Source: Fibrobacter succinogenes (GTDB taxonomy: Bacteria; Fibrobacterota; Fibrobacteria; Fibrobacterales; Fibrobacteraceae). Taken from it: a DNA stretch of 64,000 nucleotides. The stretch is taken from positions 46,520 to 110,519 of the forward strand of contig CADCGB010000017.1 of the NCBI GenBank assembly GCA_902800815.1, read 5' to 3'. Within the stretch, counting starts at the first letter, position 1. Each line of letters opens with the position of its first letter. The notes under the pieces are model-generated. The model was not told where the DNA came from. It saw only the letters and a program-made list of their open reading frames with translations, and ran no database searches. A program made the position numbers and the translations under genes. Below, piece by piece: positions 1 through 64,000 of the stretch.

Positions 1-1
1 T

Positions 2-283
2 TACGCCAAATTCCCTGACAACGACTGGATTGTCCTAATCCTGGAAGAACACCTTAACAGAAATCACCTTTACGAGCTCATCCCCCTTATGTATGCAATC
101 AAGAAAGTCGGTTTCAAGCACATACAGATTGGGCGAAATCTCGGCAACCTTGACACGGCAAGAAGCGTCATGGGAACATACGGCCTGTACGATTTCGAGA
201 AAGACGAGCTTCAAGGTTTGTACGACGAACTCTACCGCCCCATGAACATGAAGATGCCGCGACAAGTACCACAAAAGCGGTAA
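2..283 (+). CDS. 5'-truncated hypothetical protein (C-terminal part)
   Basis: Frame is open from base 2 (YAKFPDNDWIVLILEEHLNRNHLYELIPLMYAIKK...) to TAA at 283; no recognisable motif. Confidence 0.6.
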   Translation, partial: YAKFPDNDWIVLILEEHLNRNHLYELIPLMYAIKKVGFKHIQIGRNLGNLDTARSVMGTYGLYDFEKDELQGLYDELYRPMNMKMPRQVPQKR

Positions 284-317
284 ATCCCGACCGCAGAAAT
301 AAATTATCTTTGACTAT

Positions 318-2903
318 ATGAATTCGAGTACGAGGCCATCTCCGGAACTTCTCCTGCCTGTGGGCACGCGCGAGATGCTGGAGGCAGCCGTAGCAAACGG
401 CGCCGATGCCGTTTATTTCGGGGTTCCGCACTGGAACGCGCGCGGTCGAACGGAAGACTTTTCGTTCGACGATGTCTACGACATGATCCGCTACGCAAGG
501 CTCCGCGGAGTGCGCACGTTCCTCGCGATGAACGTTCTCGTATTCGAGCGAGAACTGCAGGAATTGCCCGAGTTTCTTGAAAAAATCATATCGCTGGAAC
601 CGGACGCCTTCATTATCCAGGACATCGGGCTTGCGCGCCTGATACGCGCCATCGCACCCACGCAGGAGATTCACGCGAGCACGCAGATGACGCTTGCGAG
701 CGCGGAGGCCGTCAACCTGGTCGCGGGAATCGGGTTCAACCGCGCCGTACTCGCACGAGAACTCTCGCTCAAGGAAATCGCACGCATAAAGGAAGCGACC
801 CCGCTAGAACTCGAAGTATTTATACACGGAGCGCTCTGCGTGAGCTATTCGGGACAGTGCCTCACCAGCGAGAACTTTGGCGGCCGGAGCGCGAACCGCG
901 GGCAATGCGCCCAGAGTTGCAGACTCCCCTACCGCATATTCGTGGATGGCAAGGAATTTCGCGATACCGATGCGCAGTTCCTGTTCAGCCCGCACGACTT
1001 GTGCGCCCTCCCGAAGTTAAACGAGCTTGAAGAAATCGGCGTAGATTCGCTAAAGGTAGAAGGCCGCCTCAAGAGCCCGGAATACGTGGCGGCAGTCGCG
1101 AAGGCCTACCGCAAGGCGTTGAACCGCATCCCGCTCGACGGCAAAGACATGGAACCGCTCGAAGTCCTGTTCAGCCGCGGCCTGCGCGCGGGCTGGCTCG
1201 ACGGGGACAACCACCAGGAACTTGTGGACGGTACGTTCAGCAACCATCACGGGCTGTTCCTCGGGACAGTCGCGAAGGTAGAACGCGGGTGTGTCATAGT
1301 GGGGCTAGACGACTCGCTTGTCGATGGTTTGAACCGCGCCGACGATTTCGCTGCAGGTATGGGGCCGCGGCCGGGTGACGGAATCCTGTTTGAAAATGCA
1401 GCCCTCGGCGTAAGCATCGGCAGCCGCCTGTATGCATCGCAGGAGGCGCACCTCCCCCACACCAAGCGCGGCGACCCGAAGTACCTGCGGCTCGAATTCG
1501 GGCGCGACTTCGATACGCGCCAGATTGCCGTCGGCATGAAGGTTTACCGCAACGACTCGCCTGCGCTGGAAAAGGAATTGCGCAAGACGTTTACCGACCG
1601 CGAGCAGGCAAAACGCATCCCCGTGAACATGGAACTTTCGGGGAACATCGGCGGCTTGCTCAAGCTAGCCGTCTACGACGCGCCGCGCAACCGCGTCGAA
1701 GTCGAAAGCGACACGGTGCTGGAAGCCGCGAGAAATAGTGCAGGCGACGGCAATGATGCCGGCAAGAACGGCGCGGGCGATAAACTGCGCGAACTCGCAC
1801 AGAAGGAACTTTCGGGCCTGAGCGCAACCGCCTACAGCCTCAGGAATCTCGAAGTCAATGTTGAACGCGGAGCCTTCATCCCCGGGAAACTCCTGCGGAC
1901 ACTCCGCCAGAAGGCGATAGAACTGCTCGACGCAAAGCGCTGCGAATGGAAGGATCTGAACCCGAGTGCAGTGGCAGGCCGCGCCCTCCTCAACAGCGTA
2001 AAATTTGGCGCGAAAATTGCTCCCAAGACTGCCGCGCGCCCCATCATCTCGGTCCTTGTCCGCAGTCCCGAACAGATTGCCGCCCTCGAGGGCCTCGACA
2101 TCGACAATGTCATCATGGACTTCGACTGGGGCGTGAAATACGACGAATCGCTCCAGCAGATCCGTGAACTCGGTTTCAAGGCGGGTATGGCCACGCTCCG
2201 CATCCACAAGCCGGGCGAAAGCCATTACCTCAAGAACATCCTGCGGCTATGCCCCGACTTTGCGCTGGTGCGCAACCTCGGTGCACTTTCCATCCTCAAG
2301 GAAAGCGGCATTCCGCTCGCGGGCGACTACAGCCTGAACGCCGCAAACTGCTTGAGTTACGACTGGCTCCTGTCACAAGGATTACAGACGCTCCACCCCT
2401 CGTGGGACCTGAACTCCACGCAGCTTTTCGACCTGCTGGACGACATCGACGGCAGCCGCATGGAACTCACGCTCCACCAGTACATGCCCGCATTCCATTC
2501 CGAATACTGCGCGTTTGCCCGCGCGCTCACTACCGGCAGGCGATTCCCCGAATGCGGCAAGATTTGCACCCAGCACAAGGTCGAAATCCTCGACCACAAG
2601 GGAGAGCGACACTTCTTGCAATCCGATGCGGAATGCCGCAACACGCTATTCGTTGGCAAGCCGCAGTCGGCCCTGAAATTGTTGCCGGACTTGCGCACCG
2701 CCGGAGTAAACCACTTCCGCCTCGAAATGCTCCAAGAAGACGCAGCGACCGTACGCAAGAAGGCGCTCATCTACACGCAGGCCATCCGCGGGAAGGTTTC
2801 CATCGACGAAGCCATCCGCCTCGCCGGCGTAGAAGAAAAATACGGCCTTTCCGAAGGACAGCTCTTCAACGAGAGCGTCTGGCAAGACCGCAAAAAAATT
2901 TGA
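318..2903 (+). CDS. Peptidase U32 family protein (RlhA/TrhP-like Fe-S RNA hydroxylase), long form
   Basis: AVANGADAVYFG, IHASTQM, and the CX6CX15CX3C motif (ALCVSYSGQC...RGQCAQSC), plus LKVEGR. Confidence 0.9.
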   Translation: MNSSTRPSPELLLPVGTREMLEAAVANGADAVYFGVPHWNARGRTEDFSFDDVYDMIRYARLRGVRTFLAMNVLVFERELQELPEFLEKIISLEPDAFIIQDIGLARLIRAIAPTQEIHASTQMTLASAEAVNLVAGIGFNRAVLARELSLKEIARIKEATPLELEVFIHGALCVSYSGQCLTSENFGGRSANRGQCAQSCRLPYRIFVDGKEFRDTDAQFLFSPHDLCALPKLNELEEIGVDSLKVEGRLKSPEYVAAVAKAYRKALNRIPLDGKDMEPLEVLFSRGLRAGWLDGDNHQELVDGTFSNHHGLFLGTVAKVERGCVIVGLDDSLVDGLNRADDFAAGMGPRPGDGILFENAALGVSIGSRLYASQEAHLPHTKRGDPKYLRLEFGRDFDTRQIAVGMKVYRNDSPALEKELRKTFTDREQAKRIPVNMELSGNIGGLLKLAVYDAPRNRVEVESDTVLEAARNSAGDGNDAGKNGAGDKLRELAQKELSGLSATAYSLRNLEVNVERGAFIPGKLLRTLRQKAIELLDAKRCEWKDLNPSAVAGRALLNSVKFGAKIAPKTAARPIISVLVRSPEQIAALEGLDIDNVIMDFDWGVKYDESLQQIRELGFKAGMATLRIHKPGESHYLKNILRLCPDFALVRNLGALSILKESGIPLAGDYSLNAANCLSYDWLLSQGLQTLHPSWDLNSTQLFDLLDDIDGSRMELTLHQYMPAFHSEYCAFARALTTGRRFPECGKICTQHKVEILDHKGERHFLQSDAECRNTLFVGKPQSALKLLPDLRTAGVNHFRLEMLQEDAATVRKKALIYTQAIRGKVSIDEAIRLAGVEEKYGLSEGQLFNESVWQDRKKI

Positions 2904-2940
2904 CGCCGGCAAATAAGCCGACGCCATAAAAGCTCTATAA

Positions 2941-3756
2941 TTACGAGCCGCAATAATTCCTATAGATTTCGTCCTTAGAGTAATCCTCAAACGAATGATC
3001 CTCAATAAGCAGGAATTTACCGTCGCATGAGTATTCTGCAGTCGGATCCGTGGCAAGAAATTCCAGCGTCTTTTGACAGAGTTCTTCATCAGTCTGTTCC
3101 GACTTCGTTATCATAACGGCCTTGCCGGTGTCCCACTTGACAGTCATCTCGCCGCCACCTTCACCGTTCTGAATGACCCAGGTGTCGTCGGACTTCTTGA
3201 AGTTGCAGGTATAGTCGCCATCGCCGCCATTGCCCGGTCCAACGTCACCATCGCCGTCTGTAGAGCCTTCACCATCGCCGTCTGTAGAGCCTTCACCATC
3301 GTCATCTGTACCGGCTTCGTCATCATCATCCGAGGGCTTTGTATCCTTGCCCCACGATGCCGGTTCTGGGCAAGCCTTCGTCGCGGCTCCGGCATATTCC
3401 TGGAATTCCTCTGTGGTCACGGTTACTTTAGATTTAACCGTATAAACGTTATCTTTACAAGTCATTTCAGCATCTTCATCGTCAACTTCATTCGGTACAG
3501 GACCAGCACATACATCAGGATGTCCAGAACCATATTCGTAACGCGTAGTCATCGTGCCATCTTCGTTATGGGTATATGTCATCGTAACCGAGTAGGGTCC
3601 GGCATTCTGCTTGACAACGACCTTCTTAGCCGTAATGTCGCAGGTATAGAGTTCGTCATCACCTCCAGCACTTGTTCCGCTATCATCGTCGCCACAGGCG
3701 GTCAGGCAGGCCATAGCGGTCAGGGCGAGGGCACTGGTCCAAAGCAATTTTTTCAT
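2941..3756 (-). CDS. Acidic lipoprotein with two Cys-containing domains and a Gly/Asp linker
   Basis: Signal peptide with lipobox LTAC followed by GDDD; internal DGEGSTDG repeats. Confidence 0.8.
   Translation of the reverse strand: MKKLLWTSALALTAMACLTACGDDDSGTSAGGDDELYTCDITAKKVVVKQNAGPYSVTMTYTHNEDGTMTTRYEYGSGHPDVCAGPVPNEVDDEDAEMTCKDNVYTVKSKVTVTTEEFQEYAGAATKACPEPASWGKDTKPSDDDDEAGTDDDGEGSTDGDGEGSTDGDGDVGPGNGGDGDYTCNFKKSDDTWVIQNGEGGGEMTVKWDTGKAVMITKSEQTDEELCQKTLEFLATDPTAEYSCDGKFLLIEDHSFEDYSKDEIYRNYCGS
3245..3310. repeat. 24-bp tandem repeat (2.75 copies) encoding the lipoprotein linker
   Basis: tcaccatcgccgtctgtagagcct x2 followed by tcaccatcgtcatctgta. Confidence 0.9.
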
Positions 3757-3927
3757 GTGTACTCCTTGTTTTTGCGTTTAAGAAGAATATAACCAAAAAA
3801 GAAGAAGCATGCACAAATTTTCACAACATACTTCACTTTTCGTGCAAAAATTTGTCTTTTATCACGTTGCAAACCGCTTTTTTCTATATTTAGCCTACTT
3901 TTTTACCCCCTCACACAAAGGAACATC

Positions 3928-4533
3928 ATGAAAATCGCCGATAAGACCGTCGTCCAGATGCACTACACCCTCACCTCCGACGAAGGAGCCGTCATCGATT
4001 CCTCCGAAGGCCGCGAACCGCTCCAGTACATTCAGGGCGCCCACATGATCGTCGTGGGGCTCGAGAACGCGATGGTCGGCCACGAAGTCGGCGACAAGTT
4101 CGACGTGAAGGTCATCCCCGCCGAAGGTTATGGCGAGTACGACGAACGCATGACTCAGGAAGTCCCGGTCGACGTGTTCCAGGGTGTCGACAAGGTGGAA
4201 CCCGGCATGATGTTCTATGCGCAGACGCCCATGGGCCCGATGCCCATCCGCGTCAAGTCCGTCGCGGGCGACAAGGCCGTGATCGACGCGAACCACGAAC
4301 TCGCGGGCAAGAACCTGAATTTCGCCATCGAGGTCGTGAGCGTGCGCGAGGCTACCGAAGAAGAACTGAACCCGCAGGGCCACTGCTGCTGTGGCGGCAA
4401 CGGCGATGGCGAATGCAAGTGTGGTGAAGATGGCCACGAATGCGAATGCGGTGGCGAAGGCAAGAAGGAAAACTGCGACGGCCAGGGTGGCTGCGGCTGC
4501 CCCAACCACGACAAGCACCACGGCAACGGGTAG
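3928..4533 (+). CDS. slyD: FKBP-type peptidyl-prolyl isomerase SlyD with Cys/His metal-binding tail
   Basis: VVQMHYTL..., IDANHELAGKNLNFAIEVVSVREATEEE, then a C-terminal tail with 10 Cys and several His. Confidence 0.92.
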   Translation: MKIADKTVVQMHYTLTSDEGAVIDSSEGREPLQYIQGAHMIVVGLENAMVGHEVGDKFDVKVIPAEGYGEYDERMTQEVPVDVFQGVDKVEPGMMFYAQTPMGPMPIRVKSVAGDKAVIDANHELAGKNLNFAIEVVSVREATEEELNPQGHCCCGGNGDGECKCGEDGHECECGGEGKKENCDGQGGCGCPNHDKHHGNG

Positions 4534-4613
4534 TTTAACGCAAAAATAACCCTCCGAATACTTTTTTCGGAATTTTTAGTTATTTTATAGGAACAACAAG
4601 AAGGGAGATACCC

Positions 4614-5378
4614 ATGAAGAAATTCGCTCTTATCGTCGGAGTCCTAGCCACGACCACCCTCCTTATCGGGTGCGCCAAGAAAATGATGCTGGACGACCCC
4701 ACCCTCTACGACCAGTACCTCACCCGCAGTTACAACCAGCCTGCCGGGAAATGCTTCTACGCCGTTCAGGTCGCCTTTGCAGAGAGGGGCGTCGATCTCA
4801 CCAAGGTCGATACGGATAGGGGCCGAATCGTTACGGACAGGCACGTGATTGCCTATTACGCGGTACCCGGAGAAGTCGGTTCCCTGTCGGACCGTTACTA
4901 CATCGACGTTTCGGGCGACAAGAAAAAATGCACCATCAAGGTTTCCAAGTACAAGGCCTGGAGAGGCAACAACGAAATGACGTGGGTCAAGCCCGACGAA
5001 GTTTACGCCCAGATCTGGGAACCCCTGTTCAGGAGCTTCGAGGGTCACCTCAATGACGACGAAGAAGACGAGCTCGCCGACAAGCGCAGTGCCGGAAGCA
5101 TCGACGATGTCGTGAAAAGGCGCACTCCGGACCTTAAGAAAATCTACAACAAGTACAAGGAAAACAAGCCCGGATTTGGTGGCAAGGTCACCCTGAAGTT
5201 TACCATTGACTCTAACGGCGATGTCGCTGACATATCCGTCGAATCCTCTACCACGAACGACAGCACCTTCGATGAAGTCATCAAGATGGCCGTGAACACG
5301 TGGAACTTCGGAAGGATCGCGAAGGGTCACAACACGACAGTGACGATTCCGTTCACTTTCTCGACTGACGAAGAATAA
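4614..5378 (+). CDS. Lipoprotein with C-terminal TonB-C/AgmX-PglI-like domain
   Basis: Lipobox LIGC; C-terminus GKVTLKFTIDSNGDV...NTWNF...TTVTIPFTF. Confidence 0.75.
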   Translation: MKKFALIVGVLATTTLLIGCAKKMMLDDPTLYDQYLTRSYNQPAGKCFYAVQVAFAERGVDLTKVDTDRGRIVTDRHVIAYYAVPGEVGSLSDRYYIDVSGDKKKCTIKVSKYKAWRGNNEMTWVKPDEVYAQIWEPLFRSFEGHLNDDEEDELADKRSAGSIDDVVKRRTPDLKKIYNKYKENKPGFGGKVTLKFTIDSNGDVADISVESSTTNDSTFDEVIKMAVNTWNFGRIAKGHNTTVTIPFTFSTDEE

Positions 5379-5385
5379 GTTCTGC

Positions 5386-6348
5386 CTAGAAGCAGAAGCC
5401 TACAACAATACCAGCGGTTCCGATGACGGACAAGGCTATGCCTATGCCTAGTTTTGTGCCATCGCTTTTATCGACTGTTTTCTCTTCAAATGTGTCGTAG
5501 TCATACTCGGTCGTGGTATCGGCGCTCCCCATAACAGCCAGAACTATTCCCGTCGTCAGCAATACGCTGCCGCCAGCAATCAGCCCCCAACGGAGCCAAG
5601 CCGTATTTTGAGCGCTTTTCACAGACGGGACTTCGTTAATGGGCTTGTTCGAGCGGGGCAAGTCTTCGTCATCGTCGTCAAACTGCACATCCTTTGCGCG
5701 AGCGACTTTTACTTTGTCCGCATCCTCATTTGCGGCAGGACCCTGGCTACCATCGCCTATACCGCCGGCACCATGCACGCGGCGTCCGCCATTCCGGGAA
5801 CCCTTTGGAGCCTCGCCGATACCACCGGAACCAGAATCGCCTATTCCGCCAGAGCCAGCAGCCTTGTCGGCATTTTTCACCTTGCCGAAGAACTCAGGAG
5901 CGTTTTCCTTGATGACTTTCAGGAGCGCTTCCACGTTCGCGCCCTGCCCGTTGAAACTCGCCACGAGCTTGTTGCCCGCTGTCTCGTAGATTTCCGCAGA
6001 GAGCGTGAGTTTTGAACCGAAACTGCCCACGCGCGCCTGGCACACGTAGTCGGCAGAAATGTTCTTGCCCGTCTCCGCAAGGCAACTGCCCTCGCATTCA
6101 TCGATAGTTTTGCCCGGCGGGAGCATCGCGCTGATGTTCTCGCGCGTCATGATGGTGTAGTCTTCATCGGGCGGGAGCAGGTTGACCGCCTCCTCGCGCA
6201 ACACGTTCGTGAGGTACTGTCGGTCAGAAAGTTTCACCTTCTTTTTAACGGACTGATCTACGCCCGTTTCAAGAACTGCGACATATGCTGCAAATGCACC
6301 CGAAGTGCAAGCCAGGAGGAGAATAATCGTCATCAAGAACCTTTTCAT
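5386..6348 (-). CDS. Secreted/membrane hypothetical protein with two C-terminal hydrophobic helices
   Basis: N-terminal signal peptide, CEGSC motif, GGIG repeats, two C-terminal hydrophobic segments; start set to the ATG at 6348. Confidence 0.75.
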   Translation of the reverse strand: MKRFLMTIILLLACTSGAFAAYVAVLETGVDQSVKKKVKLSDRQYLTNVLREEAVNLLPPDEDYTIMTRENISAMLPPGKTIDECEGSCLAETGKNISADYVCQARVGSFGSKLTLSAEIYETAGNKLVASFNGQGANVEALLKVIKENAPEFFGKVKNADKAAGSGGIGDSGSGGIGEAPKGSRNGGRRVHGAGGIGDGSQGPAANEDADKVKVARAKDVQFDDDDEDLPRSNKPINEVPSVKSAQNTAWLRWGLIAGGSVLLTTGIVLAVMGSADTTTEYDYDTFEEKTVDKSDGTKLGIGIALSVIGTAGIVVGFCF

Positions 6349-6363
6349 AGACACACCTTCATA

Positions 6364-7245
6364 TCAAAGTACGGACGGTTTATTTGAAATATAATCTTTT
6401 ACGCATCGGACTACAGCCCCCGTTTCCGTTGTAGCGTCACTCAAGAAAGCATCGTCGAGACTGTTCCACAGACGCATATAGTAAGCATCGCCCTCTCCGG
6501 ATTTTGTCGATGTCCAAAAAATCGTGACATCGGCCCTGTCATGATAACTCCCACTATAGCTTCTGGGGCCAACAGGCAACGCCGAGAACCCGTAGGCATC
6601 CGTACCATTGCCACTTATTTCTAGATCGCTATCCCAACCATTGGAGGCCTTGAGGATTTTTCCCGCCGTAGCGAAACCGCCAACCGCCGAAAAAAGTATT
6701 TCCCATTCCGTTGAATCCGGAAAATGCCAACCCTCGGGGCAAACTCCGCGCACAGGGTACGTCGGGAAACATTCTTCGCCGCTACCGCAGCCCATCCCGT
6801 TTGTACTCCATACGCCCGCACTGTCCATAGCAGCACTCCATAGGTATAACCGACCATACTTGGTGCAGGATTCAGCGGAATCGTTGTGACAAAAACTCGA
6901 TGAATCTAATTCATCTGTCGGCTGCAGGTAGGCATAGTTCAAGTTTTCCGCCATCCAGGTCTGCGTGCCAATGGTGACAGTCTTGTAGGTTTGTCCATCA
7001 CGTTCATCTGTCATGGTTCCTTTTACAACTGTCGAAGGGTCAACATAGTCCGCGAGAACACTGCTGCTGGATTCACTTGTCTCGCTAGAACTCGACTGCG
7101 GCAAGTCACTTGAAGATGACGACGAAACGCTAGAAGAAGATGCCTTTGCATTCGGACGGGTTGCAAAATCGCTGTCATCGTCACTGCAGGCAACGAACAA
7201 AGCCAATGTCGCCGATACGGCCAAATATTTCATCCAGAAGCGCAT
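6364..7245 (-). CDS. Fibrobacter succinogenes major paralogous domain (Fib_succ_major) lipoprotein
   Basis: Lipobox FVAC, Ser-rich linker, DERDGQTYKTVTIGTQTWMAENLNY, YGRLYLWSAAMD, GVCPEGWH, VRCVKD; GGAGGAG RBS before ATG 7245. Confidence 0.92.
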   Translation of the reverse strand: MRFWMKYLAVSATLALFVACSDDDSDFATRPNAKASSSSVSSSSSSDLPQSSSSETSESSSSVLADYVDPSTVVKGTMTDERDGQTYKTVTIGTQTWMAENLNYAYLQPTDELDSSSFCHNDSAESCTKYGRLYLWSAAMDSAGVWSTNGMGCGSGEECFPTYPVRGVCPEGWHFPDSTEWEILFSAVGGFATAGKILKASNGWDSDLEISGNGTDAYGFSALPVGPRSYSGSYHDRADVTIFWTSTKSGEGDAYYMRLWNSLDDAFLSDATTETGAVVRCVKDYISNKPSVL

Positions 7246-7308
7246 TTTCTCCTCCACGAGGCGAATTTCCTCTTAAACATATAATTTTATTCGAGTTTTT
7301 TTACCCTC

Positions 7309-7520
7309 GGGGCATATAAACCGGAGTTATTTTCGCAATTTATATGCCCCTCTAAGCCACAATTCAGCACATAGGCTCGCATACAACGTAACAAAGGGCG
7401 TATAAACCGAAGCAAAGAGTCCCTTTTATATGCCCCTATCCTGAAAATCAGATATTTTTTCACACGCAAAACAACAAAAGGGCATATAAACCCGGAGAAA
7501 TGCCGCAATTTATATGCCCC
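7309..7520. repeat. Three ~41-bp imperfect palindromic units (GGGCATATAAA-N18-TTTATATGCCC) at 84-86 bp period
   Basis: Units at 7309-7350, 7396-7435 and 7480-7519; each loop is 18 nt. Confidence 0.85.
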
Positions 7521-7558
7521 CTCGGCAAAATTCGGGTTTATCGCTGGCGAAAAGGGGT

Positions 7559-8326
7559 TTACCGCAGGCAAAAACGGCGCCAGGTCTGGCGCAACACGCG
7601 CAGGCCGTAGGTCACAACGTTCAGGTTCGACTTTTCGCCGGCATAGCGCGTGGGTATGGGGAGTTCGGCCAGCCAGCAACCGCGGGCGTCGGCGATGGAG
7701 ATGATTTCCAGGTCGATATCGAAACTCGGGCTCAGTTTCTGGAGGTCGAGCGTCTTCAGGAATTCCGCGTTGTAGACAATGAAACCGCTGTGGCGGTCCG
7801 TAAGTTTCTGCCGGAAGGCGACGTTCTCGAGCGCGGTAAGGAATGCGCCACCGAGGCGCTTGTAGAGAGGCATGTTGCCGGCTTTCGCGCCACCTGCGAT
7901 GGCATGGCGGGAGCCTTGAACGAGGGCTATTTCGGACTGGTTGCTTGCCTCGGGCTGATTGCGCGCGGACTCGAGGTACGCAAAGAATTCGCCGAGTTGC
8001 TCGGCGGGGTACTGCCCGTCGCCGTGAAGGCAGGCGATGTATTTCGCGCCACAGCGGAGCCCCTCGGAAATACCTTTCTTGACCACAGCGCCGTAACCGC
8101 GATTAAACTCGAAACGCATGTACTCTAGATGGGCGGCATATTTCGTGTTAGAAACTGCGCCGACAAACGTTTCGTAGGCCCCGCGGGTGTCGTCCTTCGA
8201 GCCGTCGTCTATCACGAGCACTTCCGCACGTTCCATGACTGCGGAAGGAATGCGCTCCAGCACATCGGCAAGAGTCCGCGATACGTTATAGGCCGGGATG
8301 AATATGAAATAGTCGGGAATCATCAA
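7559..8326 (-). CDS. Glycosyltransferase family 2 (polyprenol-phosphate glycosyltransferase, DPM/ArnC-like)
   Basis: IFIPAYNV, VIDDGSKD, NRGYGA, LHGDGQY, VQGSR, IPTRYAGEKS. Confidence 0.88.
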   Translation of the reverse strand: MMIPDYFIFIPAYNVSRTLADVLERIPSAVMERAEVLVIDDGSKDDTRGAYETFVGAVSNTKYAAHLEYMRFEFNRGYGAVVKKGISEGLRCGAKYIACLHGDGQYPAEQLGEFFAYLESARNQPEASNQSEIALVQGSRHAIAGGAKAGNMPLYKRLGGAFLTALENVAFRQKLTDRHSGFIVYNAEFLKTLDLQKLSPSFDIDLEIISIADARGCWLAELPIPTRYAGEKSNLNVVTYGLRVLRQTWRRFCLR

Positions 8327-8332
8327 AAGAAC

Positions 8333-9439
8333 TCAGGATGATGCGCCGGTATCATAGTGTCCGACGAACCAGGAGAGCGATTCCTCGAGAGCGACATCGA
8401 GCGGGATGCGCGCCTTGAACCCGAGCAATCTTTCTGCTTTCGCAACCGAGGGCATGCGGCGCATTGAATCGTCGTAACCTACGCCGTAGTATTCCTCGCC
8501 CGAAACGATTTGCGGTTCCGGCAACGTAGAGACATCGACCCCGCGGACCTTCGCGAAAATCGTGCGCATCTTGCCAGCAAGTTCCGCAATCGAGACCTCG
8601 TTCTCCTGATTCCCGACGTTGAACGCCTGAGAGAAAACACCCGGCGCCGTTTTAGACCCGATGTTAACCGCAGTCTCGGAACCGGCATCCGGCAGCCCAC
8701 TCCCTGCGGCGAATAGCGCGAACAAAAAGTCTACTGCATCGTGTACGCTGGTAAAGCAACGTTTCGCCTTCCCGCCGTTCACAAGCTTCAAGGGTTCGCC
8801 CCGCAAGAGCGCCGTCGAGAAGTTCGCGAGCACCCGCGGGATTCCCTCGCCGTCCACTCCAGGCATAAAGTCCATGTACGGCCCGACAAAATTGAACGGG
8901 CGGACAACCGTCCACTTGAGCCCAGGGAGCCCCGCAATAAATCGTTCCGCCAGGAGTTTCGCCGTCGCATAACTCCAGCGACTCGCGGCAACCGGCCCGA
9001 ACACGGCGGGCGTCTCGTCTTCAATCAGTTCACCGGAATCCGGCAACGTACGTCCGTAAATCTCGGAAGTCGAAAAATGTACGAGCCAGGAGCCCGAGCG
9101 GGCACAAGCCGTGGCCAAAGTAGCCGGATGGTCGTAGTTGCTACGGATGACCTCGCACGCCTCCCCCATATATCGGCTCGGCGTACAAATAGCTGCCAAG
9201 TTCACCACCAGCGGGAACTGCGCGATGCGCTCCACGACAGCAGGGTCGGCCAAATCCGCACACAGGAACTCGCACCGTTCATGGTTCAGGCGGTGCTGCA
9301 GCCTGTAGAAATCGAGATCAACGCCAAAAACACGCCAGCGGGTACGTTCCAGCACGGCGTCGAGCAGATGGCTACCGATAAAACCACCGCAGCCCACGAT
9401 GGCTACGGTGATGCTACTGTCGTCGAAACGGAGGTTCAT
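8333..9439 (-). CDS. NAD-dependent SDR decarboxylase, UDP-apiose/UDP-xylose synthase-like
   Basis: GCGGFIGSH, NLAAICTP, HFSTSEIYG, RWSYATAK, RPFNFVGPYMDFMPGVDGEGIPRVLANF, YYGVGYDDS. Confidence 0.8.
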   Translation of the reverse strand: MNLRFDDSSITVAIVGCGGFIGSHLLDAVLERTRWRVFGVDLDFYRLQHRLNHERCEFLCADLADPAVVERIAQFPLVVNLAAICTPSRYMGEACEVIRSNYDHPATLATACARSGSWLVHFSTSEIYGRTLPDSGELIEDETPAVFGPVAASRWSYATAKLLAERFIAGLPGLKWTVVRPFNFVGPYMDFMPGVDGEGIPRVLANFSTALLRGEPLKLVNGGKAKRCFTSVHDAVDFLFALFAAGSGLPDAGSETAVNIGSKTAPGVFSQAFNVGNQENEVSIAELAGKMRTIFAKVRGVDVSTLPEPQIVSGEEYYGVGYDDSMRRMPSVAKAERLLGFKARIPLDVALEESLSWFVGHYDTGASS

Positions 9440-9870
9440 TACTCCTTGACCTTGAAGGTCCCGGAATTAGCACCCTTCTTCGTGTTTTCGTAGGGAATCA
9501 CACGAATGATGGCGGTCGAAGTCGCCTCGACAACGTCTTCCGATAGAGTGACTTCCTGCTCATAGCAGGTCTTGCCATCCGGCTTTTCCGGACCGGCAGA
9601 TTCTTCAAGCAAATCTATCCCCATATCATTTTCGGATTTCTTGAACACAAAGCGGAAACCGGAGCCCTGCACGTCGGAACCGTACACGACGGTAATCTTG
9701 TCGCCGATCTTGAATTCATCACCCGCCTTCGGGGAAACAACCTTCACGCCGTCAGTAACGGAGCAGTCCGCAGCGTCCGAATTGCTCGGACCGGTAGAAG
9801 ACTCGTCGTCATCACCGCAGGCAAGGAACGCGAGCGAACTTGCAAGAATCAAAGCATGGGAAAACTTCAT
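9439..9870 (-). CDS. Small lipoprotein (Ig-like fold possible)
   Basis: Lipobox FLAC followed by GDDD; its stop codon overlaps the start codon of the downstream gene. Confidence 0.8.
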   Translation of the reverse strand: MKFSHALILASSLAFLACGDDDESSTGPSNSDAADCSVTDGVKVVSPKAGDEFKIGDKITVVYGSDVQGSGFRFVFKKSENDMGIDLLEESAGPEKPDGKTCYEQEVTLSEDVVEATSTAIIRVIPYENTKKGANSGTFKVKE

Positions 9871-9914
9871 AAAAGCCTCACTTTATTTGTTATGTCAACA
9901 ATATACAAAAACGG

Positions 9915-10460
9915 CTAGCGCGCCACGACCTGCTTGCGGATTTTCTCAGACAATTCTCGGCCACCCAGCTGCGCGATGCACTCGAACGCGAATTCCTCGG
10001 CAGTTCCGGCCCCGCGGCTCGTGACGATATTGCCGTCCACCACCACGCGGTCTTCCACAAACTTGTTGCAGACCAGTTCCTCCACGCAGCCCGGGAAGCA
10101 TGTCGCCGTCCTATCCACAAGGAGCCCGGCCTTGCTCAACACGAGCGGGGCCGCGCAGATGGCGAAAATCCACTTGTTCTGGTCGTTGAAGTCACAAACG
10201 ACACGTTCCACGTCGGCAGATGCCTTGAGGCGCTGCACGCCCGGACCGCCTCCCGGCAAGAGCACTGCATCGAACTTGGCAGTATCAGCACCCGAAAGCG
10301 CAAAATCCGCGGCAATCTTGAGCCCGTGGGCACCCGTCACAGACGAATCGCCCGAAACGCTCGCCAGCGCCACCTCGAAACCCGCGCGCTGCAGGTAGTC
10401 GAACGGGGTGACGAACTCGGTTTCTTCAAAGCCATCGGCCATAAGGAAAAGTATCTGCAT
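9915..10460 (-). CDS. DJ-1/PfpI/YajL family protein
   Basis: ADGFEETE, LLPGGGPG, AICAAP, TSRGAGTA. Confidence 0.92.
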   Translation of the reverse strand: MQILFLMADGFEETEFVTPFDYLQRAGFEVALASVSGDSSVTGAHGLKIAADFALSGADTAKFDAVLLPGGGPGVQRLKASADVERVVCDFNDQNKWIFAICAAPLVLSKAGLLVDRTATCFPGCVEELVCNKFVEDRVVVDGNIVTSRGAGTAEEFAFECIAQLGGRELSEKIRKQVVAR

Positions 10461-10510
10461 ATTGAACCTCTTTTTTTGAAGAATATAATAATTTTACTAA
10501 ATTTGTGCCC

Positions 10511-11389
10511 ATGAATTTCAAGGACCGCATTATCCGCGCCACGGGCCAAAAAACGCCCTTCCGCCTGATTGTCGTCGACTTGACCGCGACGATGAACGAA
10601 ATCGGCAAGCAGCACAACGCACAGGGGTTCGCCCTCAAGCTCTTGGCCGAGAACTCCATCGCAAGCATTTTCCTGAGTGCAAGCCTCAAGTACGCGGGCA
10701 CCGTCTCACTGACCACGCGCTTCGGTGGCGAAATCACGAAGGTTTCCTCCGACACGACGCCGATGGGCCTCGTGCGCGCGATGATCCCACAGGCCGAACT
10801 CCAGGCCGTGGGCGGTAACGAGCCCGCTCTCATCCCGCAGAGTGTGCAGGTCGTCAAACTCAACGAACAGGGAAAGCGCGTCCACGAGAGCATCATCGAG
10901 GCCCCCGCCATTTCGATGGGCCAGAACCTCGCCACCTACCTGCTGCAGTCCGAACAGATTCGCTCCGCCGTGGGCATCGAGGCCGCATTCAACCGCGAAG
11001 ACCCGAGCAAGCTCGACTACGCCGCCGGCTTCTACATCGAGGCGTTCCCCGACCTCGAGGACAAGGACATCAACCTGATCGAAGTCATCGTGCAGAACCT
11101 GCCGAAGTTCAAGGACATGAACACGCCCGAGGGCTTCAACCTGGACGAGTTGCTGGACCAGCTTCGCGGGCCGTACGAAATCGACATCGTCAAAGAAATC
11201 GACCCGAAGGCCTACTGCCCCTGCAGCCGCGAACGCACGGTGGCGACGCTCGCCACGCTCCCGCTCAAGGACCTGCAGGAACTCGAAGCCGAAGGCAAGA
11301 ACCTCGAAGTCATCTGCGACTTCTGCCGCACGCCGTACCAGATTACGGTAGAGGATTTGCGCGCCATCATCAACGAAAGAAAGAAATAG
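10511..11389 (+). CDS. hslO: Hsp33 redox-regulated chaperone
   Basis: YLLQSEQIRSAV, AAGFYIEAFP, C-terminal CPCS...CDFC zinc motif. Confidence 0.88.
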   Translation: MNFKDRIIRATGQKTPFRLIVVDLTATMNEIGKQHNAQGFALKLLAENSIASIFLSASLKYAGTVSLTTRFGGEITKVSSDTTPMGLVRAMIPQAELQAVGGNEPALIPQSVQVVKLNEQGKRVHESIIEAPAISMGQNLATYLLQSEQIRSAVGIEAAFNREDPSKLDYAAGFYIEAFPDLEDKDINLIEVIVQNLPKFKDMNTPEGFNLDELLDQLRGPYEIDIVKEIDPKAYCPCSRERTVATLATLPLKDLQELEAEGKNLEVICDFCRTPYQITVEDLRAIINERKK

Positions 11390-11393
11390 CCCT

Positions 11394-12011
11394 ATGTTTA
11401 CGAAGCAATGTGTCGTTACCCTGGACCTTGAAGGTGTCCTCGCCCCCGAAATTTGGATTGCCGTCGCCGAAAAGACGGGTATCGCGGACCTGCGACTCAC
11501 CACGCGCGACATCCCCGACTACGACGTGCTCATGAAGGGCCGCATCGCCATCCTCGACCGCGAGAACATCAAGCTTTCGGACATCCAGAACGTCATCGCG
11601 AACCTGGGCCTGCTCGACGGCGCACGCGACTTCATGGATAAACTCCGCGACGAAGCACAGGTGATTATCCTTTCGGACACGTTCCAGGAATTCGCCTACC
11701 CCATCATGAAGAACCTCGGATTCCCGACCATCTTCTGCCACAACCTTATCGTGGAAAACGACCGCATCAGGGGCTACCGCCTGCGCATGAGCGACCAGAA
11801 GACGCAGGTCGTGAAGCACCTGCAGGCGCTGAACTTCAAGGTGTTCGCGAGCGGAGATTCCTTCAACGACACGGGCATGCTCAAGCAGGCAGACAAGGGC
11901 TGCTTCTTCTGCGCGCCGGACTCCATCGTGGCACAGTTCCCGCAGCTCGAGGCCACAAAGACTTACGCGGAACTCCTCGAGAAGTTCCACCAGTTCCAGG
12001 CTACTTTATAA
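11394..12011 (+). CDS. thrH: Phosphoserine phosphatase / homoserine phosphotransferase ThrH (HAD)
   Basis: TLDLEGVLAPEIW, LTTRDIPDYDVLM, ASGDSFNDTGML. Confidence 0.92.
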   Translation: MFTKQCVVTLDLEGVLAPEIWIAVAEKTGIADLRLTTRDIPDYDVLMKGRIAILDRENIKLSDIQNVIANLGLLDGARDFMDKLRDEAQVIILSDTFQEFAYPIMKNLGFPTIFCHNLIVENDRIRGYRLRMSDQKTQVVKHLQALNFKVFASGDSFNDTGMLKQADKGCFFCAPDSIVAQFPQLEATKTYAELLEKFHQFQATL

Positions 12012-12017
12012 GACAAG

Positions 12018-12067
12018 GGAGGGCGAAGCCCTCCAAACAAAAACGGGGCCCGCGTTCACGGGTCCCG
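12018..12067. terminator. Two GC-rich hairpins between convergent genes
   Basis: ggagggc-gaa-gccctcc (12018-12034) and cggggcccg-cgttca-cgggtcccg (12044-12067). Confidence 0.6.
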
Positions 12068-12094
12068 CTCTGGAGTTAACCAGGAGTTAGGAAA

Positions 12095-13714
12095 TTACTT
12101 GAGGGTCGGCGTATCCCAGTCAATCCATTCAGACTTGCTCCACTTGATCTGTTCAGTGTTCTTGGTGTAGTCAATCTTACCGGTCTTTGCTTCGCCACCC
12201 AGCAGGAACTTGGTCATGAAGTCCTTGACCTCGTCAAACTGTCCGTTCGGGAGCGAGCAGTGGCTGTGGCCGCCTTCCTGGCTGTAAGTGTAGTTCTCGC
12301 TCACGCCGAGCGCATCGAACACTTCCTTCGAAGCCTGCCCGCAGTAATTGGAGGGCACCTCGCCCAACCATTCCTGGCCTGCGTTGTCAAGGATGAGGAG
12401 CGCACGCGGGGCAATCATGCTCACAAGCATGTGCTGGTCGAACGGGAGGGTGTTTTCCTTGCCGTCATAACCCTTGAAGGAACTGATCATCCACTTGCCT
12501 TCGGAGCCGGCACTGCTCAGGCCCTGCACAAACTGCTTACCCTTCTGCTTGTTGACCTGCGCACCGACGCGCCAGAGAGAAGCGCCACCCGAGCCGGATT
12601 CCTGCGGGATGGTGAGTGCGATACGCTCGTCGAACGCGCCGACAGCGAGCGTGCCCTTGCCCCAGCGGGAGCAACCCGTCATGGCGAGATGATGCACGTC
12701 GATACCCACCTCGGGCATCTTCTCGAGAGCGTCAATAATGCGGCTCACGCCCCAGGCCCACGCGATGATAGTGCCGTACTTGTCCGTATTGCCACCGTAG
12801 ATGTTGAAGAACATGCCACCACCGCTTTCGGGAGCGACGTCATCCGGATTGAACACAATCTTTGCGATATTGAGACCGTTGGTGGAGTTGCCGAGGCTTC
12901 CGCAACCCCCGCCCATCATGCCGCCGCCAAACCCGATGAGGGCCGGTTTCGGCTTGTCCTTGGTACCCGCATCGCTCACCTTCACAGAGAACTTGCCGGT
13001 CTTGCCCTTGTCGGTCACGTTGATGGTGAGCGTCCCACCGGAGTAGGAGCCCTCGACCTTCTCGGGATTGCGCGGCTTCTCGCCGAACATGAGTTTTTCG
13101 TACATCGCGCCGATTTCTTCGCGGCGGCACTTCCACTCCGCTGCCGTAGAAATGCGCTTGCCGTCAAGACCCATGAACGGGTCGGGCAACTTGGAATTGT
13201 TCACGCTCTTCGGAATGTCGCCAATCTGGCATTCGCTGCGGTGGTCTTCCACGAAGTCGTTTGCGGGTGTCGGCGGTACAACCACGACGCTCGAGCTGGA
13301 AACGGGCGGCACATCGACAGAGCTGCTGGAAGTGTGATGACGATGCGAACTGCTCGATGCATCAGGCGAAACCAAATCACTGCTGCTGGATACGCAAGCC
13401 CACGGCGTTTGCGGGCCGCACGCAACCTCTGCTTCGCTACTGCTCGATTCACCCACTTCTACCTCGTGACCCGCTTCAAGCGGATCAGGGCGTTCAACCG
13501 AATACACCGTCAAGGACGAAGAACTGCTCCCCCCCTGTGCAGCAAGGATGGAATCTTCCATGGCCTTGTTTGCGGAGTCCGCGTTGAATTCCCCATATTG
13601 ATCGATGAGGCACTGTTCGGTGACACATGCTGTGGTAGAATTGTTGTCTTCTCCACAAGCCCACAACCCGAAGGCAGCGACTGCCAACGGAAATATATAT
13701 TTCCTTTTATTCAT
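12095..13714 (-). CDS. CE15 glucuronoyl esterase, lipoprotein-anchored
   Basis: AWAWGVSRIIDALE, nucleophile motif GCSRWGKG, QESGSGG, PFDQHML, GGHSHC; lipobox LWAC from ATG 13714. Confidence 0.92.
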   Translation of the reverse strand: MNKRKYIFPLAVAAFGLWACGEDNNSTTACVTEQCLIDQYGEFNADSANKAMEDSILAAQGGSSSSSLTVYSVERPDPLEAGHEVEVGESSSSEAEVACGPQTPWACVSSSSDLVSPDASSSSHRHHTSSSSVDVPPVSSSSVVVVPPTPANDFVEDHRSECQIGDIPKSVNNSKLPDPFMGLDGKRISTAAEWKCRREEIGAMYEKLMFGEKPRNPEKVEGSYSGGTLTINVTDKGKTGKFSVKVSDAGTKDKPKPALIGFGGGMMGGGCGSLGNSTNGLNIAKIVFNPDDVAPESGGGMFFNIYGGNTDKYGTIIAWAWGVSRIIDALEKMPEVGIDVHHLAMTGCSRWGKGTLAVGAFDERIALTIPQESGSGGASLWRVGAQVNKQKGKQFVQGLSSAGSEGKWMISSFKGYDGKENTLPFDQHMLVSMIAPRALLILDNAGQEWLGEVPSNYCGQASKEVFDALGVSENYTYSQEGGHSHCSLPNGQFDEVKDFMTKFLLGGEAKTGKIDYTKNTEQIKWSKSEWIDWDTPTLK

Positions 13715-13928
13715 AACCAACCCCATGTTCAAGGCCGGGAATTCGACCTTTCCGGGTATTTTTAAAGTATAAAAAAGAGGAACTAAAAGTACCGATTTCG
13801 GTAGAAAAACGTTGTTCGCACTTACAACGTTGCCAAAATGTAAATAAACGCCCTTTACAAGCAAAAAAAGACGTTATAAAGCCGAGCGCCAAGTCTCTGA
13901 AAGTTTACGTTGTCGTAAATTAAAACAA

Positions 13929-13978
13929 ATATGTTCATTTTTAACATATAGAACGCTGAGTGTGCTATATAGAACGCT
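13929..13978. promoter_or_regulatory. Candidate operator: 12-bp direct repeat plus an overlapping 7-bp inverted repeat
   Basis: atatagaacgct at 13946-13957 and 13967-13978; atatgtt-N7-aacatat at 13929-13949. Confidence 0.5.
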
Positions 13979-14074
13979 TTTTTCTTTTTTTTCAAAAAAA
14001 ATGTCCATTACCTGCAATTATACCGGTCAGACCAAACAAATAAAAGATATATTTCAATTATGAAAGGAGGAAAC

Positions 14075-15025
14075 ATGCTTTACAAACATTGGAAAAAAAT
14101 TGCTCTTTCGCTGACCGCATTCTTCTGGTCGGCTTGTGAAGACTCCGTATCCGAGGCAGATTGCCTATATGGCCCGCCAGAATACTACGGATTAAGCAGT
14201 CCCAAGGAACCCCAGCCGGAAAGTTCCAGCGAGGCGACCGGTAACGAAACGAGCTCCAGTTCCGAGGCGACCAAGCCCGAAAATTCAAGCAGCAGCGGAT
14301 TCCAACCCATGCCACTGTACGGGGTCTCCAGCGATCTTGTGACCTGCCTCCAGAAAGATGATTCAACGTTTAGATGTGTTGACGGGGCCACCTGTACGAG
14401 AAAGACAGAGTATACCTGGAAATCCCCCTCCTGCCATGAATCCGAACAAGATGGCGAAATCGTATCCATCTGCCCGGATTATGGCATTATGCAAGTTCTT
14501 GAAACCACCTACGAATGTGATGGCAAGGTGTACAACGAAGCCGAATTTCGCGACCGCTATCAAACGATGAGCATCGTGAACCCTCCCGAGCAAGGTTCAT
14601 CTAGTTCCGGCGACGTCACATGCACACCCACGGATTCCAGCGTTGCGTATTTTGCTCAGGATTACAGCGCAGACACCCAGAAGATGTGGAAAGAGGAAGC
14701 GGCCAAGCACGATGCCGTAGCCAAGATAGACTCCATCAAGCAGACCTTGACAGAAACGCCTACGTGCCTTGAAAACCTGCGCATGGAACTCGACATGTTC
14801 ATGGCCCTTTACGGCGCCCCGACCATCATCAATAACGCGGTAGAAACCTGCAGCAATGGAACCACCAGGCCCAGCGAAGAATACGCCAAGTTCCTTAAAA
14901 TGCAGGAAGAGTGGGAAGCGAACAAGTCTGCCCTGGACGAAGAACTCAAGAAGGTCTACGAAGACAAGATGAAGGAAATCGAGGAACGGATCAACAAGTG
15001 TCTTTCCGGCGAAACTGACAAGTAA
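14075..15025 (+). CDS. Cys-rich lipoprotein with five YG motifs (radical SAM-associated lipoprotein 1)
   Basis: GGAGG RBS; MLYKHWKKIALSLTAFFWSAC; motifs CLYGPP, EYYGL, MPLYGV, CPDYGI, MALYGAP. Confidence 0.85.
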   Translation: MLYKHWKKIALSLTAFFWSACEDSVSEADCLYGPPEYYGLSSPKEPQPESSSEATGNETSSSSEATKPENSSSSGFQPMPLYGVSSDLVTCLQKDDSTFRCVDGATCTRKTEYTWKSPSCHESEQDGEIVSICPDYGIMQVLETTYECDGKVYNEAEFRDRYQTMSIVNPPEQGSSSSGDVTCTPTDSSVAYFAQDYSADTQKMWKEEAAKHDAVAKIDSIKQTLTETPTCLENLRMELDMFMALYGAPTIINNAVETCSNGTTRPSEEYAKFLKMQEEWEANKSALDEELKKVYEDKMKEIEERINKCLSGETDK

Positions 15026-15027
15026 TT

Positions 15028-15348
15028 ATGTTCAAGAAACATTGGAAAAAAATCCTATTGAGCCTGTGCGCCATGCTCTGGAGCGGCTGCAGCGACGATT
15101 CGGTACCCCTTTACGGAACCCCGCAGGTCGCTTGTGAATTAGACCACATGTGGAGTGACGAGTGCGGCACCACATCCAATATCGTATGCACGGACACCTA
15201 CTATTGTAAAGACAAAGTTGTCTGCTTCAAGCAATATGAAGGGAAAAACGCGACCTTTGACTGTCGCGATGAACTGGGCAACAAGACAACCTATACCGAA
15301 GACGAATTCAACTCATTATACTATGTTGAAAGCGAACGCATTCACTAA
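15028..15348 (+). CDS. Cys-rich lipoprotein 2 (radical SAM-associated)
   Basis: MFKKHWKKILLSLCAMLWSGC; VPLYGTP seven residues after the lipid Cys; six further Cys. Confidence 0.85.
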   Translation: MFKKHWKKILLSLCAMLWSGCSDDSVPLYGTPQVACELDHMWSDECGTTSNIVCTDTYYCKDKVVCFKQYEGKNATFDCRDELGNKTTYTEDEFNSLYYVESERIH

Positions 15349-15364
15349 CTTTAGACGAGGAAAA

Positions 15365-15727
15365 ATGTTCTACAAGCATTGGAAAAAAATTGCACTGGCT
15401 TTTACCGCCCTGTTCTGGGCCGGATGCGGCGATGATTCGTCAAGCGACAGCAAGGAGCTGGTTGCCTGCGACTTGCAGCAAATGTGTCCCGAATACGGCG
15501 TCGCCGGTTATTCTTGCGATGACGGCTTTTACGGAGACGATAACGGTCAGAACTGTACCTTCATTCCAGCACCAACATGTTCCAGATATTATCAATGCGA
15601 AGACAATGTGACTTGTTGGGCTAATGAAGGTGATACCGTTCTAAATTGCTCCGACAAGCAAGACAAAGATTTTTCAATCAATGAAAATGATTTTAATTCA
15701 AAATATTACGTAAAGGAAAACGAATGA
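15365..15727 (+). CDS. Cys-rich lipoprotein 3 (radical SAM-associated)
   Basis: MFYKHWKKIALAFTALFWAGC from ATG 15365; CPEYGV, GFYGD; eight further Cys; stop overlaps the radical SAM start (ATGA). Confidence 0.85.
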   Translation: MFYKHWKKIALAFTALFWAGCGDDSSSDSKELVACDLQQMCPEYGVAGYSCDDGFYGDDNGQNCTFIPAPTCSRYYQCEDNVTCWANEGDTVLNCSDKQDKDFSINENDFNSKYYVKENE

Positions 15728-16800
15728 AGCTCTCTCTTAAAAAGAAACTCGCTCTCGAAGCTTATCGCCTTTACCGTCACAACGAAATCAAGGCGCACCC
15801 TCTTACCTACTTTTTCTGGGAATGCACGTTGCGCTGCAACCTGCACTGCCTGCACTGCGGTAGCGACTGCGTGAAGGACGCCATTCCGGACATGCCCCGC
15901 GAAGACTTCATGGGCGTGCTAGACAAATTGGCCCCGCATATCGACCCGAAGCACTTTATCGTGGTAATTACCGGCGGCGAGCCGTTGATGCGCGCCGACC
16001 TCGAGGAATGTGGCCAGGAAATCAAGAAGCGCGGCTACCCGTGGGGCATGGTCACGAATGGCCTTGCAATGACGCCCGAACGCTACACCAGGCTGCTGAA
16101 CGCCGGGCTCCGCTCGCTCACCATCAGTCTCGACGGCCTGCAGGAAAGCCACAACCACTTCCGCGGTGACCCGCATAGTTTTGAACGTGCTCTCCGTGCC
16201 ATCGACATGGCAGCCCATACGCAGGGCCTCACCTTCGACGTGATGACGTGCGTGAACCGCCAGAACCTGAAGGAACTCCCGAAAATTCTCGATATGCTCC
16301 TGAAAATCGGCGTGAAGCGCTGGCGCATCGCGACCGTGTTCCCGAAGGGCCGTGCCAAGGACAACCCGCTATTCCAGCTCACGAACCAGGAATTCCGCCA
16401 GGTGTTCGACTTCATCCGCGAAGTGAAGAAGATGAACGTCATCAACGTGAACTACGGCTGCGAAGGGTTTCTCGGGAGCTACGAGAAGGACGCCCGCAAC
16501 TACCCGTTCTTCTGCCGTGCCGGCGTGAACGTGAGTTCCGTGCTCTGCGACGGCAGCATCTCCGCCTGCCCAAGCCTGCGCGGCGACTACATACAAGGTA
16601 ACATCTACAAGGATGACCTGTGGGACGTGTGGCAGCACCGCTACCAGGTGATGCGCGACCGCAACTGGGCAAAAATCGGCGACTGCAAGACCTGCAAGTA
16701 CTGGCGCTACTGCGAAGGCTCCAGTTTGCACCTCAGGGACGAGAAAACGAAGGAACTGGCATATTGCCACGTGCAGCGCCTCGAAGACGCTGGCGCATAA
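15724..16800 (+). CDS. Radical SAM enzyme with SPASM domain (rSAM/lipoprotein system type)
   Basis: FWECTLRCNLHCLHCGSDC (CxxxCxxC), ITGGEPL, FCRAG...DGSISACP, CKTCKYWRYCEG...YC. Confidence 0.93.
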   Translation: MKLSLKKKLALEAYRLYRHNEIKAHPLTYFFWECTLRCNLHCLHCGSDCVKDAIPDMPREDFMGVLDKLAPHIDPKHFIVVITGGEPLMRADLEECGQEIKKRGYPWGMVTNGLAMTPERYTRLLNAGLRSLTISLDGLQESHNHFRGDPHSFERALRAIDMAAHTQGLTFDVMTCVNRQNLKELPKILDMLLKIGVKRWRIATVFPKGRAKDNPLFQLTNQEFRQVFDFIREVKKMNVINVNYGCEGFLGSYEKDARNYPFFCRAGVNVSSVLCDGSISACPSLRGDYIQGNIYKDDLWDVWQHRYQVMRDRNWAKIGDCKTCKYWRYCEGSSLHLRDEKTKELAYCHVQRLEDAGA

Positions 16801-16828
16801 CCCCTAAAATTCCGTTTTTCGTATTATG

Positions 16829-16870
16829 AAAAAAACGCTTGACAAAAAAAGCGTTTTTTCTGCATATTTT
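16829..16870. promoter_or_regulatory. Hairpin containing TTGACA; probable terminator of the rSAM operon and/or relA promoter
   Basis: aaaaaacgctt...aagcgtttttt inverted repeat with TTGACA at 16839-16844. Confidence 0.45.
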
Positions 16871-16928
16871 TCGCATATTTTCGCGAAAAACGCCCAATTT
16901 GCCTACGAGAAATAATAAATTATAATCG

Positions 16929-19070
16929 ATGGATAAGGCAAAATTCACACCTAACGAGGAGCACATCATTAAAGTGCTCCTGAAGAAGAATTCCAAGCTC
17001 GAGGAAGGAATTCTCCGTAAGGCTATTGCCTTTATCGCCGACGCCCATGACGGCCAGTACCGCAAGAGCGGCATGCCCTACACCGAGCACCCCTACGAGG
17101 TGGCCAAGATTCTCGCTGAACTCCAGCAGGACCAGGCAACCGTGCTCGCCGGCCTGTTGCACGACGTGGTAGAGGACACCCCGCACACGCTCGCCGAAAT
17201 CGCGACCGAATTCGGGGACGACACCGCATTCATGGTCGACGCCGTTACCAAGATTACCGCCGCCCAGGAACAGAACAAGGCGGCACAGAAGGCGGAAACC
17301 TACCGCAAGCTGATTATAGCGATGGCAAAGGACCCGCGGGTCATCATGATCAAGATCGCGGACCGCATCCACAACATGCGTACCATGCGGTACATGAAGC
17401 CCGAAAAACGCAAGTCCATCGCCCAGGAAACGCTCGACATATACGTGCCCCTCACCCACAGGTTCGGCCTTTACAAGCTCAAGACCGAACTCGAGGACCT
17501 GAGTTTCAAGTACGTAAACCCGGACGAATACCAGAAAATCGTCGACGCGCTTATCGAGAACAAGGAAAAGCGCGAAAAGTACGTGCAGTCCGTAATTGGC
17601 CCGCTACAAATCAAGATGGCGCTCGAGGACTTCGACTGCACCATCCAGGGCCGCACCAAGAACATCTACAGCATCTACAACAAGATGATCAGTCGCGATT
17701 GCCAGTTCGAGGACATCTTCGACATATTCGCGATACGCATTATCGTAGAGACCATTCCCGAATGCTACCTCGCGCTTGGCTACGTCCACAACCTGTGGAC
17801 CCCGATGCAGAGCCGCTTCAAGGACTACATCGCGACCCCGAAGCCAAACCTGTACCAGAGCATCCACACCACCGTGATCGGCCCCGAGAACAAGATGGTG
17901 GAAGTCCAGATCCGCACGAAGGACATGGACCTGACCGCCGAGAAGGGATTCGCCGCGCACTGGGCCTACAAGATGGAAACCCAGCACGAGGGCGAGGAAC
18001 TTGCGTGGCTCAACCACATGGTAAAGCTCCAGTCCGAGATTTCAGACTCCAAGGAGTACCTCGACTTCTTGAAGGTGGACCTGAAGCCCGAAGGCATGAC
18101 GGTGTTCACCCCGAAGGGGGCCTCCATTGAACTGCCGGAAGGATCCACGGTGCTCGACTTCGCATTTGCCATCCATACGGAACTGGGCCTGCACTGCATC
18201 GGTGCCCGCATCAACGAGGAAGTCGTGAGCCTCGACCACGTGGTGACGCACGGGGCGACCATCCAGGTGCTCAAGAGCCCGAGCCAGGAACCGAGCCCCG
18301 AGTGGCTCGACATCGTAAAGACGGTCAAGGCCAAGCAGGAACTGCGCCGGTGGATGAAGACCAGCATTATACAGCAGTCACGTAGCCTCGGCAAGGAAAT
18401 CTGGACTCGCGAACTCAGGCTTGCGAAGGTCGAGAAGGACAAGCGCCCCGGCGAAGAAGAAATCCGCAGGTACTTTGGCACCCTCTCGATGGACGACTTC
18501 TACGAGCGTATTGGCCAGGGCGAACTGCCCCTGCAGGACATCCACAGGTTCATTACGGGCGGAAGTTCGCTCCCCAAGGAAATGGCGCTCCGGTTCTTCC
18601 CCACCTTCGGGAAAGACAAGAAGAGCGACGTGCGCGACGAGATGCCCCTGCAGATTGGCCAGGAGACGAGTCTCGTGATACACTTCGCGGACTGCTGCGC
18701 GCCCCTCCCGGGCGACGAGATTGTGGGCGTTCTCCGCCCGCAGATCGGTATTGAGGTCCACAACAAGAACTGCAGTTGCCTCAAGAACCTCCCGGTAGAA
18801 CAGCAGATTGCGGTCGCCTGGAGCGCCGAGGTCAGCAAGCCGTTCATGACCCACCTCACCATCGATACCGACAACCGCAAGAACATCACGCTCGACATCC
18901 TCGAGCAACTCAAGGGTTCCGACGTGTCGCTCGACCGCATGAGTGTCGCAAGCAAGCAGTCCACTGGCCGCATCCGCATGGAATTCAAGGCGTTCCGCAA
19001 GGAGCAGGTGGACGCCATCATCACGAAGATTAAACAGATTTCGGGAGTACGGGAGGTTTCGAAGGCATGA
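16929..19070 (+). CDS. relA: Bifunctional (p)ppGpp synthetase/hydrolase (long RSH)
   Basis: HD hydrolase (EHPYEVA, LLHDVVED), RFKDYIATPKPNLYQSIHT, TGS (FTPKG...DFAFAIHT), C-terminal ACT. Confidence 0.95.
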   Translation: MDKAKFTPNEEHIIKVLLKKNSKLEEGILRKAIAFIADAHDGQYRKSGMPYTEHPYEVAKILAELQQDQATVLAGLLHDVVEDTPHTLAEIATEFGDDTAFMVDAVTKITAAQEQNKAAQKAETYRKLIIAMAKDPRVIMIKIADRIHNMRTMRYMKPEKRKSIAQETLDIYVPLTHRFGLYKLKTELEDLSFKYVNPDEYQKIVDALIENKEKREKYVQSVIGPLQIKMALEDFDCTIQGRTKNIYSIYNKMISRDCQFEDIFDIFAIRIIVETIPECYLALGYVHNLWTPMQSRFKDYIATPKPNLYQSIHTTVIGPENKMVEVQIRTKDMDLTAEKGFAAHWAYKMETQHEGEELAWLNHMVKLQSEISDSKEYLDFLKVDLKPEGMTVFTPKGASIELPEGSTVLDFAFAIHTELGLHCIGARINEEVVSLDHVVTHGATIQVLKSPSQEPSPEWLDIVKTVKAKQELRRWMKTSIIQQSRSLGKEIWTRELRLAKVEKDKRPGEEEIRRYFGTLSMDDFYERIGQGELPLQDIHRFITGGSSLPKEMALRFFPTFGKDKKSDVRDEMPLQIGQETSLVIHFADCCAPLPGDEIVGVLRPQIGIEVHNKNCSCLKNLPVEQQIAVAWSAEVSKPFMTHLTIDTDNRKNITLDILEQLKGSDVSLDRMSVASKQSTGRIRMEFKAFRKEQVDAIITKIKQISGVREVSKA

Positions 19071-19657
19071 TTACTCCGCTCCACCATAGCGACTACACGC
19101 TCAAGAACCGCGCGTTCAACTGCCGCATGCGCAACCGCTACTACGAGGAAGTCTACTACGCCTTCAGGGCGATTCTCCCTACGGACCGTAACGGGAACAT
19201 CGACGGTTCTGCCATGGACCTCCCCTGGTTCAATAACCTCAAGCAAGAAATCAAGAGGCTCGACCGCCTGCTCATGACATGCCTCGAGTATTCACAGGCA
19301 GCGGTATTCTACGGGAAGGCCGATATCGCCACGCTCTACTCCAAGGACAAGCGCTGGGGTATCTTGCAGGAGGAAATCTTCCTCGTGCACTTCTTGCAGG
19401 AACTGCTTTCCACCACCCGCTACATTATCGCGCGTATCGAGACCGACCAGATGCTGCAGCAGTGGAGCGGCTCAATGCAGGACATGAAGGCGAAGCCCAT
19501 GAATTCCGGCTTCGTAAGTTCCATCCAGGAAAAACTCGTCGCCATGAACAATGCGACTATCGAGGAATTCAAGGACTTGTTCAAGCACATCACCGATAGG
19601 TTCCAGATAGGCAATACGCTGTTCGGGACCGTACAGGAACTCCAGAACTTCTATTAA
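19067..19657 (+). CDS. Hypothetical helical protein coupled to relA/spoT
   Basis: ATGA overlap with the relA stop; codon usage like its neighbours; ends 5 bp before nuoA. Confidence 0.75.
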   Translation: MITPLHHSDYTLKNRAFNCRMRNRYYEEVYYAFRAILPTDRNGNIDGSAMDLPWFNNLKQEIKRLDRLLMTCLEYSQAAVFYGKADIATLYSKDKRWGILQEEIFLVHFLQELLSTTRYIIARIETDQMLQQWSGSMQDMKAKPMNSGFVSSIQEKLVAMNNATIEEFKDLFKHITDRFQIGNTLFGTVQELQNFY

Positions 19658-19662
19658 TAATT

Positions 19663-20043
19663 ATGTCTGAATATATCATCCTATCAATCTTCCTTTTCCT
19701 GGGCGCGTTTATCGCGGCAGCGGCTACCGTCACGGGCTTACTGCTCGGCTACCGCACCCGGAACACCAAGAACAAGATGGCCCCGTACGAATGCGGCATG
19801 GAGACCATCGGTAACGCACGTATCCAGTTCAAGGTGGGCTACTACCTCTTCGCGCTCCTGTTCCTCGTGTTCGACATCGAAGCGCTCTTCCTTTTCCCCG
19901 TCATGATGAACTTCAAGGAAATCATGGCTGGGCACACGGCACTCTCGCCTATCGTCGTTGTTATTGACCTCGTGATATTTATGGCTATCCTTGTATCTGG
20001 CCTCGCATACGCCTGGAAAAAAGGAATTCTCAAATGGGAATAA
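19663..20043 (+). CDS. nuoA: NADH-quinone oxidoreductase subunit A
   Basis: [36 protein letters not shown]. Confidence 0.95.
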
Positions 20044-21293
20044 TCAATTACGCACCCAAGATCCTGGACCCGATTCCCGGCGGCAAGTACGTCGTGAACG
20101 CTATAGACTATGTAGTGAACTGGGCCCGCGCCAACTCCATCTGGCCCCTCACCTACGGCACCAGCTGTTGCGCCATCGAAATGATGTCGAGTTCCATGGC
20201 CCGCTACGATATTGCACGCTTTGGTAGTGAAGTGTTCCGCTCGTCCCCAAGACAGGCGGACCTTTTCATTCTGGCGGGAACCATCACGCACCGCATGGCA
20301 CCTGCCATCCAGATGCTCTGGGAACAGATTCCCGGACCCAAGTACGTGATTGCGATGGGAGCCTGTACCATCAGCGGCGGCCCGTTTATCTATGACAACT
20401 ACTCGGTAGTTCGCGGTGCACAGAACCTGATTCCGGTCGACGTGTACGTGCCCGGTTGCCCGCCGCGCCCCGAAGCGCTGTTCCACGGGCTCTTGACATT
20501 GCGCGAAAAAATTTTGAAGGAAACCTGCCGCCACCCGTGGCATGTAGGCAGGCCGAAGGATGTTTCTACCATGGACCGCTACCGCGAGGCGGCAAAGACG
20601 TGGGCTGCCCTCGAAGAGATGAAGGACGAGGAGATGGCCGAAGCCCGCGCGAAGTTCAAGGAAGAACACCCGGACTACAAGAGCACCTTCAAGCCCATCC
20701 GCGTGAAGAAGGAAGACTTCCCCGAGGTGCCCCGCGTGCCGTTCAAGCGACTCGGGCTTACGCAGTCCGAACTGTTCGCGAAACTGCGCGAGAAGTTCCC
20801 CGCAGTGACGGTCCACACCCATAGCGAGGACCCCATCGAGGACGTGGTGGCGGCAATGCCCGCAGACCGCCCGCTCGAGGTGATGGTGAATCCCGAAGAC
20901 TACCTCCCGATTGTGGAATACGTGAAGAACAGTCCCGACTTCAAGATGGACTACCTCATCGACGTGACCGCCATCGACTACGACGACCACTTTGACCTGG
21001 TGACGATGCTCCGGAGTATCGATATCGGGCACAAGCTGTTCCTTTGCGTTCAGCTGAAAAAGGACTTCAGCATTCCCGAAGAAAAACGCGCAACATCGCT
21101 TTTGGCAAGCATCGGAACGATAAGCAACCTCTACCCCGCCGCGGAATTCAAGGAACGCGAAGTGTACGACATGTTCGGCATCAACTTCGAGGGCCACCCC
21201 GACCAGCGGCGCATATTCCTCGACAAGGACTTCGTGGGCTACCCGCTCCGCAAGGACTTTACTCACCCGCAAATGATCAGGAGGCCCGTATAA
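20034..21293 (+). CDS. nuoB: Fused NADH-quinone oxidoreductase subunits B and C
   Basis: NuoB motifs [21 protein letters not shown] in frame with NuoC motifs DVTAIDY and [17 protein letters not shown]...GYPLRKDF. Confidence 0.92.
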
Positions 21294-22429
21294 TGCCTAC
21301 ACTGCCTCCAGGATTCCGCATCCAGCGCGAAACCAATACCGAAGAATTTTTCATCAACATGGGTCCGCAGCACCCGAGTACGCACGGCGCGCTGCGCCTA
21401 GCGCTGCGCATGGACGGCGAGACCATCGTGGAAGTCGTACCGCACTTCGGCTACATCCACCGCGGCATGGAAAAGCAGGCGGAATCAATGAGTTACCTGC
21501 AGTACATCGCGCTTAGCGACCGTCAGGACTACCTCACCGCCATCCAGAACAACCTGGGCGTGGTCATCGCTCTTGAAAAGGGCATGAACGTGGGTGTACC
21601 CGAGAAGGGCGAATACATCCGCGTGATGCTCCAGGAACTGGGCCGCATTGCAAGCCACCTGGTGTTCTTCGGCTGCTTCGGCGGCGACTTGGGCGGGCAA
21701 ACCTGCCTTCTGTTCGGGTTCAAGGAACGCGAGATGATCCACGACATTCTGGAAGAGGTCACCGGCTCGCGCCTTACCACGAACTTCTTCAGACCGGGTG
21801 GAAGCCGCTACGACGTGCCCGAGACGTTTATCCCGCGCGTGAAGGCGTTCCTCGACCACCTGGAAGATTCCATGAGGGACTACGAGAGGTTCCTCTCCAA
21901 GAACATCATCGTGCTCGAGAGAAGCATCGGCATCGGCGTTCTCAGCAAGGAAGACGCGATTGCATACGGATGCTCGGGCCCGGTTCTGCGTGCGAGCGGC
22001 GTTAACTTTGACGTGCGTCGCGTGAACCCGTATAGTATATACGACCAGTTCGACTTCGATATTCCCGTATTCCATAACGGCGACTGCTATGACCGTTACA
22101 AGATACGCATCGCCGAGATTCACGAATCCATGAAGATTCTGCGGCAGTGTGTAGAGAAGTTCCCGAAGGAAGGGCCCTGGCGCAGCAAGGAAAAGCCGGT
22201 GCGACTCCCCGAGGGCCGTTACTACAGTGAAATCGAGACGGCGAAGGGCCTGTATGCCACATACGTGGTGGCGGCAACGACCGGCGAGAAGCCCTACCGT
22301 ATCCACACGCGCGGACCGAGCTTCCCGCACATTGCAGCACTCAACAAGATGGCACAGGGCCACAAGATTTCGGACCTCGTGACCATCATGGCCACCCTCG
22401 ACCCCGTGATCCCGGAAATTGACAGGTAG
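21293..22429 (+). CDS. nuoD: NADH-quinone oxidoreductase subunit D
   Basis: NMGPQHPSTHGALRL, GYIHRGMEK, ELGRIASHL, TLDPVIPEIDR; ATG overlaps the previous TAA. Confidence 0.95.
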   Translation: MPTLPPGFRIQRETNTEEFFINMGPQHPSTHGALRLALRMDGETIVEVVPHFGYIHRGMEKQAESMSYLQYIALSDRQDYLTAIQNNLGVVIALEKGMNVGVPEKGEYIRVMLQELGRIASHLVFFGCFGGDLGGQTCLLFGFKEREMIHDILEEVTGSRLTTNFFRPGGSRYDVPETFIPRVKAFLDHLEDSMRDYERFLSKNIIVLERSIGIGVLSKEDAIAYGCSGPVLRASGVNFDVRRVNPYSIYDQFDFDIPVFHNGDCYDRYKIRIAEIHESMKILRQCVEKFPKEGPWRSKEKPVRLPEGRYYSEIETAKGLYATYVVAATTGEKPYRIHTRGPSFPHIAALNKMAQGHKISDLVTIMATLDPVIPEIDR

Positions 22430-22432
22430 CTT

Positions 22433-23554
22433 ATGTTTGTTCCCTCAGTTACACACCCCATTGGCGATTTTGTACGCGATTTGGTCCCGCGGGTAGCGGA
22501 ATTTTTGCCGACGAGCCTCCAGAGCGAGACGCTCAACAGCATATCGGCATTCCTCATCAACGCGATTATCTGCGTCGTTGCCGTCTGTGCCGTGAACATC
22601 GGGTCTGCCCCGATTCTCATCTACATGGAACGCAAGGTATGTGCCCATATCCAGTGCAGGCTTGGCCCCATGCGCCTCGGCTGGCACGGCACCATCCAGA
22701 CCGTCGCCGACGTTATCAAGATGCTCTTCAAGGAAGTGTACGCCCCGAGCGGCGCGGACAAGTTGATGTTCTACCTCGCCCCGCTCATCGTGCTTATCGC
22801 CCCCTTTATCGTATGCGCGCTTATCCCGTTCGGACGCAATCTCGTTGTTGCCGACGTTTCGATGGGAATCCCGCTCATTATCGCAGTGAACGGCTTTGGC
22901 GTGCTGGGCATCTTGCTTGGCGGCTGGAGCAGCAACAACAAGTATTCCCTGCTCGGTGCACTCCGTAGCGGCGCGCAGATGATCAGTTACGAAATCTCGT
23001 TCGCGATGATCCTCCTGTTCGTCGTGATGATTTCGGGTTCCACGAACCTGATGAGCATCACCCTCGGGCAAGAGGGAACCATATTCGACTGGTGGATATT
23101 CAAGATTCCCGTACTCGGGATTATCGCATTCATCCTGTTCTTTATTTCCTCTACCGCCGAAATGAACCGCGCGCCCTTCGACATCGCCGAAGCCGAGCAG
23201 GAACTTACGGGTGGCTACCATACGGAATATAACGGCACGCCGTTCGCCATGTTCTACCTGGCCGAATACATCGCGCTCGTCACGAACTCGGCGCTTGCCA
23301 CCACGTGCTTCCTCGGCGGGTTCCTGCCGCCCTGCATCGGTATCGCGTTCGTGGACAACTACCTCAACATGGTGCCGGGAGTCGTGTGGTTCTTCGCGAA
23401 GGTCTACTTCATGATCTGGTGCTACATGATGGTCCGCTGGACGTTCGTGCGCCCGCGTGTGGACCAGCTGATGGATTTTGAATGGAAGTTCCTTTTACCC
23501 GTTAACCTCGTGCTGCTCGTTGCAGGAGCCGCGTACATCGCGATTGGAGGGTAA
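22433..23554 (+). CDS. nuoH: NADH-quinone oxidoreductase subunit H
   Basis: ERKVCAHIQCRLGP, GWSSNNKYSLLGALR, AEMNRAPFDIAEAEQEL. Confidence 0.95.
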   Translation: MFVPSVTHPIGDFVRDLVPRVAEFLPTSLQSETLNSISAFLINAIICVVAVCAVNIGSAPILIYMERKVCAHIQCRLGPMRLGWHGTIQTVADVIKMLFKEVYAPSGADKLMFYLAPLIVLIAPFIVCALIPFGRNLVVADVSMGIPLIIAVNGFGVLGILLGGWSSNNKYSLLGALRSGAQMISYEISFAMILLFVVMISGSTNLMSITLGQEGTIFDWWIFKIPVLGIIAFILFFISSTAEMNRAPFDIAEAEQELTGGYHTEYNGTPFAMFYLAEYIALVTNSALATTCFLGGFLPPCIGIAFVDNYLNMVPGVVWFFAKVYFMIWCYMMVRWTFVRPRVDQLMDFEWKFLLPVNLVLLVAGAAYIAIGG

Positions 23555-23557
23555 AAC

Positions 23558-24031
23558 ATGCAAGAGAATATTACTTTACTCCAGTATTTCAAGCGCTACC
23601 TAAAGCGTTGCATTACCGGGCCGTGGAGCCTGATGTGCGGCCTATCCGTATCGCTCAAGTATTTCTTTGACCCGCGACGCATCGTCACGGAACAATACCC
23701 CGAGAACCGCAAGACCCTCAAGATGCACCCGCGCTACCGCGGACGCCTCGAGATGATCGAGGATGCGGAAGGCAATAACCACTGCACCGCTTGCGGCATG
23801 TGCGAACGCGCCTGCCCGAACGCATCTATCAACGTGCTCGCCACCAAGAACATTGCTGGCAAGAAGGTGCTCGGACGCTACGTGTACCACTTTGCGAGTT
23901 GCACCCAGTGCGGGCTCTGCGTAGAGGCGTGCCCGTTCGGTGCCATCCGCATGAACCAGGAATTCGAGGTGGCGACAACCGACCCGAATACGCTCGAAAT
24001 GATATTGAACAAGAAGGAGGGACAAGGCTAA
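23558..24031 (+). CDS. nuoI: NADH-quinone oxidoreductase subunit I
   Basis: TEQYPE; CTACGMCERACP and CTQCGLCVEACP. Confidence 0.95.
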   Translation: MQENITLLQYFKRYLKRCITGPWSLMCGLSVSLKYFFDPRRIVTEQYPENRKTLKMHPRYRGRLEMIEDAEGNNHCTACGMCERACPNASINVLATKNIAGKKVLGRYVYHFASCTQCGLCVEACPFGAIRMNQEFEVATTDPNTLEMILNKKEGQG

Positions 24032-24639
24032 TGTTCCCGAACCTGTCTATTCCGGGGCTCCAGATGCCCGACCTGCCGTTTGCATTCCCGATGGGAGGCA
24101 TGGACCTCGCGTTCTACGCCGTCGCCATCGTGATGCTTATAACCGCAGTCTTTACGGTCGCCGTCAAGAATATATTGCAGAGCGCCGTGTTCCTGATTTT
24201 CAGCTTTGTGGCTACCGCAATCCTCTACATGCTCCTGCACGCCGAATTCATCGCGCTTGCGCAGGTGATGGTGTATGTGGGTGGCGTCGTCATCTTTGTG
24301 GTATTTACAATCCTCCTCACGAGCCGCCTGGGCGAAGATGCCTTCACGACAAAGATTCCGCGCGTGTTTGCCGCATTCGCGCTATCTATCGCGTTCGTGT
24401 TCGTGATGGTCAAGTGCATCTTGCCCACACCCGAGATTGCATCGGGTACCGTGAGTGCCGCAACCGACTATTCCTCGCTCGAGAACATCTCGTTGCGCCT
24501 GCTTGGCTATGACGTGAGCGGGTTCATCATCCCGTTCGAGGTGGTGAGCGTGCTCCTGCTGATGACGCTTATCTGCGCCATCACGGTCGCCCGCAGGAGC
24601 AAGGACGAGATGGAGCCCAATCCCAAGGAGGTCAAGTAA
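24031..24639 (+). CDS. nuoJ: NADH-quinone oxidoreductase subunit J
   Basis: AEFIALAQVMVYVGGVVIF, IPFEVVSVLLL; ATG overlaps the nuoI stop. Confidence 0.93.
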   Translation: MFPNLSIPGLQMPDLPFAFPMGGMDLAFYAVAIVMLITAVFTVAVKNILQSAVFLIFSFVATAILYMLLHAEFIALAQVMVYVGGVVIFVVFTILLTSRLGEDAFTTKIPRVFAAFALSIAFVFVMVKCILPTPEIASGTVSAATDYSSLENISLRLLGYDVSGFIIPFEVVSVLLLMTLICAITVARRSKDEMEPNPKEVK

Positions 24640-24944
24640 TGAACCTTCTTAACTGCCTTGTCCTCGCGTTCTTGCTGTTCGGTATCGGCGTCTGGGGCCT
24701 CATGCGCAGGCGTCACCTTATCGGCATGCTCATTTCCATCGAGCTCATGCTGAACGCCGCGAACATCAACTTTATCAGTTTCGCCTACTTTACCGCACAC
24801 GACGCTACCGCCGGTGCGCTATTCAGCATATTCGTCATCGCCGTCACGGCCTGCGAAATGGCAATCGCCCTTGCCATTATCGTTACCATGTACCGCCGTC
24901 ACAAGAGCCTTGACGCCGACCAGTTGAGGGACCTCCATGATTAA
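24639..24944 (+). CDS. nuoK: NADH-quinone oxidoreductase subunit K
   Basis: LISIELMLNAANINF, AVTACEMAIALAI. Confidence 0.95.
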   Translation: MNLLNCLVLAFLLFGIGVWGLMRRRHLIGMLISIELMLNAANINFISFAYFTAHDATAGALFSIFVIAVTACEMAIALAIIVTMYRRHKSLDADQLRDLHD

Positions 24945-26892
24945 CGATACTACCCTTGGCTACCTCATTCTAATACTGCCGTTCCTGACGTTTGCCATAA
25001 ACGGGCTCTTCCTCGGCAACAAGAATGCAAAGGCCGCTGCCGGCCTCGCCGTGACATTCAACGGGCTCGCGTTTGCCTCGGCGGCAATGGTCGCGTTCCA
25101 CTATTTCACCTCGGTTGTCGCCCCGCAGAAGGTCGTGCTTTTCGACCACTCCTTCATTCCGTTCGCAGGCGAACTTGTCGCACGCATCGGGATGCTCATC
25201 GACCCGCTCTCGGTCATGATGCTCGTGGTGGTAACCTTCATCAGCTTCATGGTGAACATCTACAGCATCGGCTACATGCGCGAGGACCGCGCGATGGGCA
25301 GATTCTTTGCCTTGCTCTCGCTGTTCAGTTTCAGCATGCTCGGGCTCGTCGTCGCGACAAACCTTTTCCAGATGTTCATCTTCTGGGAACTGGTGGGTGT
25401 TTCCAGTTACCTGCTTATCGGTTTCTGGTACCACAAGCCCTCCGCGGTGAGTGCATCCAAGCAGGCGTTCATCCTCACGCGTTTCGCCGACAGTTTCTTC
25501 CTGCTCGGCATCGTGCTCGTGAGCTACGTGGTCGGGAGTTTCGACTTCACGACCATCAATTCGCTTACGATGTTCCCGTTCCGCAACGAGACCATAGACA
25601 TGGGCATCTGCGTCATGAGCAAGTCCAGCGCGCTTATCCTCGGGTCTATCCTCATATTCACCGGCGGCTGGGGCAAATCCGCCATGTTCCCGATGCATAT
25701 CTGGCTCCCGAACGCGATGGAAGGCCCCACTCCGGTCAGCTCCATCATCCACAGCGCAACGATGGTGGTCGCCGGCGTGTACCTGGTCGCTCGCCTCTTC
25801 CCGTTCTTCGCCGTGTGTGGCGATTCCCTCACGCTCATCATGTGGGTGGGTGCATTCACGATGGTGTTCGCCGCCGTCATCGCCTGCACGCAGAAAGATA
25901 TCAAGCGAATCCTCGCCTACTCCACGCTCTCGCAGCTCGGGTACATGATGTTCGCGCTCGGTGCCTGCAAGATTGGCCAGGCAATTATCACTACGGGCTG
26001 GACGGCAAGCACGTTCCATATCTTCACGCACGCCTTCTTCAAGTGCAGTCTCTTCCTTATCGCGGGTAGCCTCATCCATCAGGTGCATACGAACGACCTC
26101 GACGCGATGGGCGGGCTCCGCAAGAAGATGCCCCTCACCTACGCCTGCGCGCTCATCTCGATTTTCGCGATTTCGGGTATCCCGCCGTTCTCCGGCTTCT
26201 TCTCGAAGGACGAAATCATACTCGCCGCGTTCCAGGGCCAGCACTACGCGGTATTCGCGCTCGCCCTCCTTACGAGCGGGCTCACCACGTTCTACATGTT
26301 CCGTCTGTTCTTCCTCGCATTCCACGGGGAACCGCGCCATGAGGGCGTCAAGGCGGGCCACGTGCACGAAGATTTCTTCATGACCCTCCCGGTCGTGATT
26401 CTCGCCATCCCGGCACTCCTCTCGGGTATCCTCGGGAAGGGGCTGTTCGAGCACTTCTTTACCCCCGGCAAGCTGCACGTACCGACCATGCTCAAGTTGG
26501 CCCACGCAGAATGGATTCCGTTTGTCGCCATCGGCGTTGCGGTACTGGCCCTGCTTATCGCGTGGTTCCTGTACGCAAGCCCGAAGGCAAAGATCCAGCG
26601 CGCTCTGGACGACACGAACCGCTGCGGCATATACAAGATTATCTACCACAAGTTCTACTTCGACGAGATGTACTACACCGTCGTCCGCCAGTTTATTTTC
26701 GGCGGTGTCGCCCGCGTATCACGCGCATTCAACGACTACGTGATCGAGGGCCTGCTCGCGTTCAGCATCTGGTTCATCCACAAGCTGGGCGACCTTGTAC
26801 GTACGGCACAGGCGGGCTACCTGCCCTTCTATCTCGGGACGCTTATCGTAGGCGTCCTCATCTGGCGATTCTTCGGACAACTTCCCCTGTAG
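24937..26892 (+). CDS. nuoL: NADH-quinone oxidoreductase subunit L
   Basis: FWELVGVSSYLLIGFWY, KSAMFPMHIWLPNAMEGPTPVS, HAFFKCSLFL. Confidence 0.95.
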   Translation: MINDTTLGYLILILPFLTFAINGLFLGNKNAKAAAGLAVTFNGLAFASAAMVAFHYFTSVVAPQKVVLFDHSFIPFAGELVARIGMLIDPLSVMMLVVVTFISFMVNIYSIGYMREDRAMGRFFALLSLFSFSMLGLVVATNLFQMFIFWELVGVSSYLLIGFWYHKPSAVSASKQAFILTRFADSFFLLGIVLVSYVVGSFDFTTINSLTMFPFRNETIDMGICVMSKSSALILGSILIFTGGWGKSAMFPMHIWLPNAMEGPTPVSSIIHSATMVVAGVYLVARLFPFFAVCGDSLTLIMWVGAFTMVFAAVIACTQKDIKRILAYSTLSQLGYMMFALGACKIGQAIITTGWTASTFHIFTHAFFKCSLFLIAGSLIHQVHTNDLDAMGGLRKKMPLTYACALISIFAISGIPPFSGFFSKDEIILAAFQGQHYAVFALALLTSGLTTFYMFRLFFLAFHGEPRHEGVKAGHVHEDFFMTLPVVILAIPALLSGILGKGLFEHFFTPGKLHVPTMLKLAHAEWIPFVAIGVAVLALLIAWFLYASPKAKIQRALDDTNRCGIYKIIYHKFYFDEMYYTVVRQFIFGGVARVSRAFNDYVIEGLLAFSIWFIHKLGDLVRTAQAGYLPFYLGTLIVGVLIWRFFGQLPL

Positions 26893-26899
26893 GCGCAAT

Positions 26900-28438
26900 A
26901 TGGATATACTGCTTTTCAACCTCATCTGGGTCATCCCGCTCTTAACGGTACTCGTCTGCATCCCGATTCCCGCCTCGCACGCGAAGTTGCTCCGCGGTCT
27001 GCACACTGCATCGGCAAGCGCAGTCCTCCTCATGGTATGCTATCTCGCCTACCGCGTGTTCATGCTTTCGGGTACACCCGCAAGCGATGCGGCCTCCCCG
27101 CTCGTGCTGCGGTTCCTTACCGACATTCCCTGGCTTACGATGTTCAACGCGCACTACATCGTGGGTGCGGACGGCCTCAATATTCTCCTGCTCGCGCTCA
27201 CGGCGTTTATCGTGTGGGGCGGCGTTCTGGTAAGCTACAACATCAAGGGCAACCAGAAGGTATTCTTCGCGCTCATCCAGTTGCTCGCCACGAGCGTGTA
27301 CGGCGTGTACATGAGTTTCGACCTGGTGCTGTTCTTCGTGTTCTACGAGATGGAAGCGCTGTGCATGTACCTGATGATTGCCTGCTACGGCAGCGGACGC
27401 AGGGACTACGGCGGCAAGAAACTCACGTTGACGCTCGCGTTCGGCTCCTCGATGATTCTTGCGACCCTGTTCGGGCTCTACTTCGAAAGCGGTGCAAACA
27501 GCTGGAACCTCATCGAAATCGCAAAGACGACCATCCCGATGGAATTCCAGATGTGGGCCTTCCCGCTCATGTTCATGGGATTTGCAGTTTCGAGTTCCCT
27601 GTTCCCGTTCCACTTCTGGAGTCCGGACGGCCACTCCGCAGCCCCCACCGCGGTCTCGATGCTTGCGGCCGGCGTGATGATGAAGATGGGTGCCTACGGG
27701 TGCCTGCGCGTCGCCATGTTCCTGATGCCCGAGGCGGCAAAGGTCTGGCTCCCCTACGTGGTGGCACTCCTGATATTCAACGTGGTTCTCGGCCCCTTCA
27801 TTGCGCTTAGGCACAAGGACCTCAAGTACATAACCGCCTACAGCTCGATTAGCCACCTCGGCCTCATATTCCTCGGGCTTGCGGCAATGACCCCGGTCGG
27901 CCTGCGCGGCGCAAGCCTGCAGATGATTTCGCACGGGTTCCTCACCGGGCTCTTCTTCGCGACCATCGGCATGATCTACGAACGCACGCATACCCGCGAC
28001 ATCACCGAGATGGGCGGCATCATGCGCAAGATGCCCTTCCTGGGCGTCGGATTCGTGATTGCGGGCTTCGCGGGCCTCGGCCTTCCCGGATTCAGCGGGT
28101 TCATCGCCGAAAGCAACATCTTCATTGGCGCGTTCCAGCAGGAATCGACCCTCACGCGCATCGTGACCATACTAGCCATCCTGAGTATCACGACGACTGC
28201 CGTTTACATATTGCAGACGGCGAACCGCATGCTGCACGGGCCGCTCCCGCAAAAGTACGAGGGCCTTACCGACGGCTGCTTCCGCGAGAAGCTCGTCATT
28301 GTCGTGCTCGTCGCGTGCCTCCTGTTCATAGGCGTTTGCCCCGGTCCGTTCGCCGACCTGCTCGACCAGAGCATCGCACCGATATTTGCAAAGATTTCTG
28401 CGGCCACCCAGCCCGTCACCAGCGGGATTGGAGGTTAA
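26900..28438 (+). CDS. nuoM: NADH-quinone oxidoreductase subunit M
   Basis: GADGLN, FPFHFWSPDGHSAAPT, AYSSISHLG, GLPGFSGFIAE. Confidence 0.95.
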   Translation: MDILLFNLIWVIPLLTVLVCIPIPASHAKLLRGLHTASASAVLLMVCYLAYRVFMLSGTPASDAASPLVLRFLTDIPWLTMFNAHYIVGADGLNILLLALTAFIVWGGVLVSYNIKGNQKVFFALIQLLATSVYGVYMSFDLVLFFVFYEMEALCMYLMIACYGSGRRDYGGKKLTLTLAFGSSMILATLFGLYFESGANSWNLIEIAKTTIPMEFQMWAFPLMFMGFAVSSSLFPFHFWSPDGHSAAPTAVSMLAAGVMMKMGAYGCLRVAMFLMPEAAKVWLPYVVALLIFNVVLGPFIALRHKDLKYITAYSSISHLGLIFLGLAAMTPVGLRGASLQMISHGFLTGLFFATIGMIYERTHTRDITEMGGIMRKMPFLGVGFVIAGFAGLGLPGFSGFIAESNIFIGAFQQESTLTRIVTILAILSITTTAVYILQTANRMLHGPLPQKYEGLTDGCFREKLVIVVLVACLLFIGVCPGPFADLLDQSIAPIFAKISAATQPVTSGIGG

Positions 28439-28441
28439 CAC

Positions 28442-29884
28442 ATGTTCGATTTCAATATTCCCGGCTTTATCGTACCCGACATTCTCCTGCTCATTTTCCC
28501 GTTCATCGTCATCGGGAGCAGGCTTTTCTGCAGTGCGCAATCCAAGGTGCCCTGGCGCATCGCGAACATCGGGTTCATCGCCATATTCGTGCTGTTGAAC
28601 CTCATCCCGATTGCCACAGGCGAAGGCAGGTTCTTCATTACCAACTGGCGCGTCGATGACTTCGGCGTGCTCATGCGCGAAGTGCTCATGGTTTCGGCAA
28701 TTCTCGGAATCTGGTTCGCGAAGGACTACTTCGAGCACGGTGCAGATGGCAAGCCGCAAATGCACCAGATTGCAGAATTCATCGGCGCAATCGCGTTCGC
28801 GACATTCGGCGGGTTTACGGTCGTTTCGGCCTGCGACATGCTCACGCTCTTCCTCGGGCTCGAAATCGCGACCATCCCGATGTACGCCCTCACCGCATGG
28901 AACAAAAAGGACCAGCTCGGGAGCGAAGCCGCTACCAAGTATATTTTGATGGGCTCCGTCGCCACGGCGTTCGAACTCTTCGGTTTCAGTTACCTTTACG
29001 GCTTCGCGGGCTCGCTCCACTTCAGCGAAATCCAGGCCGCTGTCGCTACGGGCACAAGCCCGCTCCTCTGGGTTGCGGTACTCTTCCTCTTCTGCGGAAT
29101 CGGATTCAAGCTCACGCTGTTCCCGTTCTACACCTGGGCCCCGGACGTTTACGAAGGCGCTCCGACGCCCGTGACGGCAGTACTTTCCGTTACCTCCAAG
29201 GCGACCGCCATCGCCTTCCTCGCCGTGCTCGTTTTCGGCCCGCTCCAGCCCGTCATCGACAAGATCAACCCGCTTATCGCGCTCCTTGCCGGCACCACGC
29301 TCTTCGTGGGTAACCTCGGCGCACTCAAGCAGAGCAGGCTCCGCAGGTTCATGGCCTACAGTTCCATCGCGCAGGCGGGCTATATCATGGTAGCGCTCCT
29401 CGGGCCAGAGGCGACCGCGAAGACGGCCATCATCTACTACCTGTTCGTGTATGCCGTATCGAACTACCTCGCGTTCTTTATCTTCGGCATCATCGGGCAC
29501 CACCGCGAAGAAACGTTCGCGTCCCTCCGCGGGCTTTCCAAGCAAGACGTGAACCTCGCCATCGCGCTCGCCATCTCGATGTTCAGCCTTGCGGGCATCC
29601 CCCCGCTTGCCGGCTTCTTCGGCAAATTCCATCTGTTCTTCTGCGGTGCGGCCAACGGGCACTACATGCTTGTCGCCTTTGCCGTCCTGAACAACGTACT
29701 CGCGCTGTTCTACTACATCCAGCTTATCAAGAGCGCCTGGGTGGACGAACCCGACGGACACCTGACCCCGCTACGACTCACCAAGAGGCAGCGCGGCGTC
29801 ATTATACTCCTCTCCGTAATGGTGGTGATTCTCGGATTCCTGCCGTTCCTGAGCAACAACGTCTTCGCAGGATTCAACTTCTAG
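28442..29884 (+). CDS. nuoN: NADH-quinone oxidoreductase subunit N
   Basis: EAATKYILMG, FPFYTWAPDVYEGAPTPV, RRFMAYSSIAQAGY, SLAGIPPLAGFFGK. Confidence 0.95.
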   Translation: MFDFNIPGFIVPDILLLIFPFIVIGSRLFCSAQSKVPWRIANIGFIAIFVLLNLIPIATGEGRFFITNWRVDDFGVLMREVLMVSAILGIWFAKDYFEHGADGKPQMHQIAEFIGAIAFATFGGFTVVSACDMLTLFLGLEIATIPMYALTAWNKKDQLGSEAATKYILMGSVATAFELFGFSYLYGFAGSLHFSEIQAAVATGTSPLLWVAVLFLFCGIGFKLTLFPFYTWAPDVYEGAPTPVTAVLSVTSKATAIAFLAVLVFGPLQPVIDKINPLIALLAGTTLFVGNLGALKQSRLRRFMAYSSIAQAGYIMVALLGPEATAKTAIIYYLFVYAVSNYLAFFIFGIIGHHREETFASLRGLSKQDVNLAIALAISMFSLAGIPPLAGFFGKFHLFFCGAANGHYMLVAFAVLNNVLALFYYIQLIKSAWVDEPDGHLTPLRLTKRQRGVIILLSVMVVILGFLPFLSNNVFAGFNF

Positions 29885-29901
29885 TCTAGGGATTTTCGCG
29901 G

Positions 29902-30252
29902 CTATATGACCGCGTCAATCTTTTCATTCCAGTGGTCCGTAGTTTCACGGGCCACTTCGTTTCCGCAGTCATAGATACACAGGAAGCAAATTTCGTTCAC
30001 AACTTCGTAATCGGAACCGCCGTTGAACACGTTCGCGTTGCCATACTCTTCGCGGTCTTTCCACACGTAGACTTTGCAGGAATTCTGCGCGGAGACAGCC
30101 TTGCAGTAGGCGGCAAGCATGTCTTCGGTAAGGTCGGCGGCAACATTCGCGGCACCCGCTGCAACGGGCGACGCGAGGATTTCGGCAAGCGAAATGATGC
30201 AAGTGCCGTCCTTGGCCAAGATTCGCCCTGCGATGTTGAATTCGACTTCCAT
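29902..30252 (-). CDS. Hypothetical protein
   Basis: 116-aa ORF filling the gap, co-oriented with the upstream methyltransferase gene. Confidence 0.7.
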   Translation of the reverse strand: MEVEFNIAGRILAKDGTCIISLAEILASPVAAGAANVAADLTEDMLAAYCKAVSAQNSCKVYVWKDREEYGNANVFNGGSDYEVVNEICFLCIYDCGNEVARETTDHWNEKIDAVI

Positions 30253-30276
30253 AGTTTAATTGTTTATTGCGGGTTG

Positions 30277-31077
30277 TTACTGCCCGCAAGCCTCTTCCAT
30301 CTTTTCAGCAGCTTCTTTAGCGTCTTTGGCGGCCTTTTCTGCCTTCTCGGCGGCATGCTCGAGGCGTGCGGGCTTGCCGGCAAGATTACGCAACAGCCCG
30401 AAGAGAGCCGAAAGTTCGTTGCGCGTGGGGTGCAGGCGCTGCACGAGCGTATTGAGGAAATTATCGCGCCACGCCTGGTCGTGGTACTGCCCCGTCAGAT
30501 AGCGGTCTAGGAACTTCTTGAATCCGTCAATCTGCTGGATTGTCGCGGGAGCCGTCTCGCAGGCACCCTTCGTTCCGCGCTTCGCACGGCCTTCCCCGTT
30601 CGCAAGCGCACCGCTGCGGCAGAGTTCATACAGGCCAATGGAAACAGCCTGCCCCAGGTTCAGGCTCATGAGTCCCGGCACCGGGATTTCGCACTGGTAC
30701 GTACAGGCGTTCACCTCTTCGAGCGCAAGCCCGCAGGATTCTCGCCCGAACACGAGCGCAATCGTCCCGTCTTCGGGAAGCAATTCCGACAGGTTCTGCA
30801 CCATCGTATGCTTGATGGAACTCGCGAAAATGCGACGGCTGTACGCGACCGCGCAGGAGCAGTCGCCGATGGCGTCTTCAAACCTGTGGACCACATGGGC
30901 ATTGTCTAGAATATCGTGGCTGTTTGCCGCCGTGTGGTAGGAATTTTCAATCACCTTGTCGCGCTTCGGGTAGACGATATACAGTTCCGGCAACGCATAG
31001 CAGTGCATGGCGCGCGCGACAAAGCCCACGTTATGGGGATGTTCCGGTTCAACAAGTACGACTCTAAATTTACGCAT
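30277..31077 (-). CDS. SPOUT RNA methyltransferase (TrmJ/LasT family)
   Basis: VVLVEPEHPHNVGFVARAM, LVFGRESCGL, SLNLGQAVSIGLYE. Confidence 0.9.
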   Translation of the reverse strand: MRKFRVVLVEPEHPHNVGFVARAMHCYALPELYIVYPKRDKVIENSYHTAANSHDILDNAHVVHRFEDAIGDCSCAVAYSRRIFASSIKHTMVQNLSELLPEDGTIALVFGRESCGLALEEVNACTYQCEIPVPGLMSLNLGQAVSIGLYELCRSGALANGEGRAKRGTKGACETAPATIQQIDGFKKFLDRYLTGQYHDQAWRDNFLNTLVQRLHPTRNELSALFGLLRNLAGKPARLEHAAEKAEKAAKDAKEAAEKMEEACGQ

Positions 31078-31102
31078 AATCAAAACTCTTAAAAATCTTC
31101 CT

Positions 31103-31144
31103 GGATCCTTCGACTACGGGCTGCGCCCTCCGCTCAGGATGACA
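31103..31144. repeat. Solo REP-like palindromic element
   Basis: ggatccttcgactacgggctgcgccctccgctcaggatgaca, 39/42 identical to 40464-40505. Confidence 0.9.
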
Positions 31145-31146
31145 CC

Positions 31147-32022
31147 TTAGTTAATTTTCCAATTAAAACCTTTCCCGCGGATTTCGTTCTCAATCGTTTC
31201 GCCGGGCTGGATTTCCGCGCCGGCATAAATCACGGAATGCCGGATTTTCACGCCCGCGGGCAGTTCCACGCCGGGTACGACGACGGCTTCGTTCGGGTCA
31301 CGGCCCAGTTCCTCAAGGCGCGCCTCCACCGCGTGCATCAAGCCCTCGGGCGACCCCATGTCTATCCAGGTGGCATTCAGCTGGCTCATGTCCACAAACG
31401 GGGCACAACCGCGGGCAATTTCCTGCTTCCAGAATTCACGTATATCGAATTCGCCTTCCCGGATGCGCGAGAGGGCCGCATCGCTGTACCAAGACACACC
31501 GGAGAACGTCGAGGGCGTGCCTTCCGTAGCACCGAACCGCCCGGCAATGCCCGCCAAGCGGCCATCTGTACCTACCCGGAAGGTGTTCACCTTCGGGAAA
31601 TCCACCGCAAGGAGCGCTACCTGCGGGCCGTTTTCTAAAGATGCCCGCGACACGGCGCTTTCCACAAACTTCTTCAGGTCAAAACTACAGTAGGCATCGC
31701 CGTTCATCACGAGCAGGCCGCCGCGGTAACCTGCAGCATAAATGCGGTGCAGCGGCCCCGCCGTCCCAAGGATTTCGGGCTGTTCCACCCACACCTTCTC
31801 GAATCCGAGAGTTTCGCCCGCCGCGACCACCTGTTTTGCCAAGTAATGCGCATTCGCATGCAGGCGCACATCGCCAATCGCACGCGCCTTGCGGGCCTGC
31901 AAATCAAGAATCGAAGCATCCACCACGGGCACGAGCGGCTTGGGCACATCGTTCGTGAGCGGGCGAAGCCGCGTCCCAAGCCCCGCCGCCAGAATCAAGA
32001 CATTCAGGGAACAGTTTTCCAT
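31147..32022 (-). CDS. Sugar-phosphate nucleotidyltransferase (MurU/GDP-Man pyrophosphorylase-like)
   Basis: ILAAGLGTRLRPLTNDVPKPLVPV, ILGTAG, VMNGD, WIDMGSP. Confidence 0.88.
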   Translation of the reverse strand: MENCSLNVLILAAGLGTRLRPLTNDVPKPLVPVVDASILDLQARKARAIGDVRLHANAHYLAKQVVAAGETLGFEKVWVEQPEILGTAGPLHRIYAAGYRGGLLVMNGDAYCSFDLKKFVESAVSRASLENGPQVALLAVDFPKVNTFRVGTDGRLAGIAGRFGATEGTPSTFSGVSWYSDAALSRIREGEFDIREFWKQEIARGCAPFVDMSQLNATWIDMGSPEGLMHAVEARLEELGRDPNEAVVVPGVELPAGVKIRHSVIYAGAEIQPGETIENEIRGKGFNWKIN

Positions 32023-32050
32023 TGCCTCAAATGTAGAAAAACGCCCAATT

Positions 32051-32389
32051 TCACCTTGGTTTAATTCTTTGTGGTCTTTGTTTTTTCGGAGTCATTTCAG
32101 CCACAAGCCTTGCCGCAAGTTCTACAAGGGCATCATCCACAAGCGTCTGGTAATGACCTCCGCGGGTGCTCGCATACTCACGAATAGCATCCACAGCCCC
32201 GGAATGCAAACGGAATGTGTATGGTTTCTTCGCTGTCGCCCTAAATTTGGCAGAGCGCACCGTCAGCGACGAATCGAAAAAGGCCTTCGTCTCTTCCCTG
32301 GACACAACCTCAAAATCACCGTTTTCCACGGATTCCATGAGAGAACGCTCATCATCATCAAACGGCTTGTTGATAAACTTTCTAGCCAT
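32051..32389 (-). CDS. CopG/BrnA-like antitoxin (ribbon-helix-helix)
   Basis: Acidic N-terminus; KKPYTFRLHSGAVDAIREYA...HYQTLV; overlaps the toxin gene. Confidence 0.7.
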   Translation of the reverse strand: MARKFINKPFDDDERSLMESVENGDFEVVSREETKAFFDSSLTVRSAKFRATAKKPYTFRLHSGAVDAIREYASTRGGHYQTLVDDALVELAARLVAEMTPKKQRPQRIKPR

Positions 32390-32663
32390 TACCAAACTCC
32401 TTTTCCTTGTTAAAAACTCTCGACTTGAATGCAGTCACCAGCCTTGCCCTGTTCTTACCGACCTTCACATATGGGGCGCAAACGGCATAATCGTCAATCC
32501 TTACCACGAACATTCTCTGGTCAGGATGGTCCTTCTGGTTCTTGACCTTTACATCAATGAACCTGTCGGCCCTGACTTCGCCTTCGACGTCCTCAAACCT
32601 GATACCTCTTTCTGCGAGCACTTTCTCGGCTTTTTTCAAGTCCCACTCGAAATCAATCTCCAT
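32382..32663 (-). CDS. BrnT-like type II toxin (RelE-fold ribonuclease)
   Basis: FEWDLKKAEKVLAERGIRFEDV...RLVTAFKSR; 93 aa, toxin-first order. Confidence 0.78.
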   Translation of the reverse strand: MEIDFEWDLKKAEKVLAERGIRFEDVEGEVRADRFIDVKVKNQKDHPDQRMFVVRIDDYAVCAPYVKVGKNRARLVTAFKSRVFNKEKEFGNG

Positions 32664-32678
32664 TTAACAACCTCTCTT

Positions 32679-32712
32679 AATATATCAAAATGTAATACAA
32701 ATGTCAATACAT
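32679..32712 (-). promoter_or_regulatory. Sigma70-type promoter of the TA operon with overlapping operator-like repeats
   Basis: Minus strand TTGACA (32707-32702), 17 nt, TATATT (32684-32679); aaatgtaatac and aaatgtcaatac repeats overlap it. Confidence 0.75.
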
Positions 32713-32745
32713 CTTTAGAGGCGCTCCCTTTCATCTAAAATTCAG

Positions 32746-32788
32746 AAAAAAAAGAACGCACCTTGCCTTTCCATAGCAAGATGCGTTC
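32746..32788 (-). terminator. Rho-independent terminator on the minus strand
   Basis: Minus strand gaacgcatcttgc-loop-gcaaggtgcgttc followed by a T8 tract. Confidence 0.75.
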
Positions 32789-32972
32789 GGGCATTAATGT
32801 ACCTAAAAATCAAAAATCTGGCAAGGGGCCCAAGAAATTTTTACATAGCGCTTGCGAACGCACTCAAAAAATGTATATTCAAAAGGTAGATATTACAGCA
32901 ACGCTTTATGAGCCGATGGGCAGCACCAAAACATAAAGAATCAAAAAACAAATCTCATAAAAAAAATTAGCA

Positions 32973-33497
32973 ATGTTCTGTCCGAATTGTGGTGAACAAT
33001 ACAATTTTTCAGAGCCCCGCTGCCCTTGGTGCGGAGCGTCAAAACCTCATAAAGAATCTTCTAACGAAAAAGATGAGACAGTCGAGATCGAGGAAAAAGA
33101 AAAGATCCCGCTCAAGACCCGATTGTATTCCAAGCGCTATGTCGCAGCGCTTATTTTATTCATAATCGGAATTACATGTCTTACCGTGACAACGAGAGAC
33201 GCATTTATTGCCGAATATCCGGATATAATAAACTTCAATTCCACTTATTTTGTTGCATTCGTTTTTTTAATATGCATTCCCTTTTTAGGGGTCTTGGGAT
33301 TTATGTACGACAGTGAGCAAAAAAGGAATCCTCGGGATGACTCTAAAAACGACCTTGTTTCGATGTTCAAAACGCAGTTGCAATTCTATTATCTGGCACC
33401 ATTCAAGTACGGCTACCGTTGTATAAAAGAACGAAACTACAAGGGTCTAGTCCTTTTTGCAACATTCATTTCAGCACTTGCATTTTTATTTGTCTAG
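32973..33497 (+). CDS. AT-rich membrane protein with N-terminal zinc ribbon
   Basis: CPNC...CPWC followed by three hydrophobic segments. Confidence 0.75.
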   Translation: MFCPNCGEQYNFSEPRCPWCGASKPHKESSNEKDETVEIEEKEKIPLKTRLYSKRYVAALILFIIGITCLTVTTRDAFIAEYPDIINFNSTYFVAFVFLICIPFLGVLGFMYDSEQKRNPRDDSKNDLVSMFKTQLQFYYLAPFKYGYRCIKERNYKGLVLFATFISALAFLFV

Positions 33498-33500
33498 GGG

Positions 33501-35402
33501 CTACCGGGCAATATTCACGCGATGCACCGCCGAACCTGCGCGCACAAGATACGAGCCGGCCCGTTCCACCTGGAAATCGAGCCCGCGCCGCCCCTGCAAA
33601 TAGCCGGAACGCAGCACCCTGCCCTGCATATCCATGATGGCGACAGGAGCGCCGTTCGTTCCCGATACGTGAACGTTACGACCCGACACCTGCACGTGGA
33701 ATTTTGCACCCGCCACAGGCGAAAAGCCCGCAACCCGCGTAGACCCACCAGGCACCTTCACCTCAATATAGTCCACGTCCACATGCCCCCAGTTCTTGAT
33801 GATGGCGAAGGTATTGGCCCCCGCGTTGAGCGTCACCTGCACGGGCATATCCTCAAAGGCAGCGGCGGCTCCACCCAAGTTACCCTCAAGCGTTACCGGG
33901 AATTCCTGAGATTTCACCTTCGTCCCGTTTACATGGATATCCTGAGTCTTGGCGTTTGAAGCGGTGTTGCTGAAACGGATTACAACCTCATACTGCCCGG
34001 CCGCAGGAACACTGATATTGAACGTGATGTTGCCCGTCGTTTCGGTACGCATATACTTGCCACCCGACGCAGCATCATTCGTCTTCTCGGTGCACCCGGT
34101 GCAAGTCGCGGCCTCCGCCTCGTAGCGCACGGCCTCATAGGATTCATTCCCCGCCGAAGAGCTGGACGGGCTGACCGAGGAACTGGATGGATTGACCGAC
34201 GCGCTAGACGGCGGCGTAAAGCTCGACGAATATACGATCTCGGACGTCGGAATTCTGAAAAGTTCCTCGCAGTCGTTGCGAACTTCCCGTATTTCCTCTA
34301 CCACGGTATTTTTGCTTTCTACGCAGTCATTCGAATCGATTGCGCTGTTGTCGCACCAGCCGTTCTGCGCGTATTTGTCGACGCTGACCACGTAGCCAAC
34401 AGCTTTCTCGTATTTTTCAATATTACTCCCAGCCTTATTCCCGTTTGACGGCATCACCACTTCTTCCACAAAATAGTTGAAATGGGGATTGTAATAAGGC
34501 AGCCCCTGTTTTTTGGAATTATAGAAGTAGTTTCCGGTAACAGTCCAAGAAGCGCCCTTCATGTCGATATTTGCGTCGTCATAGGACACCTCGCCGTTGT
34601 AATCAAGACTGTCCCCAATGAACATATTGCCCTGGACAAATCCCCTGACCGTTCCTTCCTTCACGTCGATGTTCTCGGCAGTAGTCCCGCTGACGATGTT
34701 GCATGTGATTTTCGTATCGTTCACGCGCCAGTCATAGCCGCTATAGCGATGTTGTGAGGCGTCAGTCCCCCAAAAGCCAGCATCCCTGTCGGCCTGCTGG
34801 GAAGAGGCCCACCCCGTATTGTAGGTTCCGACATAGATGCCTTCACCGTACTTGGCAATTTCATAGCCAGAACCGTGGATAAAGTTGCGGTTCAGTGTCA
34901 CCTGTTGGCTGGAATCGCGAACATGGACAATCTCATTTCCCGTGTGGTACACCTCGCAGTCTTCCATCAGGGCCCCGACGGAATTGTCGAATACCACGCC
35001 CTTGCTGAAGGTATGGATCTTGAGGTTTTTAAGAACAACATAATTTCCCGTTACGTGAATGCCGTAGTTGTGCTTGTAATCGGAACTGAAAATCTCCGGA
35101 GGATTCTTTGGGTCCGAACCGGCAAGGACAACGGGATTGGCCTTCGTGCCGTCGGCACCGAGCCAGATGAGGCCGCAGTCGCGACCAGTCTCGTTCACGA
35201 ACTTGTCGTTCTTGCAGTTGGATGTGGGCAGTTCATACTTGCCCGGGGCAACCCAGATGGTATCGCCCGCCTTCGCGCCAAGCGTCGCCGAAGTGAGGTC
35301 GGCGACGGTAGAAACATTGACCTGGTTGGCAAATACCGCCGTAGAAGAAACAAGCGCAGAAGCGCAGATAATGCGCATTGCCGTAACGAAAGATTTTTCC
35401 AT
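33501..35402 (-). CDS. Secreted right-handed beta-helix protein with CBM35/CBM6-like module and T9SS-like C-terminal domain
   Basis: Signal peptide; AKAGDTIWVAPGKY, GEGIYVG, ENIDVKEGT; Ser linker; RYEAEAA...WGHVDVDYIEV; IMDMQGRVL...GSYLVR. Confidence 0.82.
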   Translation of the reverse strand: MEKSFVTAMRIICASALVSSTAVFANQVNVSTVADLTSATLGAKAGDTIWVAPGKYELPTSNCKNDKFVNETGRDCGLIWLGADGTKANPVVLAGSDPKNPPEIFSSDYKHNYGIHVTGNYVVLKNLKIHTFSKGVVFDNSVGALMEDCEVYHTGNEIVHVRDSSQQVTLNRNFIHGSGYEIAKYGEGIYVGTYNTGWASSQQADRDAGFWGTDASQHRYSGYDWRVNDTKITCNIVSGTTAENIDVKEGTVRGFVQGNMFIGDSLDYNGEVSYDDANIDMKGASWTVTGNYFYNSKKQGLPYYNPHFNYFVEEVVMPSNGNKAGSNIEKYEKAVGYVVSVDKYAQNGWCDNSAIDSNDCVESKNTVVEEIREVRNDCEELFRIPTSEIVYSSSFTPPSSASVNPSSSSVSPSSSSAGNESYEAVRYEAEAATCTGCTEKTNDAASGGKYMRTETTGNITFNISVPAAGQYEVVIRFSNTASNAKTQDIHVNGTKVKSQEFPVTLEGNLGGAAAAFEDMPVQVTLNAGANTFAIIKNWGHVDVDYIEVKVPGGSTRVAGFSPVAGAKFHVQVSGRNVHVSGTNGAPVAIMDMQGRVLRSGYLQGRRGLDFQVERAGSYLVRAGSAVHRVNIAR

Positions 35403-35493
35403 AAACACCTTCCTTTCTTTTCAACCTATGAATATACATCCTTGAGCGCGCTTGTGCAAATATTTCGCAAAAATTTCTAAATTGTGTGACACT

Positions 35494-36807
35494 ATGAGCA
35501 TTTCTATCCCCCAGCTGCCCAAGGGCACGCGCGATTTTTACCCGGAAGCGCAACGCATCCAGAACTACATTTTCGATACCTGGCGCAGTGTCGCCGAATC
35601 TTTCGCCTACGAAGAATATGAAGGCCCCATGTTTGAGCATCTTGAGCTCTATACGGGCAAGTCCGGCGAAGAAATCGTAAGCCAGCTCTACAACTTCAAG
35701 GACAAGGGCGACCGCGAAATCGCGCTCCGCCCCGAAATGACCCCGACGCTCGCCCGCCTCGTCATCCAGAAGGCCCGCGAACTCAAGAAGCCCTTCAAGT
35801 GGTTCAGCATGCCGCGCCTTTTCCGTTACGAGAAGGCTCAGAAAGGCCGCCTGCGCGAGTTCTTCCAGCTGAACATGGACATCATCGGTACCGAGAGCAT
35901 CTACGCCGAAGCCGACCTGCTCGCCTCCATCGCGACGATGCTCCGCAAGTTCGGCCTGAAGGACGGCGAATTTGCGATTGGCGTCTCTAGCCGTAAGCTT
36001 TTGGCCACCTACCTCGAAGAGATTGGCGCCCCGAACCCCGCACTCGTTTACCCGGTACTCGACCGCCGCCTGAAAATCGGGCCCGAAGCATTCGCAAAGG
36101 CTCTGGCCGACGCAGGCCTCTCCGAAGACCAGGTGAAAAAGCTCGATGACTTCATGAGTTGCAAGAGCATCGAAGAAGTCCGCGCCGCCGTGAAGAGTGA
36201 AAACGCGACCGCCGCCCTCGCCGAAATCGAGGACCTGTTCGCCACGCTGACTGCAGCCGGTTACGGCGAATGCGTGAACCTCGACCTCTCTATCGTGCGC
36301 GGCCTCGCCTACTACACGGGCATCGTGTTCGAGGTGTTCGACAAAGGCAAGTCCATGCGCGCTATCGCTGGCGGTGGCCGTTACGACAGCCTCACCGAAA
36401 AGCTCGGCGGCGAACGCATCCCGGGCGTGGGATTCGGCATGGGCGACGTGGTCTTGGCCGACCTGCTCGCCGAGCACAACCTGCTCCCCAGCCCCAAGCA
36501 GAGCGTGGACTTCTACATTGCAAGCTTCACGAATGACATGAAGAAGGTCTTTGAGACCGCCCAGATGTTCCGTGACGCGAAGTTCGGCAACTGTTCCGTA
36601 AGCCACCCGCTCGCCCCCATGAAGATGGGCAAGCAGCTCGACCAGGCGAACTACCAGGGCGCAAAGATTGTCGTCTACGTGGACGGTTCCAAGGCCGGCG
36701 CAGGCGAATTCGAATACAAGGACATGCGCGTGGGCGAAATGCTCGTGGGCAGCCCCGACGCCATCGTTGAACGCAGCAAGATGAACATTGAACCGAAGAA
36801 AGCATAA
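35494..36807 (+). CDS. hisS: Histidine--tRNA ligase
   Basis: PKGTRDFYP, LRPEMTP, FRYEKAQKGRLREFFQ, VRGLAYYTG, GGGRYDSL. Confidence 0.96.
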   Translation: MSISIPQLPKGTRDFYPEAQRIQNYIFDTWRSVAESFAYEEYEGPMFEHLELYTGKSGEEIVSQLYNFKDKGDREIALRPEMTPTLARLVIQKARELKKPFKWFSMPRLFRYEKAQKGRLREFFQLNMDIIGTESIYAEADLLASIATMLRKFGLKDGEFAIGVSSRKLLATYLEEIGAPNPALVYPVLDRRLKIGPEAFAKALADAGLSEDQVKKLDDFMSCKSIEEVRAAVKSENATAALAEIEDLFATLTAAGYGECVNLDLSIVRGLAYYTGIVFEVFDKGKSMRAIAGGGRYDSLTEKLGGERIPGVGFGMGDVVLADLLAEHNLLPSPKQSVDFYIASFTNDMKKVFETAQMFRDAKFGNCSVSHPLAPMKMGKQLDQANYQGAKIVVYVDGSKAGAGEFEYKDMRVGEMLVGSPDAIVERSKMNIEPKKA

Positions 36808-38391
36808 ATGACGCCTTTCAAATCATTCCTCAGCATTTTAAGCCTGTTCGTCGTGCTCGGCCTCATGGCATGGCTCTACCCGGCAAGCGGCATCACCATT
36901 GCAGACACTACATTCAGGTTCCCGGCCCTCACGGACATCTTCGAGAAAGAGGACCCCAATGCCGTCGCCGAAGACGACAACGCCGAGACCGACCCGCAGA
37001 AGGCTATCGAGGAAATGATGGCGGCCACGCAGGCGAAGGAACTCGCCGCGTTCTCCGACTCGCTGAACTTCTACGAGGACTTCTTCAAGAACGGGCGCAA
37101 CAGGTTCGACCTGCCGAACAACGACCCCACATGGTTTGACCGTCTGTTCCTGCACCTGGAACTCGCCAAGATGGATTCGAACATCGTGCATATTATGCAC
37201 TACGGCGACTCGCAGCTCGAGGAAGACCGCATATCGTCCACCATCCGCGAAGACCTGCAGAAGGAATTCGGCGGTGGCGGCCCGGGCATGCTCCCCGCAG
37301 TGCTGAACATCCCGTCGCAGACAACGAGCGTGTGGAACAATGGCGACCTCACCCGCTTCATCATGTTCGGTACCGAAGAGGACCGCGCCGACCACAACCG
37401 CTACGGCCCGCTCGCGCAGGTGAGCAAGTTGCAGGGTAGCGCCGTCATCGGCATCAAGAAGCGCGAAGACAAGGATGACAAGTTCACGCACGTGGGCGGC
37501 TACGGCACCATCAAGGTTCTCGCCAGCAGGCGCGGCAACCTGAAGGTTCGCCTCGCCTACGAAGCCACCGTCATCGAAAACGAAGGCACCGACAAGGAAA
37601 AGCGCAAGAAGAAATTCGTGGACGCCCCCGCCCCCACGGACGAAAAGTTCAACAAGCTCCGCGTGTTCACGTGGAAACTCCCCGACACCACGTCTAACGC
37701 GAAGGTGTACCTCTCCGGCAACGCAGAAATCTACTCCGTCTCTGTCGACGGCCCCTACGGTGTCGCAGTCGATAACGTCGCCATGCGCGGCAGTTCGGGC
37801 ACGGTATTCAGCCGCATGGACAAGGAACTCCTCGCCGAATCGTTCAAGGCGATGAACGCCCGCCTTATCATCATGGAATACGGCGGAAACCTGGTCCCGA
37901 GCATCAACAAGAGCAACATCGAGTACAACAAGAACCTCATCGCAAAGCAGATCCAGACCATCCAGAATGCAAACCCCGATGCGGACATCCTGTTCATCGG
38001 CCCCGCCGACATGGCACGCCAGATAGACGGCAAGATGAAGAGCTACCCCGGCCTGTTGCCCACCATCGAGTTCCTCCGCGAAGTCGCCCTCGAGAACGGC
38101 GCCGCCTACTGGGACATGTACCGCGTGATGGGTGGCGAAGGTTCCATGCGCAAGTGGGTCAAGCAGTCCCCGCCGCTCGCCGGAGCAGACTACATCCACT
38201 TCAGCCGCAGGGGTGCCGCCTACATGGGCGAACTCTTCGTCAACGCGCTGCGCATGCATTACGACTACTTCAAGTTCCGCGACAAGCACAAGATCGACGA
38301 CGCGAAGCTGAAGGATATCCAGAAGCTCAAGAAGCCCGCAGAACAGGCTCCGACTGCAGAAACTGCACCACAGGCGGAGGCCGCGCAATGA
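36808..38391 (+). CDS. SGNH/GDSL-family periplasmic O-acetyltransferase/esterase 1
   Basis: N-terminal TM helix; HYGDSQLE, DNVAMRGSSG, EYGGN, DYIHFS. Confidence 0.85.
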   Translation: MTPFKSFLSILSLFVVLGLMAWLYPASGITIADTTFRFPALTDIFEKEDPNAVAEDDNAETDPQKAIEEMMAATQAKELAAFSDSLNFYEDFFKNGRNRFDLPNNDPTWFDRLFLHLELAKMDSNIVHIMHYGDSQLEEDRISSTIREDLQKEFGGGGPGMLPAVLNIPSQTTSVWNNGDLTRFIMFGTEEDRADHNRYGPLAQVSKLQGSAVIGIKKREDKDDKFTHVGGYGTIKVLASRRGNLKVRLAYEATVIENEGTDKEKRKKKFVDAPAPTDEKFNKLRVFTWKLPDTTSNAKVYLSGNAEIYSVSVDGPYGVAVDNVAMRGSSGTVFSRMDKELLAESFKAMNARLIIMEYGGNLVPSINKSNIEYNKNLIAKQIQTIQNANPDADILFIGPADMARQIDGKMKSYPGLLPTIEFLREVALENGAAYWDMYRVMGGEGSMRKWVKQSPPLAGADYIHFSRRGAAYMGELFVNALRMHYDYFKFRDKHKIDDAKLKDIQKLKKPAEQAPTAETAPQAEAAQ

Positions 38392-40124
38392 AAGGACTTT
38401 CGCGCATACTCGGCATCCTGACGTTCGCCATCTCGGCAACTGCGCTTTTCGCAGCACCTCCGGTCTCTACGCCCGCAGGCTACATCGTTGACTTCACCAA
38501 ATACGACTTCATCGATTCTACGCTCAACATCATACAGTTCCCGAGCGGCAAGGAATCGTTCGAGCCGTTCTTCCAGAAGATGGACTCGCTCGTGTTCGAG
38601 AACAAGGGCAAGGTCAACATCCTGCACATCGGCGGTTCGCACATCCAGGCCGACGTCGTATCGGGCCGTATCCGCGAGCACCTCGTGAAAGAATACCCGG
38701 GTGCCTCTGCAGGCCGCGGGTTCGTTTTCCCGTATTCTGCCGCCCGCACCAACACGCCCTCCAGCTACGGCTCGCAGTACAAGGGCATCTGGGACATGAG
38801 CAAGAACGTGCTCCGCGAAGTCAAGAAACCGCTCGGGCTCCTCGGGATTGCCGTCAGCACGTCTGACCCGCGCGCCGAATTCACGCTCCTGCTCGACAAG
38901 TACAACTCCGCTCCGGTCTACGCCGAGACAAAGTTCCGCCTCTTCGGGTACAGCGACAGCAACAACGTCGTCCCCGTACTCGTGGTCGATTCGGTGGATA
39001 TCAAGGGTGTACGCGATTCCGCCACGCAGAGCTACGTGTTCAAGAGCCCCCGCCCGATAGACACGCTCCATTTTGCCTTCCGCTGGTCCGACGCCTCCCT
39101 CCAGGCAAAGGTCGCGCAGTACCTCGTCGATTCGCTTGTACAAGATTCCATCTACCGTGCAAGCCTAGACACGCTTAACGCAGATTCTACCGCTGACAGC
39201 ACCGCGAAGAAGAACGCGCTTCCCGAGAATCAGGAAGCCTCCGCGGATTCCATGTTCCAGGGCAACTGCGACATCATGGACACGACCTGCCTCGAGAAGG
39301 AAGAGCCCAAAAACGACCTGCTCGCCGCATGCCGCGTCTTCCTGGATTCCACCAAGCAGGCCGACTCCACGGCCACGCGTGACACCGCCGCCCGCGATTC
39401 CTCGCTCGCAAGCGATTCCACCCGCACTGCGGATTCTACCGTCATCGCAGACACATTGCAGAAGGCAATCTGCGATTCGCTCATCGCGCTATCCGAAACA
39501 CTCTCCTTCACGCGCCCGCGCTTCACCATGACAGGCGTCATCTCGGAATCCGACTACCCGGGCATCGTCTACACGAACGTGGGCATCAACGGAGCACGCA
39601 TCGCGCACTACTTCGAGGAAACCTGCCCGCTTTTCGAGAAGGAACTCGCCTTCCTCAAGCCCGACCTCGTGATATTTGCAATAGGCATCAACGACGCGAA
39701 CGTCGAGAAATTCGACGACAAGACCTTCCGCAACAACTACGACATCCTCATCGAGCGCATACGGCGCGTGAACCCGAATGTCGCGTTTATTTTCGAGACA
39801 AACAACGACATGTACCGCAAGGTGCGCAAGCGCCGCTACGTGCAGCACCCCGTAGGCGAACAGGCCCGCAAGGCGTTCTTCTCGCTTGCCGAAAAGCACA
39901 AGGCCGGCGTGTGGGACAAGTTCTCCCTGATGGGTGGCCTCGGTTCCATGGCCAAGTGGGAAAAGGCAAGCCTCGCGAAAAAGGACAAGATTCATTTCAA
40001 CATGGCGGGCTACCACCTGCTCGGTGACATGTTCTACAAGGCACTCATCGATGCCTACCAGGAACACATCGCGAACCTCCCTGCCCTCGAACCGACTCCG
40101 AAGAAGGATGTAAAAACAAAATGA
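38388..40124 (+). CDS. SGNH/GDSL-family periplasmic O-acetyltransferase/esterase 2
   Basis: ATG 38388 overlaps the previous stop; HIGGSHIQAD, NVGINGA, AIGINDA, DKIHFN; long low-complexity D/S/T/A insert. Confidence 0.85.
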   Translation: MKGLSRILGILTFAISATALFAAPPVSTPAGYIVDFTKYDFIDSTLNIIQFPSGKESFEPFFQKMDSLVFENKGKVNILHIGGSHIQADVVSGRIREHLVKEYPGASAGRGFVFPYSAARTNTPSSYGSQYKGIWDMSKNVLREVKKPLGLLGIAVSTSDPRAEFTLLLDKYNSAPVYAETKFRLFGYSDSNNVVPVLVVDSVDIKGVRDSATQSYVFKSPRPIDTLHFAFRWSDASLQAKVAQYLVDSLVQDSIYRASLDTLNADSTADSTAKKNALPENQEASADSMFQGNCDIMDTTCLEKEEPKNDLLAACRVFLDSTKQADSTATRDTAARDSSLASDSTRTADSTVIADTLQKAICDSLIALSETLSFTRPRFTMTGVISESDYPGIVYTNVGINGARIAHYFEETCPLFEKELAFLKPDLVIFAIGINDANVEKFDDKTFRNNYDILIERIRRVNPNVAFIFETNNDMYRKVRKRRYVQHPVGEQARKAFFSLAEKHKAGVWDKFSLMGGLGSMAKWEKASLAKKDKIHFNMAGYHLLGDMFYKALIDAYQEHIANLPALEPTPKKDVKTK

Positions 40125-40127
40125 CAG

Positions 40128-40505
40128 TGTCATCCTGAGCGTAGCAACGCCAGTTGCGAAGTCGAAGGATCTAAAAAAAAATGCCAAATAGTTACTACAC
40201 ATACATAATGTCAAATCAGACAAACACTACAATTTATGTAGGTGTAACAAATAATATTGAACGTCGTGCTTTAGAACATATGAGTGGTAGCGGAGCGTCG
40301 TTTACCGCTAGATATAAAATCAACAAACTTGTTTATTTTGAAAGATATACTGAAATTAATGATGCAATACAAAGAGAAAAACAACTAAAAGGTTGGAAAA
40401 GAGAAAAGAAAAACAACTTAATAAATCAAATGAATCCCCAATGGAATGATTTGATGAAAGATTAGATCCTTCGACTACGGGCTACGCCCTTCGCTCAGGA
40501 TGACA
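40128..40505. mobile_element. GIY-YIG cassette bounded by inverted REP-like ends
   Basis: Left end 40128-40173 tgtcatcctgagcg...agtcgaaggatcta; right end 40463-40505 is the inverted equivalent; the interior is much more AT-rich than the flanks. Confidence 0.7.
40181..40465 (+). CDS. Stand-alone GIY-YIG nuclease family protein
   Basis: YYTYIMSN...IYVGVTNNIERRALEH, LVYFE, AIQREKQLKGWKR. Confidence 0.92.
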   Translation: MPNSYYTYIMSNQTNTTIYVGVTNNIERRALEHMSGSGASFTARYKINKLVYFERYTEINDAIQREKQLKGWKREKKNNLINQMNPQWNDLMKD

Positions 40506-40506
40506 T

Positions 40507-42357
40507 ATGCTTGACTACATAATACCTTACCTCACACGCACGTTTGCATTCGACCAGAATAGCCCGCTACTCTTTACGCAGTTCTACTTCTGGGGTTTCT
40601 TCGCGGTCGTATTCGCCGTTTTCTCGCTCGTCCACAGGAAGCTCTTGCTCCGTAACGCATTCCTGTTTGCGACAAGCCTCTTCTTCTACTACAAGACAAG
40701 CGGCAGCTACGTCTGCATTCTCCTCTTCTGCGTGGTCGCGAACTTCTTTATAGGCAAGTGGATCGAGAAGGCCCAGGCGCAGTGGAAAAAGAAATTCCTG
40801 ATGATTATCGTCGTCATCATCGACCTGCTCGTCCTCTGCTACTACAAGTATTCCTACTTCTTCCTCGACGCCCTCTACGACTTTACCGGCATCGAGTTGC
40901 ATGTATACAACTTCTTTGCCGCCGCAAGCAACAAGATGTTCGGCACGCACTCGCTCGTCGATACCATCATATTGCCCGTGGGCATCTCGTTCTTCACGTT
41001 CCAGGCGATGAGCTACTGCATCGATATCTACCGCGGCAAGATCAAGCCCGTAACGAACATCCTCAACTTCGGTTTCTACCTCTCGTTCTTCCCGCAGCTC
41101 GTCGCGGGCCCCATCGTGCGCGCCGACAAATTCGTCCCACAACTCTACAAAAAATACTTCCTCCCGCGCCGCACCTTCGGTATCGCCGTATTCTGGATTT
41201 TGAACGGCCTCGGCAAGAAGATTATCCTAAGCGACTACCTCGCGACAAACTTCGTGGACCGTGTGTTCGACCAGCCTCTGCTCTATACGGGCCTCGAGAA
41301 CCTCATCGCGCTCTTCGCCTACTCCCTGCAGGTCTACGCCGACTTCTCGGGCTATACCGACATCGCCATCGGCGTTGCTCTCCTCATGGGCTTCCGCCTG
41401 CCGCAGAACTTCAATAGCCCCTACAAGGCGCTCTCCCCCACCGAATTCTGGCGCCGTTGGCACATCTCGCTTTCTAGCTGGTGGCGCGACTACCTGTACA
41501 TCCCGCTTGGCGGCAACCGCAACGCGACTCTCGGCACGTTCTTCTGGATGGGTTTCCTGAGCCTTGTGGCCATCATGCTTTCGGGCAGCGTGTGGGTAGC
41601 CGTCGCCCTCATCGCGCTGTTCCTCTACATTTCCATTTACGCGTATTTCAAGCCCGATTCCCGCAAGTTCATCACCACCAACATGAACGCCATGGCCACG
41701 CAAATCGTAGGCGGCTGGTGGCACGGTGCCAGCTGGAACTTCATCATCTGGGGCGGCCTCAACGGCTTTGGCCAGGTGTTCAACAAGATCTGGTGCAAGC
41801 GTAGCCTCACCTTCCGCGCGAGCGCCGCATTCATCTTGTTCGCCGCGAGTGCCATCATCTTCAAGAACTACCACATCGCCATCTTCGCGATTACAGCCGT
41901 CTATTTCGGCGTGCTGTTCTTCGGCATCTACTCCGTGCTCATCTTCCGCCTGTTCAGCCAGAAGACTTACCACAGGCTCTATGTGGCATGGAACGTGACG
42001 CTCACCTTCGTGTTCATCACCTTCACGCGACTCTTCTTCCGCGCAGGCTCGAACCTCGACCCCGCTGAAGCGAACGAAGTCGCCTGGAACACCGCGAAGA
42101 ACATGGTGCAACAGATGGGCACCGCCTGGAAGTGGGATACCCTCGGCACCATCGCCTGGCAGCACATCAACATCATCCTCGTGTTTATCGCGGGCATGCT
42201 CATCCACTGGGTCCCCAAAAAGTGGAAGAGCCGCTACCGCATCGCGTTCGCATCGCAGCCCATTCCGCTGATGGTGCTTTCTACGGCATTCATCATCTTC
42301 ATCATCTACCAGTTCATGAGCGCGGACAGCTGCCCGTTCATCTATTTCCAGTTCTAG
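40507..42357 (+). CDS. MBOAT family O-acyltransferase (AlgI/PatA/DltB-like)
   Basis: LPVGISFFTFQ, SFFPQLVAGPIVRA, YADFSGYTDIAIG, NFNSPY, FWRRWHISLSSW, GWWHGASWNFIIWG. Confidence 0.93.
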   Translation: MLDYIIPYLTRTFAFDQNSPLLFTQFYFWGFFAVVFAVFSLVHRKLLLRNAFLFATSLFFYYKTSGSYVCILLFCVVANFFIGKWIEKAQAQWKKKFLMIIVVIIDLLVLCYYKYSYFFLDALYDFTGIELHVYNFFAAASNKMFGTHSLVDTIILPVGISFFTFQAMSYCIDIYRGKIKPVTNILNFGFYLSFFPQLVAGPIVRADKFVPQLYKKYFLPRRTFGIAVFWILNGLGKKIILSDYLATNFVDRVFDQPLLYTGLENLIALFAYSLQVYADFSGYTDIAIGVALLMGFRLPQNFNSPYKALSPTEFWRRWHISLSSWWRDYLYIPLGGNRNATLGTFFWMGFLSLVAIMLSGSVWVAVALIALFLYISIYAYFKPDSRKFITTNMNAMATQIVGGWWHGASWNFIIWGGLNGFGQVFNKIWCKRSLTFRASAAFILFAASAIIFKNYHIAIFAITAVYFGVLFFGIYSVLIFRLFSQKTYHRLYVAWNVTLTFVFITFTRLFFRAGSNLDPAEANEVAWNTAKNMVQQMGTAWKWDTLGTIAWQHINIILVFIAGMLIHWVPKKWKSRYRIAFASQPIPLMVLSTAFIIFIIYQFMSADSCPFIYFQF

Positions 42358-42383
42358 TCTAAGCGAAAATTTTCGGGTGCGGC

Positions 42384-43805
42384 ATGGATAGTGTCATTGC
42401 GAGCGAAAAACGGCTCAAGAGGCAGGTCATCGGAAAGCCTCACCGCTTCTTAGCTATCACCCCGCTCGGTTTTGAACAAACTCTCGCACGAGAAATTGAA
42501 TTTTGCAACCCGCAAGTCGTTGGCGATGGCAAGGTCGAATTCACCGCAAAGATTACCGACGCCTGGAAGGCCGTCGCATACACGCGTGTCGCGAACCGCA
42601 TCCTGATGCACATCGCCGACTTCAGGGCCGAAAACTTCCGCGACCTCGAGAAAAAGGCAGCCGAAATCCCGTGGGAACTGTACCTAGACAACGGCGGACA
42701 GGCGAGCATCCAAATCCACGTCACCTGCAAGCACTCGCGCCTGTACCACAGCGACGCCGTCGCAGAACGTTTGCAGAAAGTGATTGAAGGGGGAAGCGTC
42801 CCCCTCGCTCCTGCCGACACGGCATCCGCTACCCCCTCTGCGGGGACACCCCGCAACGCCCCGCAGAACCTCTTTGTAACGCTTATCGATGACCGTTGCA
42901 CCCTCTGGCTCGACCTCGCCGGCGAAGAGCTGTACAAGCGCGGGCACGAGCGGTTCGTGAACGATGCCCCCCTCAAGGAGACAATTGCCGCCGGCATGAT
43001 TCTCGAGGTTTCCGCGCTCGTCGCCGCACCAATCGCCATCATTGACCCAATGGCAGGGAGCGGCACGTTCAGTCTCGAAGCCGCATACATGGCAAACGAG
43101 CTCATCCCCGGCAAGTGCCGCGACTTCGCGCTCAAGCACCAGCCCGCATTCAAGCCCGCCACCTGGAACCACATCGTTAATTCGGGAAGTCATCCTGGAC
43201 GCGAAGCGGCCGGGCGGACAGCACTTAGCAACTTGTTGCTTAGTGCGCATGGCCACCAAGGTGGGACCCATACCATCGCGAACATTCTCACCAGCGACAT
43301 CTCGGAACGCGCCATAGGCATCATCCGCCACAACGTAGAGTGCAGTCCCCTCGCGCAGTCATTACCCGAAACAAACAAGAGCACACAACCAGCGACAAGC
43401 ATCACTCCGCAACTTCGCGACTTCTTCACCTACACCGCAAAAGAAATCGCCGACGCATGCCACGCCCCGAGTGCATCGGGCGGACACGACATAAACATTT
43501 CTGAACCCGTAATCGTGCTGAACCCGCCCTACGGCAAGCGCCTCGACTTCGACGCTCCGAAACTCTACACCAAAATTGGCAAAAAAATCGCAGAACTCGC
43601 CCACGATTTGGCCCCGTTCAGCATGCCCCTCACCATCGCAATCCTCGCCCCCAAGGACGATTCCCGACCCGGCAGCAAGTTCACATGTACCGCAAACCTC
43701 TTGCGCGAATGCCCGGCCCTAGACCCCGCCAAAAACGCCTCCGCAAAAATCATCGAGACAAGCCACGGCGGCCTCAGCCTGAATGCCCTTTTTGTCAAGA
43801 TTTAG
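42384..43805 (+). CDS. THUMP-domain RNA methyltransferase (RlmL/UPF0020 family) with low-complexity insertions
   Basis: LDLAGEELYKRG, APLKETIAAGM, DPMAGSGTF, NPPYGKRL. Confidence 0.88.
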   Translation: MDSVIASEKRLKRQVIGKPHRFLAITPLGFEQTLAREIEFCNPQVVGDGKVEFTAKITDAWKAVAYTRVANRILMHIADFRAENFRDLEKKAAEIPWELYLDNGGQASIQIHVTCKHSRLYHSDAVAERLQKVIEGGSVPLAPADTASATPSAGTPRNAPQNLFVTLIDDRCTLWLDLAGEELYKRGHERFVNDAPLKETIAAGMILEVSALVAAPIAIIDPMAGSGTFSLEAAYMANELIPGKCRDFALKHQPAFKPATWNHIVNSGSHPGREAAGRTALSNLLLSAHGHQGGTHTIANILTSDISERAIGIIRHNVECSPLAQSLPETNKSTQPATSITPQLRDFFTYTAKEIADACHAPSASGGHDINISEPVIVLNPPYGKRLDFDAPKLYTKIGKKIAELAHDLAPFSMPLTIAILAPKDDSRPGSKFTCTANLLRECPALDPAKNASAKIIETSHGGLSLNALFVKI

Positions 43806-43983
43806 GCCATTTTCCGATACAAAAATTCCCGCAAATGTTACAAAAAGCGTTCACCACCTAATCAAGGAACACTTGGAGAACACTTTATCTTGATAAGCGT
43901 CACCCTAACCTTTTTTTTACATCCTAAATGAGCAACATAAATATATTTTTTGCGAGAATGTTTGGGCCAATAACGAGGTAAAA

Positions 43984-45612
43984 ATGAAAATTCCTTTCTT
44001 TAAGCCATTACTTGTTGCAGGCGCACTGGTGATCGCCTGGAACTGCTCTGATGAAGCAGCAATTACTGTCCCCACCACTCCGCAGGGTGCCGAACAGTTT
44101 GCCGCTGTCACTACCCCTAGCTGGATTTTCAACGGCGACCAGACCTACATCATCACGCCGACCGAAGCAGGGTTCTTCGTTGCAGACAAGGCGGGCAACC
44201 CCGTCGGCACATACGATCCGGCATTGGGCATCGTTTACGATGGCGCACTCACACCCATTGCGACCATCCCGGACCTCTCGCAGCTCCCGGTACTTACCCC
44301 GGACCAGACGATTATCAACCCCGATGGCACGATTACGGACCTGGCAGGCAACCCCATCGTCCAGCCCGTTGACCCGGTCCCGGGTGGCGAAGTCGTCGAA
44401 GACCCGAATCCGGTCACCCCGGACCCGGTAATTACCAGTTCGGATACTCCGGTCATCCCGGAATCTTCCGCAACAACCAACCCCGAGGAGCCAAAGCCCA
44501 CCTCGTCTGCCACTCCTGAACAGCCGAAGTCTTCCTCCTCTGCCAAGCAGGAGCAGCCGAAGTCTTCCGCGACACCCGCCAACACAAATTGTGACGGCCA
44601 GTGCCTCGATGCACCGTCGGGCACATGCGTCGCCTACTACCAGAGCCTTAAGGGCCCCCACCAGGAACAGTACGCCTACGACAAGACCTGCAACATCAAC
44701 TGCTACTACGACCCGAACAACAAAAATTGCCAGGATATGGGAGCGGGAACGGCTCAACCTTCGAGCAGCACCACCCAGCCCAAGTCCTCGAGCAGCGCAA
44801 AGTCTAGTTCCTCTGCAAAATCCTCGAGCAGTGCAAAGTCTAGCTCCAGCGTTGCACCCAAGTCTTCCAGCAGCTCGCAGCAGCCGTTGACCGGCGGATG
44901 CCCGAACATCGTTGTCAAGAACGGCGGCAAAACCGGATCCGGCTGGGCCACCCGTTACTGGGACTGCTGCAAGCCCCACTGCTCTGTGCAAAACAATACC
45001 TCTTACCATTCCAAGCAGTGCACCAACAAGGGTACAACCGAAAGCACCGACTGGGGCGCAGGGAGCGTCTGCGCAGGCGGTTCGATGATGGCCTGCACAA
45101 GCCAGATTCCATTCACCATTGACGGCTGTTCCGACATGGGCTTCGCATTCGCCGCTGTACCGGCAAGTGACGGCGGTTCCTGCGGCAAGTGCTACCAGCT
45201 CACGTTTACCGGCGAAGGCCACTACAACTCCACTAACGCCAACACCAAGGCAATCAAGGGCAAGAAGCTCATCATCATGACAACGAACATCGGCGGTGAC
45301 GTGTCGCAGGGCCAGTTCGATATCATGATCCCGGGCGGTGGCGTTGGCATATTCAACGGCTGTTCCAGCATGGGCTGGGGCGCACAGGGCCAGCAGTACG
45401 GGGGCCTCCTCTCCGACTGTGAAACCGAAAGTAACTACAATGCAGGCACCTATGTCAGTTGCCTTACCGAAAAGTGCAACAAGGCGTTCAGCAACGACAG
45501 CAAGGCCAAGCAAGGTTGCATGTTCCTCGTTGAATACCTGCATGCCGCAGGCAACCCTGAGCACAACTACGTTGAAGTGGAATGCCCGCAGGTGCTGAAA
45601 GACAGATACTAA
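43984..45612 (+). CDS. GH45 endoglucanase, lipoprotein-anchored, with long P/S/T linker
   Basis: Lipobox AWNC; ATRYWDCCKPHCS, CGKCYQLTF, GQFDIMIPGGGVG; AKSSSS repeats. Confidence 0.93.
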   Translation: MKIPFFKPLLVAGALVIAWNCSDEAAITVPTTPQGAEQFAAVTTPSWIFNGDQTYIITPTEAGFFVADKAGNPVGTYDPALGIVYDGALTPIATIPDLSQLPVLTPDQTIINPDGTITDLAGNPIVQPVDPVPGGEVVEDPNPVTPDPVITSSDTPVIPESSATTNPEEPKPTSSATPEQPKSSSSAKQEQPKSSATPANTNCDGQCLDAPSGTCVAYYQSLKGPHQEQYAYDKTCNINCYYDPNNKNCQDMGAGTAQPSSSTTQPKSSSSAKSSSSAKSSSSAKSSSSVAPKSSSSSQQPLTGGCPNIVVKNGGKTGSGWATRYWDCCKPHCSVQNNTSYHSKQCTNKGTTESTDWGAGSVCAGGSMMACTSQIPFTIDGCSDMGFAFAAVPASDGGSCGKCYQLTFTGEGHYNSTNANTKAIKGKKLIIMTTNIGGDVSQGQFDIMIPGGGVGIFNGCSSMGWGAQGQQYGGLLSDCETESNYNAGTYVSCLTEKCNKAFSNDSKAKQGCMFLVEYLHAAGNPEHNYVEVECPQVLKDRY

Positions 45613-45631
45613 TCTAAAGAAATCGATCTTG

Positions 45632-45664
45632 AAAATCCCCGGCTCGACCGGGGATTTCCTTTTT
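45632..45664. terminator. Rho-independent terminator between convergent genes
   Basis: aaatccccgg-ctcga-ccggggattt followed by a T tract. Confidence 0.8.
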
Positions 45665-45699
45665 GCAAAGATACCCCGGCACTCGCCGAGGTATTTTTT

Positions 45700-46878
45700 T
45701 TAGAATAAATCACGTATAGAGAGTTTCCGCAGTTTAATGCGGATGGGAAGCGAACGCCAAAAATGCTTCCAGTATGCGACCTCCGCCCAGAACACGTCCA
45801 TCGGCGAGAACGGGCTGAACCTGATAGCACGCCAGCGCCTGCCGAACCAGCGCGTAACGAAAGACCTGTACTCGACCTTGTAATAGAATCCGAAGTTTCC
45901 GCCCTCAAGGATTACCCCGAGCATCCACTTGCCATAGCGTTCATTGGGTTCGCAGAGCATGCGATCGCGTTCGAGCCCGTAAATATGCCCCAGCACCCAC
46001 ATCAGCGCCTTGGTCACACGTAGCAAGCCAAAACTACGGAGATTCTTCGCAATCTCTAGCCGTTCACTATCGCTCGCCTGCTGCAAAAGCACGTAATAGT
46101 CAGTTATCTGCTTCAGGCCGATACCGCCTGCCATAAAGTGCGTCTGGATATGCGCCAACTGCATCGCAAGCGCAAACCTGAGCGAGGGAACGTAGAAGCC
46201 CTCCGGCACAAGTTCAAGGTTCTCGATCTCGGCATCGAGAAAGCGCATTATTCGTTTGTCTGTAAATGGGTTACGGTTCCCTGAAGATACCAGGAAATGC
46301 GCCTCGACACACACCTTTGCGGCAGAATGAACTACGTGAACATGATGCTTCGACACGCAGAGTTTCCTGCGGGCCTCGGCATAAAGCTCCTCGCGGGTCT
46401 TCTTGTGGCCGGGTACCGCAGGAGCGTCCTTTTCCAGCAAGTCCATGCTGTCCAGGAGTCCCACGACAGCATCGCGCCCGCCACTGATCCAGATGTCGAT
46501 ATCCCCGCACTGTCGCATAAACTTGTCCGGGTACAGGCGCGCGTTTGCCGCACCCTTCAGGATGGCAGTCCGCCTCCCCTGGCCCGCAAAAAGTTCCGTG
46601 AGCCGCTTGGCCTCGTCGTTCACCATACGGTTATGCCCGCGGATAGCCTCCGCCTCGCTCGCCCACTGGAAGGCCAGGTCCAACGGCGGCCGCCGGTCCT
46701 TCGGGAGTTTGCAAATACCCGCATAGGCAATGCCAACAACAGCAAGCTTGGACGCCAAGGAATACAAAAGAGACCACTCTTCAGCGGTCTCTACGTTGAA
46801 ATTTGCAAACTCATCCTTACCCGCACCGAATGCGAGCCGAATGAGAGTAAAGAGATTACGTTCAGACAGAATACTCAC
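45700..46878 (-). CDS. Nucleotidyltransferase family protein (NTP_transf_5-like)
   Basis: ILKGAANARLYP...RQCGDIDIW, CVEAHF, HFMAGGIGLKQITDY; GTG start overlaps the TAG of the upstream peptide. Confidence 0.85.
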   Translation of the reverse strand: MSILSERNLFTLIRLAFGAGKDEFANFNVETAEEWSLLYSLASKLAVVGIAYAGICKLPKDRRPPLDLAFQWASEAEAIRGHNRMVNDEAKRLTELFAGQGRRTAILKGAANARLYPDKFMRQCGDIDIWISGGRDAVVGLLDSMDLLEKDAPAVPGHKKTREELYAEARRKLCVSKHHVHVVHSAAKVCVEAHFLVSSGNRNPFTDKRIMRFLDAEIENLELVPEGFYVPSLRFALAMQLAHIQTHFMAGGIGLKQITDYYVLLQQASDSERLEIAKNLRSFGLLRVTKALMWVLGHIYGLERDRMLCEPNERYGKWMLGVILEGGNFGFYYKVEYRSFVTRWFGRRWRAIRFSPFSPMDVFWAEVAYWKHFWRSLPIRIKLRKLSIRDLF

Positions 46879-47024
46879 TAAACCTGAACAGGCGTATCAT
46901 TCGGATTATCGTTATAATTCAGAATAATCGTATTAGAATCAATAAGCAACAAATCACTCTTATTCCGAAGCGAAATGACTCTTACTGATGGAGCCTCATA
47001 TTCTTTTTTTTGAATAAACACCAT
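46878..47024 (-). CDS. 48-aa peptide with YxxP leader-like motif (absent from the ORF track)
   Basis: Hand translation MVFIQKKEYEAPSVRVISLRNKSDLLLIDSNTIILNYNDNPNDTPVQV*; AAAGG upstream; stop overlaps the next start. Confidence 0.75.
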   Translation of the reverse strand: MVFIQKKEYEAPSVRVISLRNKSDLLLIDSNTIILNYNDNPNDTPVQV

Positions 47025-47042
47025 ATTCAAGCCTTTATAGTT

Positions 47043-47168
47043 TTATGGTGTCTGAACTTCAATTTCATCAGGGCAAGAACCGTCACAACTACCACATAAA
47101 GGTTTTAAATCGGAAGCAATTTTAACAACCTTCATTTCCGGCTTTTCATAAGTTTTCTTTTCATCCAT
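47043..47168 (-). CDS. 41-aa Cys-containing peptide with YxxP leader-like motif (absent from the ORF track)
   Basis: Hand translation MDEKKTYEKPEMKVVKIASDLKPLCGSCDGSCPDEIEVQTP*; GAGG RBS; starts 6 nt after the stop of the large upstream gene. Confidence 0.8.
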   Translation of the reverse strand: MDEKKTYEKPEMKVVKIASDLKPLCGSCDGSCPDEIEVQTP

Positions 47169-47174
47169 GGTATT

Positions 47175-50100
47175 TTACCTCACAATTATGCGCTTACCAT
47201 TATAGTAATATGTACCCTGGGTCGTTGGCTTGCCGTTGAGTTTACGACCACTTAAATCGTACCAGCGATCCATTTTTAGTTCGCCAGTTTTGGAATTCAA
47301 CACACCTCCACCAATAACTCGACCATTTTTCCCAACAATTTCAATTTCGAATTCTTCCGGAAGTGTACTCAAATCAGCAAAACGTTCAACCAATCTAGAC
47401 GATTTCGTTAGCACCTTAGATTCGTCATAAACAAGGTACGCACGCATCGGCAGAACAGCCGCTGGCTGGTTTTTATTTTTAATTCTAAAGAACTTCCCTA
47501 TCGTCAATCCCTTTGTCGGATTTTCTATACCAGAATACCCATATGCATAATCCCATTCTGGATGATCTTCATTTATAACGACCGTTTCATAAGATCCTTT
47601 AAAAACCCAGCCATTATATACAACCTGTTCTGGCTCTTTTGTAATTAATGAAACAGGTTTATCCAAAACAAAGTTTATGTTTGTTTCAGAAGGAAGATAA
47701 ACATAGGGACGACCCGCTTTTAATTCATTTCCATCAGGCACCTTAACAATAAATTTCCATTTTCCCGTGGAATTATCAATCGATTCAAATTCCCAGAAAT
47801 CACCACACTTAGATTTACCACATTGAACTTCATTCAAACTAACTGTAAACGGGAACATAACCGTTGACATAGCATTTACAGTAAATGTACGATTGAAAAT
47901 CACATGGTCTACAACTACATTGTCGCTCTCAGGAATACTAACATCTTCTTGATTAGAGCTTTCGTTATTGATTTCAGCACGAGTACCAGTTTCATCCGTA
48001 TAAATCGTAACTGCTCCATACGGAACGGCCTTTGCCACAACAGAGATCGACCCATCAACAATCGTGAGTTCCGTAAACAGGTTCGTCACATCGGTGCCAG
48101 ATTCATTCTTAATGGTCACAGCACAAGTTGACGTGACATTACCATCAGCGACCTTATGCACACTTCCGCTGGGGTCCATTTCAATAGAATAGCCTACCGG
48201 AAGAGTCCCCTCACGAGAACATTCAGCATTGTGAATTTTGCCATCATATTCAAACGTGCCAGAACCTGCCGTAACCGTTATCGGCAACAGAGACCACTGT
48301 GCAGTAAGCGTCCTATCACCAGAAGAATTAGCCGGGAATGCATCTGTCAGCACATCACCAGTCTCGCTGTCAAGCCACCCTACGAACGAATATCCAACCC
48401 TTGCATTCGGAGTAGCAAGAGGAAGTTCGCCTGATTCCATAGTAAACGTGAAGGATTCATCACCATCCATTGAACCTCCATTGGGATCGTACTCTACCGT
48501 GTAGGTACTGATTACCCAATGCGGGTAGAGGGTAATGTCAGCGTTTTCTGTGTACGGGCTGCTCACGATATCGCCATTTGCATTCTCCCAGCCATCCTGC
48601 GTGTAGCCGGAGCGGGTGAACTTTTCGCTGGAAAGTTCAAAATCCACATCATGGGTCTTCGTACCTGCCGCAACAGCGCCTTCACCGAAGTCTCCTGCAT
48701 TATAGGTAACCGTGTAAGCAGGAACCCAACGCGGAATGAGTGTAACATCGGCATCTACATCAAATGCAGCACCAAGATCATACTCTATAGTTTCATCATT
48801 GGTGGTATAGATCCAGCCATTCTGGACATAACCATCGCGAGTGAACACCTCAGTAGAAAGCAGAAGATTGGCTCCATAGGCTTTCGTTGCAGAAGCTACA
48901 TTACCATCACCATATTCGCCACCATTATACGTAATCGTAAATGTTTGCGATGTCCAATATGGATATAAAATTAAATCTGCATTATCTGTATACTTCGAAT
49001 TAAGTGCAAGAAAACCATCAGAACCATCGTCCTTTGTACTCCAGCCACCTTGGATATATCCTGTTCTCGTATAGGAAACACCCCTTAATGTATATTCTTC
49101 ATTGTGAATCTTTTTCTCAGAAGGAACAAGTCCAATTCCATAAGTTCCCGCTCTATATGTAATCTCATAAGTAATCAATTTCCATTCTGCATAAAGCGTA
49201 ATGTTTTCTGTTAAACCAGCAGGAATGCTTGTTTTCTTATCCTTAAATTCAGGATCTGTATACCAGCCCAAGAAACTATGTTTTTCATCCCAAACCGGAT
49301 CAGAAAGCGTCATTCCATCAACAGTAAACTCGCCTGCATTTGAATTTGAGCATTCGTCTGAGCATTTCAGTACATAATTCACAGTATAAGAATTTTTCAC
49401 CCATTTAGCATAGAGATTAACATCTTTAGTAATAGTTTGATTAAAGTTAAACGAGGTACTTGCGCCGCGTTCAAACCACCCCTCAAAAGTATAACCTGGA
49501 TGCGGATCCATTTTATCAGTGGTCAACTCATTAGCCTTTTCATTTTCATATACAGAACTCACATACGAAGCCGTAGATGATTCGTTCTCATAGAAACGAA
49601 CTGTATAGACTGGCGCAGTAGTCCACGCAGCAACCAAGGTCATATCTCCTGCGGCAACAGGAAGATTGTCAAGTCCATATTCATCGACATAACGCACTGT
49701 GGGATCATTTCCATCCGCCCAGCCCATGAAATTATACTTTACATTTTGATCATCAATAAATGAAGTCGGTCTAGCAAAGCCCTGCACTGCTATTCTCTTT
49801 CCATTTTCAATCTTTATTGATACCGATTCAGAAGATCCATTTGGGAATGTTCCGTGCAGGTCCCCGTTAACAGGACTGAATGTAATCGTATGCATCTTGT
49901 TCCAAGATGCCGTAATCGTTGTTGCTTTTGTCGCAGTTTTATTATAATCATCACCTACCCAACCGGCGAATACATAACTATCATCGCCCCAAGTGGGATC
50001 TGCAACGCCATCATTATTGATTGTATTCCCAGCCTTTACATACTTCACAAATGTTGCTCCGCCAGCAAAGGAACCTCCATTTGCATTGAAGGTTATCTTG

Positions 50101-51155
50101 TAACCATCTGCGCCGTAGCCATTCAAGCAAATGCTGGATGCACCGGCGGACCACGGAGTACTCACAGGGCAAATTCCATTCTCAAGTTCGGCACCATTAA
50201 GAGTACAAGCTATCAGTTCCGTATTCAGTTCTGTAGTTCCAGTCGGCGAACCAGTCGTAGAGCCGCCCATAGTTCTGCCGATGGCATCGTCAAACTTTTC
50301 GCTGTCATAATAAACATCCTCAAATTCCGTTTTTCCATTGTAATGATTGCCGACAATCGCCCCAGCCTTGCCAGAACCCGTACTTGAAAGGGTATTTCCC
50401 GCATAAACACAAGAGGATATCGAAGCAACAGCACCTTTGTCAAATTCTTTTGTATAACCAACTATTCCACCAACATAAGCCGTTCCATTGGCATCGATAT
50501 CCACCGCACTATAGCAATTCGTTATCGTGCCTCCACCATTATTGCCAACAATTCCACCAACAGACTGACCATCACCACTTGTAACCATCTTACCGGTTAC
50601 ATAGCAGTTTTCAACAATACTCTCTGGGTTACTCTGCCAACCAACCACAGTACCTATAGAAAGCGGCTTTTCCACAGGATTAGCTCCTGTAGTTTTATAG
50701 TTCTTACCATATGCGTAAACTTCAACATTCTCCAAAATTACATTCTGAACATGCCCCGTAAAAGCCCCAATAAGTCCCAAGTTCTGTGCAAGTTCTGTAT
50801 CTTTAGGATATTTATTGAGAATTTCCTCTGCACTTATGTACAAATTTTTTATTATCTTGTTGTTTCCGTTAAAATGGACCTCCCTCTTCGTTCCTTTGGA
50901 CGAAATCGGAATCCAGAAATAACCATCCATATTCAAATCAGCCCTGACTTCTGCACAATACGGCGTTTGGTTCGCATTCACTTTAGCAGCAAACCAAGCC
51001 AGTTCTGCCGGAGTATAAATCTGGTAACAGTCGTTAACCTTCTCAGGATCCGTAGAACTCTTATGATCAGTCCACGGATCCATAGCAAACCCCTGCCCAA
51101 CGAGCACGAGGCAGGCCATAAAAGCTAATTTTTTGAAATTGTTTACAAAGAGCAT
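47175..51155 (-). CDS. Large secreted surface protein with GLUG-like region, InlB B-repeats and Bacteroidetes-like C-terminal domain
   Basis: Signal peptide; YQIYTPAELAWFA; VGGIVG repeats; about 8 repeats of type ITFNANGG...F.GW...LYA.W; terminal WYDLSGRKLNGKPTTQGTYYYNGKRIIVR. Confidence 0.9.
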   Translation of the reverse strand: MLFVNNFKKLAFMACLVLVGQGFAMDPWTDHKSSTDPEKVNDCYQIYTPAELAWFAAKVNANQTPYCAEVRADLNMDGYFWIPISSKGTKREVHFNGNNKIIKNLYISAEEILNKYPKDTELAQNLGLIGAFTGHVQNVILENVEVYAYGKNYKTTGANPVEKPLSIGTVVGWQSNPESIVENCYVTGKMVTSGDGQSVGGIVGNNGGGTITNCYSAVDIDANGTAYVGGIVGYTKEFDKGAVASISSCVYAGNTLSSTGSGKAGAIVGNHYNGKTEFEDVYYDSEKFDDAIGRTMGGSTTGSPTGTTELNTELIACTLNGAELENGICPVSTPWSAGASSICLNGYGADGYKITFNANGGSFAGGATFVKYVKAGNTINNDGVADPTWGDDSYVFAGWVGDDYNKTATKATTITASWNKMHTITFSPVNGDLHGTFPNGSSESVSIKIENGKRIAVQGFARPTSFIDDQNVKYNFMGWADGNDPTVRYVDEYGLDNLPVAAGDMTLVAAWTTAPVYTVRFYENESSTASYVSSVYENEKANELTTDKMDPHPGYTFEGWFERGASTSFNFNQTITKDVNLYAKWVKNSYTVNYVLKCSDECSNSNAGEFTVDGMTLSDPVWDEKHSFLGWYTDPEFKDKKTSIPAGLTENITLYAEWKLITYEITYRAGTYGIGLVPSEKKIHNEEYTLRGVSYTRTGYIQGGWSTKDDGSDGFLALNSKYTDNADLILYPYWTSQTFTITYNGGEYGDGNVASATKAYGANLLLSTEVFTRDGYVQNGWIYTTNDETIEYDLGAAFDVDADVTLIPRWVPAYTVTYNAGDFGEGAVAAGTKTHDVDFELSSEKFTRSGYTQDGWENANGDIVSSPYTENADITLYPHWVISTYTVEYDPNGGSMDGDESFTFTMESGELPLATPNARVGYSFVGWLDSETGDVLTDAFPANSSGDRTLTAQWSLLPITVTAGSGTFEYDGKIHNAECSREGTLPVGYSIEMDPSGSVHKVADGNVTSTCAVTIKNESGTDVTNLFTELTIVDGSISVVAKAVPYGAVTIYTDETGTRAEINNESSNQEDVSIPESDNVVVDHVIFNRTFTVNAMSTVMFPFTVSLNEVQCGKSKCGDFWEFESIDNSTGKWKFIVKVPDGNELKAGRPYVYLPSETNINFVLDKPVSLITKEPEQVVYNGWVFKGSYETVVINEDHPEWDYAYGYSGIENPTKGLTIGKFFRIKNKNQPAAVLPMRAYLVYDESKVLTKSSRLVERFADLSTLPEEFEIEIVGKNGRVIGGGVLNSKTGELKMDRWYDLSGRKLNGKPTTQGTYYYNGKRIIVR

Positions 51156-51465
51156 ACTTTACCCCCGTTTTTGCTTAAATTTAGTTAAAATTGCCATTTT
51201 TTGCAATTAGTTTGTAAACAATGCAAAATTTTGTTGACCAACTTCACACAATCACTAGGAAATCGGTAGGAAAAAAAGTATACAAATGGCTACAAAACCA
51301 CATTTCCCCTGCCAAAAATGTGATTTTCGTCAAATTTCGCCACTTTTGTTTCATACAAATGGCCATTTGCCCAAAATTTGCGCAAGACGCTTTCACGGCG
51401 AAAAAAGAGCCTAGTCGCCCACTATTTTTTCTACATTTTTCAAAAAATTTCAAAAAGGATATATT

Positions 51466-53235
51466 ATGCCGAAACTTCGTTCGCTCAAGACTATGGAAGG
51501 CCGCGAAATGGCCGGTGCACGCGCCCTTTGGCACGCAACAGGAACCAAGGTGGAAGACTTTGGCAAGCCGGTGATTTGCGTGGTGAACAGCTATACCCAG
51601 TTTGTTCCGGGACACGTTCACCTGAAGGACTTGGGCCAGGTGGTCGCCCGCGCGATCGAAGCCGCCGGCGGTGTCGCGAAGGAAATGAACACCATCGCCG
51701 TGGATGACGGTATCGCCATGGGCCACGACGGCATGCTCTACAGCCTCCCCAGCCGCGACCTCATTGCCGACTCCACCGAATACATGGCTAACGCCCACCG
51801 CGCCGACGCCCTCGTGTGCATCAGTAACTGCGACAAGGTGACTCCGGGTATGCTCATGGCCGCCATGCGCCTCAACATTCCGGCAATTTTCGTCAGCGGC
51901 GGCCCCATGGAAGCCGGCCACGTGACCACGAAGGACGGCAAGGACCGCGCCCTCGACCTGATTGATGCCATGATTGATTCCGCTGACAACACCATCAGCG
52001 ACGAAGAAGTGGCCGCCATCGAAGCGAACTCCTGCCCCACTTGCGGTTCCTGCTCCGGCATGTTCACCGCGAACTCCATGAACTCCTTGACCGAAGCCCT
52101 CGGCCTCAGCCTCCCGGGCAACGGCACCATCGTCGCGACCCACGCCGAACGCAAGAAGCTGTTCGAAGCTGCCGGTAAGCGCATCGTGGAACTCTGCCAC
52201 CAGTATTACGATTTGAACGACGAAAGCATCCTCCCGCGCAGCATCGCCACGAAGGACGCCTTCGAAAACGCCATGCGCCTCCACCATGAAGGACATCGAC
52301 CGCCTCTCCCGCAACACGCCGTGCATCTGCAAGGTTGCCCCGACCGTCCACAACATCCACGTGGAAAACGTGAACCGCGCCGGTGGCATCATGGGCATCA
52401 TGGGCGAACTCGACCGCATGGGCCTCATCCACAAGAATGCAAAGACAGTTCACGCCGCTACGATGGGCGAAGCCCTCGAAGTGAACGACCTCAAGCGTAA
52501 CCCGACAGCCGAAGCCAAGCAGCGCTACCTCGCCGGCCCGGGCCGCAAGTACAACCTGGTCGCCTTCTCGCAGAACTTCATGTACCCGGATCACGATCTC
52601 GACCGCGCCAATGGCGCTATCCGCGACGGCGAACACGCCTACACCAAGGACGGCGGCCTCGCTGTTCTGTACGGTAACCTCGCCGTGGACGGCTGCATCG
52701 TGAAGACCGCAGGCGTCGACGAATCCATCTTCAAGTTCACCGGCCCCGCCGTGGTGTTCGAAAGCCAGGAAGATGCCGTGAAGGGCATTCTCGACCCGAA
52801 CGTGGTGAAGTTATCCGCTACGAAGGCCCGAAGGGTGGCCCCGGCATGCAGGAAATGCTCTACCCGACCTCTTACCTCAAGAGCCGTCACCTCGGCAAGT
52901 CCTGCGCCCTCCTCACCGACGGACGCTTCTCCGGCGGTACGAGCGGTCTTTCCATCGGTCACGCTTCTCCGGAAGCCGCCAACAAGGGTAACATCGGCCT
53001 GGTGCACACGGGCGACGTCATCGAAATCGACATCCCGAACCGCAGCATCAACGTGCAGCTCACCGACGAAGAGCTGGCCGAACGCCGCAAGGAAATGGAA
53101 GCCCGCGGCGCCAAGGCATGGCAGCCGGAACACCGCGACCGCGTAGTGTCCAAGGCATTGCAGGCATATGCCGCCATGGCATCTAGCGCAGACAAGGGTG
53201 CCGTGCGTGACCTTTCCCTCATTGGTGTGAAGTAA
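51466..53235 (+). pseudogene. ilvD: Dihydroxy-acid dehydratase split into three frames by two short deletions
   Basis: [27 protein letters not shown] in frame 1; junctions at about 52281 (GGSTN segment missing) and about 52810; [24 protein letters not shown] in frame 3. Confidence 0.85.
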
Positions 53236-53239
53236 TTAA

Positions 53240-54961
<1,722 letters not shown>

Positions 54962-55039
54962 GGCCCGCGCAGTCTAAACCCCGCGACCCGCGCAGTTTAT
55001 TAAACGGCGACGAGTCAACGTTTTTCGTATAAATTAAAC

Positions 55040-55064
55040 AGCCCGCGAAAGCGGGCTTTATTTT
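55040..55064. terminator. GNRA-loop terminator between convergent genes
   Basis: agcccgc-gaaa-gcgggct followed by ttatttt. Confidence 0.8.
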
Positions 55065-55098
55065 ATATGAAATGATGGTTCGTGTTTGTTCGTGAACC

Positions 55099-55395
55099 TT
55101 ACACGATGGTAAGGATATCCGCGAAACCCGTCACGTCAAAGATTTCCTTGATTTCGGGGCACACGTTGCGGATAAACATCTTGCCCTGCTTGTTCATGAC
55201 CTTCTGAGCCGAAAGCAGCACGCGCAAGCCCGCAGAAGAAATGTAAGAAAGCTTCGCAAAATCAAAATTCAGTTCGGTGACGCCGTCCAGTTTCCCTTGA
55301 ACCTCAGCCTCGAGCTGCGGTGCGGTCATCGTGTCCAAACGCCCTTCCAGGGCAATGCTCATAACGGAATTTTCAACTTTCTTTTCGATCTGCAT
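55099..55395 (-). CDS. STAS domain protein (anti-sigma factor antagonist)
   Basis: LEGRLDTMTAP, LSYISSAGLRVLL, IFDVTGF. Confidence 0.92.
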   Translation of the reverse strand: MQIEKKVENSVMSIALEGRLDTMTAPQLEAEVQGKLDGVTELNFDFAKLSYISSAGLRVLLSAQKVMNKQGKMFIRNVCPEIKEIFDVTGFADILTIV

Positions 55396-55422
55396 ATTTA
55401 CCTCTCTCTTAAATTTAACAAT

Positions 55423-56556
55423 TTAGCGCTTCGCCTTTTCCCTGTACAGCGCCTCGTCGGCCCTTTCGAACAAGTCTTTCAGGGTCTCGCCCTTGCCGCG
55501 GCTAGCCGCATACCCGATGCTCAGGCTCAGCCGGTACGGGAGCGATGCCGCCCTCTGCGCAATCTCGTAATTGATGGCGAACTTGATGGCCTCGGCCGCC
55601 GCCATATCCGGGAGGTCCGCCGCCAGGTTGAACTCGTCGCCCCCGAAGCGCGAAATAAAGCAGCCCTTGGGGCCACAGACGCGCTTGAGCACTTCTGCCA
55701 CGGTAATCAGGGCGCGGTCGCCCTCGTGGTGCCCAAAGTTGTCGTTTATGTCCTTGAACTTGTCGAGGTCGAGCACGAACAGGTACAGCGAGCCCTTCGC
55801 CAGGGTCTGCCCCATCTTGGAATCAAGATACACGTTCAGCTGGTTACGGTTGTTGAGCTTCGTGAGCGGGTCGGTCGAAATCATGCGGGACTGCAGTTCG
55901 AGGAACACCCACAGCACGGCAACCATCATCGCGTATATCGAGAACGGGTGCGTCCCCGTAAAATACTCAAGAACAAAGAATATTAACGGCAGCACACCGC
56001 ACGAGGCAAGCGCCATGTTCAACATCCTGTCGGAGTAGTAGCGCTTGATGAAAACGCGGCGGCCCGCAATAAAGCCCGTGCCCAGCATGTAGAAACTGCA
56101 AATGGCGATATAGACAAAGTAAATGCTCCCGCGGATGGCGTGGTTATCGGGGCTTATGCGGTAAATCCAGCCCTGCGAGATGGAACCCGCGATAAACAAT
56201 ACACCAATCGCCATAGGGATTGACAGGTAGAGGAGTATGCGCTTCTTGTGCCAGAAATGCAACTGCAGGTTGTAACCCACAAAGCGCAGCCACTGGAACG
56301 CGAGGAACACGTTCAACGAGAGGAAGGCGATGCAGCAGGCGTGGTTCACTGCCACGGCAGCCGGAGAGGCAACCCCCTCGACATGCTCCGACACGAGATC
56401 CAAGGCGAAAAGCACAATGATCATCACGAACACGTGGGTCAGGATAGTCTGGTTCGCAAGCCTATTCAGACTCGTACGGAGCGTCCAAAGCATGATGGCA
56501 AGAACTGCTATGCAGAACAGGCTTATCTCGGTATATTCAAGTAAATACTCGGTCAT
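55423..56556 (-). CDS. Membrane-bound diguanylate cyclase (GGDEF) 1
   Basis: About six TM segments; DPLTKLNNR, DLDKFKDINDNFGHHEGD, RFGGDEF. Confidence 0.92.
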   Translation of the reverse strand: MTEYLLEYTEISLFCIAVLAIMLWTLRTSLNRLANQTILTHVFVMIIVLFALDLVSEHVEGVASPAAVAVNHACCIAFLSLNVFLAFQWLRFVGYNLQLHFWHKKRILLYLSIPMAIGVLFIAGSISQGWIYRISPDNHAIRGSIYFVYIAICSFYMLGTGFIAGRRVFIKRYYSDRMLNMALASCGVLPLIFFVLEYFTGTHPFSIYAMMVAVLWVFLELQSRMISTDPLTKLNNRNQLNVYLDSKMGQTLAKGSLYLFVLDLDKFKDINDNFGHHEGDRALITVAEVLKRVCGPKGCFISRFGGDEFNLAADLPDMAAAEAIKFAINYEIAQRAASLPYRLSLSIGYAASRGKGETLKDLFERADEALYREKAKR

Positions 56557-57686
56557 ACCCGTTCCACCTTCTTGCGGTTCTTGATTTCGTAGAGGGCCTC
56601 GTCCGCCCTGCGACCAAAGGATTCCTCGGTCTCCCCCTTCCTGAGCCTTGCGTACCCGATGCTCATCTTGAGTTCGTACGGAAGCCCGAAGGATTTCTTT
56701 ACAAGCTTTTCTTCAATCGCCGTGCAGAGTTCATCGGCAGCGGCATCGTCCGGGAGGTTCGCAAACACGACAAACTCGTCGCCACCGTAGCGCGAAATAA
56801 AGTGCCCGCGCGGGCCGCATACGACTTTAAGCACATCCGACACAATCAGGAGCGCCTTATCGCCCTCCATATGGCCGTAGGTATCGTTGATGCCCTTGAA
56901 CCTGTCCAAGTCCATCGCGAACTGGTAAAGCTTTTTGCCCGGGATTTCTTGCTTGAAGCGCGTACTCAAGTAAATGCTCGCCTGGTTACGGTTGTTGAGG
57001 CGCGTAAGCGGGTCGAGCGAAATCATCTCGCGCTGGATCTCGAGGAACACGACCACGAGGCCGAGGGTCGCACCCACGCAGAACACCGAGAGGCCCGGGT
57101 ACTGAATCTGGACAATATTCGCAAAGAACGGCAAGAAACCGAGTGCCGAAATGGCGTAAAGCTTGTTCTTGTTCACCAGTTCACGCTTTTTCTTGATGGT
57201 AAAAACAGCGACAAAGAACGAGTACAGCAAGTACGCGAAGATAAGGCTAACCTGCACAATATTGAGCTCGCCACGGTGGTAGTGGTTCGCGTCATCAACG
57301 GTAAAGAACCACCCCGTCCAGATGGAGGCAATCGACATTATGCCGATAATAATCATAGGCAGGGCAAAAAGCACCCTATGGACATTCCAAACCTTGAACT
57401 GGCTCGACGAGAGGAACAAGGAGTAACGGCTCCAGAAATAACAGAGCACGCCACTCTGTGCAAAATAGGCGGCATTTATAACCTTGTTGAGCAGAATTCC
57501 ATAGCTAAAGGTCGCCCCATCCACGAACACCCAGAGGATATCCAAGGAAAAGAGGAGCAGGCAGTGGAAACAGATATTAAAGAATGTCTTCTGGTCGGCT
57601 TCGTGCATCACTCCGCGCTTGACCATGAACATGAGGATAGTCATGATAACAGCACAGAGGGTATTGACAGTAATATAGAGTAACAT
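56553..57686 (-). CDS. Membrane-bound diguanylate cyclase (GGDEF) 2
   Basis: About six TM segments; DPLTRLNNR, DLDRFKGINDTYGHMEGD, RYGGDEF. Confidence 0.92.
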   Translation of the reverse strand: MLLYITVNTLCAVIMTILMFMVKRGVMHEADQKTFFNICFHCLLLFSLDILWVFVDGATFSYGILLNKVINAAYFAQSGVLCYFWSRYSLFLSSSQFKVWNVHRVLFALPMIIIGIMSIASIWTGWFFTVDDANHYHRGELNIVQVSLIFAYLLYSFFVAVFTIKKKRELVNKNKLYAISALGFLPFFANIVQIQYPGLSVFCVGATLGLVVVFLEIQREMISLDPLTRLNNRNQASIYLSTRFKQEIPGKKLYQFAMDLDRFKGINDTYGHMEGDKALLIVSDVLKVVCGPRGHFISRYGGDEFVVFANLPDDAAADELCTAIEEKLVKKSFGLPYELKMSIGYARLRKGETEESFGRRADEALYEIKNRKKVERV

Positions 57687-57901
57687 CTACGAAGCCTTGA
57701 CGTTCCATAAAATAATAAAAAAAACACTCTTTTGACATTAAAAGAACGGCAATATTTGCCTTTATGCGTGACTAGACTCACAAATGGTTGCGGGCGTAAA
57801 CATGATTTGTACCAAAAGCGAATAAAAAGCCCGTTCCTGGATATAGATTATAGTTAGTGTATGAACGTTTTTACATTACACAAACTGTGTATGGAGGTTT
57901 T

Positions 57902-59275
57902 ATGAGATTCACAACGGCGGCAACCCTGGCTCTGGCGGCATCGCTGGCCACAACCGCATTCGCGCAGATTACCCCGACCCGCGTGGGGCCCGTGAGCCAG
58001 TACGGTCAGCTGATGGCCGGCAAGAACTCGCAGGGCAAGGGCCAGATTTACGGTAGCTGCGAAGGCGTGAAGGACGGCGCCGAAGTGCAGGTGCGCGGTA
58101 TGAGCCTCTATTGGAGCCTTATGCCCCAGGCTGTTGAATACTGGAGCGAAGAAGGTGTTTCCACCATGGTTCGCGACATGAACATCCAGATTGTGCGCGC
58201 AGCCATGGCAACCGGCAACGAAGACTGGAACAACGGCTACAAGGGCTACGGCAGCGACCCGACCACGCAAATGAACTTGATGAAGACCGTCGTGGAAGCG
58301 GCCATCAAGAACGACATCTACGTGATTATCGACTGGCATTCGCACAACGCCAACGAACAGACCAATTCCGCAAAGGATTTCTTTTCGAAGATGGCACAGG
58401 AATACGGCAAGTACGACAACGTGATTTTCGAACTCTTCAACGAACCCACGGACGTTTCCTGGAACACCATCAAGACCTATGCAGACCAAGTGGTTTCGGC
58501 CATCCGCGAACACTCCGACAACTTGATTCTCGTCGGAACACCTAAATGGGACCAGAACCCGCATGCACCTATCGGCAACGAAGTCAACGACCCCAAGAAG
58601 AACACGGCCTACACCCTGCACTACTACGCCAATAGCCACTGCTGGAGCGGCAGTTACGATTGGAGCGACCCGACATGGGGAGGTGATTGCGAAGGAACCA
58701 AGGGCGAAAAGGCAATGAACGCGGGCCTCTCCGTATTCGTCTCGGAATGGGGCACCGCCAACTCAGATGGTAACGGGAATCCCGACCAGAGCCGCAACAA
58801 GAGCTGGCAGGACTACATGAACAAGCACAAGCTCTCCTGGGCGAACTGGTCCGCCTCCTACATTTCCGAAGGAACGGCCGCCTTCCAGAACGGTTCCAGC
58901 AAGACCTCGCTGCAGTACACAACATCGGGCAACCTGGTGAAGGGCTACCTTTCCAGCAACCCCACTACCTACAAGGCCTGCCACGACGCAGTTCCCGAAA
59001 GCAGTTCTTCCGTGTTTGACGCAATTCCGTTCTATGCGAATAGCGACCGCTTCAACGCCTCGGTCCAGAACGGGACGCTCTCGCTCACAAGTACGGCCAG
59101 CGGTGTAGCAAACATCCAGGTGTTCGACATGCTCGGCAATACCCGCGTGCAGATGAGCAAGCAACTTGGCTCCGGCAGCCACAGCATCGCACTCGGAACG
59201 CTCCCCGCGGGTAGTTACCTGGTGCGCGTGCAGCAGGGTGCAAACCTCTCGCAGGTACGCTTCCAGGTGCGCTAG
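57902..59275 (+). CDS. GH5 endoglucanase with T9SS-like C-terminal domain
   Basis: GGAGG RBS; QVRGMSLYWS, IIDWHSH, FELFNEP (acid/base), FVSEWG (nucleophile), WANWS; VFDMLGN...GSYLVRV. Confidence 0.93.
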   Translation: MRFTTAATLALAASLATTAFAQITPTRVGPVSQYGQLMAGKNSQGKGQIYGSCEGVKDGAEVQVRGMSLYWSLMPQAVEYWSEEGVSTMVRDMNIQIVRAAMATGNEDWNNGYKGYGSDPTTQMNLMKTVVEAAIKNDIYVIIDWHSHNANEQTNSAKDFFSKMAQEYGKYDNVIFELFNEPTDVSWNTIKTYADQVVSAIREHSDNLILVGTPKWDQNPHAPIGNEVNDPKKNTAYTLHYYANSHCWSGSYDWSDPTWGGDCEGTKGEKAMNAGLSVFVSEWGTANSDGNGNPDQSRNKSWQDYMNKHKLSWANWSASYISEGTAAFQNGSSKTSLQYTTSGNLVKGYLSSNPTTYKACHDAVPESSSSVFDAIPFYANSDRFNASVQNGTLSLTSTASGVANIQVFDMLGNTRVQMSKQLGSGSHSIALGTLPAGSYLVRVQQGANLSQVRFQVR

Positions 59276-59304
59276 GCAATAACGTTTTACACCAAAAGAG
59301 AGAG

Positions 59305-59336
59305 AAGTCCCGGGGGCTGCGGCCCTCGGGATTTTT
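59305..59336 (+). terminator. Rho-independent terminator of the GH5 gene
   Basis: tcccgggggc-tgcg-gccctcggga followed by ttttt. Confidence 0.75.
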
Positions 59337-59490
59337 GTTATGCGACAAGGGAGGGGGTCCACCCCCTCCCTAAGACCCTCCTGGCACTTAATAATCCGCT
59401 CTACCGAGAAATAGACATGCAGGCTGCGCGGATTATTTGCGTGGGCGCCTGCCGGCGCGTAAGACAAAGGCTGGCAACACACTCACACTT

Positions 59491-59723
59491 GGTAAATTTG
59501 CGAATGATTCGCAATTTTACCACTTTTTTACGGACTAAATAGAGGGCAAACAAGATTTAGTCCGTCGTTTATTAATTTGTTCGCAACATTTTTTGCATTT
59601 TTCGGCATTTTTGCAAGCCAAAACACCCTGAAAGCCGCCATTCCAGACAAAAATCAACCATTTTTCGTTTAATTTGTCTTAAAAATTACAGACTAAACCA
59701 CCCCATCACGTCATTTAGTCTGT
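59491..59723. repeat. Cluster of intergenic inverted repeats
   Basis: 59491-59521; acggactaaa-N16-tttagtccgt (59530-59565); agacaaa...tttgtct (59645-59679); acagactaaa-N16-tttagtctgt (59688-59723). Confidence 0.75.
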
Positions 59724-59830
59724 CATTTCTCCAAAATGTCCCACAAAAAGCGATGCGCACACTTTTGAACGGGTGGTGACAAAGGGCGCGCGCATGATTC
59801 GGCACATTTATCGCCTACCAGCACAAAAGC

Positions 59831-59858
59831 GAAAGGCCCCGCTGAAGCGGAGCCTTTC
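59831..59858 (-). terminator. Probable gap terminator
   Basis: gaaaggccccgc-tgaa-gcggagcctttc with an A tract on its left. Confidence 0.65.
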
Positions 59859-59929
59859 TGTAAAAGTTTCAAGCGGAGGCACGGAAATCAGTTGTTACGT
59901 CCGCGCCACTAGCGCTTATCCGAAATCAA

Positions 59930-60994
<1,065 letters not shown>

Positions 60995-61101
60995 TCAAAT
61001 TTACTAAAAATAGCCCCGAAGGACTAGTCCTAAACAAAAAAAACTTGTTTTTTAGGCACACTCGACCGGCAGGGGCGGTTCGGCACCAGCGAAGGCCCTG
61101 G

Positions 61102-62580
61102 CTAATCGGCGTCCTTTACACAGCGGACGGAACGTGCGGAGCCCTTAGAGCCGCTGTCTATCATCGTATTTTCCATGAGAGCCGACAAATACAGCAGAGT
61201 TGCCCTGCTGGGCTCGTATTCAGAGGAACTCCAGAACGTCGTGACAAAACCATTGTCCTGCATGACTATTTCGTCCCAATAACCGGTAGGCAAAGCCGTA
61301 AACCCGAAGTTGTCCGAGCCCTTGCCGTTAGTCGCTAAGCTATCGTAGACAATCAGGCCACCAGCCTTATTCACAAATCCGCCAATCCAACCGTCAGCGG
61401 ACTTCAGCAACGTACCAGCAGGGCCAAATTCACCAACAGCCGTCCGCAAGATTTCCAACTCATCCTTGCTGGGCAGGTGCCAGCCGGAGGGGCAAACCCC
61501 GCGCACCGGATAACTCGGCATACAGGTATTGTCATCACCGCACCCCTTACCGCCTTCAGACCATTTGCCAGCACTGTCCATGGCAGCACCCCAAGTGTAG
61601 AAGCGACCAACCTTGGCGCATATAGAATCGGCGGTGCAGTAACTATTTTCGGTCTCATAGTTAAGGTTCTGCGCCATCCACCACTGGCTAGCGATTTTCA
61701 CGGTCTTGTAGGTCTGCCCGTCGCGATCGTCCTTCACCGAGCCGTATTCGCAGGTATCCGTGCTGTCCGTCTTGCAGGGCGTCGCCTTGACCTCGTTCGC
61801 GGCGCCAGCACCCTTGAGGCAGCGGACGCTAAGACCGTATTCCCTGTAAATGCCGAACAGGTACGAACTATCCCTGTCAAAGAAGAATTCCAGTTGGTAC
61901 ATCTTGGTTGTTCCCGAAGTGCTCCAGAACTGCGCATATTCCCCCACATTGTGGAACGTCGAGTCTTCTTGCATGTAGCCTGCAGGGAGCGCGGAGAAGC
62001 CGTATTCGTCCGTACCGTTGCCGCCGTCCTTCCAGCCTTCGGTGGACTTGAGCACCTTCCCCGCTATCGGCAGCCCGCCAACAGTCGCAACAAGAACCTG
62101 GAATTCTTCCAGCGAAGGCACGCCCCAACCCGCAGGGCACGCTTCCATCGCGAATTCCCACTTGTAGAGCCGGCCGTACTTGGCGCAGTTCTCGTCGTTA
62201 TTCTCGTAGCAATAGCTGAATCGCGTTTCGAAGTTGAGGTTTTCGGCCATCCAGGTCTGTTTCCCGATAACTACCGTCTTGTAGGTCTTGCCGTCACGAT
62301 CGTCCGTGAGGGTGCCGTAGGTAATTTCCGCAGGCAGTTCAGGCGCTTCACTGGAACTCGACTGCACTGCATCGCTGGACGAGGATGTGTTCTGTTCGCT
62401 GGAACTGGATTGAGCCTTGTCACTGGACAAAGACGTGCTAGATGGATCCCCTTCGCTGCGCTCCGAGGATGACAGTTCTGACGAAGAATCCGGGTCATTA
62501 ACCGGGCTAGAAGATGAATCGTCGCCACAGGCAGCGAGAAATACCGTGAAGGCTAGGGCCAAAAATCCCAAATGTTTCAT
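61102..62580 (-). CDS. Lipoprotein with two tandem Fib_succ_major domains
   Basis: Lipobox LAAC, Ser-rich linker, two copies of DDRDG.TYKTV.I..Q.WMA.NLN...G..Y.W...C P.GW...VRC. Confidence 0.92.
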   Translation of the reverse strand: MKHLGFLALAFTVFLAACGDDSSSSPVNDPDSSSELSSSERSEGDPSSTSLSSDKAQSSSSEQNTSSSSDAVQSSSSEAPELPAEITYGTLTDDRDGKTYKTVVIGKQTWMAENLNFETRFSYCYENNDENCAKYGRLYKWEFAMEACPAGWGVPSLEEFQVLVATVGGLPIAGKVLKSTEGWKDGGNGTDEYGFSALPAGYMQEDSTFHNVGEYAQFWSTSGTTKMYQLEFFFDRDSSYLFGIYREYGLSVRCLKGAGAANEVKATPCKTDSTDTCEYGSVKDDRDGQTYKTVKIASQWWMAQNLNYETENSYCTADSICAKVGRFYTWGAAMDSAGKWSEGGKGCGDDNTCMPSYPVRGVCPSGWHLPSKDELEILRTAVGEFGPAGTLLKSADGWIGGFVNKAGGLIVYDSLATNGKGSDNFGFTALPTGYWDEIVMQDNGFVTTFWSSSEYEPSRATLLYLSALMENTMIDSGSKGSARSVRCVKDAD

Positions 62581-62766
62581 AGTTTACTCCTTCACACATC
62601 CATAGGAAATATATTAAAAAAAATTCAAAAAAACATTGTCTAAAAAGATTGAAGAAGTCTGCTAGGACGTGCGTTCTTAAATAATTTTTTACCATCAAAA
62701 TACCATATTCCACCCGGGAATAAAAAATGCAGGGCGGGAGCAAATCGTTTTTGTATCTTTGCTCTC

Positions 62767-64000
62767 ATGAACAACTCCATGCTCAAAAGATTTACCCGTG
62801 TAGCCGATTTTCGCGGCCGTCTCGCACAACTGAGTGCGAGCCTGTTTACGCTGTTCTTTATCGCGTCTTGTGCCGGAAACGGTGACCCGTTGACCAACCC
62901 GGAACCGAAGAACGACGACTCCCCCGCTACCGCCGCGCAGAACTACTACGACTATAGCGAAGCCCCGGCAACAAGCGCGAAGGCAAGCAAGCAGAGCATG
63001 CCCGAAGGCACCATCGGGAACAGCGGATTCAGTTTCAAGTTCCCGGGCGGCGACTGGACGATGATCGGCGGCGAGGACGGAGCCCCCTACGAGTTCTACA
63101 ACGCGACGACAGGCCGCAGGGCGGTGCTGCGCGAGGTCGCGCTCGACGAGGGCGAACCGATGAACCTGATGGACCGCGCCCAGATGGAAATGCAGAGTCT
63201 GGAGGCTAGCGGCAAGAAGGCGACCTTCAGCGAGCTCAATCCCGAAGAGGCGTTCGGTACCACAGGCGCGTTCTTCGACATCGCGGGCAAGCGCTACGAG
63301 ACCCCCTACGAGGCATGCGGCCTGGTTACCGGCAACGGCAGCAGCGTATACACCCTCACGCTCGCGGCTACCGACAACGTTCCCGCAAAAGGCGCACTGA
63401 AGGAAGAATGGCAGGAATTCTTCAAGGGATTCACGCTCAAGGAAATCTCCGTGGAGCAGGGCCCCGAACTCTCGCCGGAACGCATCCAGAGCCACTCCTC
63501 CGCAGCGCTCGGCTACACCTGGAGCACCAAGGACACACTTTGGCACTTCTGGAACGGCATCGCCAAGCAGAACAACGACCCGGACCTAGTACTCACGGAC
63601 AAGTCCGAGGAAATCTCCCTATTTGTATATGGCGCCATACTCCCGCCCGACGTTATTAACCAGCAGGATATGTTCAAGGTGCTCCTCACCCGCCTGGGTG
63701 TCGACCCGAACAACAAAACCCTCGATGCGCGCCGCGTGAAGGTCGGCGACCGCTACGCCCAGGAATTCACGCTCACCCACATGGTCGGGAATTTCGATTT
63801 CGCCTACAAGGGACGGTTCTTCTACGAGAACGGTCGCGGAATCCTGATTGCCGTCTGGACGCAGGGCGCAACGCAGAAGAAATACGCGAAGGCTATCGAC
63901 AACGCGGTGGAAGGCCTAAAGACCGGAGCCGTGCCCGAAATCAAGAACGACAAGAAGCAGAACAAGTTCAACGCCGCCGTCATGAACCAGGTGGGCATCC
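62767..64000 (+). CDS. 3'-truncated lipoprotein (absent from the ORF track because it is open-ended)
   Basis: Hand translation MNNSMLKRF...LFFIASCAGNGDP...GFSFKFPGGDW...; frame stays open to the window end. Confidence 0.75.
   Translation, partial: MNNSMLKRFTRVADFRGRLAQLSASLFTLFFIASCAGNGDPLTNPEPKNDDSPATAAQNYYDYSEAPATSAKASKQSMPEGTIGNSGFSFKFPGGDWTMIGGEDGAPYEFYNATTGRRAVLREVALDEGEPMNLMDRAQMEMQSLEASGKKATFSELNPEEAFGTTGAFFDIAGKRYETPYEACGLVTGNGSSVYTLTLAATDNVPAKGALKEEWQEFFKGFTLKEISVEQGPELSPERIQSHSSAALGYTWSTKDTLWHFWNGIAKQNNDPDLVLTDKSEEISLFVYGAILPPDVINQQDMFKVLLTRLGVDPNNKTLDARRVKVGDRYAQEFTLTHMVGNFDFAYKGRFFYENGRGILIAVWTQGATQKKYAKAIDNAVEGLKTGAVPEIKNDKKQNKFNAAVMNQVGI

Follow-up and report, generated by a model that had tools for sequence, protein, structure and literature searches.

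Tyramine spliceases (TIGR04103 / IPR026482) comprise PlpX/PcpX together with PlpY (type I) and the binary RhaX/RasX/RcsX systems (type II). They act at XYG sites, remove 135.06 Da, and accept protein substrates (PMC11414181, PMC11626197, PMC10533398, PMC9811515). Splicease types II and later are activated by a leader helix and hence lack a separate RRE (PMC11414181, PMC11626197, PMC10533398, PMC9811515). At the characterised sites, the residue before Tyr is Met or Leu, and a DYG site in RcsA is not spliced (PMC11626197). Bona fide TIGR04103 loci encode Nif11 precursors with the cores IQPLYGVIWPP and AMYGVVIS, while relatives of TIGR04103 adjoin proteins with 'LTLSAC-YG[TVA]PP' or four copies of QP[KM]YGLP. 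A second system, TIGR04133/TIGR04134, consists of NCBIfam hypothetical equivalogs (JGI: 'radical SAM enzyme (rSAM/lipoprotein system)'). TIGR04133 contains more than 7,700 sequence clusters from Bacteroidota, Fibrobacterota, Marinimicrobia, and other phyla, including an enzyme in Bacteroides thetaiotaomicron, and no chemistry for its members was found in the literature searched.

The window is a stretch of 64,000 nucleotides from Fibrobacter succinogenes, a rumen bacterium, in which four tightly packed ORFs occupy positions 14075–16800. In gene order, they are lipoA (14075–15025, a 316-aa pre-lipoprotein), lipoB (15028–15348, a 106-aa pre-lipoprotein with a Cys-rich domain), lipoC (15365–15727, a 120-aa pre-lipoprotein), and the rSAM gene (15724–16800, a 358-aa radical SAM/SPASM enzyme by HMM and Pfam). 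lipoA and lipoB are separated by 2 bp and lipoB and lipoC by 16 bp, and an ATGA overlap couples translation of the enzyme to that of lipoC; the four-gene operon proposed in the preliminary description is thus confirmed, with all ORFs, and all features given below, on the + strand. The lipoA start is placed at 14075 rather than 14060 because a Shine-Dalgarno GGAGG, read from the sequence at 14066–14070, sits 5 nt before this ATG. The locus is flanked by genes for Hsp33, a HAD hydrolase, a divergently transcribed glucuronoyl esterase lipoprotein, and RelA/SpoT. Inspection of the neighbouring genes revealed no protease or transporter gene near the locus and, as described earlier, no PqqD/RRE gene.

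The enzyme clearly belongs to TIGR04133, the catalogued "rSAM/lipoprotein" family, matching profile positions 1–350 of 350 with 625.5 bits (E = 2e-188; cut-off 425); a second TIGR04133 copy in the genome scores 599.9 bits. Pfam recognises both the Radical_SAM (PF04055, 78.6 bits) and SPASM (PF13186, 32.2 bits) domains, in agreement with the initial reading of a CxxxCxxC motif and a SPASM domain. The radical SAM cluster motif, C38-x3-C42-x2-C45 (15835–15858), lies inside the sequence Y-x-x-W-E-x-T-L-R-C-N-L-x-C-x-H-C-G-S, which is common to the PlpX clade. The SPASM region, placed by Pfam and alignment at 16513–16767, contains C264, G277, C282, C321, C324, C330, and C348. Throughout TIGR04133, the SPASM CX2CX5CX3C pattern lacks its fourth Cys, which the PlpX clade keeps, and TIGR04133 has four other invariant Cys residues. 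Because of this different Cys pattern, the auxiliary-cluster ligation of TIGR04133, and possibly its chemistry, may differ from that of the PlpX clade.

The best non-self HMM match of the enzyme is TIGR04103, and reciprocally, TIGR04133 ranks third to fifth among the HMM matches of PlpX-clade proteins. However, the TIGR04103 score is 140.8 bits against a cut-off of 725 and against 805–862 bits for true members, and it barely exceeds the scores for AhbD (137.5) and TIGR04053 (138.6). In a maximum-likelihood tree from which several SPASM families (PqqE, MftC, and sactisynthases) were left out, TIGR04133 and the TIGR04103 clade group together (98/98 support) to the exclusion of NirJ2, anSME, ScmE, twitch, and W-maturase-like SPASM enzymes. 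The TIGR04133 stem in this tree is a long branch of 2.2 substitutions per site, and the AU test did not reject a placement with NirJ2-like enzymes (p = 0.073). Furthermore, 13 positions (Y29, W32, L36, G46, S47, W200, G248, G267, P283, L285, G319, H336, and H349) are conserved in both the TIGR04133 and PlpX clades and rare in outgroups. A phylogenetic link to the spliceases is therefore favoured by the sequences but not statistically decisive. Of the checks suggested earlier, the phylogeny placed the enzyme beside PlpX and not beside the NirJ/AhbD-type, anSME, or ScmE families, whereas the splicease family search left it far below the family cut-off.

All three lipoproteins start with a lipobox-like signal peptide whose last residues read W-[SA]-[AG]-C21. 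In lipoA, the family-specific signal peptide, MLYKHWKKIALSLTAFFWSAC (14075–14137), terminates at the lipobox Cys21 and is, from alignments and a genome search, the proposed leader element; residues 6–19 are modelled as a helix by AF2. In the Fibrobacter family alignments, K4, H5, W6, W18, and C21 are invariant, and the KHWKK...FWxxC pattern as a whole is near-invariant. Only four KHWKK-type lipoprotein N-termini exist genome-wide, all directly upstream of TIGR04133 genes: three belong to this locus, and the fourth, a 239-aa protein with six YG motifs in APKYGVP-type repeats, precedes the second TIGR04133 gene on contig C1. Behind the signal peptide (residues 1–20) and the lipid Cys21, lipoA contains a Ser-rich disordered linker (27–86), a Cys-rich beta domain (89–162), and a helical domain (180–311; AF2 model, pLDDT 70.6), representing a fusion of two modules encoded separately in other Fibrobacter loci. 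Residues 30–120 of lipoC form a confident beta-rich disulfide domain (AF2 pLDDT 78.9) for which Foldseek returned no PDB fold match (best E = 0.09). The preliminary description had named the TIGR04133/TIGR04134 pair, which is correct for the enzyme but not for the lipoproteins: none of the three matches the TIGR04134 HMM even at E <= 10 (cut-off 39.8 bits). Across the genome, the TIGR04134 HMM scores no higher than 18 bits, at an unrelated locus, against 98.8 bits for the Paludibacter partner used as a positive control. Judged by their sequences, lipoA, lipoB, and lipoC are members of an unannotated, Fibrobacter-only family without a Pfam match.

The three Cys-rich lipoproteins contain eight YG dipeptides, as first counted, compared with a mean of 1.53 expected; only 4 of 200,000 composition-preserving shuffles reached eight (p about 2e-5). 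In lipoA, Y32-G33 (CLYGPP, 14168–14173) lies in the disordered linker (pLDDT <50) as a candidate modification site, with G33 at least 90% conserved, and the linker-type Y82-G83 (MPLYGV, 14318–14323) recurs in homologues as [IV]MP[LA]YGV. Y136-G137 (ICPDYGI, 14480–14485) is located in a lower-confidence loop of the Cys-rich module, where ICP[DE]YG[VI] is conserved across the module family. Y246-G247 (MALYGAP, 14810–14815) occupies a loop of the helical domain between H230–240 and E250–253, where the pLDDT dips to 67, and both residues are invariant in 22 sequences. In lipoB, Y29-G30 (VPLYGTP, 15112–15117) falls in the Tyr column that is invariant across the family, and in the alignment of lipoC, Y44-G45 (CPEYGV, 15494–15499) has an invariant Tyr and a near-invariant Gly. 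These six sites lie in invariant or near-invariant YG columns, and the conserved YG sites sit in disordered linkers or lower-confidence loops of the AF2 models. Of the eight YG sites listed in the original proposal, the other two are less widely conserved: lipoA Y38-G39 (EYYG, 14186–14191) persists in only some close relatives, and lipoC Y56-G57 (GFYGDD, 15530–15535) is confined to close relatives, so that both are probably incidental. The first YG follows Cys21 by 8 residues in lipoB, 11 in lipoA, and 23 in lipoC, and the locus shows the TIGR04134-type layout, in which x-Y-G-[VTS]-P comes no more than about 10 residues after the lipobox.

Of the 51 Fibrobacter genomes sampled, 50 contain the system, in one to three copies each, with one to five lipoproteins of variable domain make-up per locus. 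At 80 Fibrobacter loci, 112 lipoproteins of this kind were compared, and no dipeptide is more enriched in them than YG (294 observed vs 62 expected); 108 carry at least one, in the context [PA]-[LKED]-Y-G-[VIA]-P, and four carry none. Similar arrangements were observed at 78 distant TIGR04133 loci from Bacteroidota, Marinimicrobia, Chitinivibrionales and other Fibrobacterota, and Spirochaetes. At 71 of these, a same-strand upstream ORF encodes a lipobox followed by YG, against a background of 0.6% of ORFs genome-wide for the search pattern, and lipobox then x-Y-G-[VT]-P is the sole feature common to these upstream genes. The seven misses include four with <500 nt of upstream sequence and two with a YG ORF whose N-terminus is cut or damaged. 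In the distant partners, YG lies a median of 9 residues past the Cys in the consensus P-x-A-[EM]-Y-G-[VTS]-P, and Tyr is most often preceded by Glu in Bacteroidota (62%). The partner at one locus (L160) has YA instead of YG at the canonical position, and the N-region motif is present in only 42 of 98 cross-phylum partners. Some partners are mini-lipoproteins of 42–80 aa, in which conservation of the mature part is limited to ...IAMYGVRPT or PEYGxxPLYGV; because they conserve little besides the YG motif, the motif is independent of any folded domain. Conservation of the YG columns in orthologous lipoproteins, on which the earlier proposal had staked itself, is thus observed within the genus and also across phyla. 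At the level of sequence, the motif shape is alike in TIGR04133 partners and TIGR04103 precursor cores.

The best explanation of these features, although a tentative one falling a little short of an even chance, is that the locus represents the Fibrobacter form of the TIGR04133 system, in which the YG lipoproteins are edited by a splicease reaction. Its parts differ in strength. The conserved pairing of genes and motif makes the lipoproteins the probable substrates of the enzyme; tyramine excision, by analogy with the spliceases, is a cautious prediction for the reaction; and a leader role of the lipoprotein signal peptide is somewhat more doubtful still. In such a mechanism, the cytoplasmic, oxygen-sensitive rSAM/SPASM enzyme would bind freshly made, still unfolded pre-lipoproteins, probably via the conserved signal peptide (M-x-Y-K-H-W-K-K ... 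F-W-x-x-C), which would double as a RiPP-like leader, and local recognition of [A/V/M]-P-[L/E/D]-Y-G-[V/A/T/I]-P would probably contribute. The signal-peptide helix could simultaneously act as a splicease-activating helix, a role played in spliceases by the RRE-like Y protein or the substrate leader. The Tyr at each conserved x-Y-G site would be modified by radical chemistry, most likely by the splicease reaction. In that case, x-Tyr-Gly would lose the equivalent of tyramine (C8H9NO, -135.07 Da), and the backbone would retain an electrophilic alpha-keto-beta-amino acid. Sec export, lipidation at Cys21, and disulfide folding in the envelope would follow, and the downstream role might be that of a tethered protease trap or a protease-resistant linker.

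The same enzyme could instead act on the same substrates and the same Tyr-Gly target by a different radical reaction, such as a Tyr-centred cross-link, a three-residue cyclophane (Tyr to +2 Val/Thr/Ala), beta-hydroxylation, epimerisation, or Calpha-Cbeta scission without re-ligation. This explanation accounts equally well for the whole of the evidence on substrates and sites, SPASM enzymes acting on aromatic residues are chemically diverse, and PqqE, MftC, and cyclophane-forming families are among the weaker HMM matches. The SPASM Cys ligands unlike those of the PlpX clade and the score far under the TIGR04103 cut-off point the same way, as does the +2/+3 pair ([VT]-P), which is conserved as well as the -1 position, as expected if downstream residues participate. 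However, by the tree and the signature residues, the closest enzymes are spliceases and not cyclophane, PqqE, or MftC enzymes, the motif shape fits splicease cores, and the +1 Gly is near-invariant, as XYG splicing requires; a different reaction is judged rather unlikely.

It is more improbable that the enzyme matures another protein or a small molecule, the lipoproteins being partners (a carrier or an anchor) or merely co-regulated, and YG-x-P a structural or sorting element opening the mature lipoprotein. In canonical TIGR04134 proteins, the motif (EYGTPxADFxVKG) directly abuts a CarboxypepD_reg-like beta-sandwich, of which it could be the first strand, so that part of its conservation there could be structural. 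AhbD/NirJ-type cofactor enzymes, moreover, score almost like TIGR04103, and an affinity to NirJ2 is compatible with the AU test. Against this, the motif is kept without a domain in the smallest partners and in Ser-rich linkers, with up to 5–8 repeats per protein, and YG within 40 residues of the Cys is seen in just 6.9% of the genome's generic lipoprotein-like N-termini. The translational coupling and the confinement of the signal peptide to rSAM-linked genes also tie enzyme and lipoproteins together, and no other conserved neighbour gene was found beside TIGR04133 across phyla.

Formation of thioether (sactionine or ranthionine-type) or other Cys cross-links in the Cys-rich domains is highly improbable. 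The lipoproteins contain many Cys residues (12 in lipoA, 8 in lipoB, and 9 in lipoC), and SCIFF/CteB, PapB, QhpD, and sactisynthases, which make Cys thioethers, appear as weak HMM matches. However, Cys is not the conserved target, because most TIGR04133 partners (for example, those of 70–76 aa and of 75 aa) hold only the lipobox Cys; the beta-rich fold and the reported even Cys counts fit ordinary periplasmic disulfides, and the thioether-forming families are distant in the tree. Coincidence of YG enrichment and gene adjacency in fast-evolving, Ser-rich, low-complexity surface proteins, whose number and domains vary between loci and in which two of the eight YG sites lack conservation, is effectively refuted by the comparative data, namely the shuffling result, the rank of YG as top enriched dipeptide of the family, the pairing at the distant loci above background, and the rSAM linkage of every KHWKK lipoprotein in the genome.

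More broadly, and with the same caution as for the leader role, TIGR04133 might constitute a large unrecognised branch of tyramine spliceases whose natural substrates are Sec-exported lipoproteins, with the signal peptide doubling as leader or activating helix and with an expansion in Fibrobacter into arrays of multi-site substrates. If this were true, a function would be assigned to a large orphan radical SAM family, a signal peptide would be shown to serve as a maturase recognition element, and backbone splicing would rank among the mainstream ways in which gut and rumen anaerobes modify their proteins. Ribosomal backbone editing (beta-amino acid, ketoamide), otherwise coming from a few cyanobacterial and gammaproteobacterial peptides, would then reach the envelope proteome of dominant gut and rumen bacteria, whose surface tethers might become protease-resistant or protease-trapping. 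Such compact (about 350 aa), RRE-free enzymes with short tags would also serve protein engineering. Even with another chemistry, the family-wide Tyr-Gly target tells where to look.

Compared with TIGR04133/TIGR04134, the locus shares a full-length TIGR04133 enzyme directly downstream of lipoprotein genes and a partner layout of lipobox then x-Y-G-x-P, as in the Paludibacter, Proteiniphilum, and Marinimicrobia loci. However, the Fibrobacter partners, besides failing to match the TIGR04134 HMM, lack the CarboxypepD_reg-like domain and possess the invariant KHWKK signal peptide, Ser-rich linkers, a novel Cys-rich beta domain, and a helical domain; simultaneously, three tandem candidate substrate genes plus a second locus are present, with up to five YG per protein. 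With the tyramine spliceases, whose PlpX clade is the nearest tree neighbour of TIGR04133, the system shares an rSAM + SPASM enzyme, a co-encoded ribosomal product bearing x-Y-G sites, the context [P/A]-[L/M]-Y-G-[V/I/L], and, as in type II and later spliceases (PMC11414181, PMC11626197), the lack of a separate RRE. In contrast, the enzyme is about 60–70 residues shorter and without the fourth SPASM Cys, the candidate substrates are Sec/Lsp-type lipoproteins of 100–300 aa instead of Nif11/NHLP-leader peptides, no protease or exporter gene is included, and Glu, Asp, or Lys often precedes Tyr. anSME provides a precedent, being a cytoplasmic rSAM/SPASM enzyme that acts on a short motif of an unfolded protein before Sec export, but the family is distant, the target is Cys/Ser in C/S-x-P-x-R, and no dedicated substrate is co-encoded. 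The cyanobacterial TIGR04103-related rSAMs (about 445 bits; loci L312–L314 and L317), for which no characterisation was found, have Zn-ribbon/membrane-helix partners ending in '...LTLSAC-YG[TVA]PP', with the stop codon abutting the start of the splicease-like rSAM gene. The enzyme there belongs to the PlpX clade, and a cytoplasmic Zn-ribbon precedes the helix, but the order of hydrophobic helix, Cys, and YG-x-P is the same as in the TIGR04133 partners with 'FAACYGT' and 'TSCEYGAP'.

The three lipoprotein genes and the radical SAM gene are arranged head to tail on the forward strand, with lipoA (14075-15025, 316 aa) separated by 2 bp from lipoB (15028-15348, 106 aa), a 16-bp gap between lipoB and lipoC (15365-15727, 120 aa), and an ATGA overlap between lipoC and rSAM (15724-16800, 358 aa), confirming both the four-gene operon of three Cys-rich lipoproteins and a radical SAM/SPASM enzyme and the spacings claimed in the preliminary description. 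A GGAGG sequence is located 5 nt 5' of the lipoA ATG at 14075, and promoter and terminator scans within the operon gave nothing usable. The N-termini of the three lipoproteins consist of M-[LF]-[YK]-K-H-W-K-K, a hydrophobic stretch, and W-[SA]-[AG]-C21, forming a predicted lipoprotein-type signal peptide. The flanking genes encode Hsp33, a HAD hydrolase, a divergent glucuronoyl esterase lipoprotein, and RelA/SpoT; RRE/PqqD, protease, and exporter genes are absent among the genes near the operon, and the annotation bears out the earlier remark that no PqqD/RRE gene lies nearby. The divergent neighbor (12095-13864, minus strand), combining a long linker rich in Ser with a glucuronoyl esterase domain (CE15, PF22244, 235.6 bits), is an ordinary Fibrobacter fibre-degrading enzyme lacking the KHWKK signal. 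An acid-tolerance RNA-seq paper on F. succinogenes mentions rSAM genes, not specifically the operon at 14075-16800.

The rSAM protein contains a C38-x3-C42-x2-C45 motif, matches the Radical_SAM and SPASM models of Pfam, and scores 625.5 bits on TIGR04133 (cut-off 425), the enzyme family of the rSAM/lipoprotein system; the next-best models are far lower and closely spaced (TIGR04103, the PlpX-type 'nif11-class maturase 3', 140.8 bits; TIGR04053, 138.6 bits; AhbD, 137.5 bits). Of the TIGR04133/TIGR04134 pair named in the preliminary description, the enzyme half stands, whereas the lipoprotein half does not: at thresholds as loose as E = 10, lipoA, lipoB, and lipoC hit nothing in Pfam or NCBIfam, TIGR04134 included, and the positive control for TIGR04134, a partner from Paludibacter, reaches 98.8 bits. 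Hence, the three proteins cannot be assigned to TIGR04134. TIGR04133 comprises more than 7,700 protein clusters at E <= 1e-40, its members carry the JGI label 'radical SAM enzyme (rSAM/lipoprotein system)', and the pair of genes has already been catalogued bioinformatically as a family, so the enzyme as such is no novelty. Its closest relatives, 98% identical, belong to rumen and hindgut Fibrobacter MAGs, and members from Paludibacter, Marinimicrobia, and other phyla still share 56-60% identity. Within the Fibrobacterota sample, 84 of 201 genomes contain TIGR04133 above the cut-off, including 50 of the 51 sampled Fibrobacter genomes with one to three copies each; among 14 control genomes, only Bacteroides thetaiotaomicron does, and its laboratory strain VPI-5482 has TIGR04134 above the cut-off too. 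A PDB sequence search with rSAM retrieved distant radical SAM enzymes only (BlsE, SkfB, and PqqE). A third, divergent TIGR04133-like paralogue of about 275 bits, below the cut-off, exists in some Fibrobacter genomes (G589:C84:7438-8487, G587:C26:4034-5083, G585:C7:68811-69854, and G480:C17:43271-44317) and is absent from the window's genome.

The lipoproteins constitute a Fibrobacter family of their own. The lipoB/lipoC profile recovers about 400 clusters, almost none with a Pfam domain, and the named ones are all 'hypothetical protein [Fibrobacter sp.]'. In the AF2 models, lipoC forms a confident beta-rich domain (residues 30-120, pLDDT 83-95), and lipoA is composed of a signal helix, a disordered Ser-rich linker (residues 27-86), a Cys-rich beta domain (residues 89-162), and a well-predicted helical domain (residues 180-311); Foldseek found nothing significant for these models in the PDB (best E 0.09 for lipoC and 0.39 for lipoA, TM below 0.3). 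In closely related loci, the Cys-rich and helical modules of lipoA are encoded by two neighboring lipoprotein genes (for example, L013:2192-2851 and L013:2872-3597); lipoA seems to be a fusion of such a pair. Across Fibrobacter loci, the lipoprotein genes number from one to five while the enzymes remain 93-98% identical, which suggests that the substrate repertoire turns over rapidly around a near-constant enzyme.

All eight Tyr-Gly (YG) dipeptides originally counted in lipoA, lipoB, and lipoC are present; the chance expectation is a mean of 1.53, and eight were reached in 4 of 200,000 composition-preserving shuffles. Among 112 lipoproteins from 80 Fibrobacter loci, YG is the most enriched dipeptide (294 observed versus 62 expected), and 108 of them carry at least one, in the context [IA]-[CVA]-[PA]-[LKED]-Y-G-[VIA]-P. 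Throughout the lipoB/lipoC family, the column that holds the Tyr of CPEYG (in lipoB, of VPLYG) never varies, and the following Gly is conserved at 90% or more; in the lipoA family, Y246 and G247 are invariant, G33 is nearly so, Y82 lies in a recurrent MP[LA]YGV, and Y136 in a recurrent ICP[DE]YG[VI]. Six of the eight sites are conserved, all located where the AF2 models show disordered linkers or loops of lower confidence, and the other two, lipoA Y38 and lipoC Y56, retained in some close relatives only, are incidental on these alignments.

The motif extends well beyond Fibrobacter. Of 78 distant TIGR04133 loci, 71 have, upstream and on the same strand, an ORF in which YG follows a lipobox, a pattern with a background of 0.6% of ORFs generally. 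Among the seven that do not, four offer less than 500 nt upstream, and in another two a YG ORF is present but its N-terminus is truncated or damaged. Conservation of YG in orthologous lipoproteins, on which the preliminary description had staked its proposal, thus holds both in the Fibrobacter alignments and at the distant loci. The cross-phylum consensus is P-x-A-[EM]-Y-G-[VTS]-P-x-A-[DE]-[FY], at a median of nine residues from the lipid Cys. Many partners are mini-lipoproteins of 42-80 aa whose sole conserved mature segment is a C-terminal ...IAMYGVRPT or PEYGxxPLYGV, and in one Fibrobacterales partner, a Ser-rich chain contains [AV]P[VEL]YG[VI]P five times. YG as a mere first strand of a CarboxypepD_reg-like beta-sandwich, as in canonical TIGR04134, fails as a full explanation because domain-less partners retain the motif. 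In two horse-faeces Bacteroidales loci (L160 and L164), the partner reads AVAMYATPYGDY against the family consensus A-E-Y-G-T-P-Y-A-D-F; the canonical Gly is replaced by Ala and a YG occurs four residues further on, a natural variant useful for defining site requirements.

The signal peptide provides a second tie to the enzyme. Searching the complete 3.15-Mb assembly for KHWKK-type N-termini gave exactly four proteins, three of them in the window and the fourth, on contig C1, directly upstream of the genome's second TIGR04133 gene; the KHWKK signal peptide is therefore limited to the rSAM-linked genes of this genome. The contig C1 lipoprotein (239 aa) contains six YG sites (APKYGVP, AAKYGVI, APKYGVM, CAKYGVV, DLYGCP, and PLYGI), three of them in near-identical [AI]APKYGV repeats within a Ser-rich linker. 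At this second locus (C1:165485-167281, outside the window), the enzyme gene (599.9 bits) is 83% identical to that of the window and is preceded by one lipoprotein gene; two or three loci of this kind occur in about one-third of the Fibrobacter genomes sampled. Signal peptides normally conserve physicochemical character only, and the invariance of K4, H5, W6, W18, and C21 in the alignments is, at the sequence level, unusual for one. Of 98 partners from other phyla, 42 carry a similar pattern in the N-region, [KR]-x-[FYW]-x-[KRQ]-[ILVM] (e.g., IKLFDKI and LKTYGKI), compared with 15 of 582 generic lipoprotein-like N-termini in the window's genome.

A maximum-likelihood tree of 57 rSAM-SPASM proteins, comprising 21 TIGR04133, 18 TIGR04103-clade, and 18 other sequences from eleven genomes (NirJ2, anSME, ScmE, twitch-domain, AhbD-like, and W-maturase-like, with PqqE, MftC, and sactisynthases left out), unites TIGR04133 with the TIGR04103 clade in one group (98/98 support) that contains none of the outgroups, on a long TIGR04133 stem; a topology constrained to place TIGR04133 with NirJ2-like enzymes survives the AU test (delta lnL 11.4, p = 0.073). 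Thirteen alignment positions are conserved in both clades and present in at most 25% of the outgroups, including Y-x-x-W-E-x-T-L-[RK]-C-N-L-x-C-x-H-C-G-S at the SAM cluster, W200, the SPASM C-P-S-L, and H336/H349. HMM ranks are roughly reciprocal: TIGR04103 is the best non-self match of the window's enzyme, and TIGR04133 is the third to fifth best match of PlpX-clade proteins, behind TIGR03913. TIGR04133 lacks the fourth Cys of SPASM CX2CX5CX3C, which the PlpX clade retains, and possesses four invariant Cys of its own (C34, C49, C176, and C246 in rSAM numbering); therefore, one auxiliary cluster may have unusual ligation. Given the tree and signature evidence, together with the AU result, the stem, the sampling, and the Cys differences, the enzyme is placed near the spliceases and outside the PlpX family as defined.

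We consider it probable that the lipoproteins are the substrates of the enzyme and are modified at YG. At the same site, a Tyr-centred radical reaction other than splicease-type tyramine excision is possible but doubtful. In the literature searched, no paper gives TIGR04133 a reaction or joins tyramine, radical SAM, and lipoprotein. That the enzyme does not act on the lipoA, lipoB, and lipoC proteins is unlikely. The formation of Cys thioethers in these proteins, which contain 12, 8, and 9 Cys, respectively, is very improbable and is rejected, since the lipobox Cys is the only one in most partners from other phyla. The YG enrichment and gene adjacency can hardly be a coincidence.

For modification at YG, an order of events can be proposed. 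Radical SAM enzymes require reduced Fe-S clusters and SAM and hence act in the cytoplasm, and lipoproteins pass the membrane unfolded via Sec; modification must therefore precede export, as anSME modify sulfatases ahead of theirs. The rSAM would thus modify pre-lipoproteins in the cytoplasm, with the exclusive, invariant signal peptide as the obvious candidate recognition element. That the first YG follows the Cys at a short and fairly constant interval is consistent with an enzyme held by the signal-peptide helix, and distal sites, up to residue 246 of lipoA, would need local motif recognition. Speculatively, the product may serve as a protease-resistant or protease-trapping tether in the protease-rich rumen, or as a reactive handle.

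Scott et al. 2022 (Chem 8:2659) mined rSAM-SPASM neighbors for YG and predicted 939 systems in 189 genera (PMC10849128, PMC10533398), among which TIGR04133 may already be present. New here are the Fibrobacter-specific substrate family with its exclusive signal peptide and multi-site, multi-gene arrays, the comparative evidence pointing to Tyr-Gly as a family-wide TIGR04133 target, and the tree and signature evidence for a probable link to spliceases.

PlpX belongs to IPR026482, equivalent to TIGR04103 (PMC11002830), and bona fide TIGR04103 genes of cyanobacterial genomes (805-862 bits) served as the reference set. For the small TIGR04103-like rSAM of L315 and L316, no obvious YG partner is located nearby. 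Just downstream of a TIGR04103-like rSAM of about 628 bits, below the cut-off, a protein of 184 aa contains QP[KM]YGLP four times (L310:3639-4193) and looks like a multi-site protein substrate. At four cyanobacterial loci, TIGR04103 relatives of about 445 bits, below the cut-off, are directly preceded, stop abutting start, by partners of 95-116 aa (L312:2059-2373, L313:1743-2075, L314:3422-3709 and L317:3467-3817, the last two on the minus strand), with an N-terminal CxxC...CxxC Zn-ribbon, a hydrophobic helix '...LTLSAC', YG[TVA]PP, and a Pro/Ser-rich tail. They look like a membrane-anchored or lipoprotein-like type of splicease substrate, and the helix ending in Cys followed by YG-x-P is a layout common to many TIGR04133 partners. 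Binary spliceases, which lack a Y protein, are activated by a leader helix (PMC11414181), a parallel to the role proposed here for the signal peptide, and local motif recognition has been demonstrated for PlpX splice tags (PMC10533398, PMC9811515). The Nif11-leader precursors adjoining the bona fide TIGR04103 genes have the cores IQPLYGVIWPP, AQPLYGVVIS, VQAMYGVVIS, and PILLYGVVPI, in agreement with the published splice sites MYG and LYG (PMC10533398, PMC11626197). Such PlpX-type cores, [P/A]-[L/M]-Y-G-[V/I], resemble MPLYGV, VPLYGT, and MALYGA of the window and IAMYGVRP of Bacteroidales.

Follow-up and report, generated by a model that had tools for sequence, protein, structure and literature searches.

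The feature described here lies in the window, by which we mean the whole stretch of 64,000 nucleotides that was analysed (C17:46520-110519), in a genome of 3.15 Mb and 64 contigs. It consists of an open reading frame for a GIY-YIG protein on the plus strand at 40181-40465 (285 nt, 94 aa), which is situated in the intergenic gap between the genes for an SGNH/GDSL hydrolase (stop codon TGA at 40122-40124) and an MBOAT O-acyltransferase (ATG at 40507), and of two inverted copies of a repeat unit of 43-46 nt, composed of TGTCATCCTGAGCG, a tip and AGTCGAAGGATCTA, which flank this frame. The features referred to below are as follows.

31102-31144, minus strand: solo REP, with its tag 2 nt after the TAA of a nucleotidyl-transferase gene; a SpoU methylase gene lies on its other side
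38388-40124, plus strand: SGNH/GDSL hydrolase, the upstream host gene (the listed ORF starts at 38154, but the likely true start is the methionine of MKGLSR near 38388)
40128-40173, plus strand: left REP (SRM-type), made up of TGTCATCCTGAGCG, the variable tip hairpin GCAAC/GTTGC and AGTCGAAGGATCTA, with the tag facing outward and starting 3 nt after the SGNH stop
40181-40465, plus strand: ssn-like gene for a 94-aa single-domain GIY-YIG nuclease, with Y8, Y19, R29, H33, E66 and N85 conserved
40463-40505, minus strand: right REP, inverted, with the tag facing outward; its tail TAGATCC provides the stop of the gene, and a single nucleotide separates the repeat from the MBOAT ATG
40507-42357, plus strand: MBOAT O-acyltransferase, the downstream host gene, given for context

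The inverted arrangement of the two repeats is seen in both their outer arms (40128-40144 and 40489-40505, 17 nt) and their inner arms (40157-40174 and 40462-40479, 18 nt), which are 94% complementary in each case, and the right repeat begins with the three bases that form the stop codon of the gene (TAG, 40463-40465). The encoded protein matches the Pfam GIY-YIG family (PF01541) over residues 5-78 with an E value of 1.9e-16, and the GC content of its gene is about 30-31% (local GC 0.31-0.38), compared with 0.54 for the whole genome. Three positions distinguish the solo repeat from the right repeat, and the nucleotidyl-transferase gene beside it shows a match to PF00483 (E=6.5e-16). These observations agree with the original prediction, which had described an AT-rich GIY-YIG gene of 94 codons between the two host genes, inverted REP-like ends of which the right one supplies the TAG, a left end beginning 3 nt behind a stop codon, and a solo copy just past the stop of the nucleotidyl-transferase gene. 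Two further palindromic features of the window may be recorded here. The first, ATGACA-G-TGTCAT at 40119-40133, is made up of the SGNH stop region and the left tag and is not present in the related genome G068; it may be due to chance or may be the remnant of an opposed repeat end. The second comes from an earlier note on the window, viz. three palindromes of fixed geometry at 7309-7520 with periods of about 85 bp.

The GIY-YIG protein and the Ssn nucleases

In its AlphaFold model, the 94-aa protein is predicted to form one compact domain (pLDDT 88.5) with the order beta-beta-alpha-alpha-beta-alpha-alpha. The solved structures nearest to this model, among a PDB in which no Ssn structure is present, are those of UPF0213 and Slx1, which show the minimal GIY-YIG fold. 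The UPF0213/YhbQ and Slx1 proteins (PDB 1zg2, 1ywl and 6seh), which are also nearest in sequence among the solved proteins, are similar in that each is a minimal GIY-YIG domain with structured DNA as its substrate; however, they exhibit only 27-30% identity and their two tyrosines are spaced by 10 rather than 11 residues. The residues Y8, Y19 and E66 are invariant across 18 Fibrobacter paralogues, and their spacing of 11 and 47 residues is identical to that of the catalytic residues Y6, Y17 and E64 in the 94-aa SsnA of Neisseria meningitidis. The public gene calls in the protein cluster include 85-aa versions, which by length alone fit a start at Met10 and would thus lose Y8; the family alignment is consistent with the 94-aa reading of the gene.

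Two other assignments within the GIY-YIG superfamily were considered and rejected. Membership of the UPF0213/YhbQ group (cd10456) is not indicated, as the match to proteins of the BH0048/EF2693 type has an E value of only 2e-6 with about 30% identity and a different Tyr-Tyr spacing. A separate gene of the UPF0213 type is found at C10:112237, with host-like GC content and without flanking repeats, and due to this the two GIY-YIG subfamilies are seen to be distinct in this genome. Similarly, an I-TevI-type homing endonuclease is not indicated, as the protein is 94 aa in length with no second domain and scores 22 bits against TIGR01453, whose cut-off is 56.

The characteristics of the Ssn proteins are known from recent experimental work (Chenal et al. 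2025, PMC11893778). SsnA, which is a single-domain GIY-YIG protein of the group CDD cd10448, binds CGTCATTCCCGCGMAVGCGGGAATCYRG solely as single-stranded DNA and cuts it a few nucleotides upstream, its cleavage requiring the three bases before the palindrome and its binding the C after the palindrome. Three more Ssn homologues cut their own repeats, so that four enzymes were tested in all, and these enzymes do not cleave double-stranded DNA. The repeats (SRMs) were found near 71% of the Ssn homologues, on both sides in 42%, and the NTS-ssnA-NTS layout was called insertion-sequence-like and compared with the REP-associated transposases of the IS200/IS605 type (PMC11893778).

The Fibrobacter cassette resembles this published system in its 94-aa single-domain GIY-YIG protein with the same Tyr/Tyr/Glu spacing, in the inverted hairpins of the form (C/T)GTCAT-stem-loop-stem-ATCYRG on both sides of the gene, in the scattered gene-less copies that are mostly intergenic, and in the joint variation of nuclease clade and repeat. 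Between the published NTS (CGTCAT-stem-loop-stem-ATCYRG) and the repeats described here (TGTCAT...ATCTA/ATCCAG), the GTC as well as the 3' C are kept. However, it differs in its host phylum (Fibrobacterota), in the number of copies (20-28 here, compared with hundreds) and in the stem, where the repeat described here has CCT, an internal loop GAGCG/AGTCGA and a hypervariable tip hairpin of 4-6 bp. Further, the Fibrobacter cassette is known from its sequence, whereas Ssn activity was measured in the enzymes of Chenal et al. The placement of the protein within the Ssn group (cd10448) is suggested indirectly by relatives, viz. those at L027 and L157, whose proteins show 46-53% identity and are flanked by near-canonical NTS repeats.

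The repeat family in the Fibrobacter succinogenes genome

The 13-mer GTCATCCTGAGCG is present in 20 exact copies in the 3.15-Mb genome, where about 0.1 would be expected, and 28 full repeat units were recognised, of which 26 start with TGTCAT, one with CGTCAT and one with AGTCAT. The approximately 28 gene-less repeats are members of the same family as the repeats of the cassette. Their constant parts include the tag TGTCAT (mostly preceded by G), a basal stem of 5 bp (ATCCT/AGGAT), the internal loop GAGCG/AGTCGA and a tail that reads C-TA or C-CA. The middle of the repeat, on the other hand, is different in all 28 copies, the longer of which form a stem of 4-6 bp that varies in sequence. Certain tips are found repeatedly (GATGCCGCGAGGCATC in four copies, and also GAACCRAAGGTTC), which indicates that there are sub-lineages among the copies. 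The predicted single-strand DNA folds of individual repeats range from -4 to -8 kcal/mol, with z no better than -1.3 in comparison to shuffled sequences; the case for a folded structure is therefore based not on fold energy but on the tip stems of 4-6 bp, which differ in sequence between copies. No Rfam match was found for the whole window at gathering thresholds, nor for 40090-40540 at E values up to 1, and a scan for terminators and promoters gave nothing exceeding shuffled sequences; because of these negative results, the possibility that the repeats are structured RNAs or terminators is not supported. A run of T residues after the repeat hairpins is likewise absent.

The location of the repeats with respect to genes is strongly biased. 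The tags of 8 of the 28 units are found 0-12 nt past a co-oriented stop codon, compared with 2% of random intergenic positions (binomial p of about 7e-8, or about 14 times chance), a figure that rests on crude gene calls made in the analysis itself. In several cases the tail CTAG of the repeat also serves as the stop of a convergent gene. The idea that these repeats come to lie just after stop codons, which was part of the original prediction along with a proposed count of copies and their stop-codon distances over the whole genome, is supported by this enrichment.

Palindromic repeats with a CGTC tag were earlier defined as a super-family, for which no dedicated transposase was reported (Di Nocera, De Gregorio and Rocco 2013, PMC3733652). 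The repeats described here belong to this class, and the two are alike in being short, intergenic palindromes with a (C/T)GTC tag at one end, in being sometimes located in frame within repair or helicase genes, and in that different families replace each other at a given site between related species. However, while the CGTC REPs (PMC3733652) are without a dedicated enzyme, the repeats in Fibrobacter and those of Chenal et al. flank a GIY-YIG gene. One example of an in-frame REP is found at C13:60757-60799 (L205), within the gene for a 1327-aa DEAH helicase of the HrpA type, between its DEAD and Helicase_C domains; in G068 (L187) this site is occupied by another REP family in the opposite orientation, the position being unchanged.

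Two other kinds of short sequence are associated with the REPs. One is a sequence of about 93 nt adjoining a short REP at approximately C14:59085-59180 (L204), which is present in 5 to 12 copies in each of the genomes G061, G068 and G070 and has no Rfam match at E values up to 0.1. The other is an element of about 57 nt, TATACGAAACT-hairpin-TTAGTTGAGTTATCC..GTGGAG, that splits REP hairpins in their loop or arm and looks like a miniature element targeting them; the sites where it was seen are as follows.

C1:9145, C2:18818 and C37:8976: copies of the ~57-nt element in this genome's contigs
L007, positions ~1390-1470: ~57-nt element
L010 and L011: ~57-nt element in the flanks
L069 and L073: ~57-nt element

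Distribution, pairing and turnover of cassettes and repeats

The arm of the repeat is found in 99 of the 101 Fibrobacter species genomes in 0-84 copies each, and the reversed sequence of the arm, used as a control, is found in none of them. This distribution, the zero count of the control and the 20 copies observed in place of about 0.1 expected place the occurrence of the repeat well beyond chance. Homologues of the nuclease are present in 82 of the 101 genomes, with 0-6 per genome, and belong to very different clades. The close homologues (72-100% aa identity) all share the repeat-gene-repeat geometry (20/20 in the genus), and their genes have a GC content of 25-39% compared with 49-59% in the flanks and are located in at least 6 unrelated genomic contexts. 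In the G081 cassette, both the left and the right tips are the same as those in G015, but this cassette is at a different locus, from which it follows that the whole cassette moves as a unit.

Around the more distant paralogues, stems of other types are found, viz. TTCCGAGCG, CCCTCGCG, TGGCGGC, TTGCGAG, CCCCGG, TCCTCCG and TTCCCGCG. When the type of the downstream stem is traced along a maximum-likelihood tree built from 47 proteins, it changes 18 times, the minimum possible number being 17; when the stem labels were shuffled the mean number of changes was 26.4, and none of the 500 shuffles was as low as 18. These results show directly that each of the nuclease clades carries its own repeat stem. 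With regard to the number of repeats, the median is 27 in genomes with the cognate nuclease clade and 15 in those without it (p=0.0013, with kinship between genomes ignored). However, the repeats are kept, in up to 54 copies, in 18 of the 19 genomes that are without any nuclease homologue. Thus the co-occurrence of this nuclease clade with the repeats, which the original prediction proposed to test, holds insofar as stem type follows the protein tree and the median numbers differ, but it does not extend to a dependence of the repeats on the gene, and the abundance of the repeats is in part unrelated to the presence of the nuclease.

Empty sites, which the original prediction had suggested looking for, are found in related genomes. 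At the SGNH-MBOAT junction the cassette is present in nine genomes, while in most other relatives the junction is repeat-free and only 5-34 nt long, and in four genomes it holds a solo repeat of another family (GATCCCCGGCCAAGCCGGGGATGAC). Two genomes, G004 and G082, keep the sequence TAGATGACA at this position, which resembles a right repeat that has lost its interior and retained both ends. In the MBOAT tree, the filled sites are distributed patchily inside one clade. The divergence of the cassette gene is similar to that of its flanks (76-81% versus 72-89% nt identity, and 99% versus 95-97% for G068), which makes an ancient insertion with several later losses at least as likely as repeated insertion. 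G061 has the same solo repeat as that at 31102-31144, with an identical tip, and the repeat is missing in G070, G069, G022, G029 and G005, whose flanking genes are 2-4 nt apart. Its site holds other fillers in G015/G104 and in G068. These comparisons show directly that the cassette moves as a single piece, and that both insertions and deletions of it have occurred at operon junctions.

The fillers at the site orthologous to 31080-31146 are of two kinds. In G015 and G104 (L079/L081) the filler is a TAGT-rich, stop-codon-rich spacer (AGTAGGAAGTAGACAGT...), and TAGT-rich spacers similar to it also occur at the SGNH-MBOAT junction of G013/G063. In G068 (L080), the filler is an AT-rich cassette of 462 nt with inverted ends of the TAGTCAATAGT type and with what seems to be a small ORF on its minus strand.

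The rate at which the repeats change was assessed by comparing 21 repeat sites with those in G068, in which the flanks are about 95% identical and the nuclease is 98% identical at the amino acid level. Eight of these sites are unchanged; at three, the family is kept but the tip is different; four have a different repeat family, one of these being the in-frame site in the HrpA-type helicase; and at the remaining six the repeat is absent. Both of the repeats flanking the cassette show a changed tip relative to G068, while the gene between them is 99% identical. The repeats thus turn over far faster than the DNA around them. At C20:23099 and C21:11676, short tandem GACGAAAGAC/GAAAGAGG repeats are seen in G068 (L188 and L191) in place of the REPs. 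A search of G034, G003, G068 and G084 for near-identical copies of the cassette within one genome revealed none, the copies being 74-89% identical or in tandem, and due to this low identity there is no sign of very recent jumps. Target-site duplications were also not found at the 9 cassette borders inspected, where the inverted repeat is merely one base longer (G...C).

The homologues are also not confined to Fibrobacter. A search with an alignment of 6 sequences identified 80 homologue loci from many phyla, and proteins with 50-60% identity are found in Bacteroidia, Clostridia, Alphaproteobacteria, Chloroflexota, Nitrospirales, Elusimicrobia-like, Planctomycetes-like and Paceibacterota MAGs. 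A tagged hairpin is present on at least one side in 58 of these 80 loci and on both sides in 45. Many of them carry a short form of the repeat, TGTCATCCTGAGCG-NAG-CGAAGGATCTC, which is near-identical to the base of the repeat in the window. This short-form class contains GCGNAGC, which is an unusually stable DNA mini-hairpin. The published SRM pattern HGTCWYN(0-2)YYVSBRHN(0-5)WNVSBRGN(0-2)RNCYNB, in our own implementation, matches only 5 of the 80 loci; it does not match the GAGCG...CGAAGG class of repeats, including the long form in the window, whereas the type-B repeat of Fibrobacter does match it. This pattern is a search aid and not a definition of the SRMs.

Nature of the cassette

Considering these observations together, the 378-bp segment at 40128-40505 is probably a cassette of the Ssn type, in which the minimal nuclease gene is enclosed by two inverted copies of its cognate TGTC hairpin repeat. 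Judging from the four enzymes characterised by Chenal et al. 2025, the protein would recognise the repeat only as single-stranded, hairpin-folded DNA and, like the tested enzymes, would read the GTC that directly precedes the stem on the 5' side and the C that directly follows the stem on the 3' side. The corresponding nick, a few nucleotides 5' of the tag, would fall at both outer ends of the cassette, on opposite strands, and such nicks may start the copying, the gene conversion or the loss of repeats. If they do, nuclease and repeats would form a selfish or half-domesticated partnership.

Such a partnership would work in a manner similar to that of RAYT and REP, but by a different chemistry. 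The likeness to the REP/REPIN-RAYT systems (REPtrons) is seen in the presence of one small nuclease-type gene inside inverted copies of a genome-dispersed repeat, in the co-diversification of enzyme and repeat, and in the survival of the repeats after loss of the enzyme. However, REPtrons have an HUH/Y1 transposase and a GTAG tag, in contrast to the GIY-YIG protein and the TGTC tag in Fibrobacter, and strand-transfer chemistry with a covalent intermediate, unlike in REPtrons, is not expected for the GIY-YIG cassette. The cassette is also not itself a REPtron, as no Y1 transposase (PF01797) is found in this genome and the Y1 genes inspected in its relatives are not flanked by TGTC repeats. Genes for Y1 transposases of the IS200/IS605 type are present in 41 of the 101 Fibrobacter genomes, and the four loci that were inspected (L172-L175, in G006, G009, G070 and G002) have unrelated hairpin ends, with neither GTCATCC nor a TGTC-tagged REP nearby; at L172-L174 hairpins of the AACCACCAGCTAGGCTGGTGGTT type are present at both ends, and those at L175 are different.

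The original prediction had interpreted the locus as a selfish unit in which the GIY-YIG nuclease mobilises or maintains this family of repeats. The specific pairing of nuclease and repeat, the movement of the unit between contexts and the existence of empty sites all favour the first part of this proposal. Its second part, the mobilisation or maintenance of the repeats, is not favoured by their survival in nearly all nuclease-free genomes, and because the repeats persist without the nuclease and neither near-identical copies nor target-site duplications are seen, a driving role of the nuclease in the spread of the repeats can be put forward only conditionally.

The foremost alternative, which we regard as possible although rather unlikely, is that the nuclease and the repeats are a pair domesticated by the host, in which the nuclease would cut incoming or exposed single-stranded DNA bearing the repeats, and in this manner modulate transformation or recombination near repeat-marked genes, while the repeats would spread otherwise, by recombination or replication slippage. 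This possibility partly overlaps with the partnership preferred here, because the enzymology is the same in both and the purpose alone differs. It is in accordance with the sole experimentally shown role of an Ssn/NTS pair, which is that in Neisseria (PMC11893778). Further, the similar divergence of the SGNH-MBOAT cassette and its flanks indicates that it is long-resident, no identical cassette copies were found within a genome, and the repeats persist in genomes lacking the gene. However, a gene serving the host would not readily account for its patchy presence in very different clades (82/101 genomes, 0-6 copies) or for the strong AT shift relative to the flanks, and the many contexts together with the 50-60% identity in distant phyla are the behaviour of a horizontally moving element; moreover, natural competence is not established for Fibrobacter.

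A stronger form of the selfish reading is doubtful in our view, viz. that the gene and its two repeats together make up a fully autonomous transposon of less than 400 bp, whose sole enzyme, the GIY-YIG single-strand nuclease, also mobilises or converts the gene-less repeats. If this were true, the Ssn nucleases would be the long-missing enzymes of the CGTC/TGTC REPs and a new class of prokaryotic transposases, and the hypervariability of the tips would be a side effect of the nicking and repair of hairpins.

It is also quite improbable that the nuclease is an invader similar to homing endonucleases, whose gene would enter repeats already present when these are cut and repaired, the repeats being its targets and not its cargo. 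Many GIY-YIG nucleases are indeed homing enzymes, the cassette is invariably found within repeat sequence, and where some species have the cassette at a junction, others have a solo repeat of a different family there. However, the gene does not lie inside one split repeat but between two complete repeats with different tips, both of which go along with it to new contexts; in addition, the protein is without a DNA-binding domain of the I-TevI type, and the tested Ssn enzymes are inactive on double-stranded DNA (PMC11893778).

Lastly, the suggestion that a GIY-YIG gene has come to lie by accident between RAYT-driven REPs, or between simple terminator or stabiliser hairpins, could draw on the link of REPs to Y1 (RAYT) transposases elsewhere in bacteria and on the Y1 genes in 41/101 Fibrobacter genomes, but it is largely refuted and only very remotely plausible, as this genome lacks a Y1 gene and the Y1 genes of four relatives have unrelated ends without GTCATCC, the tag is TGTC and not GTAG, the geometry is fixed in all 20 close homologues with the stem type following the protein tree, and the hairpins have neither a following T-run nor an Rfam match.

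Within the Ssn-type partnership that we prefer, the Fibrobacter cassette is a further example of the Ssn/SRM pairing already published in 2025 (PMC11893778), and as Chenal et al. described both this family of enzymes and its association with flanking repeats, neither the basic finding nor the analogy with insertion sequences and RAYTs is new. What the present results add to that work is a variant of the repeat and a record, for Fibrobacter, of the gain and loss of cassettes, of their mobility as a unit and of the co-diversification of nuclease and repeat. With 101 species genomes, several clades with their own stems, clear filled and empty sites and a rapid turnover between close species, Fibrobacter provides a good natural data set for the questions of whether these nucleases spread repeats and what role they have outside Neisseria. 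The constant base and free tip of the repeat also suggest which parts of it the enzyme reads, which would be useful for the programmable cutters of single-stranded DNA that have been proposed. Finally, although this is speculation, a resident nuclease acting on single-stranded DNA might bear on the poor transformability of Fibrobacter succinogenes.

What the first reader, a model, noticed from the sequence alone, without database searches (positions are those of the whole stretch)
45700..51155. Two unannotated YxxP-leader peptides between a surface adhesin and a nucleotidyltransferase: RiPP-like module
Seen: the apparent 296-bp gap at 46879-47174 holds two tandem minus-strand ORFs, MDEKKTYEKPEMKVVKIASDLKPLCGSCDGSCPDEIEVQTP (47043-47168) and MVFIQKKEYEAPSVRVISLRNKSDLLLIDSNTIILNYNDNPNDTPVQV (46878-47024). 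Both share KKxYExPx(M/V)(K/R)V(V/I)x(I/L) and an L-L/C-x-x-S junction followed by unrelated acidic tails, one of them with CGSCDGSC. The first has a GAGG RBS in the end of the adhesin gene; the second's TAG overlaps the GTG of the NTP_transf_5-like gene. Established: YxxP is a leader motif read by RiPP recognition elements, and nucleotidyltransferases of this type occur in lasso-peptide clusters. Inference: conserved-leader/variable-core precursors modified by the nucleotidyltransferase or by enzymes encoded in trans, perhaps for signalling or adhesin maturation.
Basis: partly seen in the sequence, partly recalled or inferred. Interest (0 to 1): 0.85.

Follow-up and report, generated by a model that had tools for sequence, protein, structure and literature searches.

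The report
Adhesin-linked phosphopeptide precursors in Fibrobacter
The two small genes are real precursors of a ribosomal peptide pathway (binding protein, kinase, trimming protease, exporter, nucleotidyltransferase) first described in 2026 and then only in Bacillota; here, in Fibrobacter and Prevotellaceae, each precursor gene follows the gene of a secreted adhesin, which hints at what these peptides are for.

Summary
P1 (47043-47168) and P2 (46878-47024) are genuine coding genes of a large, unnamed peptide family: KKxYxxPx(M/L)xVVxL…LLxxS followed by a variable acidic tail.

The RiPP reading is supported. In eight of twelve other Fibrobacter genomes the nucleotidyltransferase gene directly adjoins an HprK-like kinase gene, and fetched loci show the full cluster with a Ser/His/Asp signal-peptidase-like protease, a PqqD recognition protein and an ABC exporter. 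In this genome that four-gene cassette lies 73 kb away, outside the window. No lasso cyclase or B2 protease is present.

This enzyme set and the YxxP…Ser precursor layout match the linear polyphosphorylated peptides (LPP, lppA-K-B-S-D-N; Popov et al. 2026), which were reported as restricted to Bacillota.

Three things are new:
- The peptides' tightest partner is not the nucleotidyltransferase. It is a ~280-residue C-terminal "X" domain of the upstream adhesin (68 of 76 peptides in 12 genomes).
- Genomes carry up to 26 dispersed precursors but only one or two processing cassettes.
- Adhesin and peptides swap as one hypervariable unit between near-identical strains.

I could not test the chemistry or any expression evidence.

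The parts
47175..51155 (-). Secreted adhesin-like protein, 1326 aa: signal peptide, GLUG motif, seven Listeria-Bacteroides repeats, and a C-terminal X domain
   Evidence: ORF. Pfam Flg_new E 1e-42 and Glug E 3e-4.
47175..48032 (-). X domain: the last ~285 residues of the adhesin, all-beta, with no known family. It is the feature that peptide genes follow.
   Evidence: - It is homologous to the whole mature 314-aa protein of the second module (E 2e-24).
- It occurs only twice in the genome, both times directly before peptides.
- In 12 genomes, 54 of 61 X domains are followed by a peptide within 400 bp.
- AF2 model pLDDT is 82, with no significant PDB match.
- No Pfam or NCBIfam hit.
47043..47168 (-). 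P1, a class-a precursor. Predicted leader MDEKKTYEKPEMKVVKIASDLKPL; predicted core CGSCDGSCPDEIEVQTP, with Ser3 as the predicted phospho-acceptor.
   Evidence: E 5e-15. The tail type (D/E)-I/V-(D/E)-V is shared with first-position peptides of other loci. The cleavage and phospho-site assignment is by analogy with LppA.
46878..47024 (-). P2, a class-b-like precursor. Predicted leader MVFIQKKEYEAPSVRVISLRNKSDLLL; predicted core IDSNTIILNYNDNPNDTPVQV. Its stop codon overlaps the start of the nucleotidyltransferase gene.
   Evidence: E 2e-14. An alternative TTG start lies at 47030.
45700..46878 (-). PF14907 nucleotidyltransferase, the LppN-like tailoring enzyme. Catalytic GDIDIW motif.
   Evidence: - Pfam E 9e-41.
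- G125, D126 and D128 are invariant in 32 homologues.
- AF2 pLDDT is 90.7; the best PDB fold matches are pol-beta-type nucleotidyltransferases, MenT1 at E 5.5e-4.
45633..45657 (.). Perfect 10-bp-stem palindrome between the convergent ends of the nucleotidyltransferase gene and the next gene; probably a two-way terminator and the end of the operon.
   Evidence: The site count does not exceed shuffles, so this rests on position only.

Best explanation
P1 and P2 are precursor peptides of an LPP-type (linear phosphopeptide) RiPP pathway. This is a Fibrobacter/Prevotellaceae variant in which precursor genes ride behind adhesin genes.

Proposed steps:
1. The adhesin, P1, P2 and the nucleotidyltransferase are co-transcribed. 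This is inferred from 6-18-bp gaps, a 1-bp overlap and no intervening terminator.
2. The single PqqD-family protein of the genome (contig C17:17224-17490, outside the window) binds the KKxYxxPx(M/L) leader as a beta-strand, as lasso B1 and LppB do. Inferred from homology.
3. The HprK-like P-loop kinase (C17:15894-16781) phosphorylates the invariant Ser of LLxxS, probably several times. Inferred by analogy with LppK acting on Ser3 of LppA.
4. The soluble Ser/His/Asp signal-peptidase-like protease (C17:16778-17227) removes the leader a few residues before that Ser, most simply after LL. Inferred.
5. The PF14907 nucleotidyltransferase adds a further group to the phosphate. This is speculative: the chemistry is unknown even for LppN.
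6. The MsbA-like ABC protein (C17:17466-19169) exports the product. Inferred.
7. The small polyanionic product, with a cassette-specific tail, then acts together with the X domain of the adhesin encoded just upstream.

The genetic coupling in step 7 is shown. The nature of the interaction is not.
For: **Family and coding status**
-.

**Full cluster in relatives**
- X-adhesin / peptide(s) / PF14907 / HprK-like / S24-SpI-like / PqqD / ABC is contiguous in L004, L006, L007, L009, L010, L011 and L015.
- PqqD is PF05402, E 7e-14.
- Peptidase_S24 scores E 2e-5, above the Pfam cutoff. The best NCBIfam match is archaeal-type signal peptidase I, below its cutoff.
- The kinase matches ScmC (2e-8), HprK_rel_A (8e-5) and Hpr_kinase_C (0.007), all below their cutoffs, and has Walker A GKSGTGKS.
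- The exporter has ABC_membrane plus ABC_tran.
- Ser30, His68 and Asp83 of the protease are invariant. LppS needs S29, H68 and D93.

**Phyletic pattern in 13 Fibrobacter genomes**
- Twelve have peptides, X domains, the nucleotidyltransferase, one PqqD and one kinase.
- One genome (G070) lacks all five.

**No lasso machinery**
- No B2 protease and no cyclase.

**Match to the published LPP system**
- LPP has the same gene set.
- Its precursor motif is YxxPxVLxHQxIxFETxxS, with Ser3 polyphosphorylated and the leader cut by the SpI-like LppS only when presented by the RRE.

**PDB matches**
- The only PDB matches of the peptide profile and of the PqqD protein are the two chains of one co-crystal. 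These are the TfuA leader (EKKKYTAPQL, E 0.18) and TfuB1 (E 0.14) in 6JX3.

**Adhesin coupling**
-.
- L010 and L011 are 94-95% identical in the flanks, the nucleotidyltransferase and the processing genes, but unalignable across adhesin plus peptides.
- The same arrangement is seen in Prevotellaceae.
Against:
- Kinase family matches are weak and below curated cutoffs.
- The Tyr-to-Ser spacing is 20 residues (21 in P2) against 18 in LppA. The residues before the predicted cut are L-L, not F-E-T, so the cleavage site is a guess.
- LppS, LppB and LppN sequences could not be retrieved, so homology to the characterised proteins is shown only through shared families and catalytic residues.
- In this genome the processing cassette is 73 kb away, so its action on P1 and P2 is inferred from co-occurrence.
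- The PDB matches are individually insignificant.
- Gene adjacency does not prove a physical peptide-adhesin interaction.
Confidence: 0.75

Rival explanations
1. The peptides are not exported natural products. They would be cytoplasmic or periplasmic helpers, such as chaperones, secretion adaptors or assembly factors, dedicated to the X-domain adhesin encoded upstream. The kinase/protease/PqqD/ABC cassette would then serve adhesin biogenesis.
For: - The adjacency between X domain and peptide is 1:1 or 1:2 in 68 of 76 cases, including Prevotellaceae.
- Cassettes swap as a unit.
- X domains occur nowhere else in this genome.
Against: - The leader carries the RRE-binding motif.
- The whole enzyme set, including an exporter, equals that of a pathway shown to process and phosphorylate a peptide.
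- The adhesins have ordinary N-terminal signal peptides, so they do not obviously need a peptide helper.
- This reading overlaps with the main explanation rather than excluding it.
Confidence: 0.12
2. They are lasso-peptide precursors whose cyclase and B2 protease lie elsewhere.
For: - The YxxPx(L/M) motif and KK before the Tyr match lasso leaders; the best PDB hit is the fusilassin leader.
- The PqqD protein scores on lasso PqqD models (E 2e-5 and 1e-4, below cutoff).
- PF14907-type enzymes occur in lasso clusters.
Against: - No PF13471 (B2) match anywhere in the genome.
- The only Asn_synthase match is a weak partial hit on another contig.
- No Thr at the penultimate leader position.
- Several cores have no Asp or Glu at positions 7-9 in a suitable context.
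- An SpI-like protease sits where B2 would be.
Confidence: 0.03
3. They are upstream ORFs or leader peptides that only regulate translation of the nucleotidyltransferase gene, or chance ORFs in an intergenic gap.
For: The P2 stop overlaps the nucleotidyltransferase start. No gene was called here in a public assembly.
Against: - Eighty per cent of family members in other genomes have no nucleotidyltransferase gene after them.
- The protein sequence is conserved across Fibrobacter and Prevotellaceae while synonymous sites are saturated.
- At least 288 database clusters belong to the family.
Confidence: 0.02
4. They are double-glycine-type bacteriocin or pheromone precursors, cut and exported by a peptidase-containing ABC transporter.
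For: Short peptides with a conserved N-terminal region, a variable C-terminal part, a small residue at the junction, and an ABC exporter in the cluster.
Against: - The ABC protein has only ABC_membrane and ABC_tran domains, with no C39 peptidase domain.
- The junction is LLxxS, not GG, GA or GS.
- A separate SpI-like protease and a PqqD protein are present.
Confidence: 0.03

Closest known systems
Linear polyphosphorylated peptides (LPP), lppA-K-B-S-D-N of Paenibacillus alginolyticus DSM5050 (Popov et al., Nat Commun 2026, PMC13381572)
   Same: - Same six functions: precursor, HprK-like kinase, discrete PqqD-type RRE, soluble archaeal-type signal-peptidase-like leader protease with Ser/His/Asp, MsbA-like exporter, and an uncharacterised NTP transferase.
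- No cyclase.
- Precursors have a conserved N-terminal YxxP…Ser region and variable C-termini, with 1-3 precursor genes per cluster.
- Found near polysaccharide loci; the second module of this genome abuts genes that look like an exopolysaccharide locus.
   Different: - Different phyla: Fibrobacterota and Bacteroidota, whereas LPP was stated to be restricted to Bacillota.
- Different junction: …LLxxS with Tyr-to-Ser spacing of 20, against FETxxS with spacing of 18.
- Different gene order: A-N-K-S-B-D.
- Precursors are short (36-60 aa) and dispersed in up to 12 (Fibrobacter) or 26 (Prevotellaceae) copies per genome, against one or two processing cassettes.
- Nearly every precursor gene follows an X-domain adhesin gene.
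- Two to three nucleotidyltransferase paralogues per genome.
- The cluster is split in this genome.
Phosphorylated or phosphoglycosylated lasso peptides (paeninodin PadeK; pseudomycoidin PsmK/PsmN)
   Same: HprK-like kinase acting on a Ser of the precursor, PqqD B1 protein, nucleotidyltransferase tailoring enzyme, ABC exporter, and a Y/WxxPxL leader motif.
   Different: No lasso cyclase or B2 cysteine protease is present. The candidate phospho-Ser is near the N-terminus of the core, not at the C-terminus.
Fusilassin leader-RRE complex TfuA/TfuB1 (PDB 6JX3)
   Same: The leader segment EKKKYTAPQL is nearly the family consensus eKKeYxAPxM. The RRE is the best PDB match of the PqqD protein here.
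   Different: Both matches are weak (E 0.14-0.18). Fusilassin is an actinobacterial lasso peptide.
SipW-type (ER/archaeal-type) signal peptidase I of Bacillus subtilis
   Same: The best NCBIfam match of the protease is sigpep_I_arch. It has the GxSMxP Ser and a His rather than a Lys general base.
   Different: The protein has no membrane anchor and is only 141-150 aa. It is encoded with a PqqD protein, so it is a cytoplasmic leader peptidase rather than a secretory signal peptidase.

Membership tests
LPP (linear polyphosphorylated peptide) RiPP family | Precursor with an N-terminal [Y]xxPx[V/L] RRE-binding motif | tested here: met
   Y and P are invariant in 27 aligned peptides, followed by x-(M/L/V). 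P1 has YEKPEM and P2 has YEAPSV.
LPP (linear polyphosphorylated peptide) RiPP family | Conserved Ser shortly after the leader end (Ser3 of the core, 18 residues after the Tyr) within YxxPxVLxHQxIxFETxxS | tested here: inconclusive
   A near-invariant Ser exists (LLxxS), but it lies 20-21 residues after the Tyr and the intervening consensus differs. The layout is the same but the motif is different.
LPP (linear polyphosphorylated peptide) RiPP family | Discrete PqqD-type RRE protein | tested here: met
   PF05402 E 7e-14 for the L010 homologue. There is one copy per genome; here it lies at C17:17224-17490.
LPP (linear polyphosphorylated peptide) RiPP family | SpI-like (archaeal-type signal peptidase) leader protease with a Ser/His/Asp triad | tested here: met
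   Peptidase_S24 scores 24.8 bits, above the 23.3-bit cutoff. sigpep_I_arch scores E 5e-7, below its cutoff. Ser30, His68 and Asp83 are invariant, against S29, H68 and D93 in LppS.
LPP (linear polyphosphorylated peptide) RiPP family | HprK-like kinase | tested here: inconclusive
   Only sub-threshold matches: ScmC 2e-8, HprK_rel_A 8e-5, Hpr_kinase_C 0.007. The Walker A motif GKSGTGKS is present.
LPP (linear polyphosphorylated peptide) RiPP family | MsbA-like ABC exporter and an uncharacterised NTP transferase in the core set | tested here: met
   ABC_membrane plus ABC_tran and MsbA-type NCBIfam matches. PF14907 scores E 9e-41. The paper does not state whether LppN itself is PF14907.
LPP (linear polyphosphorylated peptide) RiPP family | Polyphosphorylation of the core Ser and RRE-dependent leader cleavage | not testable with these tools
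   This needs mass spectrometry or in vitro assays.
LPP (linear polyphosphorylated peptide) RiPP family | Direct sequence homology to LppS, LppB, LppK and LppN of P. alginolyticus | not tested
   The reference sequences were not retrievable with the tools. PDB entries 9x8z and 9x90 did not appear among matches.
Lasso peptides | Macrolactam synthetase (Asn-synthase-like C protein) and B2 transglutaminase-like protease | tested here: not met
   PF13471 has no match in the genome. PF00733 gives only a weak partial hit on contig C7.
Double-glycine leader peptides with a peptidase-containing ABC transporter | C39 peptidase domain on the exporter and a GG-type cleavage site | tested here: not met
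   The exporter has no peptidase domain. The junction is LLxxS.
T9SS cargo (the adhesin C-terminus as a Por secretion tail) | Match to PF18962 / TIGR04183 C-terminal sorting domain models | tested here: not met
   No hit at E up to 10 for the last 90 or 285 residues of six proteins. The ending …YDLxGRKLxxKPxxxGxYxxNGKKVIIK only looks similar by eye.

The most novel reading that the evidence does not exclude
In Fibrobacter and Prevotellaceae, LPP-type phosphopeptides may not be free natural products. They may instead be cognate partners of a family of secreted adhesins. Each X-domain adhesin would bring its own one or two precursors, and a single cellular machine would phosphorylate, trim and export them all. 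The polyanionic product, with its cassette-specific tail, would then bind the basic X domain at the cell surface to anchor, gate or give strain specificity to that adhesin. Adhesin and peptide would diversify together as one exchangeable cassette. This would give LPP peptides their first biological role. It would also explain the 'precursor-less' LPP-like cassettes seen in Bacteroidales.
Probability: 0.25. Interest if true: 0.85.

Novelty: new variant of a known kind. Interest (0 to 1): 0.66.

Why it matters
- The LPP family was described only in May 2026. Its final product and biological role are unknown, and it was reported as confined to Bacillota.
- This locus shows a related system in two other phyla of rumen and gut bacteria.
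- It identifies the precursor genes, which are easily missed: they are 36-60 codons long, often uncalled, and usually far from the enzymes.
- It gives a concrete functional lead. The precursors are tied almost one-to-one to a new C-terminal domain of large surface adhesins in organisms whose ecology depends on adhesion to plant fibre.
- That lead makes the open question of what LPPs do directly testable.

Tried and rejected
- **Regex scan.** A plain regex for the motif missed about a third of family members; the profile search recovered them.
- **Literature.** Searches for PF14907 and NTP_transf_5 gave nothing useful.
- **X-domain fold.** The PDB fold search gave no significant match. The nucleotidyltransferase model matched only generic pol-beta-type enzymes.
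- **T9SS tail.** The T9SS C-terminal domain reading was tested and not met.
- **Other readings.** The lasso, double-glycine and upstream-ORF readings were rejected.
- **Promoter and terminator scan.** It gave counts at shuffle level.
- **Protease database search.** The hits listed among more than 7000 matches carried only generic names, none from Bacillota, so it did not link the protein directly to LppS.
- **Complex prediction.** Both structure-prediction jobs went on single proteins, so no peptide-protein complex could be modelled.
Full report
**The observation**

The minus strand between the adhesin gene (47175-51155) and the PF14907 gene (45700-46878) holds two ORFs exactly as reported.
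- P1 is 47043-47168: MDEKKTYEKPEMKVVKIASDLKPLCGSCDGSCPDEIEVQTP.
- P2 is 46878-47024: MVFIQKKEYEAPSVRVISLRNKSDLLLIDSNTIILNYNDNPNDTPVQV.
- The GAGG before P1 and the one-base TAG/GTG overlap at 46878 are both there.
- Pfam confirms NTP_transf_5 (E 9e-41) and an adhesin-like protein with Listeria-Bacteroides repeats and GLUG.
- Neither peptide matches any Pfam or NCBIfam model.
- In a public contig identical over this locus, no gene is called in the gap.

**They are real genes of a real family**

The window's genome (3.15 Mb, 64 contigs; the window is C17:46520-110519) has a second PF14907 gene on contig C35, 39% identical. It too is preceded by a peptide: MKFYWEKKEYKAPKLSVLDMRGESCLLAGSGEGPDADEYDDEFGFNLNKGADRIA.

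- A profile built from 22 such peptides finds only these three ORFs in the six-frame translation of the genome (E 2e-14 to 3e-16; next best 0.5).
- In 37 loci fetched through the nucleotidyltransferase (Fibrobacter, Prevotella, other Bacteroidales), 1-3 peptides of the same kind lie before the enzyme gene in 18, all Fibrobacter loci plus one labelled Prevotella. A 19th locus (Prevotella) carries one after it.
- The consensus is KKxYxAPx(M/L)xVVxL-5x-LLxxS followed by a variable acidic tail. Tyr and Pro are invariant.
- Synonymous differences are near saturation (pS 0.4-0.97) while pN is 0.03-0.47. pN/pS is below 1 in 34 of 35 pairs.
- The protein database holds at least 288 clusters of the family. 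All named ones are 'hypothetical protein' from Fibrobacter, none with a domain.

Two tail classes recur.
- Class a comes first in a pair and ends …(D/E)(I/V)(D/E)(V/F)(I/V)…. P1, with DEIEVQTP, belongs here.
- Class b comes next to the enzyme and ends …G(F/L)xxxxxx(D/N)xxA. P2 is a divergent member.
- In three database entries the two are fused in one frame.

**The rest of the pathway**

In Prevotella loci L016 and L017 the gene after the nucleotidyltransferase is a PqqD protein, followed by a peptide gene cut by the contig end.

Homologues of that PqqD protein lie 1.3 kb after the enzyme gene in seven loci. The full order there is X-adhesin, peptide(s), PF14907, a 295-aa HprK-like P-loop protein, a 145-aa S24/signal-peptidase-like protein, PqqD, an ABC exporter, and often DUF5662.

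In the window's genome the last four core genes form an overlapping operon at C17:15894-19169. That is 73 kb from the enzyme gene and outside the window.
- The protease has invariant Ser30 (in GRSMLP), His68 and Asp83.
- The kinase-like protein has Walker A GKSGTGKS, but only sub-threshold family matches.
- The genome has no lasso B2 protease and no cyclase-like Asn synthase near any of these genes.

**What it corresponds to**

Earlier notes of this scan on other genomes pointed to a 2026 paper, which I then read.

Popov et al. describe linear polyphosphorylated peptides (LPP), cluster lppA-K-B-S-D-N.
- The precursor consensus is YxxPxVLxHQxIxFETxxS.
- The discrete RRE LppB binds the YxxP segment.
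- The HprK-like LppK puts several phosphates on Ser3 of the core.
- The SpI-like LppS (S29, H68, D93) cuts after T-1, but only when LppB presents the leader.
- LppD exports the product.
- Deleting LppN, an uncharacterised NTP transferase, had no visible effect.
- The final product and biological role are unknown.
- The clusters lie in capsule loci, and the family is said to be restricted to Bacillota.

The gene set here is the same and the precursor layout is parallel. By analogy, the invariant Ser of LLxxS is the phospho-acceptor and the leader is cut a few residues before it.

The spacing (20-21 residues against 18) and the residues before the cut (LL against FET) differ, so the exact cleavage site is uncertain.

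One independent but weak pointer comes from the PDB. The only matches of the peptide profile and of the PqqD protein are the two chains of a single lasso leader-RRE co-crystal, 6JX3.

**What is different: the adhesin link**

The last ~285 residues of the 1326-aa adhesin are homologous to the whole mature 314-aa protein that precedes the C35 peptide (E 2e-24). I call this the X domain.
- It occurs only twice in the genome, both times directly before peptides.
- Every fetched locus that has peptides has an X domain immediately upstream.

I then searched 12 other genomes of the family (11 Fibrobacter, one of another genus).
- I found 76 peptides in 61 loci: 46 single and 15 tandem pairs.
- 68 of the 76 lie within 400 bp after the end of an X-domain gene on the same strand.
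- 54 of 61 X domains are followed by a peptide.
- Only 15 peptides precede a nucleotidyltransferase gene, and only 10 of 22 such genes are preceded by a peptide.
- Each genome with peptides has exactly one PqqD gene and one kinase gene.
- In 8 of 12 genomes these directly adjoin a nucleotidyltransferase gene.
- One genome (G070) lacks all five components.

L010 and L011 come from closely related strains. Their flanks, nucleotidyltransferase and processing genes are 94-95% identical in DNA. The adhesin and both peptides cannot be aligned. So adhesin plus peptides form an exchangeable, hypervariable unit.

The same architecture holds in Prevotellaceae.
- Genomes there have up to 26 dispersed family members, such as MKKKEYERPTMQVVQLKQQPQLLAGS…DYEDGVFSWEEE.
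- These again sit just after large proteins that match the X profile and end …YYDLQGRRV..KGLYIVNGKKVIIK.
- There are one or two K-S-B-D cassettes per genome, 50-60% identical to the Fibrobacter ones.

The X domain has no Pfam or NCBIfam match, including the T9SS tail models. Its AF2 model (pLDDT 82) has no significant PDB match.

**Interpretation and confidence**

- I am confident that P1 and P2 are translated precursors handled by an RRE-dependent pathway of the LPP type.
- The individual steps (binding, phosphorylation of the conserved Ser, cleavage, export) are inferred by homology and co-occurrence. None is shown.
- The role of the PF14907 enzyme is unknown even in the reference system.
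- The genetic coupling to X-domain adhesins is shown. What the peptide does for the adhesin is speculation; options include an anchor, a ligand or strain-specific recognition.

**Verdict**

- The system is a new variant of a kind known since 2026. It is notable for its phyla, its dispersed multi-copy precursors and its adhesin pairing.

Noticed in passing
window 52281 (ilvD, 51466-53235 +): An ENA contig is 100% identical to the window from 45001 to 52281. At that point the window lacks about 72 bp (some 24 conserved ilvD residues, with a frame change). Identity beyond it drops to 90.5%. This looks like an assembly join between strains rather than a biological frameshift.
   Followed up: partly
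L001 (genome contig C35) 5061-16000: The second X-protein/peptide/nucleotidyltransferase module sits at the end of a same-strand run of genes. By eye these look like an exopolysaccharide locus (chain-length regulator, flippase, polymerase, glycosyltransferases). This echoes the capsule-locus context reported for LPP clusters. No family search was run on them.
   Followed up: no
P0001-P0003 (database proteins): In some metagenomic contigs the class-a and class-b peptides are read as one 89-90-aa protein with no stop between them. This is either a natural fusion of the two precursors or readthrough.
   Followed up: no
L010 11388-11930; also L007, L011, L015: A DUF5662 gene (E 7e-35) directly follows the ABC exporter in four Fibrobacter clusters. 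It is 92-99% conserved, more than its neighbours. Its role is unknown.
   Followed up: no
L016 and L017, contig ends near 8825 and 8899: Two independent Prevotella assemblies both break at or inside the peptide gene that follows PqqD. This would fit a repeated (multi-copy) leader sequence confounding assembly.
   Followed up: no
window 43984-45612 (+): A convergent 542-aa secreted protein with long Ser-rich linkers and a Cys-rich C-terminal domain carrying a TRYWDCCKPHC motif. It has no precomputed Pfam hit in the public gene call. It looks like a small endoglucanase or expansin-type module but was not tested.
   Followed up: no
(database search with the SpI-like protease): More than 7000 database clusters match the soluble SpI-like protease at E <= 1e-3. 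Some are misnamed 'LexA repressor'. The pathway is therefore very common in gut and rumen metagenomes.
   Followed up: no
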